Below are positions 1-64,000 of a stretch of 64,000 bases of DNA, piece after piece. The DNA lies in the NCBI GenBank assembly GCA_002104905.1, contig MCFE01000067.1:124001-188000 (forward strand). The letters are read 5' to 3'. The notes under the pieces are model-generated. The model saw only the letters and a program-made list of their open reading frames with translations. It was not told where the DNA came from and did not search any database. Made by a program: the position numbers and the translations under genes. The stretch's first letter is position 1. The number at the start of each line of letters is the position of its first letter. The stretch is from Basidiobolus meristosporus CBS 931.73. Lineage: Eukaryota; Fungi; Basidiobolomycota.

Positions 1-1448
1 CCTGATGGAATCAATACCACATAGTCAAAGGACTTAGAAATTATGGCAGCCTGCTGATGGGATCATCACAATAATTTTTCATAGGGCTCAGTTTTAGCTT
101 TGACAATTCTGGATGCAGGATCATTGATCCAAATGATGCCCATATTGCTCTGGGTATTTGAGATAAGAAACTATACAAGATAAATTCTATTTCATCATAT
201 CTGGGAGCTAATAAAAGTGACTTAAATGAAGAAATGCCAATGCTTTGGCACAGGAGATTTGGTCACATTTATTTTGGTCAATACTGCAAAATAATCAAAG
301 ATCAGCTAATTCTGGACTAAAAATTGATTTGGGCACTGTAATACATGCATATATGAACAACAGGCCAGACAGCTGTTCAAGAGCTCTGGGCTAATCAAAA
401 TTATGTAGAAATTAGATCTAATCTCTCATATCTGTCTGAACCTATGCAAAATTTATTTTTAGGCCGGAAGAAGTATTTGATCACTTTTAATGAAAATTAT
501 ACAAGATACATATAGGTCTACTTGATGGTGAGAATGAAAGAGGCTCTGTTCAAGCTCTGGGAGTTCAAAGCCATGGTGGAAAGAGAAACCAGTACAGAAA
601 TTAAGATAATAAGCTCTGACAATGGTGGAGAATATTCCTCAAAACACCTCATCTACTTCTGCAAGATTCATGGGATAAATCAAGAGACTACTGTACTGTA
701 CTTGCCACAGCAAAATGAAGTGGCAGAACATGCAAACTGATTAATGACTGATATGGCCAGACTTATGTTCCATAATCCAGTATTAGCTTATGATACTTGA
801 GTGGAATCAGTTGCCACTGCTTTATACCCTAGAAATAGGAGTATAGCAGAATACCTTGTGATTCTACTCCATTTGGGCACTGTATGGATACAGACCATGT
901 GCAGAACATCTAAGAGTGTTTGGGTGTACCGCATATGCCACAAAGCTGTCCAGTAATTGGTCAAAATCTGACCCAAGTAATGTAAAATGCATATTTTTGG
1001 GCTACTGCAATGGGAGTCAGGCAAACAGGCTCTACATTACCAAAGCAGAGAAGCTGATCAAGTACAGGGATGTATAATCTGATGAAAATCTGAAATTGGC
1101 ACAAAAAATTGCATCAGATGATGACAAAAATCTGATCTCAAGTCCACCAATAATCAGGATTGAATTAAAGCAATACAATGATAATCTTTTCACTCCAGAG
1201 GGCTCTACTGCCATGGTTCAGCCTAAGGCAGTGTCCAGGAATATCCCAGAAGTGATCATTCCTTTATCACAAAGTAGGAGATCCAACTAGACCAGAAATA
1301 GCCCAAATTACTATATCAATCAGGGCATAAACACTACCTATGCCTATTCAATCCATATTGATGAGCCACAGACTGTAAAAGAGGTGCTAAATAGCCTTCT
1401 GACAAGCCTTTGGAGACCTGCAATGACTAAGGAATATCAGGCCCTGAT
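1..1448 (+). mobile_element. Decayed Ty1/copia pol remnant (integrase core to start of RT)
   Basis: Integrase-core motif IISSDNGGEYSSK...PQQNEVAE (ORF 522-740); EPQTVKEVL..W..AMTKEYQAL, typical of the copia RT start, near 1360-1445; many stops. Confidence 0.8.
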
Positions 1449-1692
1449 ACTTAGAATGTTTTCACCAAAATATCATGTACCCAGAACATGAAAATTTGAT
1501 AAGTAGTTCAAACAGCCCCAGACTTTGCACGCATACTCTTGGGACCTTTCTAAGCCTATTTTATGTGTTTGCTCTGCCAAGACCATGTAAAAGTATAAAT
1601 ACCACTATAACATTCAATAAATCATCAAGTGAAAACCACATAATCTACTTGTTCTCCCTATCACCTTCAATATAACCAAGACTCTTACCACA
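1449..1692 (+). repeat. Partial copia LTR (3' part) followed by PBS
   Basis: Homologous to the reverse complement of LTR 3394-3725; ends ...CTCTTACCACA and is followed directly by GATTATGAGCCC and gag. Confidence 0.75.
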
Positions 1693-2954
1693 GATTATGA
1701 GCCCCAAGCTGTCACTCTCTGCAATGTCTACTACTGCTATTACTGGAATTCTTCCCTCTGCTGAAAAGTTGGATGGATCTAACTACCAAGTGTGGAAGGT
1801 GAAGATGTAGATGCTGTTACAAGAAAGAGACCTTTGGGATATTATCATGGGAGAAGAATGCCCTCATAAAAATGTGGGAGAGGAATTCTTTAAGTACCAG
1901 ACAAAAGAACAAAGTGCCCTTAACTGCATTTGCCTTAATGTCAAAGACAAACTAATTATTCAATGCTCAAGTGCAAAAATGGCAAAGAGGGCCTGGAAGA
2001 CATTATAAGACACCTACCAGTCATGTTCTGCTGCCAAGAAAATGTATCTTAGATGAAAATTCTTGACTACAAAGATGCTGCCAGGAGAAGAAATGAAAAA
2101 TCTTAATAACAGAATTACCCTGCTGGTGGATGAGATGGAATCTGTGGACATACCAACTACTGATGAGGATGTGATAGTAACCATCCTTAATAGCCTGGTA
2201 GACAGGTTTCAGGGCCTTGTATCAGTCCTAGAGTCCGGCACTGCAGACCTGAACTTAAGTTATGTATATGGTGTTGCAATATTCTGAGGAGTATTGGAAG
2301 TGATGTGGAGAACTAGAGGATTTACATGTTATTCACTTGTAGATTTATTGATCAAAAGTATGGTATTTATACTTTTGATAAAGTAGAGGAAACAAACATG
2401 TAGAGTTTGTTAAGGAAGGTCCCAAGAATATGTGTGCAAAGTTTGGGGTCTTTTGGACGACTTTGAGAAAAATAATAATCTGGGTACCTGACAATTTGGT
2501 GAAAATATTCTAAGTAAATCCCGACAAGAAATCTAGTCAGGACAGAATGCTAATGACAGAATAAGATCTATGTGACTAAGTTAGCATGAATATTTAGGTG
2601 ACAATTCAATAATTACAACATATGGAAGGCTCATGCATGAAGAATTAGGAAAATTAAGCTCCAATAAGAAGGAATAAGATGCATTAATAAGCAATGATAA
2701 CCAGCAAAGAAGATACCCAAGACCTTTTAAAGGCAATAGCAACCTGTTTTACAGCTACTGCAAAAGGAAAGGACACACATCAGACCAGTGCTTCAAAAAG
2801 AGTGATAGTCAGCAGAAAAAGCCTGAATAGGGAAATGCTGCCACAACTGAAGATAGACTATGCATATCTGCACTAAATATGACCACAAACAAGGATTCTC
2901 AGACATGATATAGGGACTCTGGAGCATCTCAACACTTTACACACCAAGAAGAAC
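1693..2954 (+). mobile_element. Copia gag-protease remnant interrupted by a solo LTR
   Basis: KLDGSNYQVWKVKM*MLLQERDLWDII (copia gag N-terminus). LNLSYVYG|RLMHEELG is rejoined across the LTR insertion; CCHC remnant YCKRKGHTSDQC near 2755-2795; protease motif DSGASQHF near 2916-2940. Confidence 0.8.
2272..2620 (-). repeat. Solo copia LTR with 5-bp target-site duplication
   Basis: TGTTG...CAACA termini, flanked by TATGG at 2267-2271 and 2621-2625; homologous to LTR 3394-3725. Confidence 0.85.
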
Positions 2955-3393
2955 TTCTTACCAGCAGCGTAATTCTGATAATTAGATTTTTCATTTCTTC
3001 TCCTGGCAGCAACTTTGTAGTAAAGAATTTTTGTCTCAGATACATTTTCTTAGAAGCTGAACATGACTAGTAGGTGTCTTCTAATGCCTTCCAGGCATTC
3101 TTTGCCATTTTGCTCTTGAGCATTGAATTAGCAATTTGTCTTTAACATTAAGGCAAATGCAGTTAAAGGCACTTTGATCTTTCTTCTGGTACTTCAAGGC
3201 TTCCTCTCCCACATTTTTAGGAGGGCATTCTTCTCCCATGATAATATCCCAAAGGTCTCTTTCTTGTAACAGCATCTACATCTTCACCTTCCACACTTGG
3301 TAGTTAGATCCATCCAACTTTTCAGCAGAGGGAAAAATTCCAGTAATAGCAGTAGTAGACATTGCAGAGAGTGACAGCTCAGGGCTCATAGCC
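2955..3393 (-). mobile_element. Second copia gag 5' fragment, inverted relative to 1693-2954
   Basis: ORFs 3276-3521 and 3081-3275 are near-identical to the gag at 1697-2130; PBS-like GGCTATGAGCCC at 3382-3393 (minus). Confidence 0.85.
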
Positions 3394-3725
3394 TGTTGTA
3401 AGAGTCTTGGAGATATTGGAAGTGATTGGGAGAACAAGTAGATTATGTGGTTTTCACTTAATGATTTACTGAATGTAAAAGTAGTATTTATACTTTTACA
3501 TGGTCTTGGCATTACAAACACGTAGAATAGATTAAAGAAGGTCCCAACAGCATGTGTACAAAGTTTGGGGCTGTTTGGACAACTTATCTAATTTTCATGT
3601 TCTGGGTAAATATTCTAAGTAAATCCCGACAAGGAATTTGGTCAGTATTCTCTAGGATTTGAAGGTGATGATCTAAGTGACTAAGTTAGGTGAATTTTTA
3701 GGTGGAAATACGAATTTTTACAACA
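3394..3725 (-). repeat. Complete copia LTR (~330 bp)
   Basis: TGTTGTAA...TTACAACA terminal inverted repeats; adjoins the PBS and gag on the minus strand. Confidence 0.85.
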
Positions 3726-4235
3726 CTAAGTGACTAAGTTAGGTGAATATTTAGGTGGAAATACAAATTTTTACAACAAAAACCACATAATCTACTTGTC
3801 CTCCCAATCACTTCCAATATCTCCAAGACTCTTACAACAGTATAAATGCTAATTTTACATTCAATAAGGCATTGAGTAGATTTACATTATCCACTTGTTC
3901 TCCCAGTCATTTCCAGTATCTCCAAAACTCTTACTACAAGAAGTACCCAGACCATCACCTTAAGTCAGTCTAGGTATACTCAAGTTATACTTAGGAAGTA
4001 CTGGATGAAAGATTGTAAGCAGCTACCCTAATGAAGACAAACTTTCATCAAGAATCAACCAAATCAAGAGAGCTTGTTACTCTCTAAAAGACCAGACTTT
4101 TCTAACAAATTTAGTGTTAGCAGTTTAATGAATTTCATGAATGTAACATGATCAGACTTCAATAGATTATTAAAGAAAATCCACATAATCTACTTGCTCT
4201 CCCAATCACTTCCAGTATCTTCAGAAGTCTTACAA
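3726..4235. repeat. Cluster of short LTR-end fragments in both orientations
   Basis: Duplicated LTR terminus at 3726-3778; copies of CCACATAATCTACTTG..CCCAATCACTTCC..CTTACAACA at about 3780-3838, 3885-3940 and 4178-4236. Confidence 0.65.
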
Positions 4236-4888
4236 CAAAGCCAGTCATAAAAAATATACTTAAATAGGATCCTAAGAGCATATACATACTATGTGGGGGC
4301 TTTTAGACAGCCTAACAAATCTTTATACTCAGAGTACCTGACACTTTGCTGAAACTTGTCAAGTCAATTTCAACAAAGAATTTGGGCAAGGAATAGTGAA
4401 GTTTGTAAGCTAGGATTTCAATGACATGTTTAGGAGTAAATACCAGATTTACCACATTACAAACAGTTGATTCACTATCCTACATCCAACAAGGGCATAT
4501 TATACAAACATACATGGCCATAATCTTGCCACTGTTTACTTTCGCTCAATATACCAATACATAGCCCATTCACTACTTAACACCCAATGGATTAGTCCAT
4601 GTGAATGTAGAGTGGAGAGGACTTAAATGAATCCTGACGATTTTACACTCGATTAATCCTGGGATTGGTTTTGCTTAATGACATTATCAAAGGACACCAC
4701 TTGGTCAGATGATTAATGCACATATGTGAAATAGGAGATAATCCAGGTTTGGTGCATATCACCGGTTTGGTATATATCGATTCGTCCTGGAAACTCGATC
4801 AACCGCCCATGAATAAGATTCGAATTCCGGGAACAACTAAGTGAAGTGAATTTCCACCGAGACTTCAGTGACACCTTGATACGATACA

Positions 4889-6972
4889 ATGGACGATTTC
4901 GACTACAATGCGGTATCTTGGGATACCGGAGACACCACCCATCACGTAAACGACCCGTTGTTTGAGGAAGGTGGCCTCGAGGTTGGCAGCTCGTTCGCTG
5001 ATTTCCAACCGCCCGAGGTCGCGTCCCCCTTCTCCCAGCCCGGTGATGAACCGAGCACCACAGACCTGGTAAGAAGCGCTTGTTGGTGGTTGCGTTGCCT
5101 CCCTCGAGCTAGTGTTACTCGATATTGATGTCCACTCGTTTCGCTAGACCCAACCGGAAATTGTCCCAGCATCCGCGACGGACGCCGCTCAGGATCCTCT
5201 CGCCCCAGCCAAGATGCAGATCTCCATCACCCAACCCCATAAAGAATACGAGGGAACCACGGCGCAACACATCTCCTACCTGATAACCACCCAGGTAACT
5301 CTCATTGACCACCCACGCGCGGAAGTTTAGTTCCCCGTTGAGCAGTTGGACTAAGGAAAACCCTCCGTTGCTAGACTGAATTGAAAACCTTCCCAAAGTC
5401 CGAGTGCCAAGTGCGCAGGAGGTTCCAGGAGTTCGTGTGGTTGTATAACACCCTTGTTGACGAGTACCCTGCCTCCATGGTTCCTCCTTTACCAGGGAAG
5501 CACCGAATGGGTAAGCCCACCCTTATCTCTACTCTTACCTTGACAACCGCCTCTTAACCATCCTGTCTCCACCCTTACGCTAGAATACTTCAAGGGAGAC
5601 CGTTTCGGAGAGGAATTCGTGGAGAAGAGAAAAGATAGGTAAGTCCCGCATTCGCACCCGCACCCTCCCCGGTTAGTCACTCAACTCCTTCCACCGCCAA
5701 CTAGTTTGGAACGGTTTTTGCAAAGGGTGGCCAGACACCCTACCCTCCAAAAGAGCGTTTGCTTGAGAAACTTCCTCACGGCCGAGAAATTGGTAGTTGC
5801 CCCTTAGGTTGCACTACAGACCATCCTATCTGACCAATCCGTCTGCTCTCATGTAGTCGACCACGGCACCCAAGGGGGAAGGAGCACTGGAGAATCTCGG
5901 AGAAGTGCTGATCAACGCGTTCACCAAGGTACAGAAGCACGACGAACGATTCTTGGAGATCAAGGAGAGCGTGGAGAAGTTCTCGGAGAACCTCCATACC
6001 ATCGAGCGGCTCCACCAGAAAATCCTCAAGAAGCAGATGGGTAGAGACGGCTCTCTGAAGTGGTGGGAATGGCCAGACCGCTAATCGACTTACACCATCT
6101 AGAACTCGAGCCCGATTACGCGGCACTAGAGACGGAGATCAAGGCGTTGAGTCAACTGGAGACCAGAATTGCCGAGCCGTTGTTGAAATTTGCCTCGGCC
6201 ATCGAGAAACAGGCCGAAGTGACGAAAGAGATGGTATGTGCCAGCGCCGGGGTCGCCCAACCCACACCTGCTAACCCACACCGGCCTAACCCTGCTCGTT
6301 AAAGATCGGTTCAGAGGAGGCAGGATTCCTCAGTCAGATCCATGAATACATTAGTTACTGCACCAACGTCAAGGTACCTCCACCACACTGCACTCAACCC
6401 GTCGACGCGTGTACTGAACATTTATTAGGGAGTCATGAAGCTGCGCGAGCAGAAGCAGATAGACTTCGAGGAACTCAGCGTGCTGCTTGACCAACAGAAG
6501 AGCGAACGTGAAAAGCTCGTCAACCATGGCAGGACCTCCGGGATCTCGTCCTTCCTCAAAGGGAAGTATGACGAGATCAAGGGGGTGGACCAAGAAAAGG
6601 CTCGACAGCAGAAACTGGAGAAAGTGGAGGCCAAGGTTAAGGAGGTAACGCAGATTCGGCTGGACCAGGTTTTTTGCGAGAGTCACTGACCACCGGCTCT
6701 TAGCTCGAGAGGGAGGTAGATAGCAGCGGCGACCTGGCCTCAAGGTTCTCGGAGGAAGTGCTCAAGGAGTTCGCGATCTTCCAGACCTCCAAGACAATCG
6801 ATCTAAAAGATTCATTCCACAACTACTGCAACAGCCAGATGGACTACTACAAATCGGTAAGTACCTACGAGCGATGTCCGTCGCTAACCGCGTCGCTAAC
6901 CATATCCACCCGCAGGGGATTTCCATTTGGGAGGAGATCATCCCAATCTTGGAGGGAATCCAACCACAATAA
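4889..6972 (+). CDS. SNX4: Sorting nexin-4 / Atg24 (PX-BAR), multi-exon
   Basis: Spliced PX domain reads VRRRFQEFVWLYNTLVDEYPASMVPPLPGKHRMEYFKGDRFGEEFVEKRKDSLERFLQRVARHPTL, followed by BAR helices (LKLREQKQIDFEEL); about 9 short GT-AG introns. Confidence 0.85.
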
Positions 6973-7364
6973 AGCAGTGACCAATAAACTCCATCACGTG
7001 ACGCGAAGCGTCTGCATTTGTAAAAAAGAAAAAAATGATTTACGCTGTGTTGTTAGAGCTTTTGGCCAAAGGTGGAACAGGAGGAAACCCACTTCGCCCC
7101 GCAGTCCATGATTCTGGAAAGAACGGAAAGATAGATGAATGCCCCTAGCCAGACGATGGTAGACCAACACCCACAACACCCACTAATCGAAGCACCCGAT
7201 GTGCAGTAGAGAACATTTTCAATAAAACTTGCCAGATCAAAGCCAGTCAGCCAATCACACCGCCCAGCATCGCAGAGGGATTTTTTTTCCGAGTTTGGGC
7301 AATTTTATGAAACCAATTTTGTCGGGTGGCTCTTTCTTTCTCTTCCTTACCGAAGTTTGCAAAC

Positions 7365-7694
7365 ATGGAAAACGATCAAGGTGTTCTCGTCGACTTGTAC
7401 GTCCCCAGAAAGTGGTATGTACCGAAGGCATCGCGACCCCCTGCGCCATCCCACCATTACTAAGCTGCTTTTCTCTCCCACAGCTCTGCCACTGGCCGTC
7501 TCATCCCCGCCAAGGACCACGCCTCCGTCCAAATCAACATTGGTGAGGTCGATGCCGAAGGCCGTTACACCGGTTCTTTCCAAACCTATGCCTTCTCCGG
7601 CTTCGTCCGCAAGCTCGGTGAATCCGACGACTCCCTCAACCGCCTTGCCACCAAGGACGGTTTCTTGAAGAACGTCTGGTCTTACCAAAAGTAA
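7365..7694 (+). CDS. RPS21: 40S ribosomal protein S21 (eS21), intron 7415-7483
   Basis: [40 protein letters not shown]...[11 protein letters not shown]...VWSYQK*. Confidence 0.95.
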
Positions 7695-8065
7695 TTGAAG
7701 GGCGTCTGGTCTCACCCACCCCCTAGCTAACCCTACATGTTGACGCTTTCATCGGAACTATAATAAACTGCGATTTCTCGCCAACATTGTGCGTAATTTG
7801 TTGGATTTTTTTTATGTTGTTGATCCGGATTTGATGATGCAAATTTAATGGATCCCCTATACCAATGATCTATACTAATCCACGGCTGGTTTGTGGTCGG
7901 TGATTTGCCATTTGCGATAAGTAAAACGAATCGAACCTCGATTACCTGGGCTTTTTGAACCATTGCTGGTATTTTCTCTAACCTAGCAACCAAAACCTAG
8001 CGCAGCCCAATCCCTTCCACTGGTACCCATACCAGAACCTTCTTGACAACGAAGCTGCGAACGTG

Positions 8066-10887
8066 ATGGCAGACTCGTTTTTCGGTTTTAACACCGCCCT
8101 TCCCCCGCTGTCCTCCCAGGAGCGACAGAACCTCCGGAGGGGCCCGTACTCGGCGAACGAGAACGGTTTCGACAAGTTAAACAACCAGCTACACTCCCTC
8201 CACCTCAACGAGGGCCTTTCCTCTTTAGATGAGGAGAAGTACGACCGTCTGGGTGACCAGTTGCAAGAGGAGAACGACAATTTGAACGATGAAACATTCG
8301 GCGCGGTCGGCACCGCTAATATGAGTGAGTTTTTTTTTCAATCTGTGGTTCCAAAGAACAATCTCAGTCCCCCCCTTTACGATCCGACTTCGAGGGCGAA
8401 TTTTGGTCTCGAGTCGGTCCACATTGCCACCAGGCTCCATTTCTCTACCTTCCCACCCCACCTTCCCCTCCACCCAAAGCCTATGGCTACTTGTGAAGTG
8501 GCGATCTGCGGAACTTGTTGCACCGTCGTTAAATGTTGCGTTATTTTCCCTGTCTAGATCGGGATTTCGACTTCGCCGCCAACACCGACAAGATCGCCTC
8601 CGCCCTTGAAAAGGAGCAACGTCAGTTGTTCGGGGATAGAAGAGCCTCGCAAAACCCTGGTTATGAACAATACGGTAAGTTCAGGGGACGCCTTCTTTCC
8701 CTTGGTTTGGTCTTTGCTGACCGGAGTCGACGCTTTTATTAACTTGTGTGCTGCTTCGTGCGTCTGTAGGGGCCCAAAAGCCTACTCGTAACTCGCTCGC
8801 CGCCCTGTGGGGTGAGGAGGCAGGTCAGCAAGGAAACAGAGGGTACGACAAGACCTACGACTACGCAGAGATGGTCCATTCTCCCGTGTCTCCCAGTATT
8901 TCCAAGCAACACCAGGATATTTGGAATCAAGGGGATGGAAATCGTGGTAAGTAAATCCCACCGACCCGCCCCGACTTGCTCAACCCAGCTTACCTAACGC
9001 ATTCCAGAAATCCCTTACGGCTTGAGCAGAACCAGTTCGTACGGGGATGGCGGCCAAGGAGAATTCGGCTTTTCTTCTCCAAGAAATCGCCCCGTCGCAC
9101 TTAACCAGGCACCTAACGACCTTGGCTACATGTCGCCAAGAAATCGTCCGGCGATGCTTGGAAGTCCCCGTACCGAGCCTCCCTACATGTCTCCTCGCAA
9201 CCGACCCGCCCCTCCACCAGGCGTGATGTCGCCTATGGGAGGTAGATACTCCTTGGAGGAGATTGAAAACCAACTTCTCCGATCGCTACCTCAATCTGGA
9301 ATGCCAAACAACCTCCAAGGCTATGACAGACGAGGCATCGAGATGGACCCCGCCTTGGCCCCAAGAACCGGGCCTATCCCCAACGCCAACTACCTTCAGA
9401 GCTACGAGAGGGAGGCGATCTTCGCCATGAAACAGCAAAGACTTCGGGAGAAGCTGATGCGAATCGTAAGTCGGCGTCGGCCACCTTCCCATCCCCACCC
9501 GCTCTTCCGGAATGCCCCATATTGACCACCGTTTCGTATTTAGGGACGTTACAACAACCTGATGACCCAGGGCGACAAGGACTACATCTCCCGGATCCAG
9601 ATCTCCCAGCTCGTCACCGACGACCCATACGCCGACGACTTCTACTACCAGATGTACAACGCGTTCAACAAGAAGGTCGACCCCGGGCTCTCCTCCCCCG
9701 CTGCCGAGAAGCTCCCCTCTGGTGGACGCCGTGGGCTGACCAGGATGCAGCAACAGATCAAGCGAGTGGTCGAGGAGGCCAAGCGTAGACCCCGGTCTAC
9801 CCAGTTCTCCCTCGAAGGTGCGCTCGGTAAGATCGCCCTCAAGTCCGTCAAGAACCCCAAGCAGATCCTGCAAGTCAGTGGGAAGGCGAGCGAGGAATCC
9901 GGAGGCTCGTCCCCGGTAATCGAGACGAAGACGGTAGCCAACAGCCAGGACGATCGGAAGAGGACGTTGAGAGTGATTGAAAACGTCTACAACAAAACGC
10001 TCGAGTTGGAGCAGCTGATGCGACAGAACCAGAAGGACCCCCGCGCACGCCAGGACCAGGAGAGCTTGGAGAAGTGGGTCCAGGAGTGTGAAGAGATCAT
10101 CGCGGAGATCTGGGCCGAGCTTGGCACCAACAACCCCATCTCCACGGAGTATCCTCACCCCTTCATCAGGTTCCTCAACATCCCCAAAGGAAAGAAGCTC
10201 ATTCCGCGTATCTTGCGACACGCGATTCCCGAGAAGGGTCTTAGCATGGTGACCACGCTCGTGGCCAATTTCGAGAGTCTGAATGTGTGTCGTGGCGGGG
10301 TCTTCGGGCCGCAGTCGACCATCTTGCCGGAAACCTTGGAGGAGATCGACCTGTTCGTGAACACGGTGATCGCCTCCCTCCTCGAGAGATTCATCATGGA
10401 GGTGCCGATGAAAACCATCAACGGTCTGCTCTCCGTTTTCATCGAGAGGAACAACATCGCCTGGGTGGCCCGCAGCAAGGTTGGCCTCAGCATGCTCACC
10501 ATGTTCCTCACACGTGCGGTGATGCTGAAACAAGGGGTGGGCACCCACCAAGGGTTCGTGCCGGACGAGGTGGAGCTTTCACAATGGAACGAGGTGTACA
10601 CCGAGCTCTTCGCCCAGCTCCAGTACCACTTCGGCATGCTCTTCCCACCGACCACCTCCATGATCGACGACCTTTACGTGTGGGAGTTCTTGGCCGCCCT
10701 CGGATCACAGGCCACATCCCAACAGCAGCATGTGCTTGTGACCGAGGTCAGGGAGAAGATCTACGAGAGCCTCATGGCCGCCACCTCGGGACAATTGCCA
10801 CCCGAGGCTGCCCAGCACAAATACTCCAACGTGAATCTGTTCCTTCACTCGTTGGGGCTTGACGCATCTCAGATCCCCCTTCGCTAA
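8066..10887 (+). CDS. PAT1: mRNA decapping activator Pat1, multi-exon
   Basis: N-terminal MADSFFGF and NDETFG motifs; LMTQGDKDYISRIQISQLVTDDPYADDFYYQ; GALGKIA; C-terminal VNLFLHSLGLD. Confidence 0.9.
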
Positions 10888-11284
10888 CCCACCAAAAGCA
10901 TCCACTGTGTACCTCACTCGATAGTAAATATTGAACCCACACCTCCCACAGACACCAATGTACCGGGACGTACGTCTTAACTCCCCCTTCTTCCTCCCGA
11001 AAAGACCACCACGCTTATATATAAATGAAAAAAAATCCGTATTCCAATAACACCTGGTCATCCTCCACGTTTCCGATTCCACACTAGAGAAAATAAAGGT
11101 GGTAGATTGGTGGCTACTAGTTGGGTAAGGGAGGATTTTATTTACGCGTTCTTCGGTTAAGGTGGATAACACCGATGGAATGGAACCGTATTCGCTTTCT
11201 AACGACAATCTCTACTGGTTGGGGTGGACAAGAAACCAAAAAAAGGAGACTCGGTGGACCCTCTAAACGCCGGGTGGGGTGGGT

Positions 11285-11569
11285 TTATTGGGACTTGGAC
11301 AATTGCCAGGCGGAGGCGATGAAAGGAAGGGCGTATCCGAGACCGAAGAAAGAGACCATCTTCACGGCGAGGGCCTTCTTCTTCTTGACGTCGAAGGGCA
11401 AGTGCTACGGGTGGAAGTGGAGGGTGTTTAGTGGTGTGTCGGGTAACGGGGTTCACGTAAAAGGAACACTTACAGCGCCGTTCTCGTTTTCGAAGTGGTA
11501 GGCACTTCTGGTGACGTTGGGGCGAACAAGGGAGCGGGAGCGGATGGCGGCGCGAGCAAAGACGGACAT
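11285..11569 (-). CDS. COX7C: Cytochrome c oxidase subunit VIIc (yeast Cox8-like), intron 11405-11473; not in the ORF track
   Basis: Spliced product MSVFARAAIRSRSLVRPNVTRSAYHFENENGA/HLPFDVKKKKALAVKMVSFFGLGYALPFIASAWQLSKSQ*: Arg-rich presequence, LPF motif and a single TM helix. Confidence 0.8.
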
Positions 11570-11934
11570 GGTTCTGAAGGTGTTTTGGTCAGAGGAGAGG
11601 GAGCGGTTCAGTGGGATAATATTTCCTCGCCGATGAAATCGCCCAATCCTCCCCGGAGTTTCGGGAAGTACTTGGGGTAATGGGTTAAAAAAAACTCAAT
11701 CGACCATCACTTTAAACGGGAGAGGTTCCCCAGATGCAAAACCCAATGCCATTCGGCATTCCATTTTCATTCGGTCACCCCAAACCCAATATATCTGGTG
11801 GAAGGTTGATTAACCTGGGCTTTGTTTAAGCAGTGTTGATTAACCTGGGGTTTATTTATCGAGATGTATGAAGGTGAGAATGCTAGATATGTAGAGAGAT
11901 TCGTTAATCTATGGGGAGGGTGGTCTGGAATCGA

Positions 11935-12996
11935 TCAGTTGTATTTGAAATCGTCCTTGGAAAGACCACCGGTGTGGTTCGACCAGACAAGCTTGATCTT
12001 TCTCTGTCTCTCGGACCTGGTGGCCTCGCGAAGGGTGCCGTCTCTTTCACGAACCCAAATCTTACGATCTGTGATGTCGAGCTTCTTGTTGGTATCGGTG
12101 AACATGAACTTCCAGCGTCTGGTGGCCTCGGAGGGATCCTTAGCGATGACACGTGGCTTCTCCTCCACCTCTTGCTTGACAACAGCTTCTTGCTGGAGTT
12201 CATCTTGGATTTGCTGGAAGGGCTTACGCTTAAGCACCTTGGCGGCGTCCACGGGAGTGAAGGGGATGTCTTCATCGACAGTTTTGAAGAAGGGCTTGGA
12301 TACTCTGGGAACGGTTTCATCGATGGGCTCAGGGGTGATACGGTTGTCAACGCCCATCATACTTTCCATCCCCTTGCGGAATTGAGTTTGCATGCTGAAG
12401 CCCTGAAAGCGAAGTCATATTTAGTGACACGAAACCTGGCTGTTCGGAAGGCTCTCATACAATACCTTGTCAACCATCTCTCTTTCGTGAGCCTTCAGCT
12501 TAATGATGGCCTCGACTCTTTTCAACGACAGGCCATATTTGGTGGCCAGCTTTCTGGGGGTCCAGGTAAGTGGCTCGAAGGTATGGGTCTTGAAAATCTC
12601 CTCCTTGATATAATCGGAAACCGGAGCGGAGGGCTTGAAGAGTGGGTTCATGGGGAAGGGGGTCTCGTAAACATAGTTGGTTTGTCCCCACACTGGCTTC
12701 TCGAATTGTTTGCCTTCAGCAGCGAACCACAAGGTAGCCTTTCTTAGTTTTCCTTCGGGCAAGTTGTCCTCCTCCTCCTCCTCTTCCTCGTCCTCCTCTC
12801 CTTCTTCAACAGACTCCTCGGTTGCCTCCTTGTCCTCTACAGGTGGCTTGTCGCCCTCTTTTTCATCAAAGGTAGACAGGCTGTTGTGAATGCGGGCGCC
12901 GGCGGTATAGCTAAATCCACGGCATTGACGAAACACAGTCAAGGCCTGGACGTGAACACGAAGCCCTTTGGCGAGAGTTTGGGTGGTCGATAACAT
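11935..12996 (-). CDS. MRPS35: Mitochondrial small-subunit ribosomal protein mS45 (Bot1/MRPS35-like), intron about 12403-12465
   Basis: PFPMNPLFKP...TPRKLATKYGLSLKRVEAIIKLK matches the Bot1p family; mitochondrial presequence; GT-AG intron joins ORFs 12421-12996 and 11935-12393. Confidence 0.75.
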
Positions 12997-15511
12997 CGTT
13001 TCAAGTCACGGCAAGTTGCTACTTTCTCCGTGAGATAACTGGCTTTGCTGCTGGGGAAGAAATGAAATAGCAGAGAAAAAGTCCACTCGGAACCAGGGGG
13101 TTTCCAGGCTCTAGTAATTTTCAACGAAATACAATTTTTTCAATCTTGTTCGCATGCCACTCCCACTGTTCCGGAATCTCCTGACCGAAAACTGCACCCT
13201 GCCCTCTTCATTCCAGAAAAAAGTGGATTTCGATCACAACAATTTGAAATTCGGTAAATCGATTTTGAGCGTATTCTTCCCCTGAGCACAAGATTTGAAA
13301 TGCGAGCTAAAAGGTGCACTGACTCTGTTCACCGCTAGCAAGTCATCCCAGAAGTCGGTGGATATAGTGGCTTTGATGTTGGCGTAAAAGCATGTCGCAA
13401 TACTAATATGGTCAAAACTAGCGAGTTGATGTGGCCAGTGTTCTCAGACAGCAACCAGAAGCAGTCCGGTTTTGTAATAAGGCACTACCGCACTGAACCT
13501 ATTTATTCACATGAAAACCAAATTTGCTTGGTGAGTAAAGGAGCATCCATACCAGTTAGGAAACCAAATGCGAAGTAATCCCCGAAATGGGCTTATTGCC
13601 TACTCACACCTCGCATCAGCCCTCTCCCTCCACACGAAACCTTGTTGAGCCAGCATTGATCAGATACACGTAATGCTACATCCCTCAGCTCCCTCCACAC
13701 CTCATTCTCAACCTTGTTACTAAGCGGTCCTCCTTAATCAGACCTCCTCACTCCAAACACTTTTGTAATTAATCTTCCTCACTTGAAATACTGTTGAAGC
13801 TTATCTAGTCCAAGCAGTATTGCACACAGAATGTTCTTGAAACATGTAACTGATCCCAATAGGCTGCACTGTATCATTGCAATATTAATGTTACTCTGGG
13901 CGTATGCTATGTATAATGTTTCACGAGCGACTGGTGCTCTGACCATATACCATGGGAGTTGAGCGTACACCAATGAGATTGAACTAGGATCAAAGTAACT
14001 GGTAACGAAGGGGCCAGATACGTAAGCGCTGGCGTTGTGGAGGAGAGATCCTCCGGCTGTTGATCAACTTGCTTCCTATTCATAGAATGTACTTCGCGTC
14101 CATCCAAACCATTAGGCTTCTGATGGAAGAAATGAAGTAGCAATGCATATGGTGACAGAGACATTCCTACTCAAGTTCGAAACTGAGTCCTCAACGCGGT
14201 CCCATGCTTGCTTTCTCCACATCCTCATCTAGCCAAATACCAACTGCGTCATTTGGAAATATCGAACAATAGTAGATTGGCTGGTTGGGAGTGCATGGTA
14301 GGTAGATTGGTTTGATATCTATCGCAAACATACGGGCTTATTGTCAGTAAAAGAGGTTTCATTGTGTTTGGTTATGTGTAGTTGTGGCAACAGAGGGATC
14401 TCAGATGATGTCAGTATTTGTTGACCCGCACTGACTCTAATCTGATCCGTGAGTTTCATCTAAGGAGGCACATACCTATCTGACTGGTATAATCTAAGGA
14501 AGTGTATATCTATCTGACTGGTACAGGGAGCAGTGTGAGTCTGAAGAACAAACCCATTGGCTCTCTGGACAGAATTTCACCTATCGTTGTTACATTAGTG
14601 ATTCGGATGCCATGGAAAGGATCCAGGCTTACTCAGTTATTACCATAGTCAGCAAGGCTGGATATATCCCAAGTGTTTCGCAAAACGTCAATCAGACTTC
14701 GAGATACTCAATATGGACATACTTTCATTGAGCTGGGTCCGAAATTGGCAAAAAGGGATGAACAAGTGACATCAACTAGTTAGGGATTAACTTGGTAACC
14801 AGTTAGAATGGTGTGGTGATAATCACTATATAATAGAGATCTATGAATTCCAAGGTAGCCAACACCTAGCGTTGTGGCCATCCTTGCACAAGAATGATGG
14901 TCAGCTCCTATAATGATCAGACCACATCTGTCATCATGGCAATCAATATTGATCAGACCACATCTGTAATCATAGCAATCAATATTGATCTCTAATGTAT
15001 GATGGCTGAAAGGCAGCGGATTGATATGATACCTAAAAAGGTCTGTGTAAGCTCAGGTGTAGCCACTTGATTAAAGCGAAATCCGGTGTGTATATGGATG
15101 TAGGTTGGATGAATGGCCCTATCATAGTTTCTGATTCATGGTGGATGGATTTGTAACGGAATCTAGCATAGCACGTGTAGCAGCAGGAAGCATGGAATCG
15201 GCACAAAACTTATAGAAATGCGTAATCCACATCTGCTGTATCCTCTCGACCAAAAGCCCGTGTTGGGAGAGGGGGAACCTATATACAACTGGGGTACGGT
15301 GTCAAACACCCGATGAACTTTATTACAAATACTACCAAAATGTCCAAAAATGTGACAACAATCCGCTCTCGAATCCACCTCTGAATCATGGATTGACTGG
15401 AGAGATCAGATCAGAAAACGTTCTCCAAATTCAATCCTAGTAACAAGAATACTCTGGGTTTGTTGTGGGTTCAACAGCGGATCATCATAGCATCCTTGTG
15501 TCCATTAACCC

Positions 15512-15532
15512 TATATATATATATATATATAT
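15512..15532. repeat. (TA)n microsatellite
   Basis: About 10 TA units, seen directly. Confidence 0.9.
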
Positions 15533-15798
15533 CCATTATGTATACTTCAATACTTGGTGCACACAAATGATAGTTCTAGAGATCCACATTTTCCCCCAAG
15601 GTGATTGCTTATTTCAAATATGCTGACTCTGACCATTGACTCATCCGAATTCAACCAGAGATTTCATCCAGAATAGGTACATAATTAATATAGGGGTGAC
15701 TTTGCCAAACCTTGCGGCGAGGTTACGGTTGCTACCAAGGCTTATATATAAAGGCGGGTGACCCTCGGGCATTTTACCAAACCACCTATTGGAAAAAA

Positions 15799-16638
15799 AT
15801 GCCCCAGGGACACACCGCAAAACTCAACGTTCGGGTGGCGCTGTTCGTGCTAAAACTTTACAAGTAGCTTTATTTCAACAACACTTCCTCCCCACTCGCA
15901 CTGACCAGAACTGTTGGTTTGTAGCATCCTTTCGGAACAAACATACTCGGATATCATTGCTTGGGAGCGGTCAGGCTCTGGGTTTATTATCAAAGACCAG
16001 GCTGGCTTCACTTCCAAGGTGCTTCCCCAATATTATGAAACCAGAAAGTTCACTTCCTTCACTCGTCAGTTAAATGTAGGTTGAAATGGTGAAACCTCAC
16101 CTGGAGTTTCCTCCTCCCCTCATAAGAACTTGCACTAACCTACCCACAGATTTATGGCTTCTATCGGGTTTCCGACCGAAGAAGGTCCAAACAAGAATTC
16201 GATGGGTCGACAATCATCTACTCCCACCGATACTTCAGACGCGACCAACCAGACTCCCTATATTTAATTCAGCGGGTGTCTGGGCCCTATTCCCAGGCGA
16301 GAGCGAAATACACCACAACCCCTAAGGTGGCGCTGAAACCGAAAACGCCACAGTCCACAGAAACGCGAAGGATTATGTACCAGGAGAGTCAGCCAGGTGC
16401 TTGTACAAATTGTGAGATACTCAACCAAGAAATATCGAATCTAAGGAAAATCATCGACCACTACACAACCCTCCTCAGCGAGCCACCGGCAGTAGCCGAG
16501 TGGAAACCAATCACCTGTCAAGAGAAATCGAACGATACCCTGTACTTTATAGACAACTCATCACCCACCTATTGTTGCGATTTCTCTACCATGTTCACCG
16601 GACAGATCCCCTTTTTGGGCAATTTTACTGAATTTTGA
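15799..16638 (+). CDS. Small HSF-type DNA-binding-domain transcription factor, 2 introns
   Basis: Spliced FVLKLY..ILSEQTYSDIIAWERSGSGFIIKDQAGFTSKVLPQYYETRKFTSFTRQLN/IYGFYRVSDRR = HSF winged-helix domain; short C-terminal coiled coil; TATATAAA near 15745. Confidence 0.8.
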
Positions 16639-16757
16639 TTTGGTGTAAGTAAAGTGAAAATGATGCATACCCTCTTGATACATGGTTCGTTTATTGACTG
16701 ATAAATGTACACATACTACGGTGATGCTGAGGAATAGATAGGGGGATGAGCTTTGAT

Positions 16758-19499
16758 CTAGAAGTTGACGATGGACTCGGGCTTGAAGTTCAGCTTCTCA
16801 AGGACTGGTGCGCATCCGCATTCAAGCATAGGAGCAGGCCCGCACAACAATATGAGGGATTTGCTCTCTTCGGTAGAGGGCTGGGGAAGGTGGGTCTTGC
16901 ACATCTCCAAGTTGACAAAGCCAACAGAGTATTTCCAGTCAGCCTCGGTGCACTTGTCAACAGTGTACCACACCTTGAACTGCTCTGGGTGCTCTTGGGT
17001 GAGACGGTCCAACTCATCGCGAAGCAGGATGTCATCGGGGCTGCGGTTGGCGAAGACCAAGGAGAGCTTGGTCTTGTCGTTGGGGTTTCTGAGGACCGAT
17101 TTGATGACTTGGAGGACAGGGGTGATGCCACTGCCGCCAGCAATCATACCAATGTGGTCGACGGTGCCCTTGGTTTGGCCGTTGTTGAGGTTGTAGTTAC
17201 CGCAGCCCTCGTAGACGAAGTGGCCAATAGGGCCCTTCATTTCAACGGTATCTCCGATCTTCAAGCTGTCGAGGTATTGGGACATGACTCCACCCTCGGG
17301 GAACATAGGGTCGGTGTTCTTGCGGTACACCTTGATGACCAGGTCGACGTGGCCCAATTCCTCATCCAACGAGTTGGGAGTGTATGCACGGACAACATTC
17401 TCTCCGTTGATCTTGGCCTTCAAGTAGACGTGCTTGCCCACTGGGAGACCCATGCGATGCTTGCTACTTGGAAGTTGGAAGCGCAGCAGGATGGTGTTGT
17501 GAGTGATCTGGATCTTCTCGATCAAGGGGAATGTGCGGTATTCTCTTGGCGCAAGGGCGACGGCACTGTCGATCTCGTTCTGGGGGACATTCTGGGTGTT
17601 CTTCTTCATCTCGCCCTCCAATTCACCCACGTAGTACTTCTCCAAGATCTCGTGGGCATTGGTGGAGTGGACAGCAACGAAATCCTCGGTACAGTCCATG
17701 GCTGCGTTGAGGGTGAGACTCTCAGCGCCGCCCGGATGCTCCTTGATGAAGTCGGTCACGTCGTACACCCTCTTGTTAATAACCATCCAGCAGTCATCAG
17801 GCTGGTTGTGCTTGCTGATCTCTTCTTGGGTGAAGCTCTTGTCGCCCTTTGGCTTCTCGACCGGCTTCTCCTCGGTCTTTTGTCCACCGTACTTGTCAAC
17901 CATCCAGCCTTCCTTCTCGGAGACACAGGGGTGCTGGAATCTGAAGACCATCTCGCCCTCGTCATTCTCCTCGAGGTTGACCTTCAATCTGAAGTAGCAG
18001 TTGTTCATCTGGCCAATAATGTTCCAGGTGATGTTAACAGGTTGGGTGTTGAGTGTGGAGTCCCAAGCACGGACAATGATTTCCTCGCATCTGAGCAATT
18101 TGTTGAGAGGAAGATCGTAAGACCACAGAGCCCAGGCCCAGTACTTCTTACTGATAGGTGAGGGGTCGTGTCGGTCGATGTTGGCCAGGATCCAGGACTT
18201 GCCGTCGTCGAGGGATAACTCGACACGAGTGACCTTGCTGCCGTTACCGGTGTAGGCGTAACCACGGCACTTGTAGGTAGGCTGAGAGATGGGGACTACC
18301 TCGTTGTTTCGGGGGTAGGCGAAAGCGGAGTTGATGTTCATTGGGTTGATGATGTAACTGGGGTTTTGCCACCAATTGTCTCTGACGGACTCCTCGAATT
18401 CAACGTGGGAGGGGATGATACGGTTGTCGTAGATGTGGTACCAGTTGTCAGACTCGACCTTGGAGACGAAGATCTTCTTGACCCACTTGACCATACGTCC
18501 ACCAATAATGCCTGGGACGAGGAGTCTGATGGGGAAACCGTGATCGGGGGAGAGTGGGACTCCATTCATCTCGTAGGCCATGAGCACCTCGTTGTCCTCG
18601 TTCATGGCATATTTGTAGCTGATGCTGGTGGCGTAGAGACCGTTGGGGAGCATCTCGGCTCCTTCGAAGTGAACATGCCAGTCATCCTCCTCTTCGGTGG
18701 GAACCTGAACCCCGCAAGCAAGAAGCAAGTCTCTAAGCATGAGACCACCAAAGATAGAGGTGGAAACGCCAGCGGAGCCCCAACTGAAACCTTTGGATTG
18801 TTTGACGAGGTTGACCTCTCTACGACGGTTACCAGCGCAAGGGAAGGTGACGGGGAACTGTCTCTTGGGGAAACCAGCCAACTCGTCCATGGTGAAGGTC
18901 TTGGGGTTGTCAACCAAACCGGTCACCTCCAAAGTGTGAGTCTCCCAGTCAAGCTTGGGGACAAGACCGTGGTTGCGTACGTAGAAGGTGGCATTGGATG
19001 TGATGTAACCCTCATCGAAAAGTATAGTTGGATCGGGCTCACCATTGAAAGGGTGCTTGCCGGTAAGTCTAATTAATTTGGGATGTCTCTTAATCCAGTT
19101 ATCTGGCGTTTGCTCGTCGCGCTTGTCGAACACGATCTCCTCGTCGGCAGCGAATTTAGGGAAGCTCTTGTAAATCATCCTGGCCTCGCTATCTATATTG
19201 TGTCTAAGTAGGTTTGGGTGGCATTCCACCATGACTTTATGTGATTTATATATGTGCTTGGACCTGCTAAAGAGTCCTTTATCCGACATTCCATTTCCAT
19301 CGTTAAGCGGTCGAGGTCCATCTCCTATTAGATCGAAATAGTCAAGCCATACCTCGAAAATCTCTACTCCATTGGCCATTGGCTCACAGTCCAAGCGATT
19401 CCAAACCGGTGGATATCTAACATCAGCCAGGAAGATTCTCCCAAAAGATATCAGTCTAGACATTGCATGTCCAAATATGGTAACAAAAGCAATAAGCAC
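16758..19499 (-). CDS. niaD: Assimilatory nitrate reductase (Moco, dimerisation, cytochrome b5, FAD and NAD(P)H domains); intronless; true start may be the ATG at 19178
   Basis: LIRLTGKHPFNGEP, FYVRNHG, CAGNRR (Moco Cys), HPGG heme motif, RAYTP, GGSGITP, CGP. Confidence 0.92.
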   Translation of the reverse strand: MLIAFVTIFGHAMSRLISFGRIFLADVRYPPVWNRLDCEPMANGVEIFEVWLDYFDLIGDGPRPLNDGNGMSDKGLFSRSKHIYKSHKVMVECHPNLLRHNIDSEARMIYKSFPKFAADEEIVFDKRDEQTPDNWIKRHPKLIRLTGKHPFNGEPDPTILFDEGYITSNATFYVRNHGLVPKLDWETHTLEVTGLVDNPKTFTMDELAGFPKRQFPVTFPCAGNRRREVNLVKQSKGFSWGSAGVSTSIFGGLMLRDLLLACGVQVPTEEEDDWHVHFEGAEMLPNGLYATSISYKYAMNEDNEVLMAYEMNGVPLSPDHGFPIRLLVPGIIGGRMVKWVKKIFVSKVESDNWYHIYDNRIIPSHVEFEESVRDNWWQNPSYIINPMNINSAFAYPRNNEVVPISQPTYKCRGYAYTGNGSKVTRVELSLDDGKSWILANIDRHDPSPISKKYWAWALWSYDLPLNKLLRCEEIIVRAWDSTLNTQPVNITWNIIGQMNNCYFRLKVNLEENDEGEMVFRFQHPCVSEKEGWMVDKYGGQKTEEKPVEKPKGDKSFTQEEISKHNQPDDCWMVINKRVYDVTDFIKEHPGGAESLTLNAAMDCTEDFVAVHSTNAHEILEKYYVGELEGEMKKNTQNVPQNEIDSAVALAPREYRTFPLIEKIQITHNTILLRFQLPSSKHRMGLPVGKHVYLKAKINGENVVRAYTPNSLDEELGHVDLVIKVYRKNTDPMFPEGGVMSQYLDSLKIGDTVEMKGPIGHFVYEGCGNYNLNNGQTKGTVDHIGMIAGGSGITPVLQVIKSVLRNPNDKTKLSLVFANRSPDDILLRDELDRLTQEHPEQFKVWYTVDKCTEADWKYSVGFVNLEMCKTHLPQPSTEESKSLILLCGPAPMLECGCAPVLEKLNFKPESIVNF

Positions 19500-20311
19500 A
19501 TTGGAGTGACATTTTTGTCGAGACTACTTCCTAACATGGTACCCACATGATGTCCCGCACATTAATGTTCAATCAATAGGTGAATTAAGTGGAGTCCCAC
19601 CATCGATCTGTTGATGCTGGACCCATCATTTACCAAGATGAGATATGGATTGAACAAATCCAGAATGGCTTGGACAAATAAAACAATTTGGCAAATGGGC
19701 TTTCTTGGATGAGGCGAGGTCCCAAATATGATTGGCGGTGGTCTAACGATCGATTAATGCAGCTTACCCTTAAGGAAATATAAACCCACAGAGCTAGGTC
19801 AACCTGGTTTACTTCCACTTGCTCACTCACTCACTTGCTAAATGGGTTCAATTACAAATCGTTATGCAAAATAGCAATAGCTTGACCCTAAAGTGAATGA
19901 TGACTTAGAGATAATGCCTCATTGCGCGTCTTCATCGAAGGAGTGTCAACCAGTTAGTGCACGAGCCTTAATTTTAAAATATCTCTGCTTATATATATAC
20001 GCGTTTATCCCCGGGTCTAGGTATGCCGCAAACATTCCATCTTCCAGGAGGACTACATTACTGCCATTCATTGCACTTTCCCGCACACTAACTAAACTAT
20101 CTTATAATCCAATTCCCCAATTTGGTAACATTGGTCTTTCAGACAAGTGGTTAAGCTTCGATTAAGTTAGCCCCTTTGGCTCAGAGTTTGACTAAGTTGA
20201 CAATACGTAGGTTTACATTCACCGGAGGTTTATTTGAATAGGCGATGGTGTAGGGTAGAAGGTGCTTGAAGCATTTACATCATTATAAAGATAGAAAGCA
20301 GTATCAAGTGT

Positions 20312-20849
20312 TTAAGATCTGGGCTTCTCCTTCTTCTCCTTGTACAAAGCAAGGAGGGAGACACCGGAGACCTTGACGACCTTGAAACGAACACCTGGAA
20401 TATCACCAACGGCACGTCCCTTACGACCGAAACCGGAGATGAGAACTTCATCGTTCTCCTCGACGAAGTTCAAACAACCATCGTTGGGAACGAAGGCGGT
20501 GATCTTCTTACCGTTCTTGATCAATTGGACACGAACGCACTTACGAATGGCGGAGTTAGGCTGCTTGGCTTCGACACCAATCTTTTCCAAGACGATACCC
20601 TTGGCGTGGGAAGACCCACCGAAGGGGGAGGACTTGAAAGCGGTACCGAGGGCACGCTTCTTGTATTGTTTGTCGGCCCAACGTTCTTCGCGACGGTGGT
20701 TGCGAAGCTTGCGAGCGGCTTGAAGACCTCTAGGCTTACCCTTACCTGCGTTAATCAAGGTCGGTTAGCATGGTGATCGAACATGTATGCGTAGATCCTA
20801 GGAATGGATGGGTCCATCCATCGGCTTGCTATCCAAGAAACTTACCCAT
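20312..20849 (-). CDS. RPS23: 40S ribosomal protein S23 (uS12); 4-nt first exon ATGG at 20846-20849, intron 20746-20845
   Basis: [14 protein letters not shown]...[21 protein letters not shown]...KEKPRS. Confidence 0.95.
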
Positions 20850-21160
20850 TTTAGTAGGATATCAAACGGTTGAAAGAGGGGGTATCCATGCGAGAGGTAG
20901 ACTTTTTATTTTCCGGCAACCACGTCAAAATTTTGGGTCGGATGTGGGGATCACGTGGATGGCCGAGACGGCATCAACTTTGACATACCTTATCCCAGAT
21001 GGCATAACTCCCGGGCGAAGCAAGAAAAAAAAATCATGAGATTTCCTGTATGCGCTCGAGTAAGAAAAGAAAAAAAATCGGCTGGATTTTCAGGGTGAAT
21101 GGGAATGTGAATGGGCTAGCATACTGGTTCTGGTTCGTTCTTGCAACCATAAGCATTCTC

Positions 21161-24100
21161 ATGGAACAACGCGAAAACAAGGCACATAGAGTACGTCAGG
21201 CCGGACCCAAGTCCGACAAGGCCCGTCGTAAGAATGAAGAAAAGAACAACCCCAAAGTAACGTCGAACGCCGAACATGGTCGCAGTTTCATGTGCTCATT
21301 CTCCCTTCTCTTTCCATCCGTTTTAGGCATTCGCTTCGTTCTCCGGTCGCAAGGCAGAGAAAATTATTCGCAGAAATGCCGACCGCGACCAAAAGAAATT
21401 GCACGTCCCTTTGGTTGATCGTACTCCGATTGAGGCGCCACCAGTGGTGGTTGCGGTTGTTGGGCCTCCCGGGGTAAGTTTCCTGTAGCATTTATGTCGG
21501 GTCAGCTGAGATATTAAATATGCCAGTGTAGTCAGGAAAGAGTACTCTTATCAAGTCCCTCGTGAAGAAATACACGAAACACAACTTGAACGAAATCAAG
21601 GGACCCATCACGGTCATCTCCGGCAAGAAGCGTAGATTAACGTTTATCGAGTGCACGAACGACATGAACGCCATGATCGATGTTGCCAAAGTGGCGGATT
21701 TGGTTCTATTGCTGATCGACGCATCCTTCGGCTTCGAGATGGTAAGCATTCACACACTCTGGACAAGTCACTTGGGGGGTCGTATTTAATTAGAAGCGCT
21801 CTTAGGAAACATTCGAATTCCTCAACGTCCTTCAGGCGCATGGATTCCCCAAGATCATGGGTATCCTGACACATTTAGACAAGTTCCGGGACAACAAGAA
21901 GTTGCGCAAGACCAAGAAAAGATTGAAGAATCGATTCTGGACCGAGATCTATCAGGGTGCCAAGTTGTTCTACCTTTCCGGAGTGCTTAATGGAAGGTAT
22001 CCCAACACTGAGATCCTGAACTTGTCCAGATTCATCTCTGTGATGAAGTTCCGTCCATTGATCTGGAGAAACACTCACCCGTATCTGTTGGCGGATCGTA
22101 TTGAAGACATCACTGATCCTGAAGAGGTTCGTCAGAATCCAAAGATCGATCGCGATGTCACTCTCTATGGCTACCTTCGTGGTACGAACTTCAAGCCGGG
22201 AATGAAGGTTCACATTCCTGGTTCCGGAGATCACGTTGTGGAGGAGATCGACATCATCAATGACCCATGTCCTCTTCCCGAGAAGGTGCGCAAGAGTTTG
22301 AGCGAGAAGCAAAAGCTCATCTACGCACCGATGTCTGACGTGGGCGGTATCATGTACGACAAGGATGCTGTCTACATCAACATTCCTGGAAGTTTCACCA
22401 AGAAGAGTCAGTACGCCAAAGACGAGGAGGTGGATGAGGACGAAATTGATCCCGAGGCCGAGGCTGGCCCTGGTGAAAAGATGGTCATGAATCTGCAGGA
22501 TGCTGACGATACCTTGGAAGACCAGCTGCAACAGAGTGAGCTGAGACTCTTCACCAACTCTGCGCCCATGAAGGCCGACTCCATCGCCACCAATGGACCC
22601 ACCGAGTCCCTGGAGGAAGATGAAAGCGGTAGAGTTAGAAGAAGAGCCGTCTTCGGCGACGCTGATGAGGAAGACGACAACTCCGACGAGGATGATGACA
22701 ATGAGGAGGAAGACGATGAGGCATATGAATCTGACGAGCAGGGTCAAGCCAGACGTGCTGCCGTCAAGGATTACACTGGAACGAAGAAGCATCCCGACTC
22801 TGACGACGACAAGGAGGAAGAGTATGCATTTGCCGAGAGTGACAGTGATTTGGGTGAATACAGCCAGGAGGAAGACACCGACTTCGATGGATCCCTTAGA
22901 TGGAAGTCAGATTTGGTTGAGAAGGCCAAGAGCTCGTTCTACGAGAAAAGGAGAACCAACCTGATGCAACTTGTTTACGGGGACAAGGATCCCGAGCTCA
23001 TCTATAACGGCGAAGTAAGCGAAGAAGATAGCCAGAGCGAGGAGGAGGCGAGCGATGACGATTTGTTCACCGTCAAGAAAGCCCCCAAAGCAACGGCTGA
23101 ATCACCCTTCACCGACTCGTGCAAATCCAGCCTCATCCCTGACGATGACCTTGCACAGTGGGACGATGATGACACCCTGGACTCTATTCGTAACAGATTC
23201 ATCACCGGCAGCTTAGACGAGGAAGCCCAAGAAGACGGTGCCCAGAAACCCGACGACGAAGAGGAGGTCTACGGTGATTTCGAGGATCTTGAAACCGGGG
23301 AGGTTGTCCAAGCGCCAGAGGCCGAGGAGGAAGAGAAGACTCCCGAAGAGCTGGAGAGAGAGGCGATCGCCAAAAAGAAGGAAGACCTCAAGAAAAAGTT
23401 CGACGCCGAATATGATGGTGATGAGGATGAGGACAAGGGAGATTTCTATGAGGAAGCCAAGGAGGCCATCGCCAAGCAACTCCAGCTTAACCGTGAAGAG
23501 TTCGAGGACGATGACCCTCTTGTTCGTGCCCAGGTAGAGGGATTCCGTGCCGGTACGTATGTTCGTATGGTGTTCAAAGGCATGCCATGTGAGTTCGTCC
23601 AGCACTTCGACCCCGTTTACCCGGTTATCGTCGGCGGCCTACTGTCCAACGAGGAAAACTTCGGATTCATCCAGGTGCGTATCAAGCGTCATCGTTGGCA
23701 CAAGAAGATCCTCAAGACGAACGATCCATTGATCTTTTCTCTCGGTTGGAGACGCTTCCAATCCATGCCAATCTACTCGTTGGACGACCGCATCCGCAAC
23801 CGTATGCTGAAGTATACCCCGGAGCACATGCATTGTCTGGCCACTTTCTACGGGCCCATCACCCCTCCCAACACCGGTTTCTGCTGCGTTCAATCGGTCT
23901 CGAAGAGCACGCCCAACTTCCGAATCTGCGCCACCGGAGTGGTCCTTGATATCGATCACTCGGTCGAGATCGTGAAGAAGCTCAAGCTGACCGGTGTCCC
24001 CTACAAAGTCCACAAGAACTCCGCCTTCATCAAGGACATGTTCACATCAGCCCTGGAGGTGGCCAAATTCGAGGGCGCTCATATCCGAACCGTCTCGGGC

Positions 24101-24748
24101 ATTCGTGGTCAAGTGAAGAAACCGCTGGCCAAGCCGGACGGTCACTTCAGAGCCACGTTCGAGGACAAGGTGCTGATGAGCGACATTGTGTTCTTGCGTG
24201 CTTGGTATCCTATTAAGCCCCGTAAGTTCTACAACCCCGTCACCTCTCTCCTGCTGTCGTCCAAGAAGACATGGCAAGGAATGAGGTTGATCTCGGAGAT
24301 CAGACACGAGAAGAACATGTCCGCCCCCTCCAACCCCGACTCCCACTACAAGGACATCCATCGGGAAACCCGTAAATTCAACCCACTCAAGGTTCCCAGA
24401 CAGCTCCAATCCGAATTGCCCTTCTCCTCCAAGCCTAAGCAGCTTGCCAAGCAAAAACGACCAGGACTCCTTCAAAGAAGAGCGGTCGTGCTCGAGCCCC
24501 ACGAGAAGCGGATCTACTCCCTCATGCAGCAGATCCAGACCCTCAAGAAGGACAAGGACCGCAAGCGTAAGCTCAAGCAAGCCGAGCGCAAGGAGGTCCA
24601 CAAGAAGAAGGTCGCCAAGGAGGAAGAGAAATACAACGAGCGACAGAAGAGAGACAGAAGAGAGTTCTTCAAGAAGGAGGGGCTGGCCCAAAAGCGCACC
24701 GCCGCCCAAGCCTCCGGCCGATATGCCAAGAAGAGCAAAACCGAGTAA
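21161..24748 (+). CDS. BMS1: Ribosome biogenesis GTPase Bms1, 3 introns; apparent 1-nt frameshift near 21360
   Basis: NPK/AFA..., [79 protein letters not shown]. Confidence 0.95.
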
Positions 24749-25261
24749 TTCAATAGGATTGGATATCAAATGTATAATACAAAGACTGCTCAAGACTACT
24801 CTTACCCTACATCGCTTGCCCCCCTCGGGAGCATTCCTTCCTCGTCTAGATATACAGTCCTCCCTGCCATTTATTATTCATGAGTAATATAGAAATACGA
24901 TACTACGGGTTGTTAGCTAGCATACGCTCGCACATGACCAGATCAATTCAATTCCGAATCACTTTATTTACTAAACAATTTAGAATACATCAGATCAAAC
25001 CAAGTCTAAATGCTACCGGTAGAATGGCACAGAAAGTGAGGCCAACAGAGAGAAATATCAAGCAGATCCTCTCCTCGGGGAAGAGGACGATGACTGATCA
25101 AAAGTGTTAGTAGATGTAGAGCAGGTGGTGATCCATTGGCAGAGATGTTAATTGCGGAAGGTTGCTTCCTAAAAATGGCGCTTTTTCTTTTCATGTCAAA
25201 TTTAATCGATCATTCAATTGCTGGAATTTTGGTTAAGAAATAATGATTGAGATAGACTTAA

Positions 25262-26377
25262 CTAATCTCTGGGGGACCCTCTGGGGGAGCGAGATGGACT
25301 ACGAGATGCTGGGCGGGCACCAGGTGAGGCGTCGCGGTCATTTCTAGGTGAACGAGAGCGGCTACGAGAGCGCTCCTCGTCACGCTTGGGCGAACGAGAA
25401 CGGGAGTAATCGCGTCTGGGGGAGCGAGAACGGTCCTCGTTTCTTCTAGGGGAAGGTGAGCGGGAATCTAAGCGTTTGGGAGAGGGGCTGCGGGAGCGGG
25501 AGTTTTCTTCACGTCTTGGGCTACGGGAGCGGGAGTCGTCTCTAGGTTTGGGGGAGTTGGAGCGAGAGCGGTTCTCCTTGGCTCCGGGGGAACCTGAGCG
25601 AGAACGGGAGCGGGAGCGGGAGCGGGAGTCGTCACGCTTAGGTGAGCGAGAGTCTTCACGTCTGGAGGATCTTCTACCGCGACGAGGAGATCTGGAGCGG
25701 GATTCTGAGCGGGGACGTCTACGTTCTCTTCTGGGAGATCTTGATCTGGAACGGCTGTCTCTTCTTCTAGAGTAAAACCCTGCTTTAGTGACCGTCTCTT
25801 GGGTAGCGCTGGTGCACTCGGACACTTACCTAGGGCTTCTGGAGCTTCTTCTGGAATTACGGCAATCACGAGCCCAATGTCCTGTGAAAGAGATCGTTCG
25901 GTATCAATAACGTGTGGCTAGTAACATGTTAGGAAACATAGGTCCCGACCTTCACGTCCGCAACGGAAGCATTCGTTTTCGCTGGAGCGACGAACAGCGC
26001 CCTTGGCGAACTCGACGACAATACGTGCGCCGTTGAAACGCATGCCATCGCAACCGCGAAGGGCGTCCTCGGCATCGCGTCTGTCGTCATATTCTACAAA
26101 ACCATAACCTAAACACACAACGGATTAATCTCTCATAACGACCACCAATCCCAAACGAGCGGATACTTTACAGTGAGTGGTTCCTCTCTGTTGAATTTCG
26201 TGAAAAGGGAAGCATAAAGTTGGGTGAGTTCCTTCGTTTCTCCGCATGATCAAGGGGTGGGCCGGAAATTACCTTAACATCGCATCTAACGATCTTTCCG
26301 TACTTGTAGAAAATGTCTTCAAGTTCGGAAGAACGAGTGTCACTGGGTAGACGACCGACGAACAATTGGGTGCTCAT
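25262..26377 (-). CDS. SR protein (RRM + CCHC zinc knuckle + RS domain), SRSF7/9G8-like, multi-exon
   Basis: LFVGRLP (RNP2), [16 protein letters not shown] (RNP1), [14 protein letters not shown], long SRSRSP repeats. Confidence 0.85.
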
Positions 26378-26885
26378 TTCAAATGGATTTGTACCGGGGG
26401 AGGAATATAAATACTATTAAAATAAAAGAAAGGGTAAACTAAAGCACAACGGGAGATATTGGGCTATGTTCAGGGCTAACTAAGTGGCGAAGAAAAAAAC
26501 AGAAAGAACCACAACGCAAGTCCTTCGAATTATCGGGTTTTTTACACTTGGTTCTCTAGATCCCTTACCTGACCAAATTCGGGACTAATTTTTTTTCATT
26601 CCATCTATTTTCCAGTCACCTTTTTCCTTGACCCTACCTCCGTCACGTGACACGGCACGCGTAACTCCCGAAATCTCGAGGGAATCCGATGGTTTCGTAT
26701 TGTTTACAGCGGGAAAACATGGCCATTTGATCATCAAGATAATACTCTCGTTTACGGACATAATGATGTCAAAATGAGCAGCGACAGATGGTGGATCAGG
26801 TACATGGCCTACTGCAATGGGGATTTCGCAGGTCAGGAGATGTTTATTTATATAACAAGGAATAGAGGTGTGATGGGTGGTGGCT

Positions 26886-28520
26886 TTATGGCTCAAGACG
26901 CTTGGGGTCACGAGGGAACATGCATGATTTACGGATGTTGCCCAAGTTAAGGTAGAGCATGATAACACGCTCCATACCAACACCACCACCAGCATGAGGG
27001 GGAGCTCCGTGGCGGAAGGAGTCGATGTAGGATCTGATGGTGTCGGGCTCGACGCCGACGGCGGCTGCTCTTTCCTCAAGATAGGCGGGGTCGTGGATAC
27101 GCTGAGCACCAGACATGATTTCCTCACCGCGGATGAAGAAATCGTAGGAGTTGGAGTATCCAGGTCTGGAGGGATCGGGCATGGTGTAGAAGGGACGAAC
27201 GGCAAGTGGGAACTTGTCCAACATGTAGAAGTCGGTGCCATACTTCTCTTTGACCAACTTTCCGAGGAAACGCTCGTTCTCGGTGGTAAGATCCTCGAAG
27301 TCGCCCATCTCGACTCCGTTCTCGCGAAGCAGGGCAACGGCGTCCTTGTACTCAAGGCGAAGAGGCTTGGGTGGGTACTCGATCTCTTCGAATGGATACT
27401 GGCGTCTGATGGTCTCGATTTCAGCGCGGTATTGGGTTTTGAGGCCATCGAAGATGTAGGTGAAGAGATCACCGATGAGGTACATCACCTCGTGGTAATG
27501 CTCTTCAAAGGCCATTTCCAAATCCAACCCGATGAACTCGGTCATGTGTCTGTGGGTGTTGGAGTTCTCGGCTCTGAATACGGATCCAATCTCGAACACT
27601 CTCTCGAAGTCACCGCACACGCACATTTGCTTGTAAAGCTGTGGGGATTGGGCAAGGAAGGCCTCTCCCTTGAAGTAGGACACCTTGAACACATTGGCTC
27701 CTCCTTCAGAGGCAGCTCCGATGATCTTGGGGGTGTGGATCTCAATGAACTCGTTCTTGGTCAAGAACTCGCGGAAAAGTCTGCACACACCGGACTGAAT
27801 GCGGAAGATAGCCTGGTTGGTGATGGTACGGAGGTCGATGATACGGTTGTCGAGTCTGGTATCAAGGTTGACACGGCTGAATTGAGCTCCCTCTTGAGCA
27901 AAGGCCTCCTCGGGTCTAGAAGCATCTTCAAGAGTGAAAGGAAGTCTGGCAACAGCCTCGCTTACGATCCAGAGCTGCTCGATGTTAAGCTCGACATCTT
28001 GGATGGTGCAGCTCTTGACAGGCTCGGCGGCCTTGACGATCTTGGCTTCGACCAAAATGATGGACTCGGCGGGAATCGAGGTGGCGAACTTGACCATTTG
28101 CTTGCTGATTTGCTGTTCATCAGCCGAGACAAGGGCCTGGATGGTGGAGTTGCGTTGTCTGAGCATGAAGAAGCAAAGCTTAGATCCAGTGGCACGGGCA
28201 GTTTGAACACGAGCTCTGAAGTGGATGGTCTCACCGACACGCTCAGTGTTGATGTCCTCGATACGCTCTCTACGTTGGTCAGTTCTCTCTTGAGATTGGT
28301 TCATAGGCAATTTGCCATATTTCCCCTTGGAGCAGTCGGTAGCGTTAGCTTCTCTGGCAGCCTTCTCGGCGGCAAGTCTGGCAGCGGTCTCTTGCTTTCT
28401 CTTCTCCTTCTCTTGCTCTTTCTCGAGCTTCTTCAGAGCCTTCTTGGAGAGGGGCTTGCCCTCGGCATCAAGAATAACTTGGTCGAGCTGCTCGGTGACT
28501 TTTTCTACGTTCTCCGACAT
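26886..28520 (-). CDS. DPS1: Cytoplasmic aspartyl-tRNA synthetase (start MSENVEK at 28520)
   Basis: OB fold; [11 protein letters not shown]; [12 protein letters not shown]; [16 protein letters not shown]; GGGVGMERV; [10 protein letters not shown]. Confidence 0.95.
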
Positions 28521-28947
28521 ATTGGAATTAGGAACCAACAAGAGACGTCGTCATGGATGGCAGTTTCATTTATAGTGGAAAGATTTTTTTTAATCTTCGG
28601 ATTGAATTTTCAAGCAATTCGCTGGGAATTTGCTGGGAATTTGCTGGGAATTTCCTTAATTCGACATCGAGCATGTACAAATTGGGTCAGAAATGCCTCT
28701 AGATTTCGTCATGATTGTGGTGTTAGTGGAGGGCTGATCCCAACGTCGAGAACCTGAATCATAGGTGTGATAGAATGATTCATTAATACGCGATAATGTA
28801 AATCATTAATGTTCCAATCTGGCTTGCCCAATGACTTGGGTTGATTTTGAGAGATTTATTTGGAATTTCCTGCGGATTCATGTGCCATTCATGGTGATTT
28901 TCGAAGTTGCTCTTCTCCACCACAAAAATCCTCCTGTGTAATCGAGT

Positions 28948-30733
28948 ATGGTAAAGCGTCGTAAGAATCACAGAAGCTCCGAAAATCTCCACGCAGACAG
29001 CGTCGCCTCCAACGGCGTTCAGAATGGTGTGGAAAATGGCGGTGCCAAGTGTGAGGTATTCTAGTTCGCTCTCCACCCATCTGGGCTTCCCCACTGAAGC
29101 TGACATGCCTCGATGTTCTTTAATCACTAGGACGAAAAGCCCGCCTTGCTGATAGATCAAGCGGCCGAAAAGAAGTGGAAAAACTGGTGGGTGAGAACCA
29201 CCTGGACCCTCATCATGATCAGCGGTTTTTTCTTGATCATCGCCGCCGGACATTTGTACGTGGTGATATTCGTTATGTTGCTACAGAACCTCGTGTTCAA
29301 GGAGGTGATCAGCCTGTCACACGAGCCAAACAAAGAAAGAAAACTCCCTTGGTTCCGTGCGCTCTACTGGTAATTCTTAGCTCTAGTGCAGTCGGAAAAG
29401 GAGGGTTGAGTAATGTTGTTCCCATTCCAATAGGTACTCGTTATTGACGACGAATTACTTCCTCTATGGTGAATCGATAATCTATTACTTCAAGAGATCG
29501 GTTCTTGTTGATGCCTTTCTGCTCCCCCTTGCAACATACCATCGATTCATCTCTTTCATGCTTTATTGTATTGGTAAGGCTCTTCAACACACCATACGTC
29601 CAAAAGAATTGAGTGCTAAACTAAACTTCTCAGGATTCGTCTGGTTTGTTACCAACCTCAAGAAGGGCCATTACAAGTTCCAGTTCAAACAATTTGCGTG
29701 GACCCATATGGCCTTACTGCTTGTTTGTTTCCAGAGTCACTTCATTATCAACAATATATTCGAGGGGATGATCTGGTTCTTCTTGCCTGTTGCTCTGGTT
29801 ATCTGCAACGACATCTTTGCATATATATTTGGTTTCTTCTTTGGTCGTACTCCTCTGATCAAGTTGAGCCCTAAGAAGACAGTGGAGGGATTTATCGGCG
29901 GTTGGGTGTCCACCGTGATCTTCGCCTTCATGGTAACTAAGTTCCATCCACCTCCCTTGCCACCAATTTAACTAACCAGACGCGTATGATTAGTTTTCAA
30001 TCGTGTTAATCAAGTCCAAGTATATGTGCTGTCCAGCAGAGAACTTCTCTACCAGCGCGTTTAGCGATGTTCAATGCGATTTGAACCCCGCATTTATCCC
30101 AGTGGAGTACAAACTCAAGCCATGGATGTTCCGCTTGCTTTATCACTTGGTATTGTACCAACTTGTGCTTTGTATTCCCTGTGGCCTCTGTGTATTAACC
30201 AGGACTTTTCACTCCAGTTCCGTACGGAAATTCGCCATGTCTACATCGCCCCTCTTCAGTTGCATGCATTTGTGATGGCATCCTTTGCATCCTTAATCGC
30301 TCCTTTTGGTGGTTTCTTTGCCAGTGGATTGAAGCGAGCATTTAACATCAAGGTTTGTTTGATTGTCGTTCAATGTATGCGCCGTTCTCACCAACAGTCG
30401 TCGCTTTTAGGACTTTGGGGATTCGATTCCAGGTCATGGCGGAATCACCGACCGTATGGATTGCCAATTTCTCATGGGCTTCTTCTCGTATATGTATTAT
30501 CAGAGCTTTATTAAGGTTTGTAACGTCACATGGGTTCGTCTAAAGGAGTTTGCTAATGATGTTTCCACCAACAGAGTGTAACAAGCAGCTCCATTGTTAT
30601 TCTCCAAGACATCATTAACAATCTGTCCACTAACGACCAAGTCGACCTATATATGAATCTACAAGAGTACCTTGTTGGTCAAGGACTTTTATCGGAGAAG
30701 GTTATAGAATGTACACAGGCACTTCTTAGCTAG
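28948..30733 (+). CDS. CDS1: Phosphatidate cytidylyltransferase (CDP-DAG synthase), multi-exon
   Basis: [79 protein letters not shown]. Confidence 0.92.
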
Positions 30734-31196
30734 AAAGTGATAACTAGATTTTTTTGAAAAGCCAATTTCAATCTTGCAACTGATCTACGAGTGTTTCTGT
30801 ATATGACTTTGCATTGTATTTCCTATTTATAAAATCGCAACTAATTCACCAATCTCTCCTTACCGACTTCTATGGAATTGTTGTAATAAATATACTACAC
30901 TTTTTGGCCAAATCCCTACAATGCGGTTTCCCCTTATTTACCTGATAACTTACCCCTCTATTGATCCTCTAATCATGATCGAGTGTAGAGATGATAATCC
31001 GTGCCGGTTATCGTGCATATAAAGCAGGAGGAAACGGTAGTGAAGTATTACTGTAGCCATGTACATAGATAAAGCCTGAGGATAGACAAATCTACAGCAG
31101 GCAGGGTGGGTAGAGCCTTGCATTTCCTGGCTATAAGTAGGTTGCTCACTGTGAGGTTTTGACACACCGTTCTCGGAAGCAGCATCTTTACTCATC

Positions 31197-31571
31197 ATGA
31201 AGTTCATTCTTTCCTTGTTGACTGTGTCTTGTGTTATCTTGGCCACCATGGGTGCCCCATTGCCACTCGATGCTATGGTAGATGTTCATACCGGACCCAC
31301 AAGCCCTTCCTCAGCCAATCCACCATCAGGTGCAGGTGCTGGAGGATGTGATGATATCCAAGCAAAGGTCAACGCACTTGGCCTTAACATCAAAGCAGTG
31401 GTGTGTCTGGGTGCCAAAGACTCATTGCCTGCTGAGGCGACTGCCCCACCAGCCAACCCACCCGCAGGTTGCCCAGATGTGGATGCCAAGATCAGGGCGC
31501 TAGGACTCAACATCCGAGCAGTTGTCTGCCTTCGAGATGGGATTCAGGTGTTTGCCGATGTAACGAACTAA
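31197..31571 (+). CDS. Small secreted protein, array copy 1 (124 aa)
   Basis: Signal peptide MKFILSLLTVSCVILATMG; two repeats GCxD[IV]xAK[VI]xALGLNI[KR]AVVCL; family not recognised. Confidence 0.85.
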   Translation: MKFILSLLTVSCVILATMGAPLPLDAMVDVHTGPTSPSSANPPSGAGAGGCDDIQAKVNALGLNIKAVVCLGAKDSLPAEATAPPANPPAGCPDVDAKIRALGLNIRAVVCLRDGIQVFADVTN

Positions 31572-31913
31572 TACTTGGACCATTGATCATTCATACTCAT
31601 CATTGCTCAATAATATGGAATATCGTGACTGAAGGCAATACAATGCCAGAATAAACAACACATTGACATATCATTCAAATATAATCTTGCTTGATTATGC
31701 TGTAAAGGTACCGCTCATATGAGACGTGAGGCAGTTCAGCTCTTACAAATTGACAATTGAACAATCATCAATGGACGAGTAGCTCATTGTGACCGCACAC
31801 CTTGGAGCAAGATGATCGACCAGTTTGAAGAGGACGCTTAAGCATTTACCAGGCTGTAAAGCACACTGTCAACTGTATCTAGTGACTCTTGATTGAAAAG
31901 ATCAAACATCTGA

Positions 31914-31985
31914 GGCTCAATGGTCTAGTAGTATGATTCCTCGTTCGGGTCGAGGAGGTCCCGGGTTCAATTCCCGGTTGAGCCC
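31914..31985 (+). tRNA. tRNA-Pro(CGG) copy 1
   Basis: GGCTCAA/TTGAGCC acceptor stem; CCTCG-TTCGGGT-CGAGG anticodon arm; CCGGG-TTCAATT-CCCGG T arm; T-run downstream. Confidence 0.92.
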
Positions 31986-32368
31986 CTCATTTTACCTCAC
32001 AATACGCTTATTAATAGTACTAAAATTGCAAAAATTGCATATTTTAAGCCTGATTATCAATTCAGTTATATTTGAAGTGCTAGCTTAGCTCATAGAAACC
32101 AGAGAGTAGTCGAGTATAGAATGAACAGATAATGCGTTCTCATATATGGCAACAGATCAGAAATGTTGCTACATGCTCAAAATACACACGAGTACAGTTG
32201 ATCCGTGCTTGTTTACCACAATTTCATCTCAATAACACCTTTGAGAGGTGGAAATTGAAAAGAAGCAGGGGTAAATGGCTATGAGATGTAAGGGTATGAG
32301 CATATTGATGAGTGGTAGAGAGACAAATCGATTTCAGGCAGGATGAGTGCAGGGTTGCCAATGCCAAC

Positions 32369-32376
32369 TATAAGTA
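32369..32376 (+). promoter_or_regulatory. TATA-like TATAAGTA conserved about 60-70 bp upstream of array genes
   Basis: CTATAAGTAG occurs at a similar distance upstream of copies 1, 2, 3, 4, 6 and 7 (TATAAGC in copy 5), within a conserved ~150-200 bp upstream block. Confidence 0.5.
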
Positions 32377-32436
32377 GACTGACGCTTGCTACCAGATCTT
32401 CACTTACTATCACTTCGAGCTAATTCACTACTCATC

Positions 32437-32811
32437 ATGAAGTTCATTCTTTCCTTGTTGGCTGTGTCCTGTGCAATCCTATCCACCATGGGTGCCCCAT
32501 TGCCACTCGATGCTATGGTGGATGTCCATACCGGACCCGCAAGCCCTTCCCCAGTCAATCCGCCGTCGGGCGCAGTTACTGGAGGATGCGATGATATCCA
32601 AGCAAAGGTCAACGCACTTGGCCTTAACATCAAAGCAGTGGTGTGTCTGGGTGCCAAAGACTCATTGCCTGCTGAGGCGACTGCCCCACCAGCCAACCCA
32701 CCCGCAGGTTGCCCAGATGTGGATGCCAAGATCAGGGCGCTAGGACTCAACATCCGAGCAGTTGTCTGCCTTCGAGATGGGATCCAGGTGTTTGCCGATG
32801 TAACGAACTAA
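32437..32811 (+). CDS. Small secreted protein, array copy 2 (124 aa)
   Basis: Paralogue of copy 1; ATG taken at MKFILS rather than the upstream TTG. Confidence 0.85.
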   Translation: MKFILSLLAVSCAILSTMGAPLPLDAMVDVHTGPASPSPVNPPSGAVTGGCDDIQAKVNALGLNIKAVVCLGAKDSLPAEATAPPANPPAGCPDVDAKIRALGLNIRAVVCLRDGIQVFADVTN

Positions 32812-33548
32812 TACTTGGACCATTGATCATTCATACTCATCATTGCTCAATAATATGGAATACCATGACTGAAGGCAATACAATGCCAGAATAAACAACA
32901 CCGACATATCATCCAATAACCGCATAGTTTGATAGTGTTCGTAAAGCATAGCAATATTATACTGGACGATACTAGAATACTACAATAGTAAGTAGCATTA
33001 TTATACGATTCGGCCATACTCTCTTAGTTAAGGGATTGGCTAATATTCAAGTCCATATATACGACTTCACAATGTGAATACCATGACTAGAGGCAAATTA
33101 AATTCCAGAATAAATAGCACATTGACATATCATCCAAATACAATCTTGCTTGATTGCACTGTAAAGGTACCTCTCAAATGTAGAATGGGGTAGTTCAACT
33201 CTTGCAAAATGATAATCAAATAATCATGGATGGACGAATCGCTAATCGTCTTGAGAATTAACCCTGTTATGATGTTATGGAAGCAAAAAGTCATCTCTTA
33301 CGCAGCATGGTGAAATACGATCAGCCTTTTTGAAAAGGACATTTATGCGATTGCTCTCATCGTGACAGATGAATCAAATGATTCCTCAGTGAATCAGTCT
33401 TCTGTTACGTACTGAAAGAGTAATGTCCTTTAAAGAGTACGGAAATAAATAACGTGTATGTTATCTCGTAGATTCGACGGGGTAGTTTAAGGATATCTTT
33501 TAAAAGGTTAGGATGGTGACTAGTAGAAATATATTCAAAGTAATACTC

Positions 33549-33715
33549 GTTTCTACCGCTTTTCTTCTAACCAAACTTATTCTTTATTTGATTGTTTGAT
33601 TGGTATTTATACCTTGTTATGAGTCTGGTGATTTGTCTCGTTTACTTTTTTTCCGAGGCTACTAAGCCGTCTTTGTATGCGTTGATGTCACTTAACATCG
33701 AGTGATTCCTTACTC
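33549..33715. repeat. ~165-bp dispersed repeat, copy 1 (second copy 51492-51651)
   Basis: Shared CTTCTAACCAAACTTA..CTTTATTTGATTG.TTGATTGGTATTTATACCTT...GTCTTTGTA.GCGTTGATG.CACTTAACAT.G.GTGA.TCCTTACTC. Confidence 0.75.
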
Positions 33716-33731
33716 GTAAACTACCATCGGA

Positions 33732-33803
33732 GGCTCAATGGTCTAGTAGTATGATTCCTCGTTCGGGTCGAGGAGGTCCCGGGTTCAATTCCCGGTTGAG
33801 CCC
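33732..33803 (+). tRNA. tRNA-Pro(CGG) copy 2
   Basis: Identical 72 nt to copy 1. Confidence 0.92.
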
Positions 33804-34373
33804 ATCATTTTACTTCACTTTATGCTCTTCAATATCTTTATTCGCACCTATGCAGCACCAGTGTATTAATGGGACAACATACAGTACATTAGTAGTACAG
33901 CATATCATGTGCCCGACAGTCAGATCATTAAAATTTCGAATGTCAACTTAGTAAAGCATTAAATAACTGATGATTCGCTTTTGTGGGTAAAATGGTTTAA
34001 CCATACTGATCAGTGTCGGTTCGAACATCTATTCTATGATATGGGTGTGCTGAGCTTCTACACATTTTAATATGATCCACGCATGGTAGACATTCATGAA
34101 TGTCACTACATGCTCAAAATACACACGAGTACAGTTGATCCGTGCTTGTTTACCACAATTTCATCTCAATAACACCTTTGAGAGGTGGAAATTGAAAAGA
34201 AGCAGGGGTAAATGGCTATGAGATGTAAGGGTATGAGCATATTGATGAGTGGTAGAGAGACAAATCGATTTCAGGCAGGATGAGTGCAGGGTTGCCAATG
34301 CCAACTATAAGTAGACTGACGCTTGCTACCAGATCTTCACTTACTATCATTTCAAGCTATTCCACTACTCATC

Positions 34374-34748
34374 ATGAAGTTCATTCTTTCCTTGTTGGCT
34401 GTGTCCTGTGCAATCCTATCCACCATGGGTGCCCCATTGCCACTCGATGCTATGGTAGATGTCCATACCGGACCCACAAGCCCTTCCTCAGCCAATCCAC
34501 CATCAGGCACAGGTACTGGAGGATGCGATGATATCCAAGCAAAGGTCAACGCACTTGGCCTTAACATCAAAGCAGTGGTGTGTCTGGGTGCCAAAGACTC
34601 ATTGCCTGCTGAGGCGACTGCCCCACCAGCCAACCCACCCGCAGGTTGCCCAGATGTGGATGCCAAGATCAGGGCACTAGGACTCAACATCCGAGCAGTT
34701 GTCTGCCTTCGAGATGGGATTCAGGTGTTTGCCGATGTAACGAACTAA
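34374..34748 (+). CDS. Small secreted protein, array copy 3 (124 aa)
   Basis: Paralogue of copy 1. Confidence 0.85.
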   Translation: MKFILSLLAVSCAILSTMGAPLPLDAMVDVHTGPTSPSSANPPSGTGTGGCDDIQAKVNALGLNIKAVVCLGAKDSLPAEATAPPANPPAGCPDVDAKIRALGLNIRAVVCLRDGIQVFADVTN

Positions 34749-35090
34749 TACTTGGACCATTGATCATTCATACTCATCATTGCTCAATAATATGGAATAT
34801 CGTGACTGAAGGCAATACAATGCCAGAATAAACAACACATTGACATATCATTCAAATACAATCTTGCTTGATTATGCTGTAAGGGTACCTCTCATATGAG
34901 ACATGAGGCAGTTCAGCTCTTACAAATTGACAATTGAACAATCATCAATGGACGAGTAGCTCATTGTGACTGCACACCTTGGAGCAAGATGATCGACCAG
35001 TTTGAAGAGGACGCTTAAGCATTTACCAGGCTGTAAAGCACGCTGTCAACTGTATCTAGTGACTCTTGATTGAAATGTTCAAACATCTGA

Positions 35091-35162
35091 GGCTCAATGG
35101 TCTAGTAGTATGATTCCTCGTTCGGGTCGAGGAGGTCCCGGGTTCAATTCCCGGTTGAGCCC
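35091..35162 (+). tRNA. tRNA-Pro(CGG) copy 3
   Basis: Identical 72 nt to copy 1. Confidence 0.92.
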
Positions 35163-35613
35163 TTCTTTTTACCTCACAATACACTTATTAATGGTACTAA
35201 AATTGCTAAAGTTGCATATTTTAAGCCTGATTGTCAATTCAGTTATATTTGAAGTGCTAGCTTAGCTCATAGAAACCAGAGAGTAGTCGAGTATAGAATG
35301 AACAGATAATGCGTTCTCATATATGGCAACAGATCAGGAATGTTGCTACATGCTCAAAATACACACGAGTACAGTTGATCCGTGCTTGTTTACCACGATT
35401 TCATCTCAATAACACCTTTGAGAGGTGGAAATTGAAAAGAAGCAGGGGTAAATGGCTATGAGATGTAAGGGTATGAGCATATTGATGAGTGGTAGAGAGA
35501 CAAATCGATTTCAGGCAGGATGAGTGCAGGGTTGCCAATGCCAACTATAAGTAGACTGACGCTTGCTACCAGATCTTCACTTACTATCATTTCAAGCTAT
35601 TCCACTACTCATC

Positions 35614-35988
35614 ATGAAGTTCATTCTTTCCTTGTTGGCTGTGTCCTGTGCAATCCTATCCACCATGGGTGCCCCATTGCCACTCGATGCTATGGTGGAT
35701 GTCCATACCGGACCCGCAAGCCCTTCTTTAGCCAGTCCACCATCAGGTGCAGGTGCTGGAGGATGTAGTGATATCCAAGCAAAGGTCAACGCACTTGGTC
35801 TTAACATCAAAGCAGTGGTGTGTCTGGGTGCCAAAGACTCATTGCCTGCTGAAGCGACTGCCCCACCAGCCAACCCACCCGCAGGTTGCCCAGATGTGGA
35901 TGCCAAGATCAGGGCGCTAGGACTCAACATCCGAGCAGTTGTCTGCCTTCGAGATGGGATTCAGGTGTTTGCCGATGTAACGAACTAA
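35614..35988 (+). CDS. Small secreted protein, array copy 4 (124 aa)
   Basis: Paralogue of copy 1. Confidence 0.85.
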   Translation: MKFILSLLAVSCAILSTMGAPLPLDAMVDVHTGPASPSLASPPSGAGAGGCSDIQAKVNALGLNIKAVVCLGAKDSLPAEATAPPANPPAGCPDVDAKIRALGLNIRAVVCLRDGIQVFADVTN

Positions 35989-37052
35989 TACTTGGACCAT
36001 TGATCATTCATACTCATCATTGCTCAATAATATGGAATATCGTGACTGAAGGCAATACAATGCCATAATAAATAATACGTTGCCATATCGTCTAAATAAT
36101 GCACTGCTTTATTGCGTTTGCGAAGAGCCATGCGCTGAGGAAGTGAATTCGTATTTTAAAATATTGCCAGATTAGTTGGTCGAATATCATGAATACAAAC
36201 AATGATGTTTTGATATTACGGCAATAAGCCTATAGCAGTATGATGGATTTTTAAATATGAGATTTAGTGACACAAAAATAGGAGTATTTCTTGACGATTT
36301 TGCTCTTCAGTGAGAATATCAGATAAGGCCGCCGTAGTAATCATGTAGATGCCATAACCACAAAGCCTGAATGCCTTATGCAGGATTCATAGCCAAATGA
36401 CCAGGTAGATGAGGTGTATTCTTTGTTGGTCATCCGTGCTGATGGCATTTTTTGGGTTTCACATACCGAGATAAATCAGCGGTGTACGTGTGGCAACCTG
36501 ATTCTTTGCACAACTTTGATGTAGGTCGGGGTAAGTGATACTTCACGTATATGTATGTGGTAAGAGGGTCGAGCAAAATTGAATGTGATGGTTCCTTGTT
36601 TGGGTTAAGGAGGCCCTGTGTTGCTCATTTAAATTTCTAGCGTGACATATTGTACGTCCTGCATAATCTATCCAGTAAAATATAAAGTGCCAGCCTAACC
36701 CATGGAAGCAAGATAGTCCAGCTGATACGCTCTGTTGGAAAAAGTGACTAAACTCATTATGGGATACTGAATCAAGATCCTGGAGATCATATATGGCTGT
36801 GAAGCTAGAATATGCAGGTACACAATTCGATCGTGCCTATACGAACCAATTGTAGCTCAATAATACCTTTGAAAGCCAGAAATTGAAGAGAGGCAGGGGG
36901 AGTGACATTAAGTTGTAAGGATACCAACATATTGATGGGTGGTAGCGACACATCGATTTCCGACAGGATGAGTTCAGGGTTGATACAACCAAATATAAGC
37001 GGATTGTAGAGGTGTTTAACCATCATTCCCTCAAACAACATCTAGACTCATC

Positions 37053-37430
37053 ATGCAGTTCATTCTTTCTTTGTTGGCTGTGTCTTGTGCCATCTTGGCC
37101 ACCATGGGTGCTCCCTTGCCACTTAACGCTATGGTGGATATCCATACCGGGCCCGCTGGCGCCCTGACACCCAGCAGCCCGCAACCAGGTGCAGGTACTG
37201 TAGGATGTGATGATATCCAAGCAAAGGTCAACGCACTTGGCCTTGACATCAAAGCGGTGGTGTGCCTGGGTGCCAAAGACTCATTGCCTGCTGAGGCGAC
37301 TGCCCCACCAGCCAACCCACCCGCAGGTTGCCCAGATGTGGATGCCAAGATCAGGGCGCTAGGACTCAACATCCGAGCAGTTGTCTGCCTTCGAGATGGG
37401 ATTCAGGTGTTTGCCGATGTAACGAACTAA
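37053..37430 (+). CDS. Small secreted protein, array copy 5 (125 aa)
   Basis: Paralogue with a divergent linker (PAGALTPSSPQPGAGTVG). Confidence 0.85.
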   Translation: MQFILSLLAVSCAILATMGAPLPLNAMVDIHTGPAGALTPSSPQPGAGTVGCDDIQAKVNALGLDIKAVVCLGAKDSLPAEATAPPANPPAGCPDVDAKIRALGLNIRAVVCLRDGIQVFADVTN

Positions 37431-37807
37431 TACTCGGACCATTAATCATACATACTCATCATTGCTTGATAATAAGAATACCATGACTAGAGGCAATACA
37501 ATATCAGAATAAATAATATATTGCCATATAATTCAAATACATAATTGTTTAATCATGCCGTAAAGGTACTTCTCGAATGTAAGTTGGGACTGTTCAGCTC
37601 TTGCAGAAGGACAATCCAATATTCATCAACGTGTGCGTAGCCCGTCATGTTTAAAATTAATCCTGCTATGATATTATAGCAGCAAGAAACCGTTTTATGC
37701 ACTGCCTGGTGCAATATTATCGGTCTGATGTGAAAGAGTGATTACTGTATTATACTACCTAATGATGGATGAAAAAAAATTCCTCACCGAAATCTTCATG
37801 CATCCAA

Positions 37808-37879
37808 GGCTCAATGGTCTAGTAGTATGATTCCTCGTTCGGGTCGAGGAGGTCCCGGGTTCAATTCCCGGTTGAGCCC
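37808..37879 (+). tRNA. tRNA-Pro(CGG) copy 4
   Basis: Identical 72 nt to copy 1. Confidence 0.92.
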
Positions 37880-38449
37880 TTACTTTTACCTATCCATACA
37901 CACTTCAATATCGTTATTCACACCCATATAGTACCAGTATACTATTGGGACAACACATAGTATATCACTAGCACAATATATTACCTGCTTGACGGTTGGG
38001 TCAGTAAAATTTCAAATGCCAGTTTAGCTCATAGAAGCCATGTAGCATAGTTGAATATTAAAAATAAAAGACTAATATGATTTCAGGTAAGATAAACGAC
38101 TTCGACCACATGCAGACTAATATCAGGTCAAACTTCTGTTTGATGATGAATTAGCACATACTGAAGTCGGATTCATGTACGGATCAAGACCGAAAATGCA
38201 GGTGTGCACATTATATCGTATTTAAAAAACGATATTTTTATTTTAATGGTGCCCTTATAAGGTGGGGTTTGAAAGAAGCAGGGATGGATGGCTATGGGAT
38301 GTAAGGATATGAGCATACTAATGGGCAATAGTGAGATAAAGCGATCTCAGACAGGATGAGTGCAGGATTGCTACTGCCAACTATAAGTAGACTGACGCTT
38401 GCTACCAGATCTTCACTTACTATCATTTCAAGCTATTTCACTACTCATC

Positions 38450-38824
38450 ATGAAGTTCATTCTTTCCTTGTTGGCTGTGTCCTGTGCAATCCTATCCACC
38501 ATGGGTGCCCCATTGCCACTCGATGCTATGGTGGATGTCCATACCGGACCCGCAAGCCCTTCTTTAGCCAGTCCACCATCAGGCACAGGTACTGGAGGAT
38601 GCGATGATATCCAAGCAAAGGTCAACGCACTTGGCCTTAACATCAAAGCAGTGGTGTGTCTGGGTGCCAAAGACTCATTGCCTGCTGAGGCGACTGCCCC
38701 ACCAGCCAACCCACCCGCAGGTTGCCCAGATGTGGATGCCAAGATCAGGGCGCTAGGACTCAACATCCGAGCAGTTGTCTGCCTTCGAGATGGGATCCAG
38801 GTGTTTGCCGATGTAACGAACTAA
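38450..38824 (+). CDS. Small secreted protein, array copy 6 (124 aa)
   Basis: Paralogue of copy 1. Confidence 0.85.
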   Translation: MKFILSLLAVSCAILSTMGAPLPLDAMVDVHTGPASPSLASPPSGTGTGGCDDIQAKVNALGLNIKAVVCLGAKDSLPAEATAPPANPPAGCPDVDAKIRALGLNIRAVVCLRDGIQVFADVTN

Positions 38825-39754
38825 TACTTGAACCATTGATCATTCATACTCATCATTGCTCAATAATATGGAATACCGTGACTAGAGGCAATACAACACC
38901 AGAATAAACATTGACATATCATCCAATAACAGCATAGTATAAATATAATAGATTATATTAGAATACTACAGTAGCAAGTAGCGGTTTGATAGATAAGGAT
39001 TTAGCGAATACTCAAGTACATACATTCGGCTTCTTCGCCGTGAATTGCCACGAAATATAAGCTATAATGGTCGCTTCTTTGCTCAATATAACGCAAGTCA
39101 TATTTAAGCCTCCTTCCCCAAGATTCGTAGCTGAAATATAGTACAAGAAATCTTTTGTATGTATCGTACTACTGTGAACAAATTTCTAATAGACGGGCTT
39201 TAGCTAGAGTAAACCGATTCTTAGTGGGCTGCTTTATTATGGTAAATGATACTTTGTTAATGGCTCCTCATCCTGGTCCTAAATCCAATTCTCGGTTATT
39301 TTAGTTGGACTATGAAGAAAAAGATCAAATTCCCTGCATTCAATACATGAAAATTTAGGAGGAAGAGAATAGAAGGTAAGATTGCTATACTATTATCGGT
39401 ATAAATCGAGGGTAAATATATATATATAGTGTATATAGGAGACTGAATTCACCATCATACATAGCACATTTACTGAAAATGATACATAGGTATATCAAAG
39501 CTGGAAATATGCAGATAGCCAGTAGGATCATCAAGACGATTTGATAGCAATAATACCCATAACCTTAAACAGTGAAAGGAGGCAGGAGTGAATACCTAAG
39601 AGATGTAAGGATCCGAATATATTGCTGGGTACTATAGAGAGGCTAAAATATTTCAAGCAGGATGCGTGCTGGGTAGGAAAACTGACTATAAGTAGTCTGC
39701 TAGTTTTCACAATGTGCCTAACGATCATCCTCTCATACAGCTACTCCATTCATC

Positions 39755-40114
39755 ATGCAGTTTATTCTATCTTTGTTGGTCGTGTCCTGTGCTATCTTGA
39801 CCACTATGGGCGCCCCACTACCACTTAATGCTGTGGTAGATATCCACACCGGAACGGCTGTACCCTCAGCTCCCACCGGTGCTCAAGGATGTAGTGATAT
39901 CCAAGCAAAGGTCAACGCACTTGGCCTTAACATCAAAGCAGTGGTGTGTCTTGGAGCCAAAGACCCATTGCCTGCTGAGGTAACTGCCCCACCAGCCAAC
40001 CCACCTCCAGGTTGCCCAGATGTGGATGCAGAGGTCAGGGCACTAGGACTCAACATCCGAGCAGTCGCTTGCCTTCGAGATGGGATTCATGTGTTTGCCG
40101 ATATAACGAACTAA
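39755..40114 (+). CDS. Small secreted protein, array copy 7 (119 aa, most divergent intact copy)
   Basis: Signal peptide and both Cys-bracketed repeats retained. Confidence 0.82.
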   Translation: MQFILSLLVVSCAILTTMGAPLPLNAVVDIHTGTAVPSAPTGAQGCSDIQAKVNALGLNIKAVVCLGAKDPLPAEVTAPPANPPPGCPDVDAEVRALGLNIRAVACLRDGIHVFADITN

Positions 40115-40514
40115 TATCTAGGTCATTAATTATTTTTATGGGATTATATACATGCGTCTAATACCTTAATACCAATAAATACGTATGTCACGCCAATTAT
40201 CTTTAGTCACAATTTCCAGAATATGGTAGCAATGTAAGTAAGATGGCAAGGGACTGATACTGTATTGTGATTTCGGAATATAATTTTTGCCGCACTTTTT
40301 GGAAAGTTGGCCCATAAATAATGAATTTGTACACATTACAATGATGATACTACTCCCAATAGTTGGAAACTAACTCTCTTTAATCTCACTATTCGAGAAT
40401 TTTGGTTGGGACTGCAGCAGAGGAAGTGGGTGTATACATATAGATGTACAATATTCTGATCAGCATCAAGCAGCCTAGAATGCTGTGAATTTTCAAACTA
40501 ATTCATTAATCATC

Positions 40515-40892
40515 ATGAAGCTCATTTTATCCTTGTTGACTGTATCTTGTGCTATATTGACCACCATGGATGCTCCATTGCTACTCAATGACATGATGGA
40601 TATTACACGAGGGCCATAAGTCCCTCTTCTCTAGCCAACCTACCATCAAGCATAGATGCTGAAAGATGCGATGATATCTAAACGCAGGCCAACAAACTTA
40701 GTCTAGGTATCAAAGCAGTTGTGTATTTGAATGCCAAAAGACCCAATACCAGCTGAGGCGACTACCCCACCAGCTAACTTACCCCCAGGTTGCCCAGATG
40801 TGAATGCCAAGGCCAGGGCATTATGACACAACATCCGAGCAGTTGCCTGCCTTCGAGATGGGATTCAAGTGTTTACTGATGTAACGAACTAA
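40515..40892 (+). pseudogene. Pseudogenised copy 8 of the small secreted protein
   Basis: ATGAAGCTCATTTTATCC... start and ...GTAACGAACTAA end align to intact copies; frameshift near 40605 and several stops. Confidence 0.85.
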
Positions 40893-43141
40893 TACTTAGA
40901 CCACGGATCATTTATACCTATCATTGCTCAATAATATGAAATAGCGTGCTTAGAGAAAGCTATTGCCATAATAAATGATCCATTGTCATATCGTCTAAAT
41001 ACAATCTCGCTTGGTTATGCTGTAAAGGTACCTCTCAAATGTAAAGCAGGGTAGTTCAGCACTTACAAATTGATATCCAGACAATCAAGCATGAATGAGT
41101 TGCTCATCATGTCAATAATATATTCTGTGTTGATGTTGTGGTGGCACAAAACTATTTCTTGTGCAGCATGAAGCAACATGATCAGCCAGTTTGAAGAAAG
41201 TGCTTCAGTGACCACTGTATTGTGTTGCATCTTGATATATGTATCAATTCCATCACAGTATTAGTGCGCCTGAGGTAACAGTCTGGCAGCGCAAGAGTTG
41301 GAATTATGGATGTTGCTGGAGCTATTTGGAACCTTGAAGTGCGTCAGGGCCACAGAATAGTATATGGCTTTATTCTTAGTAATGCTGCTAGGAATTGTAC
41401 CTATAATGATATGACAAAGATCAGCTTAAAGTCTGAAGCTTGGCATCTGAATAACTCGTATTGCTGATGCACAAGTACAAATTCATAGCTAAGTAGGTAA
41501 CTGTAGCAGCCAAGGTGTACAGAAAGCAAGCAAACATATAGCTCATGTATAGCGGAGATGAGAAATGGGAGGCCATATAAAGTAGATTCTAAGTCAATAA
41601 TCTCTGGCGCAGCCTTTGAATTGATCTGTCCTCCAAACAGGTCTCCTACAATGGGCATATACCTTAGAGTAATAGATCCTTGGCTAGAACTATAGTTAGT
41701 GGTCAAAGCCTGCAGCAAGCTCAATTCTAGTGAGCAAGCTACTTTGATGAGTCTCATGAATCATTAGTCAATAGATATCAAAAGTTAAATATGATCAACC
41801 TGAGCCTGTCATATGGTATAGGTAGGTTCGCTAAAGTTTTTGCCAAATGGAAATACGTGCTTTTACCAAGTAATAGACAGTAGATGTATTTGAGGAAGGA
41901 TTTAATCTACATGCTCAACATTGACTAAATGAACCAGAATAGCTTCGCAATATTACCAAATACCAACCAAAAATCAGGTAGGTGGTCTGTAAAACAGTTA
42001 CCAAGCAAGGCAACCAATAAGGAGTGCTTTTAGGAAGAAAAGCCATGGGATTTAGGCGGTGGTTACTCTGGAGCGGAGTTCTATTCCACTCACCAAGTTG
42101 GATAAACATTTGGATCTCTCGGGTAGCAGAGATGTATCTGGTTCACTAGTGCAGGAAAAATGATCTTTGAAAGGCTTTTCAGATGGACTCATTTCCTAAC
42201 TGGATAACCAATCTCATAGCCTGATCTATATCTCCGATCACTATTTTGTTTGTGGCTCACCAATCCTGACCAGGCTGCCCAATTAAGCTATTAAGGCTTC
42301 GCCCAAAATAGCATATTTTCTCAGCGTAGATTGCAGCTAGCTGGTTCAAAGTCTCTTCCACTGATGGCAACTCCACTAGTCTATATTTTAAGCCCCATAA
42401 CAACGCAGATATACTATTATGTAATCCACCAAAAATGACAAATCACAACATACTATTCAAGGGAGCATCAGTTTATCCATATGTTATACTTTAACATCAT
42501 CGAAGTCATGTTTCAATTTGTCGCTCCTTATGGCACTGCTTAATCCATTATCCGACACATATGCGGCAAATAGTCTTTGAATGGATTGGTACTAGAGCCA
42601 TAGAATGTCGGTATTGTTCAACCTTATGGGAAAAGTAAGCCTGGTTTCAACCTTCTTAAAGCCACCTTTCTATTATCTTAGTCCAGCAGGATTTACATTT
42701 CGGAGGATATTCGGAGATTTCAGGTAAGTAATGTCCGCCAAGGTATGGGTACTTTTTGTTTATATTCAAGAGTCATGAGCATTAATTTCCTGTTCTGCAA
42801 CACACTCGACTCTCAATTTTTATCATATGAACAAACCCTAGTAAACAAATAGGTTTATCCGAATCCAATATTTTAAGCCACTGAACTCCTTCCAAGCCTA
42901 ATTCTATTAGGAGGCCATTTACCGGGATGGTTTCTCCAAACTAAAAGCTAAGCCAAATTAGGCAATCATCATCGGAAATATACCAAGGTAATCGGCATCA
43001 CAACTATACTCCACAATCGGTGGACAAGATCCTCCAGAAGAACATCATCAACATATTCCAGAATCAAGTAAACATTAGATTTATTGACAAACGCATTCTA
43101 CAAATGTACTGAGCAATCACTCTTATATGCAAGGTGGGCTT

Positions 43142-44554
43142 CTATGCCTGTGCAATGGATTCGGGTTTGACCTTAGGATCCTCCTCATCTTCGTTACAGG
43201 TCTCCTTGACATTTCTAGCAAGAATCAACGTGAATGGGAAACTGATCACCAAGAGACTCCAAGCAACAATGAATTCAGCAATGTAAGGGGCTTTCACTGC
43301 GTCGATTCTCCAAGCAATAGCAGCACCAGCAGACTGGATACCCTTGTAGTAGCCGCTGTAACGACCCAGCTGACTGGAATCATTGGTCATAGTACCCATA
43401 ATCCAATAGGCATAAGATTGAGTAGCTGCATCAAGTAACCCGTAGCAACAGTAAAGGAACCACCGGGGCCAGAAAAATGAGCGGTCACGAATGAAGTCGT
43501 ATTTTTGGTACATGCCATCATGGTGTAAAGAGTAGCGGCTGTATTGGGCTTGCATACCCAAACCGCCACCCCAAATAATCATGATACAGGCCCAAACACC
43601 ACATAAGCCATAGATGGCTCTAGTACGACGGCTAAGGCCCTTGTAATCAAGGAAGGAACCAATGATCATGGCACCAATCATCTGGAAGAACCAATAAAAG
43701 GCATTATTGAATGAGTTGGAACGATTGTCAAACAATGCAGAATTGACATCGTTAAACTGATAAGTGTAAAACCAATTGGAGGCGATGGAAACTGGAGTCA
43801 AGAGAAGCATGTTCTTATCCATGAAGAGGAGCAAGATTGCCTTGGCCTCTGTGAAGGCATTCTGAAACTTTTCCACTTGCACACGAGAGCCATCATTACG
43901 AACGATTTTTTCAGGCGGCAGGAGTAATATGCCCATAGCAGCACCGCAGCACATAATGCACAGGAAGGCAACATATGTAGAGTAACTAGCACCACCTCCA
44001 GTGTTATGGTAGTCAAGGCCAAAAGGAATCCAGGCGCCCATAACGCCTCCCATATTGAAGATGACCCAGAAGACAGCCACACATTTTCCTTTGTCTGCTT
44101 CATTCGGATAGGACATCATGATAACACCTTGCGCAGTCCAAAGAATACCTGCTCCAATGCCAAGAATAGCCGAGGTGGTGATGACGAATGCTTCAGCGTT
44201 TGGAGTATTGTAAATCACGCCGTCGATTTTATAAGCAGTTTTCCGAACATACAGCAGAGAGCCAGTATAAAGAGCATAGGTGACTCCACCACCCAATAGA
44301 CAACTACGGATACCAAAATAATTGTAGAAAGCGCCACCAAAGACACCAAAGACGGCAAAGGTACAGTAAAGAGCCACGTTTCCATTGGTTGCGGTATTAC
44401 CTGCTTGCTGACCACCGGCACCCATACCGTTGATACAGTTGAACATGCCAGGGCAACAGAAGCAGACAAAACCAATCAGAACCACTTGGGTCATAGGACT
44501 ATTGTAGCGAAATTTGCCAATTCGGATCTTTGACAGATCGTAATTAAGCGCCAT
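43142..44554 (-). CDS. UNC93-like MFS membrane protein (470 aa, intronless)
   Basis: YNSPMTQVVLIGFVCFCCPGMFN..GMGAGG; LWTAQG.IMMSYP.E..KG; ASNWFYTYQFN; 11-12 hydrophobic segments. Confidence 0.85.
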   Translation of the reverse strand: MALNYDLSKIRIGKFRYNSPMTQVVLIGFVCFCCPGMFNCINGMGAGGQQAGNTATNGNVALYCTFAVFGVFGGAFYNYFGIRSCLLGGGVTYALYTGSLLYVRKTAYKIDGVIYNTPNAEAFVITTSAILGIGAGILWTAQGVIMMSYPNEADKGKCVAVFWVIFNMGGVMGAWIPFGLDYHNTGGGASYSTYVAFLCIMCCGAAMGILLLPPEKIVRNDGSRVQVEKFQNAFTEAKAILLLFMDKNMLLLTPVSIASNWFYTYQFNDVNSALFDNRSNSFNNAFYWFFQMIGAMIIGSFLDYKGLSRRTRAIYGLCGVWACIMIIWGGGLGMQAQYSRYSLHHDGMYQKYDFIRDRSFFWPRWFLYCCYGLLDAATQSYAYWIMGTMTNDSSQLGRYSGYYKGIQSAGAAIAWRIDAVKAPYIAEFIVAWSLLVISFPFTLILARNVKETCNEDEEDPKVKPESIAQA

Positions 44555-45577
44555 GGTAATTTGCGAGTTGGATGAAATGATAATGTGATGGGGCTATAAC
44601 ATACAAAATGCTCCTATTTATACTCATCTGTTGAGACTAGCTTCTGGCTTTTGTGGCGATGGCTGATGACTGATGGCTTTTTCCCACCAGAACTAGACGT
44701 ACAGCTTTTCCAAAAAGGACTAGACGTACATATCCCCGCGCTCCATTCCCAAATCTATCTGAAATTCCCAGATCTGGGGTTGAATGTGTATTTTTGGCAT
44801 TTCCCGTGTGAGATTATCTGGGAGTGCTGCTTCAAGAAATTTCTTCCCGTTTTGGCTTAAAGTAAGATTCTTCCTTTGATGCTGTTAAGTAAGCCACTTC
44901 GGGCCTGGCCATTTTAAGCTAATTTTCAAATCCCGCAAATCAAAACTACCAGCAAACTAAAGTCGTTTCTATCATGATGTTGATTTCATTTGCATGAACC
45001 CTAAATATAAAGAAAGTGCAAATCATGATGCCAATACTGCTATGCATTATTTCGTGCTTTTCAAGAAATCTGCGTCAAGTCCATGATTTAAATCATGCAT
45101 ATTTTGTACTACTAAAGGTATATTTGTAACAATCATACAGACTGCTAATAATCATCTCAACACATGCTAGTAAGTATATAGTGAGTTTATTGTTAGCTTG
45201 AAGCTCAGTATTTTATAAGAACCTAGTTTTACTTAACTGCCAAAATGGACTTTTGCATGTTGGCACATTGAGTTGATATTAACATCATTCAGTGAACATT
45301 GTACAAGAAGTGGTACAAATGTCTTGAGAAAGGTTCGTACTATCATAAGTAGAAGCTGGCTCTTTTGGACATGCTTGAAGTATCAGATAACATTATATAT
45401 TCCAATCTAATGTGCAATAGAATACTAGTCATAAATATATGAATAATGAAATGTAGCGCAAAATAGCCTCAAAGGTTTTCCTATTTGAAGAAAATAACAT
45501 ATAGATTTGGGAGTGTTTGCAAGTACTTGCCTACCATCAGATGTTGCAATGGCCATATTGCAAATACTCAGCGGAAA

Positions 45578-45913
45578 TGTTGTAAGAGTTTTGGCAGTGT
45601 TAGAAGTGACTGAGAGAACAAGTCGGTTATGTGGTTTTCACTTAATGATTTCTTCAATGTCATAGTGGTATCTATACTCTCACATGATCTTGACCAAAAA
45701 ACACAGTATATGCTTAAAAAGGTCCCAAGAACATGTGTGCAAGGTTTGGGACTGTTTGGACAGCTTTGAGAAATTTCATGTTCTTGGTACCTGATGTTTT
45801 GGTGAAAATGTTCTTAGTAAATCCCAACAAGGAATTTTGTTAGAATTCTCTAGACTATTATCTAACTGACTAAGCTAGGTGAGCGTTAAGGTGCAATCAT
45901 GAAACTTACAACA
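45578..45913 (-). repeat. Solo copia LTR of the same family as 3394-3725
   Basis: TGTTGTAAGAG...CTTACAACA; colinear similarity throughout. Confidence 0.8.
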
Positions 45914-46785
45914 AGAAGTTGCTAACTGTTACATTAGCCAACAATTGCAACCTGCAGCAAGTAAGCTCCTAATCAGAATGGATACTCTTTGAAAGATACT
46001 CAGGCATTCAGGGTATATGTTAAGTACTAGAAGTAACCAGAATACCACAAGGCTCCATTCCTAGGTAGAAACTAATAACTATGAGTATCTTTACCTCAGT
46101 ATTGATAAAATAGCAGCTGCTAGGATGATTGCAATATTCACATTGTTGATTTCAAATGTCACTTGCCATGTCTGTATTTGCATTTCTGATTGCAATCTGG
46201 TAGCATTAACATTTCACAAATTGCACTACAAAATGACTATGCTGTGTGTGCTGCTCCAAAAGTCCAAGTATAAGCTATAAAATGCACACAGTCAATACAA
46301 ACAAATCCAATCAGCACAAGAATGCAACTTGCATCATCTGTGCAAATTTAAATGGACAGTGCTATAGTCCATATGAGAAATCTCAAAGCTGGAATATGTT
46401 GGATCTTTAGCTGGAATTCTAGCAATATTCTGATGGTATTTTGCTGCTATTCTGCCAGTGTTTCTGCATCAAATTTTGAAATGCAATTTTTGGTGAAAGT
46501 AATGAGCAGCTGATTACCAAATTTTGTAGGAATGCTGCTCAGTCTAGTCTCACTTGGAAAAGATGTCTGCTTGTCTGCTGTAAAGCTAGTACCTGAGATG
46601 CTGAAAGTTGTCACCATTGGATAATGTGGAGTTCAGCTGTTATAGAAATATTATTATGCAGGCCAATTCCAACTTTTTTACTTCAGAAGTACTGGTGTGT
46701 TGAGCTTGCACTGCTCTCCTATTCATATTATTGAAAGTAGAGTAATACAATCTGCTATATTTTCTGTACTACTGGAAGTAGGTGG

Positions 46786-47132
46786 TCTTATAAGAGCTTT
46801 GGAGATATTGGAAGTGATTGAGTAAATAATTGGATTATGTGGTATTGATCCAATGCTTGAATGAGTACAAGATAGTATCTATACTTGTATATGGTAGTAG
46901 CCAGAAAAAGAAAACCTATTATGCTTATCAAGGTCCCAAGTGCATATGTCCAAAGCTTGGGTTGTTTAGATCATTGATCAAAATTTCATGTTGTGCGTAC
47001 ATGCTGCTTGAGTGAAAATATTCAGAGTAAGTCTCAGCAAGGAATTAGGAACAAGTTCTTAAAGACTTGTGGACTATGCTCAAGGAGATTAAGCTGGATA
47101 AATGTTGAGTTGTAGTTACTAAATTTGCAACA
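46786..47132 (-). repeat. Degenerate solo copia LTR
   Basis: GGAGATATTGGAAGTGATTG...AAGGTCCCAAG...GTGAAAATATTC...GCAACA; more diverged than the other copies. Confidence 0.6.
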
Positions 47133-47761
47133 TATAGTGCATTTGTTCTCATAAATAGTGCAGGTTCCTTCTGGTAGTGTTGCCCTTGCTAACACACTTT
47201 AAAAATAGTGACACCTTCCCACAAATGCTATAGCACAATAGTAATATCACCAGAATACTGTAGTGCTTGCCACTAAGGATACTAACAGAGAAACAGGGCT
47301 CAGCTCTTGGGGGTAGAAGACACAAAGCACTGCGTTATTATTCTCATCCTCTATCAGTTTATACTGCACACTATATTTTCAAGACATACAGGTGTTAATG
47401 CTACCTGACCTAATATGAGAATGACTAATGGTTAGTTCAGTGGTAGGTCTCAAATAATGATGGTTTAAGAATGTTGATGACCTAACCATTACAAGTGTTA
47501 TTGTTGGGGCCTGAGATCCAGTTAGCATTAACAACAAGTCTAGTACCCTCCATTGCACTACCTTGCTAAGCCTGGACCAATGGTAAAGAATACTTAAAAG
47601 GCCTGAGGTGGGAGAAGAAAGGCAGAGTGAGTTATTGGTATTAATTTCCAGACATAGCTTGGACCCTATCTTCACCCAACCCCCCTAACTCCCTTTGAAA
47701 AAATCACTCTTAATATCCTTTCTCTATTTGGGCAAAAAGTTAAAACACAAGAGAGAGATAA

Positions 47762-47824
47762 GGACATTAGCCTAATGGATAAGGCATCAGACTTTGGATT
47801 GTGGGTTTGAGTCCCATGCGCCTC
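47762..47824 (+). pseudogene. tRNA-Arg-derived relic (possible pseudogene or SINE head)
   Basis: GCCTAATGGATAAGGC D-arm, GACTTTGGAT anticodon remnant and GTGGGTTTGAGTCCCA T-arm; acceptor stem broken and variable region deleted. Confidence 0.55.
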
Positions 47825-49094
47825 AATTGTGCATCTCGAGTATATTTTGGGCGAAAACATACCTAGCCTGACTATTGGGAAAATCTTCTTTGCCGATTTG
47901 CATCATGCCTGAAAAACAAACGATAGAGACATAACCTCCACTAAGTATGAGCCAAGTTGTATTGATAAAGCTACCTTCTACTGCCATACTTGTCACATGT
48001 ATGCTCACACTGATCTACCCACCACGTGTTAGCAGACTGTGTAGATATTACTCTTGCTCCATAAATGAATGCTATGCACTGGATCAATACCTTTAACAAC
48101 AGTGCCTCATGGCGGATCCATCAGGTTGATCGATCTCACGATTGACAGTTTCGGGGACACATGATGGATATGATTTAAAATGGTCGGAAATCTGGTGTCA
48201 TGGAATGGTCTAAACTGTGCCCGCATTTGTAGTACCAATATTAAGGCGCTACTGTGTACATTGATACACAGAAGGTATATTTGCCAGTATGGTTGAGCAA
48301 GGATGGAGGAAATTCCAATGTTTAGTAGAATCAACGAGATTATATTTACCGCGAAAAACACTCTCTTATCACGATGCAAGTTTGGTTGCACAGATTCCCC
48401 AGCTTTCTTTGCTTAGTTTGCATGGTGTGATGAATGGGAGTGGCAGATTGCCTTTGACTTGTAAGACCAGGGAAATAAATGATTACGCAACCAAATTTTA
48501 GCTAGAGCATCAATAAACCCTGACAACAAACCTGTATGCTCACTGTAAACCCTGACAGCAAACTTGTATGCTCACTGTAACTGGCTGCCTTTTGTCCCAC
48601 CTTACTGCATTCAGATTCTAACACGATCTAGATGAATCTATTTTGAATGCAACCGGTTTTTCCAGCGTAGCATTTGATTTGGTAATCCGTGCTCTTTACG
48701 GAGCTTAGAGCAGTATCTGGTATCAATCTAAGTAATAAAGCGGAATACAGAGAATATAATAGAGTTCTACTCCTTTGAACTTGCTTATGTGAGTGGAATT
48801 CTGAAGCGATTAATTCCATCCACTCTATTCTTCTTCGGGCAAGGCTTGTGCCACATGTTCATTGGCGACTCGCATCGGTGTTGACCTATGTAGTGCTATC
48901 GTTACGCTACCCAAATAAAATATCACCTCCCATAAACTTCCAATAGGCGCATTATGTTCACAGGCTGCTGTCAGGTACGATGAAGGACGAATTGTCATAC
49001 TTTCCTCTTCGATCATCACCTAACGCCATCCGCTATATAACATCTGATATTTCCTTGATACTCTCTCAGGTTTCTTGGGTAACCGGCCTTCATC

Positions 49095-50861
49095 ATGAAA
49101 TCCTTGCTTTCTTTGTTTGTGATTGCACTGGCAGCAACATCCATCGAGGGGGCTCCGAAGTACAGCTATGACCAATGTGGCTCTCGATACGGCACCTGTG
49201 CACCAGGCTTGTGCTGCAGTAAATGGGGCTCCTGCGGTTCCACCTCGGAATACTGCTCTACTGGTTGCCAAACTAAATTCGGCAGCTGTAGTGGTAGTGC
49301 TTCAAAACCAACCACCACAGTCCCAACTCCGCTGAGACAGCTCAATGAACAATGCGGTTCCGGGTTCGGTTCATGCGCATCAGGATTATGCTGCAGTGAA
49401 TGGGGCTGGTGCGGCTACTCCTCCGACCACTGCACTGGAGGCTGCCAAAAACAGTTTGGTACTTGCAGTGCCAGTAGCACAACGGCCGCTACTCTCCCCA
49501 CCACTACGAAGTCCCCCACCCCAACACCATTGAAGCAACTTAATGAGCAATGTGGAGCCAATTTAGGTACTTGTGCACCAGGCTTGTGTTGTAGTGAATG
49601 GGGTTGGTGCGGCTACTCCTCCGACCACTGCACTGGAGGCTGCCAAAAACAATTTGGCACTTGCAGTACTGGCAGCACAATGACCACCACTTCCACTTTC
49701 ATCACGAACTCCCTTTCTCCAACTCCATTGAGGCAGCTAAATGAACAGTGCGGCGCCAGTGATGGTACCTGCGCGCCAGGATTATGTTGCAGTGAATGGG
49801 GATGGTGTGGATACTCATCTGATCATTGTACTGGAGGCTGTCAGAAGCTTTTTGGTACTTGTAGTGAGGGAGCAACCACCATCATCTCCTCAACAACCTC
49901 TGATACAAGCTCTAGCACTATTCAACCCACTTCTACCGCCACCTCCACTACAGCCACCCCGACTCCGACTGGACTAAGATACCTCGATGAACAGTGTGGT
50001 TCCAAATACGGCTCCTGTGCACCTGGTTTGTGCTGTGGCCAAACTGGTTACTGTGGCTACACCTCAGGACACTGCTCTGCAGGCTGCCAAAAGGATTTTG
50101 GAATTTGCGACAATAAAATAGAGGCAGAGGTGATTACCGGATGTAAAGCACCCGGAACTTTCGCAGTTACCTACGATGATGGACCAAGTGTTCTGACTTC
50201 AGGGCTGTTGGATTATCTGGACGAAGTGAAAGTGAAGGCCACCTTCTTTGTTAATGGGAACAACAGAAAGAATGGTGACACTGGAAACCCAATGTTAACC
50301 ATCTACGAGCTCGCTGATGTTGTCCGACGCGCCTACAACTCCGGACATCAAATCTGTTCTCACACCTGGGCTCACACTGACATTATTACCGTGAACGAGG
50401 AAGAGGTCGTCTATGAAATGACCAGACTGAATCACGCCTTCAGTAAAATCCTCGGCAAGGTTCCCACTTGCATGAGACCCCCCTATGGCGATACCGATGG
50501 GCCATCACGCAAGATTCTTTACAAAATGGGCTACACTGTTGTCAGCTGGAATGTGGATCCAGTTGATTGGAATCCGGTGAATTCCATTGATGAGATGTAC
50601 CAAGAGTATATTGATCAGACTGGATCTACCAGCACTAAAGTTGGCAAATTCATCTCCCTGAACCATGATGTGTGGAATACTACTGCTGACTTCAGGCCCG
50701 AGAGCTATCCCAAGACCATTCCACTTGCTAAGCGATCTATCGATTATTTGTTGGAAAGAGGTTGGAAGGTAGTTAACCTTGCCGAGTGCTTGCAAAGCCC
50801 GCCGCTATACCGTGATCCCAACCCTTCGGATAGTAAATGCGGCACAAAAGCCTGTGTTTGA
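49095..50861 (+). CDS. Secreted chitin deacetylase (CE4/NodB) with five hevein-type CBM18 domains
   Basis: Signal peptide; 5x C..GxCxxGxCCSxWGWCG...C..GCQ..FG.C separated by Thr/Ser/Pro linkers; TYDDGP, HTWAH, RPPYG and LNHD catalytic motifs. Confidence 0.92.
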   Translation: MKSLLSLFVIALAATSIEGAPKYSYDQCGSRYGTCAPGLCCSKWGSCGSTSEYCSTGCQTKFGSCSGSASKPTTTVPTPLRQLNEQCGSGFGSCASGLCCSEWGWCGYSSDHCTGGCQKQFGTCSASSTTAATLPTTTKSPTPTPLKQLNEQCGANLGTCAPGLCCSEWGWCGYSSDHCTGGCQKQFGTCSTGSTMTTTSTFITNSLSPTPLRQLNEQCGASDGTCAPGLCCSEWGWCGYSSDHCTGGCQKLFGTCSEGATTIISSTTSDTSSSTIQPTSTATSTTATPTPTGLRYLDEQCGSKYGSCAPGLCCGQTGYCGYTSGHCSAGCQKDFGICDNKIEAEVITGCKAPGTFAVTYDDGPSVLTSGLLDYLDEVKVKATFFVNGNNRKNGDTGNPMLTIYELADVVRRAYNSGHQICSHTWAHTDIITVNEEEVVYEMTRLNHAFSKILGKVPTCMRPPYGDTDGPSRKILYKMGYTVVSWNVDPVDWNPVNSIDEMYQEYIDQTGSTSTKVGKFISLNHDVWNTTADFRPESYPKTIPLAKRSIDYLLERGWKVVNLAECLQSPPLYRDPNPSDSKCGTKACV

Positions 50862-51491
50862 ACGATTGATTTAATGCCCTTCATAGCCGCATGACATATA
50901 TGTCTAATAAAAAGTAAGTCGAGAAACGGTCAATCGAGTCGTACTGGATATGGATCAGTTCAAAGTTTGATGATTAACAATAGCTATCAGCAATCTTAAA
51001 GTCTCCGCTTGGGGACACCAATTTATCATTACGTACAAGTTCCTTATTCAGTATTGGCTTACTGTCCTGTGATCAATGCCTGCTGTATCACTTCGGGGCT
51101 AACCCGATTGATCCGATCTGGATGTGCTGAGATCGATCAAGTCAATACCAACATACTGAATATAGATTCGTTCGAGATTTCTGAAAAGAGCATACCTCAT
51201 ACTTTCCTATACAGTATGAATTCGGAAAATTTAACTGACTATTTTGCCCTTTTCAGCAGAACGCATATAATATGTATAGGTGTAGTAAGAGCCATCTTGC
51301 TGGAACTATGCTACGATATCGCACTGAATTTTCACTGCTACACCACGAAGTGTACAGTGTAAAACACACTCCTTATAAATTCCAGGTGGTAATAATCCAG
51401 TATCTCCGGAGTTTACAGCAGATTACATTCGCAGCTCGTTTATACCTATTTACATTGTGCATTCCAAAATGTATCATCAATTGTGCTATTT

Positions 51492-51651
51492 GTTTCTACC
51501 ACTCTTACTGCTTCTAACCAAACTTAAACTTTATTTGATTGGTTGATTGGTATTTATACCTTATTGTGATTTGTCTTGATATGCTTTTCGTTGGATACTA
51601 AGTTGTCTTTGTACGCGTTGATGCCACTTAACATTGGGTGACTCCTTACTC
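51492..51651. repeat. ~165-bp dispersed repeat, copy 2
   Basis: Aligns by eye to 33549-33715. Confidence 0.75.
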
Positions 51652-51762
51652 TTTAACATTAAGTTGCTACAAGGTTAAGGGGCCATGTAGTAAGAAATAA
51701 CAATTATGGACAGTGGCATATTTGCCCAGGGGGAAGAAGACTTTTATAAAAAGGGTTAGGGG

Positions 51763-51918
51763 TGTAGTAAGAATTTGTAATTCCACCAAAATATTCACCT
51801 AACTTGGTCACTTAGATCATTACCTCCAAATCCTAGAGAATACTGACCAAAATCCTAGTTGCGATTTACTTAGAATATTTACCCAGAGCATGAAAATTAG
51901 ATAAGTTGCTCAAACTGC
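51763..51918 (+). repeat. 5' half of a copia LTR, truncated and capped by TTAGGG
   Basis: Aligns to the first ~155 nt of the reverse complement of 3394-3725, then breaks at CAAACTGC|TTAGGGTTAGGG. Confidence 0.85.
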
Positions 51919-52442
51919 TTAGGGTTAGGGGGGAGACAGTCACCAACATGTGAAATCTTTATTTCAGTTGAAACAAAGAAGCCAGCACTACTGTTGTAGC
52001 TTTGATACAAGAGTGTGTAGCTGAGGGGAATTTGTAGGTAAGTTAATAAGAAGTGATGATAGCTCTTCAGTGCTCAAGACACTGTTCAGTGGGAAGGGGG
52101 GTAGCAAGAGAGGTAAGAATGACTTGTGAATAACATTAATGAGGGGAATGTGATAAGGATTGATATTCATCATAAAGGGAGTGTGCTGCTGCAGATATTG
52201 CTGCCAAAGGTCTGTCAAGTACTTCAGGTAGGCCAGCTTGGGTTTTTCTGACTACAGAATAAATTGAGCAAACTTCTTGACTTCAGGATCTCCAGGTATA
52301 GTTCTCCAGCAGGAGTCAGATGTAGTGTGGTGTGTTCTCTTCCATGCCTTAATCAGTGGGTTGTTGCAGTGGTGAAGTCTGAGATATAATCTGGTTCTAA
52401 GGTAGAGAAGTCTGATCTTATAGGGCATAAACCCAAAAGCAC
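51919..52442 (-). mobile_element. Telomere-junction LINE family A, copy 1 (3' 0.5 kb)
   Basis: Near-identical to the 3' ends of copies at 54806 and 57943; begins with (TTAGGG)2GGG. Confidence 0.85.
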
Positions 52443-54805
52443 TGTTGTGCATCAACATTTAAAACTTAGCCAATTTTACTCCGTTTGAAAATCTAGTACC
52501 CTAACTGATTTTCCCTAACCCAAACATAACAAATCCAGTTACAGTTTATTTTATCCCACCTCAGAATCTATTTTTAGCTATCACACCTGATCTATTTTCA
52601 AATGGTCATTACGTTATCAACCTATCTGCCAAGCCTTCACAGGTGATTAGTCATCTGAGATCTATCCAACCACTGTGCAGTTGCCAAGACATCAGTTGAT
52701 TGATGATGTAATTTTCATTTATCTTATGCACCTATGAACACCCAAATTGATTTCAATCAATCCAGTCCCTTGGCACTTACTAATTCAACTTGATCAGAAA
52801 AGTATAAATAAAGTTTACTGAACCTTTTGGTTTAGTGTGTGTCTCAACAAAGTTAAGATTCTGTCTCAGCAAAAATAAGTAATCCAACAATTCAATTCTA
52901 GTTTCTATCCAAGCCTAGCATATCTAGCACTCCTAAAGAACACCAAGCCTAGCCTGCCTGGCAAACAAATATCATTGTCTTTATAGCCAACCCAGCTATA
53001 TCCAAGACCAATATCAGATCAGAATCTTTCTGCCAATATTTCTGCCACTCTCTGACAATTCTAAGATTCTGCACTTAATTGTCCCTTTGGTTCAGTTAAA
53101 CCATTCAAGAGTTTTATCACACTTTCTCTTGGATACAACATTTTTTTTGTTGAAATCCATTACATTCAGCCTGATTAGAAGATGTCCTCAGCAGCAAGCA
53201 ATCCAAACCTTTCCATGTTGGAAGAAGCCAGAAGAAATCAGGAAGAACTTACTGAACAGCTTGAAAACATCATGCTTGAAAGAAATACCATGATGCTTGA
53301 GCACTCAAAGCTTGCCAAAACAAGATCTGATATTCACCGTAGGATGAACTCCTTGAAGTTATATCCAGTTACCAAGATGAAATTGGAATAATTAAGGAAG
53401 CACTGGAGAATATTGCCATAGTAATTGACAGCATTGAAAATCTGCCAAGCCTTGCTCTGCGTCAGCCACCAAGAAGTCATGCCTGTGAATCCTCCAGATC
53501 TACATCTCCTTCTAGACCTGCCCCGGTGGTTGTCCCAAAATCCTTGCCTGTTTATGCTGAAGGCACCAATGCCATCAAGAATCCAACTGAGCTTCTTTGC
53601 AAGTTTAGTCATATCTTAGCTGCACACCAGCTAGACCCTGACACCAACTGGGCTAGACTTCTGCCTCTCTGTCTCACAATGCAAGATGCTGACTGGGTTG
53701 AAGTGAACATTCCTTCCAATAGTACGTGGAAAATTGCCCAAAACCTCTTTTGCAGCCATTTTGAAGATCCTCTCAAGAAAGCACATCTGAACTGCAACTT
53801 ATAGAAAACTAAAATGCAAAAAGGTGAATCTGTGCAACACTTCTGTGATAGATTCCAAAGACAAATGAGATTAGCTGGAGTTAGTGATGATAATCCATTG
53901 CTTACTGCTCATTTTCTTTCAAACTTTTTACACCAGCTACAGAGCAATATTGCTATTGTCAAAGCATGCAGCCCTGCATGTACCTATGACCAGATCTCAG
54001 AGATATGTACACTGGCAATCATCTTGACTGCAGCTGTTAGCCAGACTTCAGGCAACTCAACCCAAGATCCCACAACAGCCGGAAAAGAGACCAGTCATGT
54101 GACCAAGAAGCAGTCAACCGCTACCAAGCACTGTGAGCTTCATGGAAAATGCTATCATTCTACCAGTGAATGCAAAGGCATCACCAAGCAGTCAAACAAG
54201 TCAGGAAACACCTCAGAAAAGCAGCAAAACACCAAAACTGATAATCCATATGCTGATGACAAGTGCTTTAAATGTGGAAATATGGGACATAGATCACCTG
54301 CCTGTCCTGAGAAGAACTCCACACCATCAGCCAAAATACCCAGATCCTTGATGATCATTCAGCCAATGATACAATGGGGTATGAAGAAGTATATGAAGAA
54401 CTTACAGTTCAAGATTATCACAACCTCTTTGAGTTTCCGGCTAAAATTGCAACTGTTCAACAAAAGAAGCAACCAACCACACAGCTCAAAGCCATAGAAG
54501 TGCCACTCACCCTCAATGGCCAATCATATGTAGCACTACTGGATACTGGATCATCCAACTCTATTGTATCACCCAATGTAGTCAGAGAACTCAATTTGGA
54601 GATAGAAAAACAACAAGGAAAAATCGTTCTTGCAGCTAAGGATCACTCAGCCCCAAGAATTGGCATTACCAACCCAATCAACATACACTGTGGCTCAGTA
54701 ACCATAATCCATCAGATGGAAGTTATTGACATACCAGATGGACCTCAGGTAGTCATTGGTCTGGAAACCTTCACCAAACTTGGCTTTCACATAGGTGGAC
54801 TACCC
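52443..54805 (+). mobile_element. 5' half of a Ty3/gypsy element (putative LTR 52443-52849, gag, protease), truncated by TAGGGTTAGGG
   Basis: TGTTG...CAACA putative LTR; gag fragments 53182-54497 with CFKCGNMGHRSPAC knuckle; protease LLDTGSSNS (54374-54808); in-frame stops; no RT. Confidence 0.8.
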
Positions 54806-56858
54806 TAGGGTTAGGGGGAGACAGTCTCCAACAGGTGAAATCTTTATATCAGTTGAAACAAAGAAGCCAGCGCTACTGTTGTAGCTTTGATACAAGAGTG
54901 TGTAGCTGAGGGGAATTTGTAGGTAAGTTTACAGGAAGTGATGATAGTTCTTCAGTGCTCAAGACACTGTTCAGTGGGAAGGGGGGTAGCAAGAGAGGTA
55001 AGAATGACTTGTGAACAGCATTAATGAGGGGAATGTGATAAGGATTGATATTCATCATAAAGGGAGTGTGCTGCTTCAGATATTGCTGCCAAAGGTCTGT
55101 TAAGTACTTCAGGTAGGCCAGCTTGGGTTTTTCTGACTGCACAATAAATTCAGCAAACTTCTTGACTTCAGGATCTCCAAGTATAGTTCTCCAGCAGGAG
55201 CCAGGTGTTGTGTGGTGTGTTCTCTTCCAGGCCTTAATCAGTGGGTTGTTGCAGTGGTGAAGTCTGAGGTATAATCTGGTTCTAAGGTAGAGAAGTCTGA
55301 TCTTATAGGGCATAAACCCAAAAGCACCAAGAATAGCATGTCTGTAGGGGCATTCAGGCAAATGAGGCACCAAGGAGGTAATGCACCATACTGCAAACTT
55401 GTCAAGCTTAGTGCAGTCTCTAGAAGTAAGAGAGAGAAGTGGTAAGCCAAATTCCAGGACAGGGAAGACAAACTGCTCGAGTAGAAGAAGGCAGCTGGGA
55501 GCTGAAGTTGTAGGAGGAGTAACAGCCAGTAGCTTGTGGAGTGCCTGTCTTGCCAGGATAATTCTCTTCTTCAGGTGTGCTCCAGAGTCTAGTCCAGTAG
55601 GAAGGAAAGGAAAGCCAAGATATGTAGCAGAAACCTGAGCAGGTAGAGTGGAGTTCTCCAAGTTGATGGGAGAGCCCAAAGGTACTGTCTTTGCAATGGA
55701 AAGCTGGAGATTATTCTTCTGCAGATACTGGTGGATGGTCTGGGAGTCTTGTTGCACATTGGAGGAGGATATTCTGATGTCATCAGCAAAGAGAGTAACC
55801 AGGCAGTCAGCTGAGAGTCTTGGGAAATCCCTCAGGAAGATGGCAAACAGTATAGGACCAAGCACAGAGCCTTGAACCACTCCATTAGGAACTGAGAACA
55901 CAGCTGATTGCTCACTCGGGTGCAGAATTCTTGCTTGTGGATCCAGAAACAGAGACCTGACAAGGAGGGTGAGAGAGGTCCTGGAGAAGCATTGCAACTT
56001 GGACCAAAGCAGATTTCTGTCAACTGAATCAAAGGCCTTAGTAATATCAAACAGAACAGAGGGATACTTGCACTGGAGAGAGTGATCTTGGCTAAGTATG
56101 ACTGCATATTCCAAGGAGAGGCCAGAAACAAAGCCAAACTGTGCAGGGTGAAACTTGAGGGAGTCAGAGTAGAGCTCCTGAGCAAGCAGAAGCTCAAACA
56201 CCTTTCTGCAGGTGGGCAGCAGAGATATTTGCCTATAGGAGCTAGGATCCAGGTGCTTTCCTTTACCCTTGTACAGTGGCAGAACATTTGCAAAGGACCA
56301 TTCCTCAGGAGTAGAAAGCTGGGCTGAGCATTGCTGAAACAGTGGAAGCAGAAGTGCAGACATGGCCTTGGTACTAGTCTTCAGAAGCTCACAGGACATT
56401 GTGTCCACACCTGGAGCAGTAGAGTTGGGAAGCCTCTTGAGCACATTATGGATTCTCCCTTGATCAAGTGCAAGTGGGATGGGCAGAGTCTTGAAGTCAG
56501 GATGAAAGCCAGGAGTTGAGTACTGCTTTGTAGAGAAGAAGATGTTAGCCAGCTGTTCTGTTGAAGGTAACTTCCTGGAAGAGGGCCTCATTGCCCTGTA
56601 GAGTCTTGATACTGTTCTTGTTATAGAGTTGGAAGATTGCAGAGGCAAAGAACTCATAATATGATCCCAGAGCTGAGTATGTAGAGTGTGGTGAATTGCC
56701 TTGGAGTGGTGTATGGCTGTCAGGAGGAGTTTCTCTGCTTTTGGGTTAGGGAAACTCAGGTAGCATTGTTGCAGGGCTGAAACAATGGATTCCCATTTTC
56801 TTGAGGTAACAGCAGTAGTCTTGCATGGCAGTGAGAGGGAGGCAGAGACCAGAATCAA
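54806..56858 (-). mobile_element. Telomere-junction LINE family A, copy 2 (2.05 kb, 5'-truncated before the endonuclease)
   Basis: Open RT ORF 54873-56858; 3' UTR about 65 nt ending in CCCCCTAACCCTA; no poly(A). Confidence 0.9.
54873..56858 (-). CDS. Non-LTR reverse transcriptase, family A (661 aa, 5'-truncated, open)
   Basis: APGVD, ANVLPLYKGKG, YRQISLLPTCRKVFE, QFGF, FDITKAFDSV, GVVQGSVLGP, FADD. Confidence 0.92.
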   Translation of the reverse strand: MILVSASLSLPCKTTAVTSRKWESIVSALQQCYLSFPNPKAEKLLLTAIHHSKAIHHTLHTQLWDHIMSSLPLQSSNSITRTVSRLYRAMRPSSRKLPSTEQLANIFFSTKQYSTPGFHPDFKTLPIPLALDQGRIHNVLKRLPNSTAPGVDTMSCELLKTSTKAMSALLLPLFQQCSAQLSTPEEWSFANVLPLYKGKGKHLDPSSYRQISLLPTCRKVFELLLAQELYSDSLKFHPAQFGFVSGLSLEYAVILSQDHSLQCKYPSVLFDITKAFDSVDRNLLWSKLQCFSRTSLTLLVRSLFLDPQARILHPSEQSAVFSVPNGVVQGSVLGPILFAIFLRDFPRLSADCLVTLFADDIRISSSNVQQDSQTIHQYLQKNNLQLSIAKTVPLGSPINLENSTLPAQVSATYLGFPFLPTGLDSGAHLKKRIILARQALHKLLAVTPPTTSAPSCLLLLEQFVFPVLEFGLPLLSLTSRDCTKLDKFAVWCITSLVPHLPECPYRHAILGAFGFMPYKIRLLYLRTRLYLRLHHCNNPLIKAWKRTHHTTPGSCWRTILGDPEVKKFAEFIVQSEKPKLAYLKYLTDLWQQYLKQHTPFMMNINPYHIPLINAVHKSFLPLLLPPFPLNSVLSTEELSSLPVNLPTNSPQLHTLVSKLQQ

Positions 56859-57908
56859 TTAGGGTTAGGGTTAGGGGGGATGATAATCACCACAGGGTGA
56901 AATCTTTATTTAAATCATAAATAAAGAAGCCAAATTTGAATATGAATAGTTGAGATGCAGAAAGCCTACAAGATTAACTTGGACTTTGCTGTATCCCAAA
57001 TATCCTCAATATTGAAGTCTAGAGGAGAATGTAGCAAAACTGCTTGTTCACTGTAGTATTTCTTGAGGAAGTTTGTGACTTGAAGGGAAGGAGAGTTTTT
57101 CAACAAGCTGGTAAACCTTTTGAGGAGTTCTTTTTCCAGAGAGACTGGTACAAAGAGTGGAATGTCCAAATGATGTCTGAATATATGCTCTGAGAGCTCC
57201 CAATCCAGCATATTTTTGACTTCTTCTGTAAAATCTTCAACAATATCTTTGTCAAGAATAACTTCCAAGAGATCCCTGGCAATGTACTGAATGTTAATAA
57301 TCTTGGGCATATGAATACCTAGGTCCTTGAGGTAGTTTCTTTGTTCTGAAATTGGGAGATAGCCAGCATTTCTGAAATAGCAAACAGCCCAATTGGCAGT
57401 GGGAGGAGTATCAGGGCTGACAGGGAATCTTCTTCTAGCTTTAGGGTGCACTGGCTTAGGTGACTGTCTTGTTGAAAGGGCAGCTGGCTTTGGATGAGCT
57501 TGAAGTGCTTGGGAGTATGTCTGAGTATAAATGGCAGGAGTTGCTGGTTGCTGACAGTGGTCAGATTGACTGGAAGAAGAGCTGGTTGAGGGGTTGCAAG
57601 GTAAGGAAGAAGCTGAAAGAGAAGTAGAGAGTGCTGGGTGAAGTTCAGAGAGAGTTTTGAAGAGAACCTGAATCTGAGATTTCAACATTGAGTTTTCAGC
57701 TTCAAGAAGCAAAACTCTTTGTTCAAGATAAGAAGTCTGTAAAGAGTGAAAGTTGGGTAAAGACATGGAAGAATTAGATAATAAGAAGAAAGGAGTAGTT
57801 GGGGTGGGAAGGTGGGAAAATAGTTAAGAAGAAAAGAGAGGAAAGATCTGAAATTGAAAATCTCAGAATTTATAGATGGATGGACAAGGGTAGAGGATAG
57901 ATTAATCC
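56859..57908 (-). mobile_element. Family C: ORF1-only telomere-junction element (~1.05 kb)
   Basis: Single ORF with its own ATG and stop; ~90-nt 3' UTR with the shared double hairpin; (TTAGGG)3GGG at the 3' junction; no RT. Confidence 0.8.
56966..57766 (-). CDS. ORF1/Gag-like protein (266 aa), homologous to family B ORF1
   Basis: Coiled coil LEQRVLLLEAEN; TYSQAL; NWAVCYFRN...ISEQRNYLKDLGI...KIINI...LLEVILD aligns with B ORF1 NWSLLYFAN...ISNIRHTFRSLNI...KIVNL...ILEMIVD. Confidence 0.8.
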   Translation of the reverse strand: MSLPNFHSLQTSYLEQRVLLLEAENSMLKSQIQVLFKTLSELHPALSTSLSASSLPCNPSTSSSSSQSDHCQQPATPAIYTQTYSQALQAHPKPAALSTRQSPKPVHPKARRRFPVSPDTPPTANWAVCYFRNAGYLPISEQRNYLKDLGIHMPKIINIQYIARDLLEVILDKDIVEDFTEEVKNMLDWELSEHIFRHHLDIPLFVPVSLEKELLKRFTSLLKNSPSLQVTNFLKKYYSEQAVLLHSPLDFNIEDIWDTAKSKLIL

Positions 57909-57942
57909 AGGGTTAGGGAAAAATAGTTAAGAAGAAAAGAGA

Positions 57943-59109
57943 GGGGGGAGACAGTCACCAACAGGTGAAATCTTTATTTCAGTTGAAACAAAGAAGCCAG
58001 CGCTACTGTTGTAGCTTTGATACAAGAGTGTGTAGCTGAGGGGAATTTGTAGGTAAGCTAATAAGAAGTGATGATAGTTCTTCAGTGCTCAAGACACTGT
58101 TCAGTGGGAAGGGGGGTAGCAAGAGAGGTAAGAATGACTTGTGAACAACATTAATGAGGGGAATGTGATAAGGATTGATATTCATCATAAAGGGAGTGTG
58201 CTGCTGCAGATATTGCTGCCAAAGGTCTGTCAAGTACTTCAGGTAGGCCAGCTTGGGTTTTTCTGACTGCAGAATAAATTCTGCAAACTTCTTGACTTCA
58301 GGATCTCCAAGTATAGTTCTCCAGCAGGAGCCAGGTTTTGTGTGGTGTGTTCTCTTCCAGGCCTTAATCAGTGGGTTGTTGCAGTGGTGAAGTCTGAGAT
58401 ATAATCTGGTTCTAAGGTAGAGAAGTCTGATCTTATAGGGCATAAACCCAAAAGCACCAAGAATAGCATGTCTGTAGGGGCATTCAGGCAAATGAGGCAC
58501 CAAGGAGGTAATGCACCATACTGCAAACTTGTCAAGCTTAGTGCAGTCTCTAGAAGTAAGAGAGAGAAGTGGTAAGCCAAATTCCAGGACAGGGAAGACA
58601 AACTGCTCGAGTAGAAGAAGGCAGCTGGGAGCTGAAGTTGTAGGAGGAGTAACAGCCAGTAGCTTGTGGAGTGCCTGTCTTGCCAGGATAATTCTCTTCT
58701 TCAGGTGTGCTCCAGAGTCTAGTCCAGTAGGAAGGAAAGGAAAGCCAAGATATGTAGCAGAAACCTGAGCAGGTAGAGTGGAGTTCTCTAAGGTGATGGG
58801 AGAGCCCAAAGGTACTGTCTTTGCAATGGAAAGCTGGAGATTATTCTTCTGCAGATACTGGTGGATGGTCTGGGAGTCTTGTTGCACATTGGAGGAGGAT
58901 ATTCTGATGTCATCAGCAAAGAGAGTAGCCAGGCAGTCAGCTGAGAGTCTTGGGAAATCATTCAGGAAGATGGCAAACAGTATAGGACCAAGCACAGAGC
59001 CTTGAACCACTCCATTAGGAACTGAGAACACTGGTGATTGCTCACTTGGGTGCAGAATTCTTGCTTGTGGATCCAGAAACAGGGACCTGACAAGGAGGGT
59101 GAGAGAGGT
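57943..59109 (-). mobile_element. Telomere-junction LINE family A, copy 3 (1.17 kb, truncated inside RT)
   Basis: Nearly identical to copy 2 up to GAGAGAGGT (59109); ORF 58003-59190 reads through into the next junction. Confidence 0.9.
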
Positions 59110-59199
59110 ACTTAGGGGAGGGAAAGTCACCAAGTTGGTGAAATCTTTATTTGAGTTAGGAACTAATCTAGGTACAAATAAAGAAGCCAATTAAGAGGT

Positions 59200-62049
59200 C
59201 TAGAACCTCTCTAATAAGTAATCTAATTTATGTTTTGTTTCATCTCTTATGTTTGTTTCAATAAAGTAAAGTTCATCAGGGGTAAATATAAAATTCAGGG
59301 GTTTTGGGGGAAGTACAAATTGTAGATGTTTCTGATCAATATAATCCAAGACTGGAACCCAGCCTGGGATTAGGTGTAGTAGGAAAGGTGTGTGGACTTG
59401 TAAGTAGCTCTGCCACATAGATCTTAGATGGTCCTGAGCCAGTAGTCTTGGTTTCTCAGCTTTTTGAAGTTTTGAAGCAAGCTCTGTTACTACAGCAGAG
59501 CCAACCAGGGTGTGCCAGCAAGAAGATTTCAGGGAGGAGTTAGATTGAAGCCATTGTTTGATGGAGGGGTTATGTGATTTCTGAAGTTTGACTAGGAAGG
59601 AAGCACGGAGATAGACCATTCGGATTTGGTATGGGTAGAAGCCAAAGGCTCCATTAGTTGCATGGATATAGGGAGATACTGGAAGATAAGGTACCAAGGA
59701 TCTGATACACTGATGGAGAAATTTATCCAGGCGGTGAAGTTCTCTGGAGGTTAGGGGTATAATGTGGAGACCAAACTCAAGTACCGGCAGTACATACTGC
59801 TTCAGAAGTATAGGGATCTTTTGAATTGGAGTGTCTGGAGTGACTACTACCAGAAGCTTTTTGAGAGCCTGTTGAGCAAGACGGATCCTATTATTCAGGT
59901 GGAGCTTTGAGTCAATCCCATGTTGACAAAATGGCAGACCTAGATATATTGCAGTTTGTTGTGGCAGAATGCTAGTGTTCTGTATAGTTGTAGTGCATCC
60001 AATTGGGACTGTCTTGGAAATTGAGAGTGAGAGGTTGTTGGCAGCCAAGTACTTCTCAATGATGGCAGTATCTGCTATGGGATTAGGAGTAGCAATCTTG
60101 ATATCATCCGCATAGAGAGTTAGTAGTGGATAGGGAGAGTCTGGTGAGGGGCCTTTTGGAAATAAAGGAAAGTCATGTAGGAATATCACAAATAGTAAGG
60201 GACCTAGTACAGATCCTTGGACCACTCCATTTGGAACCTCATAAGTCTCTGATGTACAACTTGGATGCAAAATTTTGGCTGAGTTCTCACAAAATAGAGA
60301 ACGTACAAGAAGGGTCATTGGTAGTGTGGTAACTGCTAATAGCTTTCTCCAAAGCAGAGCTCTGTCCACAGAGTCAAAGGCTTTAGTAATGTCAAACAGA
60401 ATGGTTGGCAATGAGAATTGAAGTGAATGATCATGGCTTAGCACTACAGCCATATCCAAGGAGAGTTTGGGCAAGAAGCCAAACTGAGAAGGATGGAATG
60501 GATATAGTTGAGATTGCAAGGATCTTGCAATTATAAGCTCAAAGATTTTCCGGCAGGTTGGCAGGAGTGAAACTGGCCGGTAAGAACCTGGGAGTGAGTG
60601 TTTCCCCTTCCCTTTGTATAAGGGCATTACATTTGCCTGTGACCAGGCCTTTGGGGTAGTCAATTGTTGGGCACAGATAGAGTAGAATGGGAGAAGTAAG
60701 TGACTCATTTTGGAGTAGCACACCCGGAGTAGATCGTAGGTAATCAAGTCATGTCCAGGTGCAGTATTTGCAGGAAGCTTCTTTAAAATTTTCTCCAGAA
60801 GCTTTGCTGAAACCAAAATTGGAGATGTTGGACTGCTAGATATGTTACCAGTATGGTAGAAAGGAGGAGTGGGATGCACGGTTGAATCAAAGAATATAGG
60901 GGCCAGTTTGTCTGGTGATGGTATACTCCTTGCTTGGGGTCTCATGGCTTTATATACTCTTGATATGGACCTTGTGGTGGCATTCATATTTACTAAGGGC
61001 AAGGTATCCATGATATGAGCCCATAATCTAGTGTGCTCAGTGATCTGTAGTGACTTGGAGTAGGAGATTGCGCTTTCCAGGAGGTTCTGTGTTTTTGGGT
61101 TAGGGAAACATAGGTAGCTGGAATTTAAGGCAGAAATGATGGATTTCCATTTAAGTTGGTTTGCAGATGGCTTTTGGTAAGACTTGGTGGGCAGGGCCAG
61201 ACAGCCAGTGATTATGATGAAATGCTGGTAAAATAGCCATAATGCATTTACATCATCACAAATCCATGCAGGTAAGCTGGGAAATGCATATTCTGTAAGC
61301 AAGGATAGGTAGTTGGCAAAGTCCTGTGTCTGTGATACTGAAGCTTTGGCTGGCAGGATTGTAAATGGCTGAAGAAGGGTGCCAATTGGTAGGGTTTTTC
61401 TGGCAGAAATGATAATATGTATTGGCTTGTGATCAGATTTCTCTAGTGAACCACAGCTGATATCCTCTGGAATGCTTGTAACCTGGTGGATGTATTGTAA
61501 GGCAGCTGGAGTAGCTGTTACCCAGTCAACACAACGTTGAGCTTGCTGAGTGTTTACAGTGACCAGATGGTTTTGTCGGAGGAACTTTGTAAAGTGCTCC
61601 TCTCTAGTTCTAAGTCTGGATGAAATAGTGGTGATATTTTCAGGGTGGGGAATATTTATATCTCCCACTACCATACAAGGGATTGATGAGCTGTTAATGA
61701 ATTCTGATGTGGCCAAGAAAATTGCCAGTGTTATGGAGTTAGACAGAGATGGAGGGAGATAGATAATAATGGCTACTATAGTTGGAAGTGTTAGAGCATA
61801 GCAGTAATACTCATAGATGATGGATACATTTGCTGAGGGTGCAAGCTTAGAAGATGAAAGAGCAACAAGTGCCATTGAGTGAGCTGGAAGTCTTGGGTGA
61901 GCAGATGAATATGCATTCAGTCTAGAGGGAAGTTTTGGCAACTTAACATCAATTAGTAGGAGCAAGGAATATTCCTTTTTCAGTAAGTTTTCTAATTCAG
62001 CTACAGTTGGAGTGATGGAGTTGCAATTGAGTAAGAGTATGTTTTGTAG
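59200..62049 (-). CDS. Family B ORF2: AP-endonuclease + reverse transcriptase (frame open from the ORF1 stop; no ATG before the APE motifs)
   Basis: APE: ILLLNCNSI, LLLIDVK, IYLPP, VVGDIN, VDWV, SDHKPI. RT: APGHD, YRPVSLLP, QFGF, FDITKAFDSV, GVVQGSVLGP, YADD. Confidence 0.9.
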   Translation of the reverse strand, partial: LQNILLLNCNSITPTVAELENLLKKEYSLLLLIDVKLPKLPSRLNAYSSAHPRLPAHSMALVALSSSKLAPSANVSIIYEYYCYALTLPTIVAIIIYLPPSLSNSITLAIFLATSEFINSSSIPCMVVGDINIPHPENITTISSRLRTREEHFTKFLRQNHLVTVNTQQAQRCVDWVTATPAALQYIHQVTSIPEDISCGSLEKSDHKPIHIIISARKTLPIGTLLQPFTILPAKASVSQTQDFANYLSLLTEYAFPSLPAWICDDVNALWLFYQHFIIITGCLALPTKSYQKPSANQLKWKSIISALNSSYLCFPNPKTQNLLESAISYSKSLQITEHTRLWAHIMDTLPLVNMNATTRSISRVYKAMRPQARSIPSPDKLAPIFFDSTVHPTPPFYHTGNISSSPTSPILVSAKLLEKILKKLPANTAPGHDLITYDLLRVCYSKMSHLLLPFYSICAQQLTTPKAWSQANVMPLYKGKGKHSLPGSYRPVSLLPTCRKIFELIIARSLQSQLYPFHPSQFGFLPKLSLDMAVVLSHDHSLQFSLPTILFDITKAFDSVDRALLWRKLLAVTTLPMTLLVRSLFCENSAKILHPSCTSETYEVPNGVVQGSVLGPLLFVIFLHDFPLFPKGPSPDSPYPLLTLYADDIKIATPNPIADTAIIEKYLAANNLSLSISKTVPIGCTTTIQNTSILPQQTAIYLGLPFCQHGIDSKLHLNNRIRLAQQALKKLLVVVTPDTPIQKIPILLKQYVLPVLEFGLHIIPLTSRELHRLDKFLHQCIRSLVPYLPVSPYIHATNGAFGFYPYQIRMVYLRASFLVKLQKSHNPSIKQWLQSNSSLKSSCWHTLVGSAVVTELASKLQKAEKPRLLAQDHLRSMWQSYLQVHTPFLLHLIPGWVPVLDYIDQKHLQFVLPPKPLNFIFTPDELYFIETNIRDETKHKLDYLLERF

Positions 62050-63677
62050 TCAGGCAGACTCTGAGGTTGCCTGTTCCTGCTGAAACTCTTGCACTGCCCT
62101 TTGTAAATTTCCAGAATTATTCCACAACTCTTCAAATGGAGCTTGTGTAATGTCTTTCAGGATTCTAATTGCTTCCTCTTTCAAGAAGTAGGCCACATCA
62201 TAGGTTGGAGCCTGTTTCTTAATGGCAGCAAAGAAAGCCATAATTGCCATGTGAGCTGGGGGCTTGTTGAATATTCCTGGCTCAGTGTCCATTGACTCTG
62301 GTGGAATGATTGTGAATTTGGTAGACACCCAGTTTAGATTTTTTGCCAGATACTTAGTCAATGCAGTGGAGAAGTTTCTGTCCACAATCATTTCTAGGAT
62401 CTTTCCTCTTCTCCAAGCTAGGTTAACAATTTTTGAAGTGTCAATATTTAGAGAGCGGAATGTATGTCTGATGTTTGATATAGTAGTCCATGGAACATTG
62501 GCAAAGTATAGCAAGGACCAATTCTGGAGCTGAGGTAAGTTTGCTGGAGGCTTATAGGTAGACTTCCTGGCAGGTTGTGTGGTAGGCTTTAGTGTTTCCA
62601 AGGTAGCAAGTTGTGGTTGAGACTTTTTAGAATTACGTATGACTTTGGAAAGAATTCTGCCAGCAACTGTGTCAGGAATGTTAGTACTTGTTGATGGTGC
62701 AGGGCCTGGCTCCTGGTACTGCTTTTGTAGAATACTTGAGTATGTCTCTTTTTGTTTTCCTTTATCCAAGGTGCTATGCCTTGGAATGGGATTTTGGGGA
62801 ATAGAGACTTCAGGTATCAACTCTGGGGTCTGGTGATTGTCCAACACTGTTGCTTGAGCTTCCAGCTTTTCCTCTAAGATTTGAACTCTCTGCTTAAGCT
62901 CATCATTTGACGCTATAAGTGTGCATTGTTTGGAGCCAGGTCAGGTGTTGAGTTATGAAGGCAGGTTGAGCAGCGTTCTAACTCCTTTGTTTGGTCATCC
63001 AACTTTTCTTCTAAGGTTTGAACCCTCAATTTGAGTGCACCATTTGAGGTTAGAAGCTCCAAGTTATCAGCCTGCAACTTCTTTAGATCCCTAAATATCT
63101 CAAATATCTGTGCCTGCAAGTCTTTAGCAGTGATATTTCTGATGGGTACTATTTCCTCTAGGAGTTCTTCTTGAGCCAGGTGAGCATTGGGACTTGAGCA
63201 CTCTACTGAAGGAGTTGCTGGAATTTCCTCAATGTCTGACAAAACTCCTTCACTTGCAGCATCAGTTGTATGATTATCCTGAGTAGCAGCAACAACCTCA
63301 AGTTCACAAGGACCAGTTGAAGTAAAACATTTCTTGGGTGGGACTATCTCAAGAGGCTTGGGTGGGACTTTTGCTTTGAATGGTGAGGTACTAGGATCAA
63401 GAATTGGGACTGGGACAGAAGCTATGGTGTCTATTTCAGCAGCAGTTGCTGTAGAGCTACTGGGGCTCTGACTGGCTGGTTTTTTGGTCTTTGCCTTCAC
63501 TCCTGCTACCAACTGGTCAAGACCACAAATCTTTGTACAGGCCTTGCATTGGACCTGCGTAACCTTATTCTTGCCAGCACAGCCATTGAGCTTCCATTTG
63601 CCTCTGACACCACAGGCAGTGCAGTCAAGTTTTGAATGCCATCTTCTGAAGAGAGTCAGATCCTCTTTTTCCTCACT
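62050..63677 (-). CDS. Family B ORF1 (CxxC..CxxC zinc ribbon, duplicated coiled coil, conserved C-terminal domain); 1-nt frameshift near 62915-62925; 5'-truncated
   Basis: ORFs 62913-63512 and 62050-62847 join by a -1 shift (NAH|LIASNDELKQRVQILEE); frame stays open upstream to the junction and encodes CTACG...CKACTKIC. Confidence 0.75.
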
Positions 63678-64000
63678 GGGTTAGGGGAGGGAAAGTCACC
63701 AAGTTGGTGAAATCTTTATTTGAGTTAAGAACTAATCTAAGTACAAGTAAAGAAGCCAATTCAGAGGTCTAGAACCTCTCTAATAAGTAATCTAATTTAT
63801 GTTTTGTTTCATCTCTAATGTTTGTTTCAATAAAGTAAAGCTCATCAGGGGTAAATATAAAATTCAGGGGTTTTGGGGGGAGTACAAATTGTAGATGTTT
63901 CTGATCAATATAATCCAAGACTGGAACCCAGCCTGGGATTAGGTGCAGTAGGAAAGGTGTATGGACTTGTAAGTAGCTCTGCCACATAGATCTTAGATGG
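63678..64000 (-). mobile_element. Telomere-junction LINE family B, copy 2 (3' end; runs off the window)
   Basis: High identity to 59112-59435; begins GGGTTAGGGG. Confidence 0.9.

Follow-up and report, generated by a model that had tools for sequence, protein, structure and literature searches.

Telomere-facing stacks of non-LTR retroelements in Basidiobolus meristosporus, probably built by repeated addition to eroded chromosome ends

The best-known retrotransposons that add to telomeres are those of Drosophila, an insect that has lost telomerase, and how such a system originates while telomerase persists is an open question on which the fungus Basidiobolus meristosporus CBS 931.73 bears. The window analysed here comprises 64,000 nucleotides of contig MCFE01000067.1 (assembly GCA_002104905.1, positions 124,001 to 188,000), its right edge lying 334 bases short of the contig end (188334), and the last 12 kb of the contig form a one-way stack of retroelements. 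What has built this stack? The answer that we favour, with a probability of roughly 0.6, is that a consortium of telomere-specific non-LTR retroelements, consisting of at least two autonomous LINE families (A and B) and a Gag-only family (C), has been copied repeatedly onto eroded chromosome ends.

Six retroelement copies belonging to three families occupy positions 51919-64000 of the window (Table 1). All are on the minus strand, as apparent from the RVT_1 ORFs on that strand and from direct reading of the sequence, and a repeat search within the window recovers the A copies from 51929, 54814 and 57944 (96-97% alike) and the B copies from 59112 and 63681 (97% alike), C being placed at 56877-57942, which upholds the six copies of one polarity described by the first-pass annotation. 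The same annotation held that each internal copy is cut at a distinct 5' point. The six 5' ends do all differ, but that of A1 is broken at ~52449 by an LTR-retrotransposon fragment (zf-CCHC, 8.8e-5; Asp_protease_2, 1.5e-9) and not cut by a telomere seed. This fragment in turn stops within pol at 54805, where TAGGGTTAGGGGG plus A2 cut it off, and the rest of it is missing from the array. As the outer halves of the cut elements (the LTR element, A2, A3 and B1) are not found further out in the array, nested insertion was rejected. Matches to A2, C, B1 and the LTR fragment are absent from positions 1-51700 of the window, and TTAGGGTTAGGG-like matches, seven in the window against a chance expectation of 0.18, are confined to 51919 and beyond. 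The array may really start further in, at the GGGTTAGGGG seed ahead of 51919; the repeat that follows it (51759-51900) is dispersed, with more than 40 copies on other contigs. At the outer edge, B2 reaches the contig end at 188334 and the terminal tract is not assembled.

Table 1. Positions in the window of the array's components and of the 3' module.
Feature	Position	Strand	Basis or remark
Innermost telomere-like seed GGGTTAGGGG	51745..51754	+	Sequence reading; directly before 140-bp dispersed repeat
A1, 3' 520 nt of LINE family A, 3' junction TTAGGGTTA+G6	51919..52449	-	Sequence reading, repeat search
LTR-retrotransposon fragment: putative LTR, gag with zf-CCHC, aspartyl protease	52450..54805	+	Pfam
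A2, family A, 3' junction TAGGGTTA+G5	54806..56858	-	5'-cut between endonuclease and RT regions
C, ~1.07-kb element, 3' junction (TTAGGG)2TTA+G6	56859..57942	-	Sequence reading
A3, family A, G-run-only junction, 5'-cut inside RT, open 395-aa ORF	57943..59111	-	Sequence reading, repeat search
B1, 4.57-kb family B LINE, 3' junction TTA+G4	59112..63677	-	Sequence reading, ORF frames
B2, 3' part of second family B copy, 3' junction GGGTTA+G4	63678..64000	-	Runs on to contig end
Shared 3' module AAAUAAAGAUU-UCACC-loop-GGUGA-spacer-C-run, in A3	57943..57979	-	Regex survey
Same AAAUAAAGAUU/hairpin/C-run module, in C	56874..56911	-	Regex survey
Same module, in B1	59115..59152	-	Regex survey
Same module, in B2	63684..63721	-	Regex survey

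In B1, ORF2 stays open for 949 codons (59203-62049) and comprises an AP endonuclease region (~61345-62049) and a reverse transcriptase (RT; RVT_1, 1.5e-20, Pfam). This frame is preceded by a single in-frame UGA at 62050-62052, in the context UGA-CUA, and by an ORF1 that is 5'-cut without a start codon and carries one frameshift near 62916-62940. A2 retains an intact RT ORF of 661 aa (54873-56858; RVT_1, 1.5e-23, Pfam), which is 49% identical to the B ORF2 and 64% to P0004, and the solved structure nearest to the element RT is that of human L1 ORF2p (2.5e-11). Sequence searches of Pfam and the PDB gave no match for the endonuclease region. The AF2 model of the ORF2 N-terminus (pLDDT 85), on the other hand, is matched by Foldseek to ExoA, APE1, ExoIII and the endonucleases (EN) of TRAS1 and L1 (E ~1e-10), and the catalytic-type motifs NCNS, IDVK, YLPPS, GDxN, VDW and SDH are conserved in five relatives that are 35-56% identical in the domain. 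With a LINE-type RT and, from model and motifs, an N-terminal AP-type endonuclease present, families A and B can be classed, as the first-pass annotation had proposed, as APE-type LINEs; they have an ORF1, a predicted AP-endonuclease fold and a reverse transcriptase. LINEs usually show a poly(A) or simple-repeat tail and target-site duplications (TSDs); here neither poly(A) nor TSDs are seen and the elements finish at the 3' side in a C-run followed by 0-3 CCCTAA units, which is atypical for a LINE, yet within the range of target-specific LINEs. Element C contains one intact ORF of 266 aa (56966-57766), related to the C-terminal half of a LINE ORF1 (BLASTP against the B ORF1: 1e-12, 25% identity over 178 aa). 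As this ORF1-like frame stands alone and an RT is missing, C is a non-autonomous, HeT-A-like Gag-only partner. The C-terminal domain of ORF1 is modelled as a beta-alpha-beta-beta-alpha-beta, RRM-like core, whose matches are weak and unspecific (E at least 0.016), so that it cannot be placed firmly with the L1 ORF1p type. One of the ORF1 relatives carries the name Basidiobolus ranarum.

The joints between the copies are built with TTAGGG, the telomeric repeat of the host. When read directly, each of the six 3' junctions in the window has 0-3 TTAGGG units plus a G-run and none shows poly(A) or a TSD, in line with the earlier description. A junction table of 36 rows (33 after leaving out three contig-terminal ones) extends this picture, every tabulated junction holding at most 15 perfect telomeric letters, or ~4 units at most if imperfect ones are counted. 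The G-run varies from 4 to 10 in length and several junctions are without any TTA. At least one further telomeric letter stands ahead of the G-run in 34 of the 36 rows, and in the other two the G-run is alone, once after an imperfect TTAGGGTTAC (L008) and once where the contig end cuts the junction (L029). In short-read contigs of the sample, 123 joints connect varied 5' cut points to fixed 3' termini (56859/75, 57942/3, 59112), with 0-9 letters between the partners in nearly all those listed.

The claim of a multi-family system is borne out by the single 3' module that several families, the Gag-only partner included, have in common. Its UCACC/GGUGA hairpin is predicted in all seven families or copies; the stem is invariant, leaving no compensatory changes to count for covariation, and variation is confined to the loop and to the register of a possible lower stem. 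For every family the RNA is predicted to close with AAUAAA and the short UCACC/GGUGA hairpin, followed by a C-run and then by 0-3 CCCUAA units. An Rfam search over 51000-64000, with E up to 1, gave neither a ribozyme nor any other RNA family, and no RNA runs containing this stretch were found.

The elements act alongside telomerase and not in its place, since a Telomerase_RBD match in the genome exceeds the Pfam cut-off and contig ends elsewhere bear long (TTAGGG)n tracts, ~200-240 bp. A search for telomerase and a measurement of tract length had been called for, and their outcome retains the "alongside" of the first-pass annotation while its alternative, "instead of", falls away.

Along the array, private substitutions decrease from proximal to distal, with 15 in A1, 10 in A2 and 3 in A3, a gradient based on three A copies of which A1 is the most and A3 the least diverged; between B1 and B2 there are 15 differences over 654 positions. 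From the anatomy of the joints we infer priming by the G-strand 3'-OH and a source of the short repeats, as follows. A chromosome end would become uncapped, or eroded into its outermost element, and its G-rich 3' end, which may already bear a few letters added by telomerase, would anneal to an element RNA at its C-run/CCCUAA tail, the RT holding this RNA probably by way of the hairpin. Reverse transcription would be primed by the chromosome's 3' end, so that the new copy would be placed distally, often 5'-truncated, with its 3' end toward the centromere, and the new end would regain a long TTAGGG tract through telomerase. Over many such rounds a one-way stack would arise, with only 0-4 repeat units per joint. 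The motif conservation across families suggests that the endonuclease is in use, and this the addition model leaves unexplained, as pure end-priming does not need an endonuclease. TART and TAHRE likewise retain theirs.

The endonuclease would have a direct role in a TRAS/SART-like process, in which it nicks the G-strand of the telomeric duplex, the CCCUAA tail pairs, target-primed reverse transcription (TPRT) takes place inside the telomere and the interstitial repeats are lost later. We consider this possible, although doubtful. The endonuclease motifs are invariant among diverged families, the modelled fold matches the endonuclease of TRAS1 (TM 0.72 by target), though APE1 and ExoIII too, the elements are oriented as in TRAS1, and the host keeps telomerase and long tracts, like Bombyx, whose TRAS1 and SART1 belong to the R1 clade. 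However, random nicks in tracts of at least 200 bp should often leave tens of repeats beside the 3' end, whereas a long tract occurs at none of the ~33 informative junctions, several of which have a G-run only, and at none of the short-read joints; neither the divergence gradient nor the cut LTR element is predicted either. Addition onto eroded ends is favoured over such insertion because the tracts are very short, nested halves are absent and divergence falls distally.

The terminal position and polarity of the elements are seen directly in the rest of the genome. Among the best 40 of 665 candidates scored for family A, to which this survey was devoted, all 20 copies checked lie 1-9 kb from a contig end and face the telomere, being on the plus strand at right ends and on the minus strand at left ends; older internal copies could exist. 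This confirms the end enrichment and uniform polarity that mapping was expected to reveal, and contig C1 has a family-A copy 18 kb inward of a terminal TTAGGG tract that is itself long. The same stack architecture is present on 20 other contigs, and Logan contigs from five other sequencing runs contain relatives that are 44-65% identical and have the same 3' module and the same junctions. Other contigs also hold further families and a SINE-like element that is absent from the window, and on whose head ARAGORN called no tRNA in L006, L009, L020, L021 and L024.

One composite junction, in which the 5' end of the SINE-like element is followed by GGTTA and then by A, is shared by at least three contigs (L006, L009, L020), and recombination between ends therefore also spreads arrays. 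It is unlikely, though, that break-induced replication or unequal exchange of subtelomeric blocks accounts for the arrays as such, with retrotransposition rare and ancestral and the arrays passive, even if this recurrent junction is in its favour and arrays of Cnl1 and MoTeR reportedly grow and shrink, possibly through recombination (10.1101/2021.08.11.455996). Against it stand the more than 100 distinct cut-point-to-terminus joints in read contigs, the variable G-run length of otherwise similar junctions, the open ORFs of A2, A3, B1 (ORF2) and C, the 97-98% identity of family-A copies genome-wide (best-scored matches) and the occurrence in the regex survey of copies of the module alone, a typical product of aborted reverse transcription. 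That the stack is an assembly artefact, or a heap of dispersed LINEs at a repeat-rich contig break away from any chromosome end, is very improbable and largely refuted already: the assembly has 1366 contigs with an odd orientation bias of telomeric tracts, and this contig stops inside B2 without a terminal tract, but the repetition of the architecture on other contigs, in the short-read contigs and in the independent assemblies of the five other runs, the correct polarity of all checked copies and the copy on C1 speak against it, and the initial concern over chimeric junctions can be dismissed.

Repeated addition to chromosome ends has a close parallel in HeT-A, TART and TAHRE of Drosophila, which form one-way head-to-tail stacks with variable 5' truncation and centromere-facing 3' ends, comprise cooperating families including a Gag-only element reliant on an RT-encoding partner, and add to chromosome or broken ends (PMC4700185). 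Unlike here, where telomerase and TTAGGG coexist and the elements finish in a C-run plus CCCTAA units, Drosophila lacks telomerase and a short-repeat telomere, and its elements, of the Jockey clade, have poly(A) tails; poly(A) joined directly to the previous element in a telomerase-less host is thus not what is found. TRAS1/SART1 of Bombyx and Tx1-1_ACar of the anole share the AP endonuclease, the specificity for telomere repeats and a telomerase-keeping host; both are listed among telomeric elements (PMC10088271). They differ in having poly(A), a fixed nick site and a position inside long tracts with repeats on both sides, whereas the present elements abut each other, with at most four units per junction, some with none, and lack poly(A). 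The Penelope-like elements (PLEs) Athena and Coprina, the latter present in fungi, carry at the 3' end telomeric repeats in reverse complement, which have been proposed to anneal to G-rich overhangs, and have terminal, 5'-truncated copies (PMC8557442). They are, however, endonuclease-deficient, with a PLE-class RT and hammerhead ribozyme motifs, whereas the elements here are APE-LINEs with ORF1, an APE fold, an RT nearest to L1 ORF2p and an empty Rfam search.

Among fungal systems, MoTeR (Magnaporthe) and FoTeR (Fusarium), both from Ascomycota, differ in being CRE-like, a group of the restriction-like endonuclease type, with 3-7 flanking repeats and telomere-like or VNTR 5' regions, and Gag-only or SINE partners are not described for them. 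They resemble the present elements as telomere-confined non-LTR elements with truncated copies, the 3' end being immediately followed by TAACCC repeats (PMC12857005, PMC7367193). The LINE Cnl1 of Cryptococcus neoformans builds large subtelomeric arrays at almost all chromosome ends, colonises naive ends and has been put forward as a possible stand-in for telomerase (10.1101/2021.08.11.455996), but it is a single family and inserts into genes too; no Cryptococcus protein is among the named relatives of our elements, though few of the relatives retrieved carry a name. The novelty first claimed is less absolute in view of these fungal telomere-associated retroelements (MoTeR, FoTeR, Cnl1 and Coprina; PMC12857005, PMC7367193, 10.1101/2021.08.11.455996, PMC8557442); a literature search found no telomeric retroelement described for Basidiobolus or early-diverging fungi, or with the present 3' architecture.

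The fungus combines telomerase, long TTAGGG tracts and, at many ends, multi-family retroelements (LINEs, a Gag-only partner and a SINE-like rider). Features so far separate are thereby joined, namely a stacked consortium as in HeT-A/TART, a LINE type with an endonuclease as in TRAS/SART and a 3' tail complementary to the telomere as in Athena/Coprina. This offers a tractable case for asking whether retroelements can repair chromosome ends that are short or broken, and how recognition works between RT, RNA 3' structure and chromosome end; it also concerns genome architecture in Basidiobolus-like fungi, whose chromosome ends appear to be very numerous. As for any benefit to the host, a tentative reading is that the elements, more than mere subtelomeric residents, may be a working second arm of telomere maintenance, their RNAs being copied specifically onto critically short or broken ends; the hairpin and C-run/CCCUAA tail might then be arranged like a telomerase template with its boundary helix. 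If true, this second arm would assist the fungus in preserving chromosome ends that may number in the hundreds, and the system would be a living halfway state between telomerase-only telomeres and the retrotransposon telomeres of the Drosophila type.

The outer end of the window, from 51919 to 64000, is occupied by the chain of six retroelement copies that the first-pass annotation had described. A repeat search within the window recovers three copies of LINE family A (from 51929, 54814 and 57944; 96-97% alike) and two of LINE family B (from 59112 and 63681; 97% alike), joined by a single element of a third family, C. All copies have the minus orientation claimed for them, as the RT ORFs are read on that strand, and no counterpart of A2, C, B1 or an LTR-retrotransposon fragment turns up in the window's inner 51.7 kb. 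This fragment, which carries a gag zinc knuckle and an aspartyl protease, corrects one detail: it is this fragment, not a telomere seed, that interrupts A1, at about 52449; at 54805 the fragment in turn is broken off by TAGGGTTAGGGGG and A2. The window covers 124001-188000 of contig C1001; since that contig is 188334 bases long, B2 runs into its end, 334 bases past the window. The array is thus terminal on its contig, where the assembly has no terminal telomeric tract.

Features of the array and related loci (window coordinates unless a contig or locus is named)
Feature	Location	Strand	3' junction, plus-strand reading
A1	51919-52449	minus	TTAGGGTTA+G6
LTR-retrotransposon fragment	52450-54805		
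A2	54806-56858	minus	TAGGGTTA+G5
C	56859-57942 (family C, 56877-57942)	minus	TTAGGGTTAGGGTTA+G6
A3	57943-59111	minus	G6 only
B1	59112-63677	minus	TTA+G4
B2	63678-64000	minus	GGGTTA+G4
UGA between ORF1 and ORF2	62050-62052; L026 2669-2671; L025 905-907		
FPNPK-coding CCCTAACCCAAA	56740-56751; 61094-61105		
Chitin deacetylase gene	49095-50861		
Partial chitin deacetylase copies	C1001 8519-35219		
140-bp repeat	51759-51900		
Identity with contig C200 (1-763)	50400-51163		
Module-only copies	L022 3-83; L021 250-287		
Long telomeric tract	C1 344886-345093		

Next to the array lies a gene for a chitin deacetylase that has five chitin-binding modules; elsewhere its contig carries six or more partial, diverged copies of it (78-89% alike), which makes this a subtelomeric gene family. 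A 140-bp repeat, MITE-like or terminal-inverted-repeat-like, has more than 40 copies on other contigs (85-94% alike), often as close inverted pairs; in the stretch from 51745 on it is flanked by a telomere-like seed on either side, GGGTTAGGGG and TTAGGGTTAGGG. Contig C200, redundant or alternative, starts at window position 51163 and runs toward the window's left, 100% identical over 763 bases, and stops about 750 bases short of the array.

In B1 (4.57 kb) ORF1 is 5'-cut and has one frameshift; after a single in-frame UGA comes an open frame of 949 codons, whose C-terminal part is the RT (RVT_1, 1.5e-20; best solved relative human L1 ORF2p, 2.5e-11). The N-terminal 235 residues of ORF2 have no match in Pfam or PDB sequence searches; aligned with four relatives they keep the motifs NCNS, IDVK, YLPPS, GDxN, VDW and SDH, and an AlphaFold model (pLDDT 85) matches AP endonucleases, those of TRAS1 and L1 included, at E about 1e-10. 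RT, motifs and model match together identify A and B, whose ORF2s are 49% identical, as APE-type LINEs, as had been proposed. Element C carries a single ORF, intact and 266 aa long, whose homology is to the C-terminal half of B ORF1 (1e-12). With no RT of its own, C is a Gag-only partner that resembles HeT-A. For the C-terminal domain of ORF1 the model gives an RRM-like beta-alpha-beta-beta-alpha-beta core with additional helices, which has no specific structural match. One reading frame holds both ORF1 and ORF2 in three diverged families; a single UGA with CU(A/C) after it divides them, and ORF2 lacks a start codon of its own, which suggests stop-codon readthrough that would yield an ORF1-ORF2 fusion. 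Also, the conserved FPNPK peptide of ORF2 has, in A as in B, a telomere-like string on the sense strand as its coding sequence, which may be a coincidence or an internal pairing site.

The 3' ends of all families share one module, AAAUAAAGAUU-UCACC-(3-5 nt loop)-GGUGA-(5-8 nt)-C-run. For 7/7 families or copies the minimum-energy prediction is its small hairpin, which, with an invariant stem and a varying loop, offers no covariation to count; a Rfam search gave no ribozyme match. On other contigs the module also occurs by itself, as tandem copies of 37-44 nt that have a TAA(G) joint apiece. Such extreme 5' truncation matches what aborted reverse transcription would leave.

In the window the plus strand reads into each 3' end through a telomeric unit, whole or partial, and then a G-run, or for A3 through the G-run alone; as first reported, direct reading finds neither poly(A) nor flank duplication at these junctions. 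Strings like TTAGGGTTAGGG number 7 in the window (0.18 expected), all at or beyond 51919. Independent support for the junctions comes from Logan contigs of two runs, probably of the source sample, compared with 56500-60500: 123 joints lead from varied points inside A or C to fixed 3' termini (56859/56875, 57942/57943 and 59112-59116), with few letters between (such as TAGGG, GGG, TGGG, GTTA or CTTAGGGTT; one listed exception has 26). A run of another study under the same species label contains diverged pieces, 85-95% alike. Among 5.8 billion sequences ORF2 has only five close protein clusters (44-65% identity) before identity drops to 24-33%; contigs of these relatives, from five other runs, show the module, then CCCCC-TAACCC(TAA), and beyond it another element, truncated or unrelated. 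Basidiobolus ranarum is named in the annotation of one ORF1 relative; together with the chitin deacetylase gene beside the array, this points to a Basidiobolus-like fungus as the probable host.

The predicted terminal enrichment and polarity are borne out for family A, which the positional survey covered. Its first 400 nt gave 665 first-look candidates, the best 41 scored matches being 97-100% alike; all 20 of these that were placed against contig ends lie 1-9 kb from one, on the plus strand at right ends and the minus strand at left ends. All 20 junctions have a G-run after 0-9 perfect telomeric letters, preceded by varying sequence, either truncated elements or a SINE-like element. Across 36 tabulated junctions (window, family-A loci and foreign contigs) the perfect telomeric stretch is 0-15 letters, the maximum about 4 units with imperfect ones counted, and the G-run 4 to 10 letters. 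The SINE-like element, with a tRNA-like T-arm (GGTTCAAATCCTGGATCC), has no copy in the window and recurs in stacks at five loci (L006, L009, L020, L021, L024); its 5' end (AAGAACAC...) is followed every time by GGTTA, a G-run and the next element, and ARAGORN called no tRNA in it.

The elements had been proposed to act alongside or instead of telomerase. A Telomerase_RBD match above the Pfam cut-off on contig C935 shows telomerase to be present, and long (TTAGGG)n tracts exist elsewhere in the genome; on contig C1 one such tract lies 18 kb further out than an A copy. Hence only "alongside" stands. The pattern (TTAGGG)6 gives 6728 forward windows vs 68 reverse in the assembly, placing the telomere on the right of nearly all contigs, probably an effect of assembler orientation. 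Four contigs among the first 22 bear a tract; scaled up, this would mean a few hundred chromosome ends, a rough estimate and not a count.

The array is therefore confirmed as an observation and its interpretation partly supported. Stacking, polarity, 5' erosion and the Gag-only partner agree with HeT-A/TART, but the features that define those elements do not: poly(A) is lacking and the host has telomerase. TRAS/SART and Tx1-1_ACar are similar in enzyme type and telomerase-positive host (PMC10088271), but sit inside long tracts with poly(A), neither of which is seen here. Athena/Coprina share the telomere-complementary 3' tail (PMC8557442), but are endonuclease-less and of another class of retroelement. 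Fungal precedents are the CRE-like MoTeR and FoTeR, whose 3' ends carry 3-7 TAACCC units (PMC12857005), and the Cnl1 arrays of Cryptococcus (10.1101/2021.08.11.455996); for Basidiobolus or early-diverging fungi, no published account of elements of this kind was found.

Recombination between ends surely contributes to the stacks, as composite junctions recur, but the diversity of joints is beyond its reach. A TRAS-like route, in which the conserved endonuclease nicks duplex telomeric DNA, fits the orientation as well as addition at the chromosome end does, and finds its main support in that conservation, which is also the main point end addition leaves unexplained, although TART and TAHRE keep an endonuclease too (PMC4700185). 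We regard the TRAS-like route as unlikely. None of the cut LTR element, A2, A3 and B1 continues in an outer half further along the array, which rules out nested insertion and favours end addition. The latter is further favoured because every junction tract is very short compared to terminal tracts of about 200-240 bp, because several junctions lack any TTA, because the G-runs differ in length, which variable pairing between ...GGG-3' and the C-run would lead one to expect, and because private substitutions over the shared 520 nt drop from proximal to distal (15 in A1, 10 in A2, three in A3). We thus put end addition at a probability of roughly 0.6; the priming step, the RNA 3' end and any benefit to the host are alike inferences. 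The G-rich 3' terminus of a chromosome that has eroded or lost its cap would pair with the C-run/CCCUAA tail of the element RNA and prime its reverse transcription.
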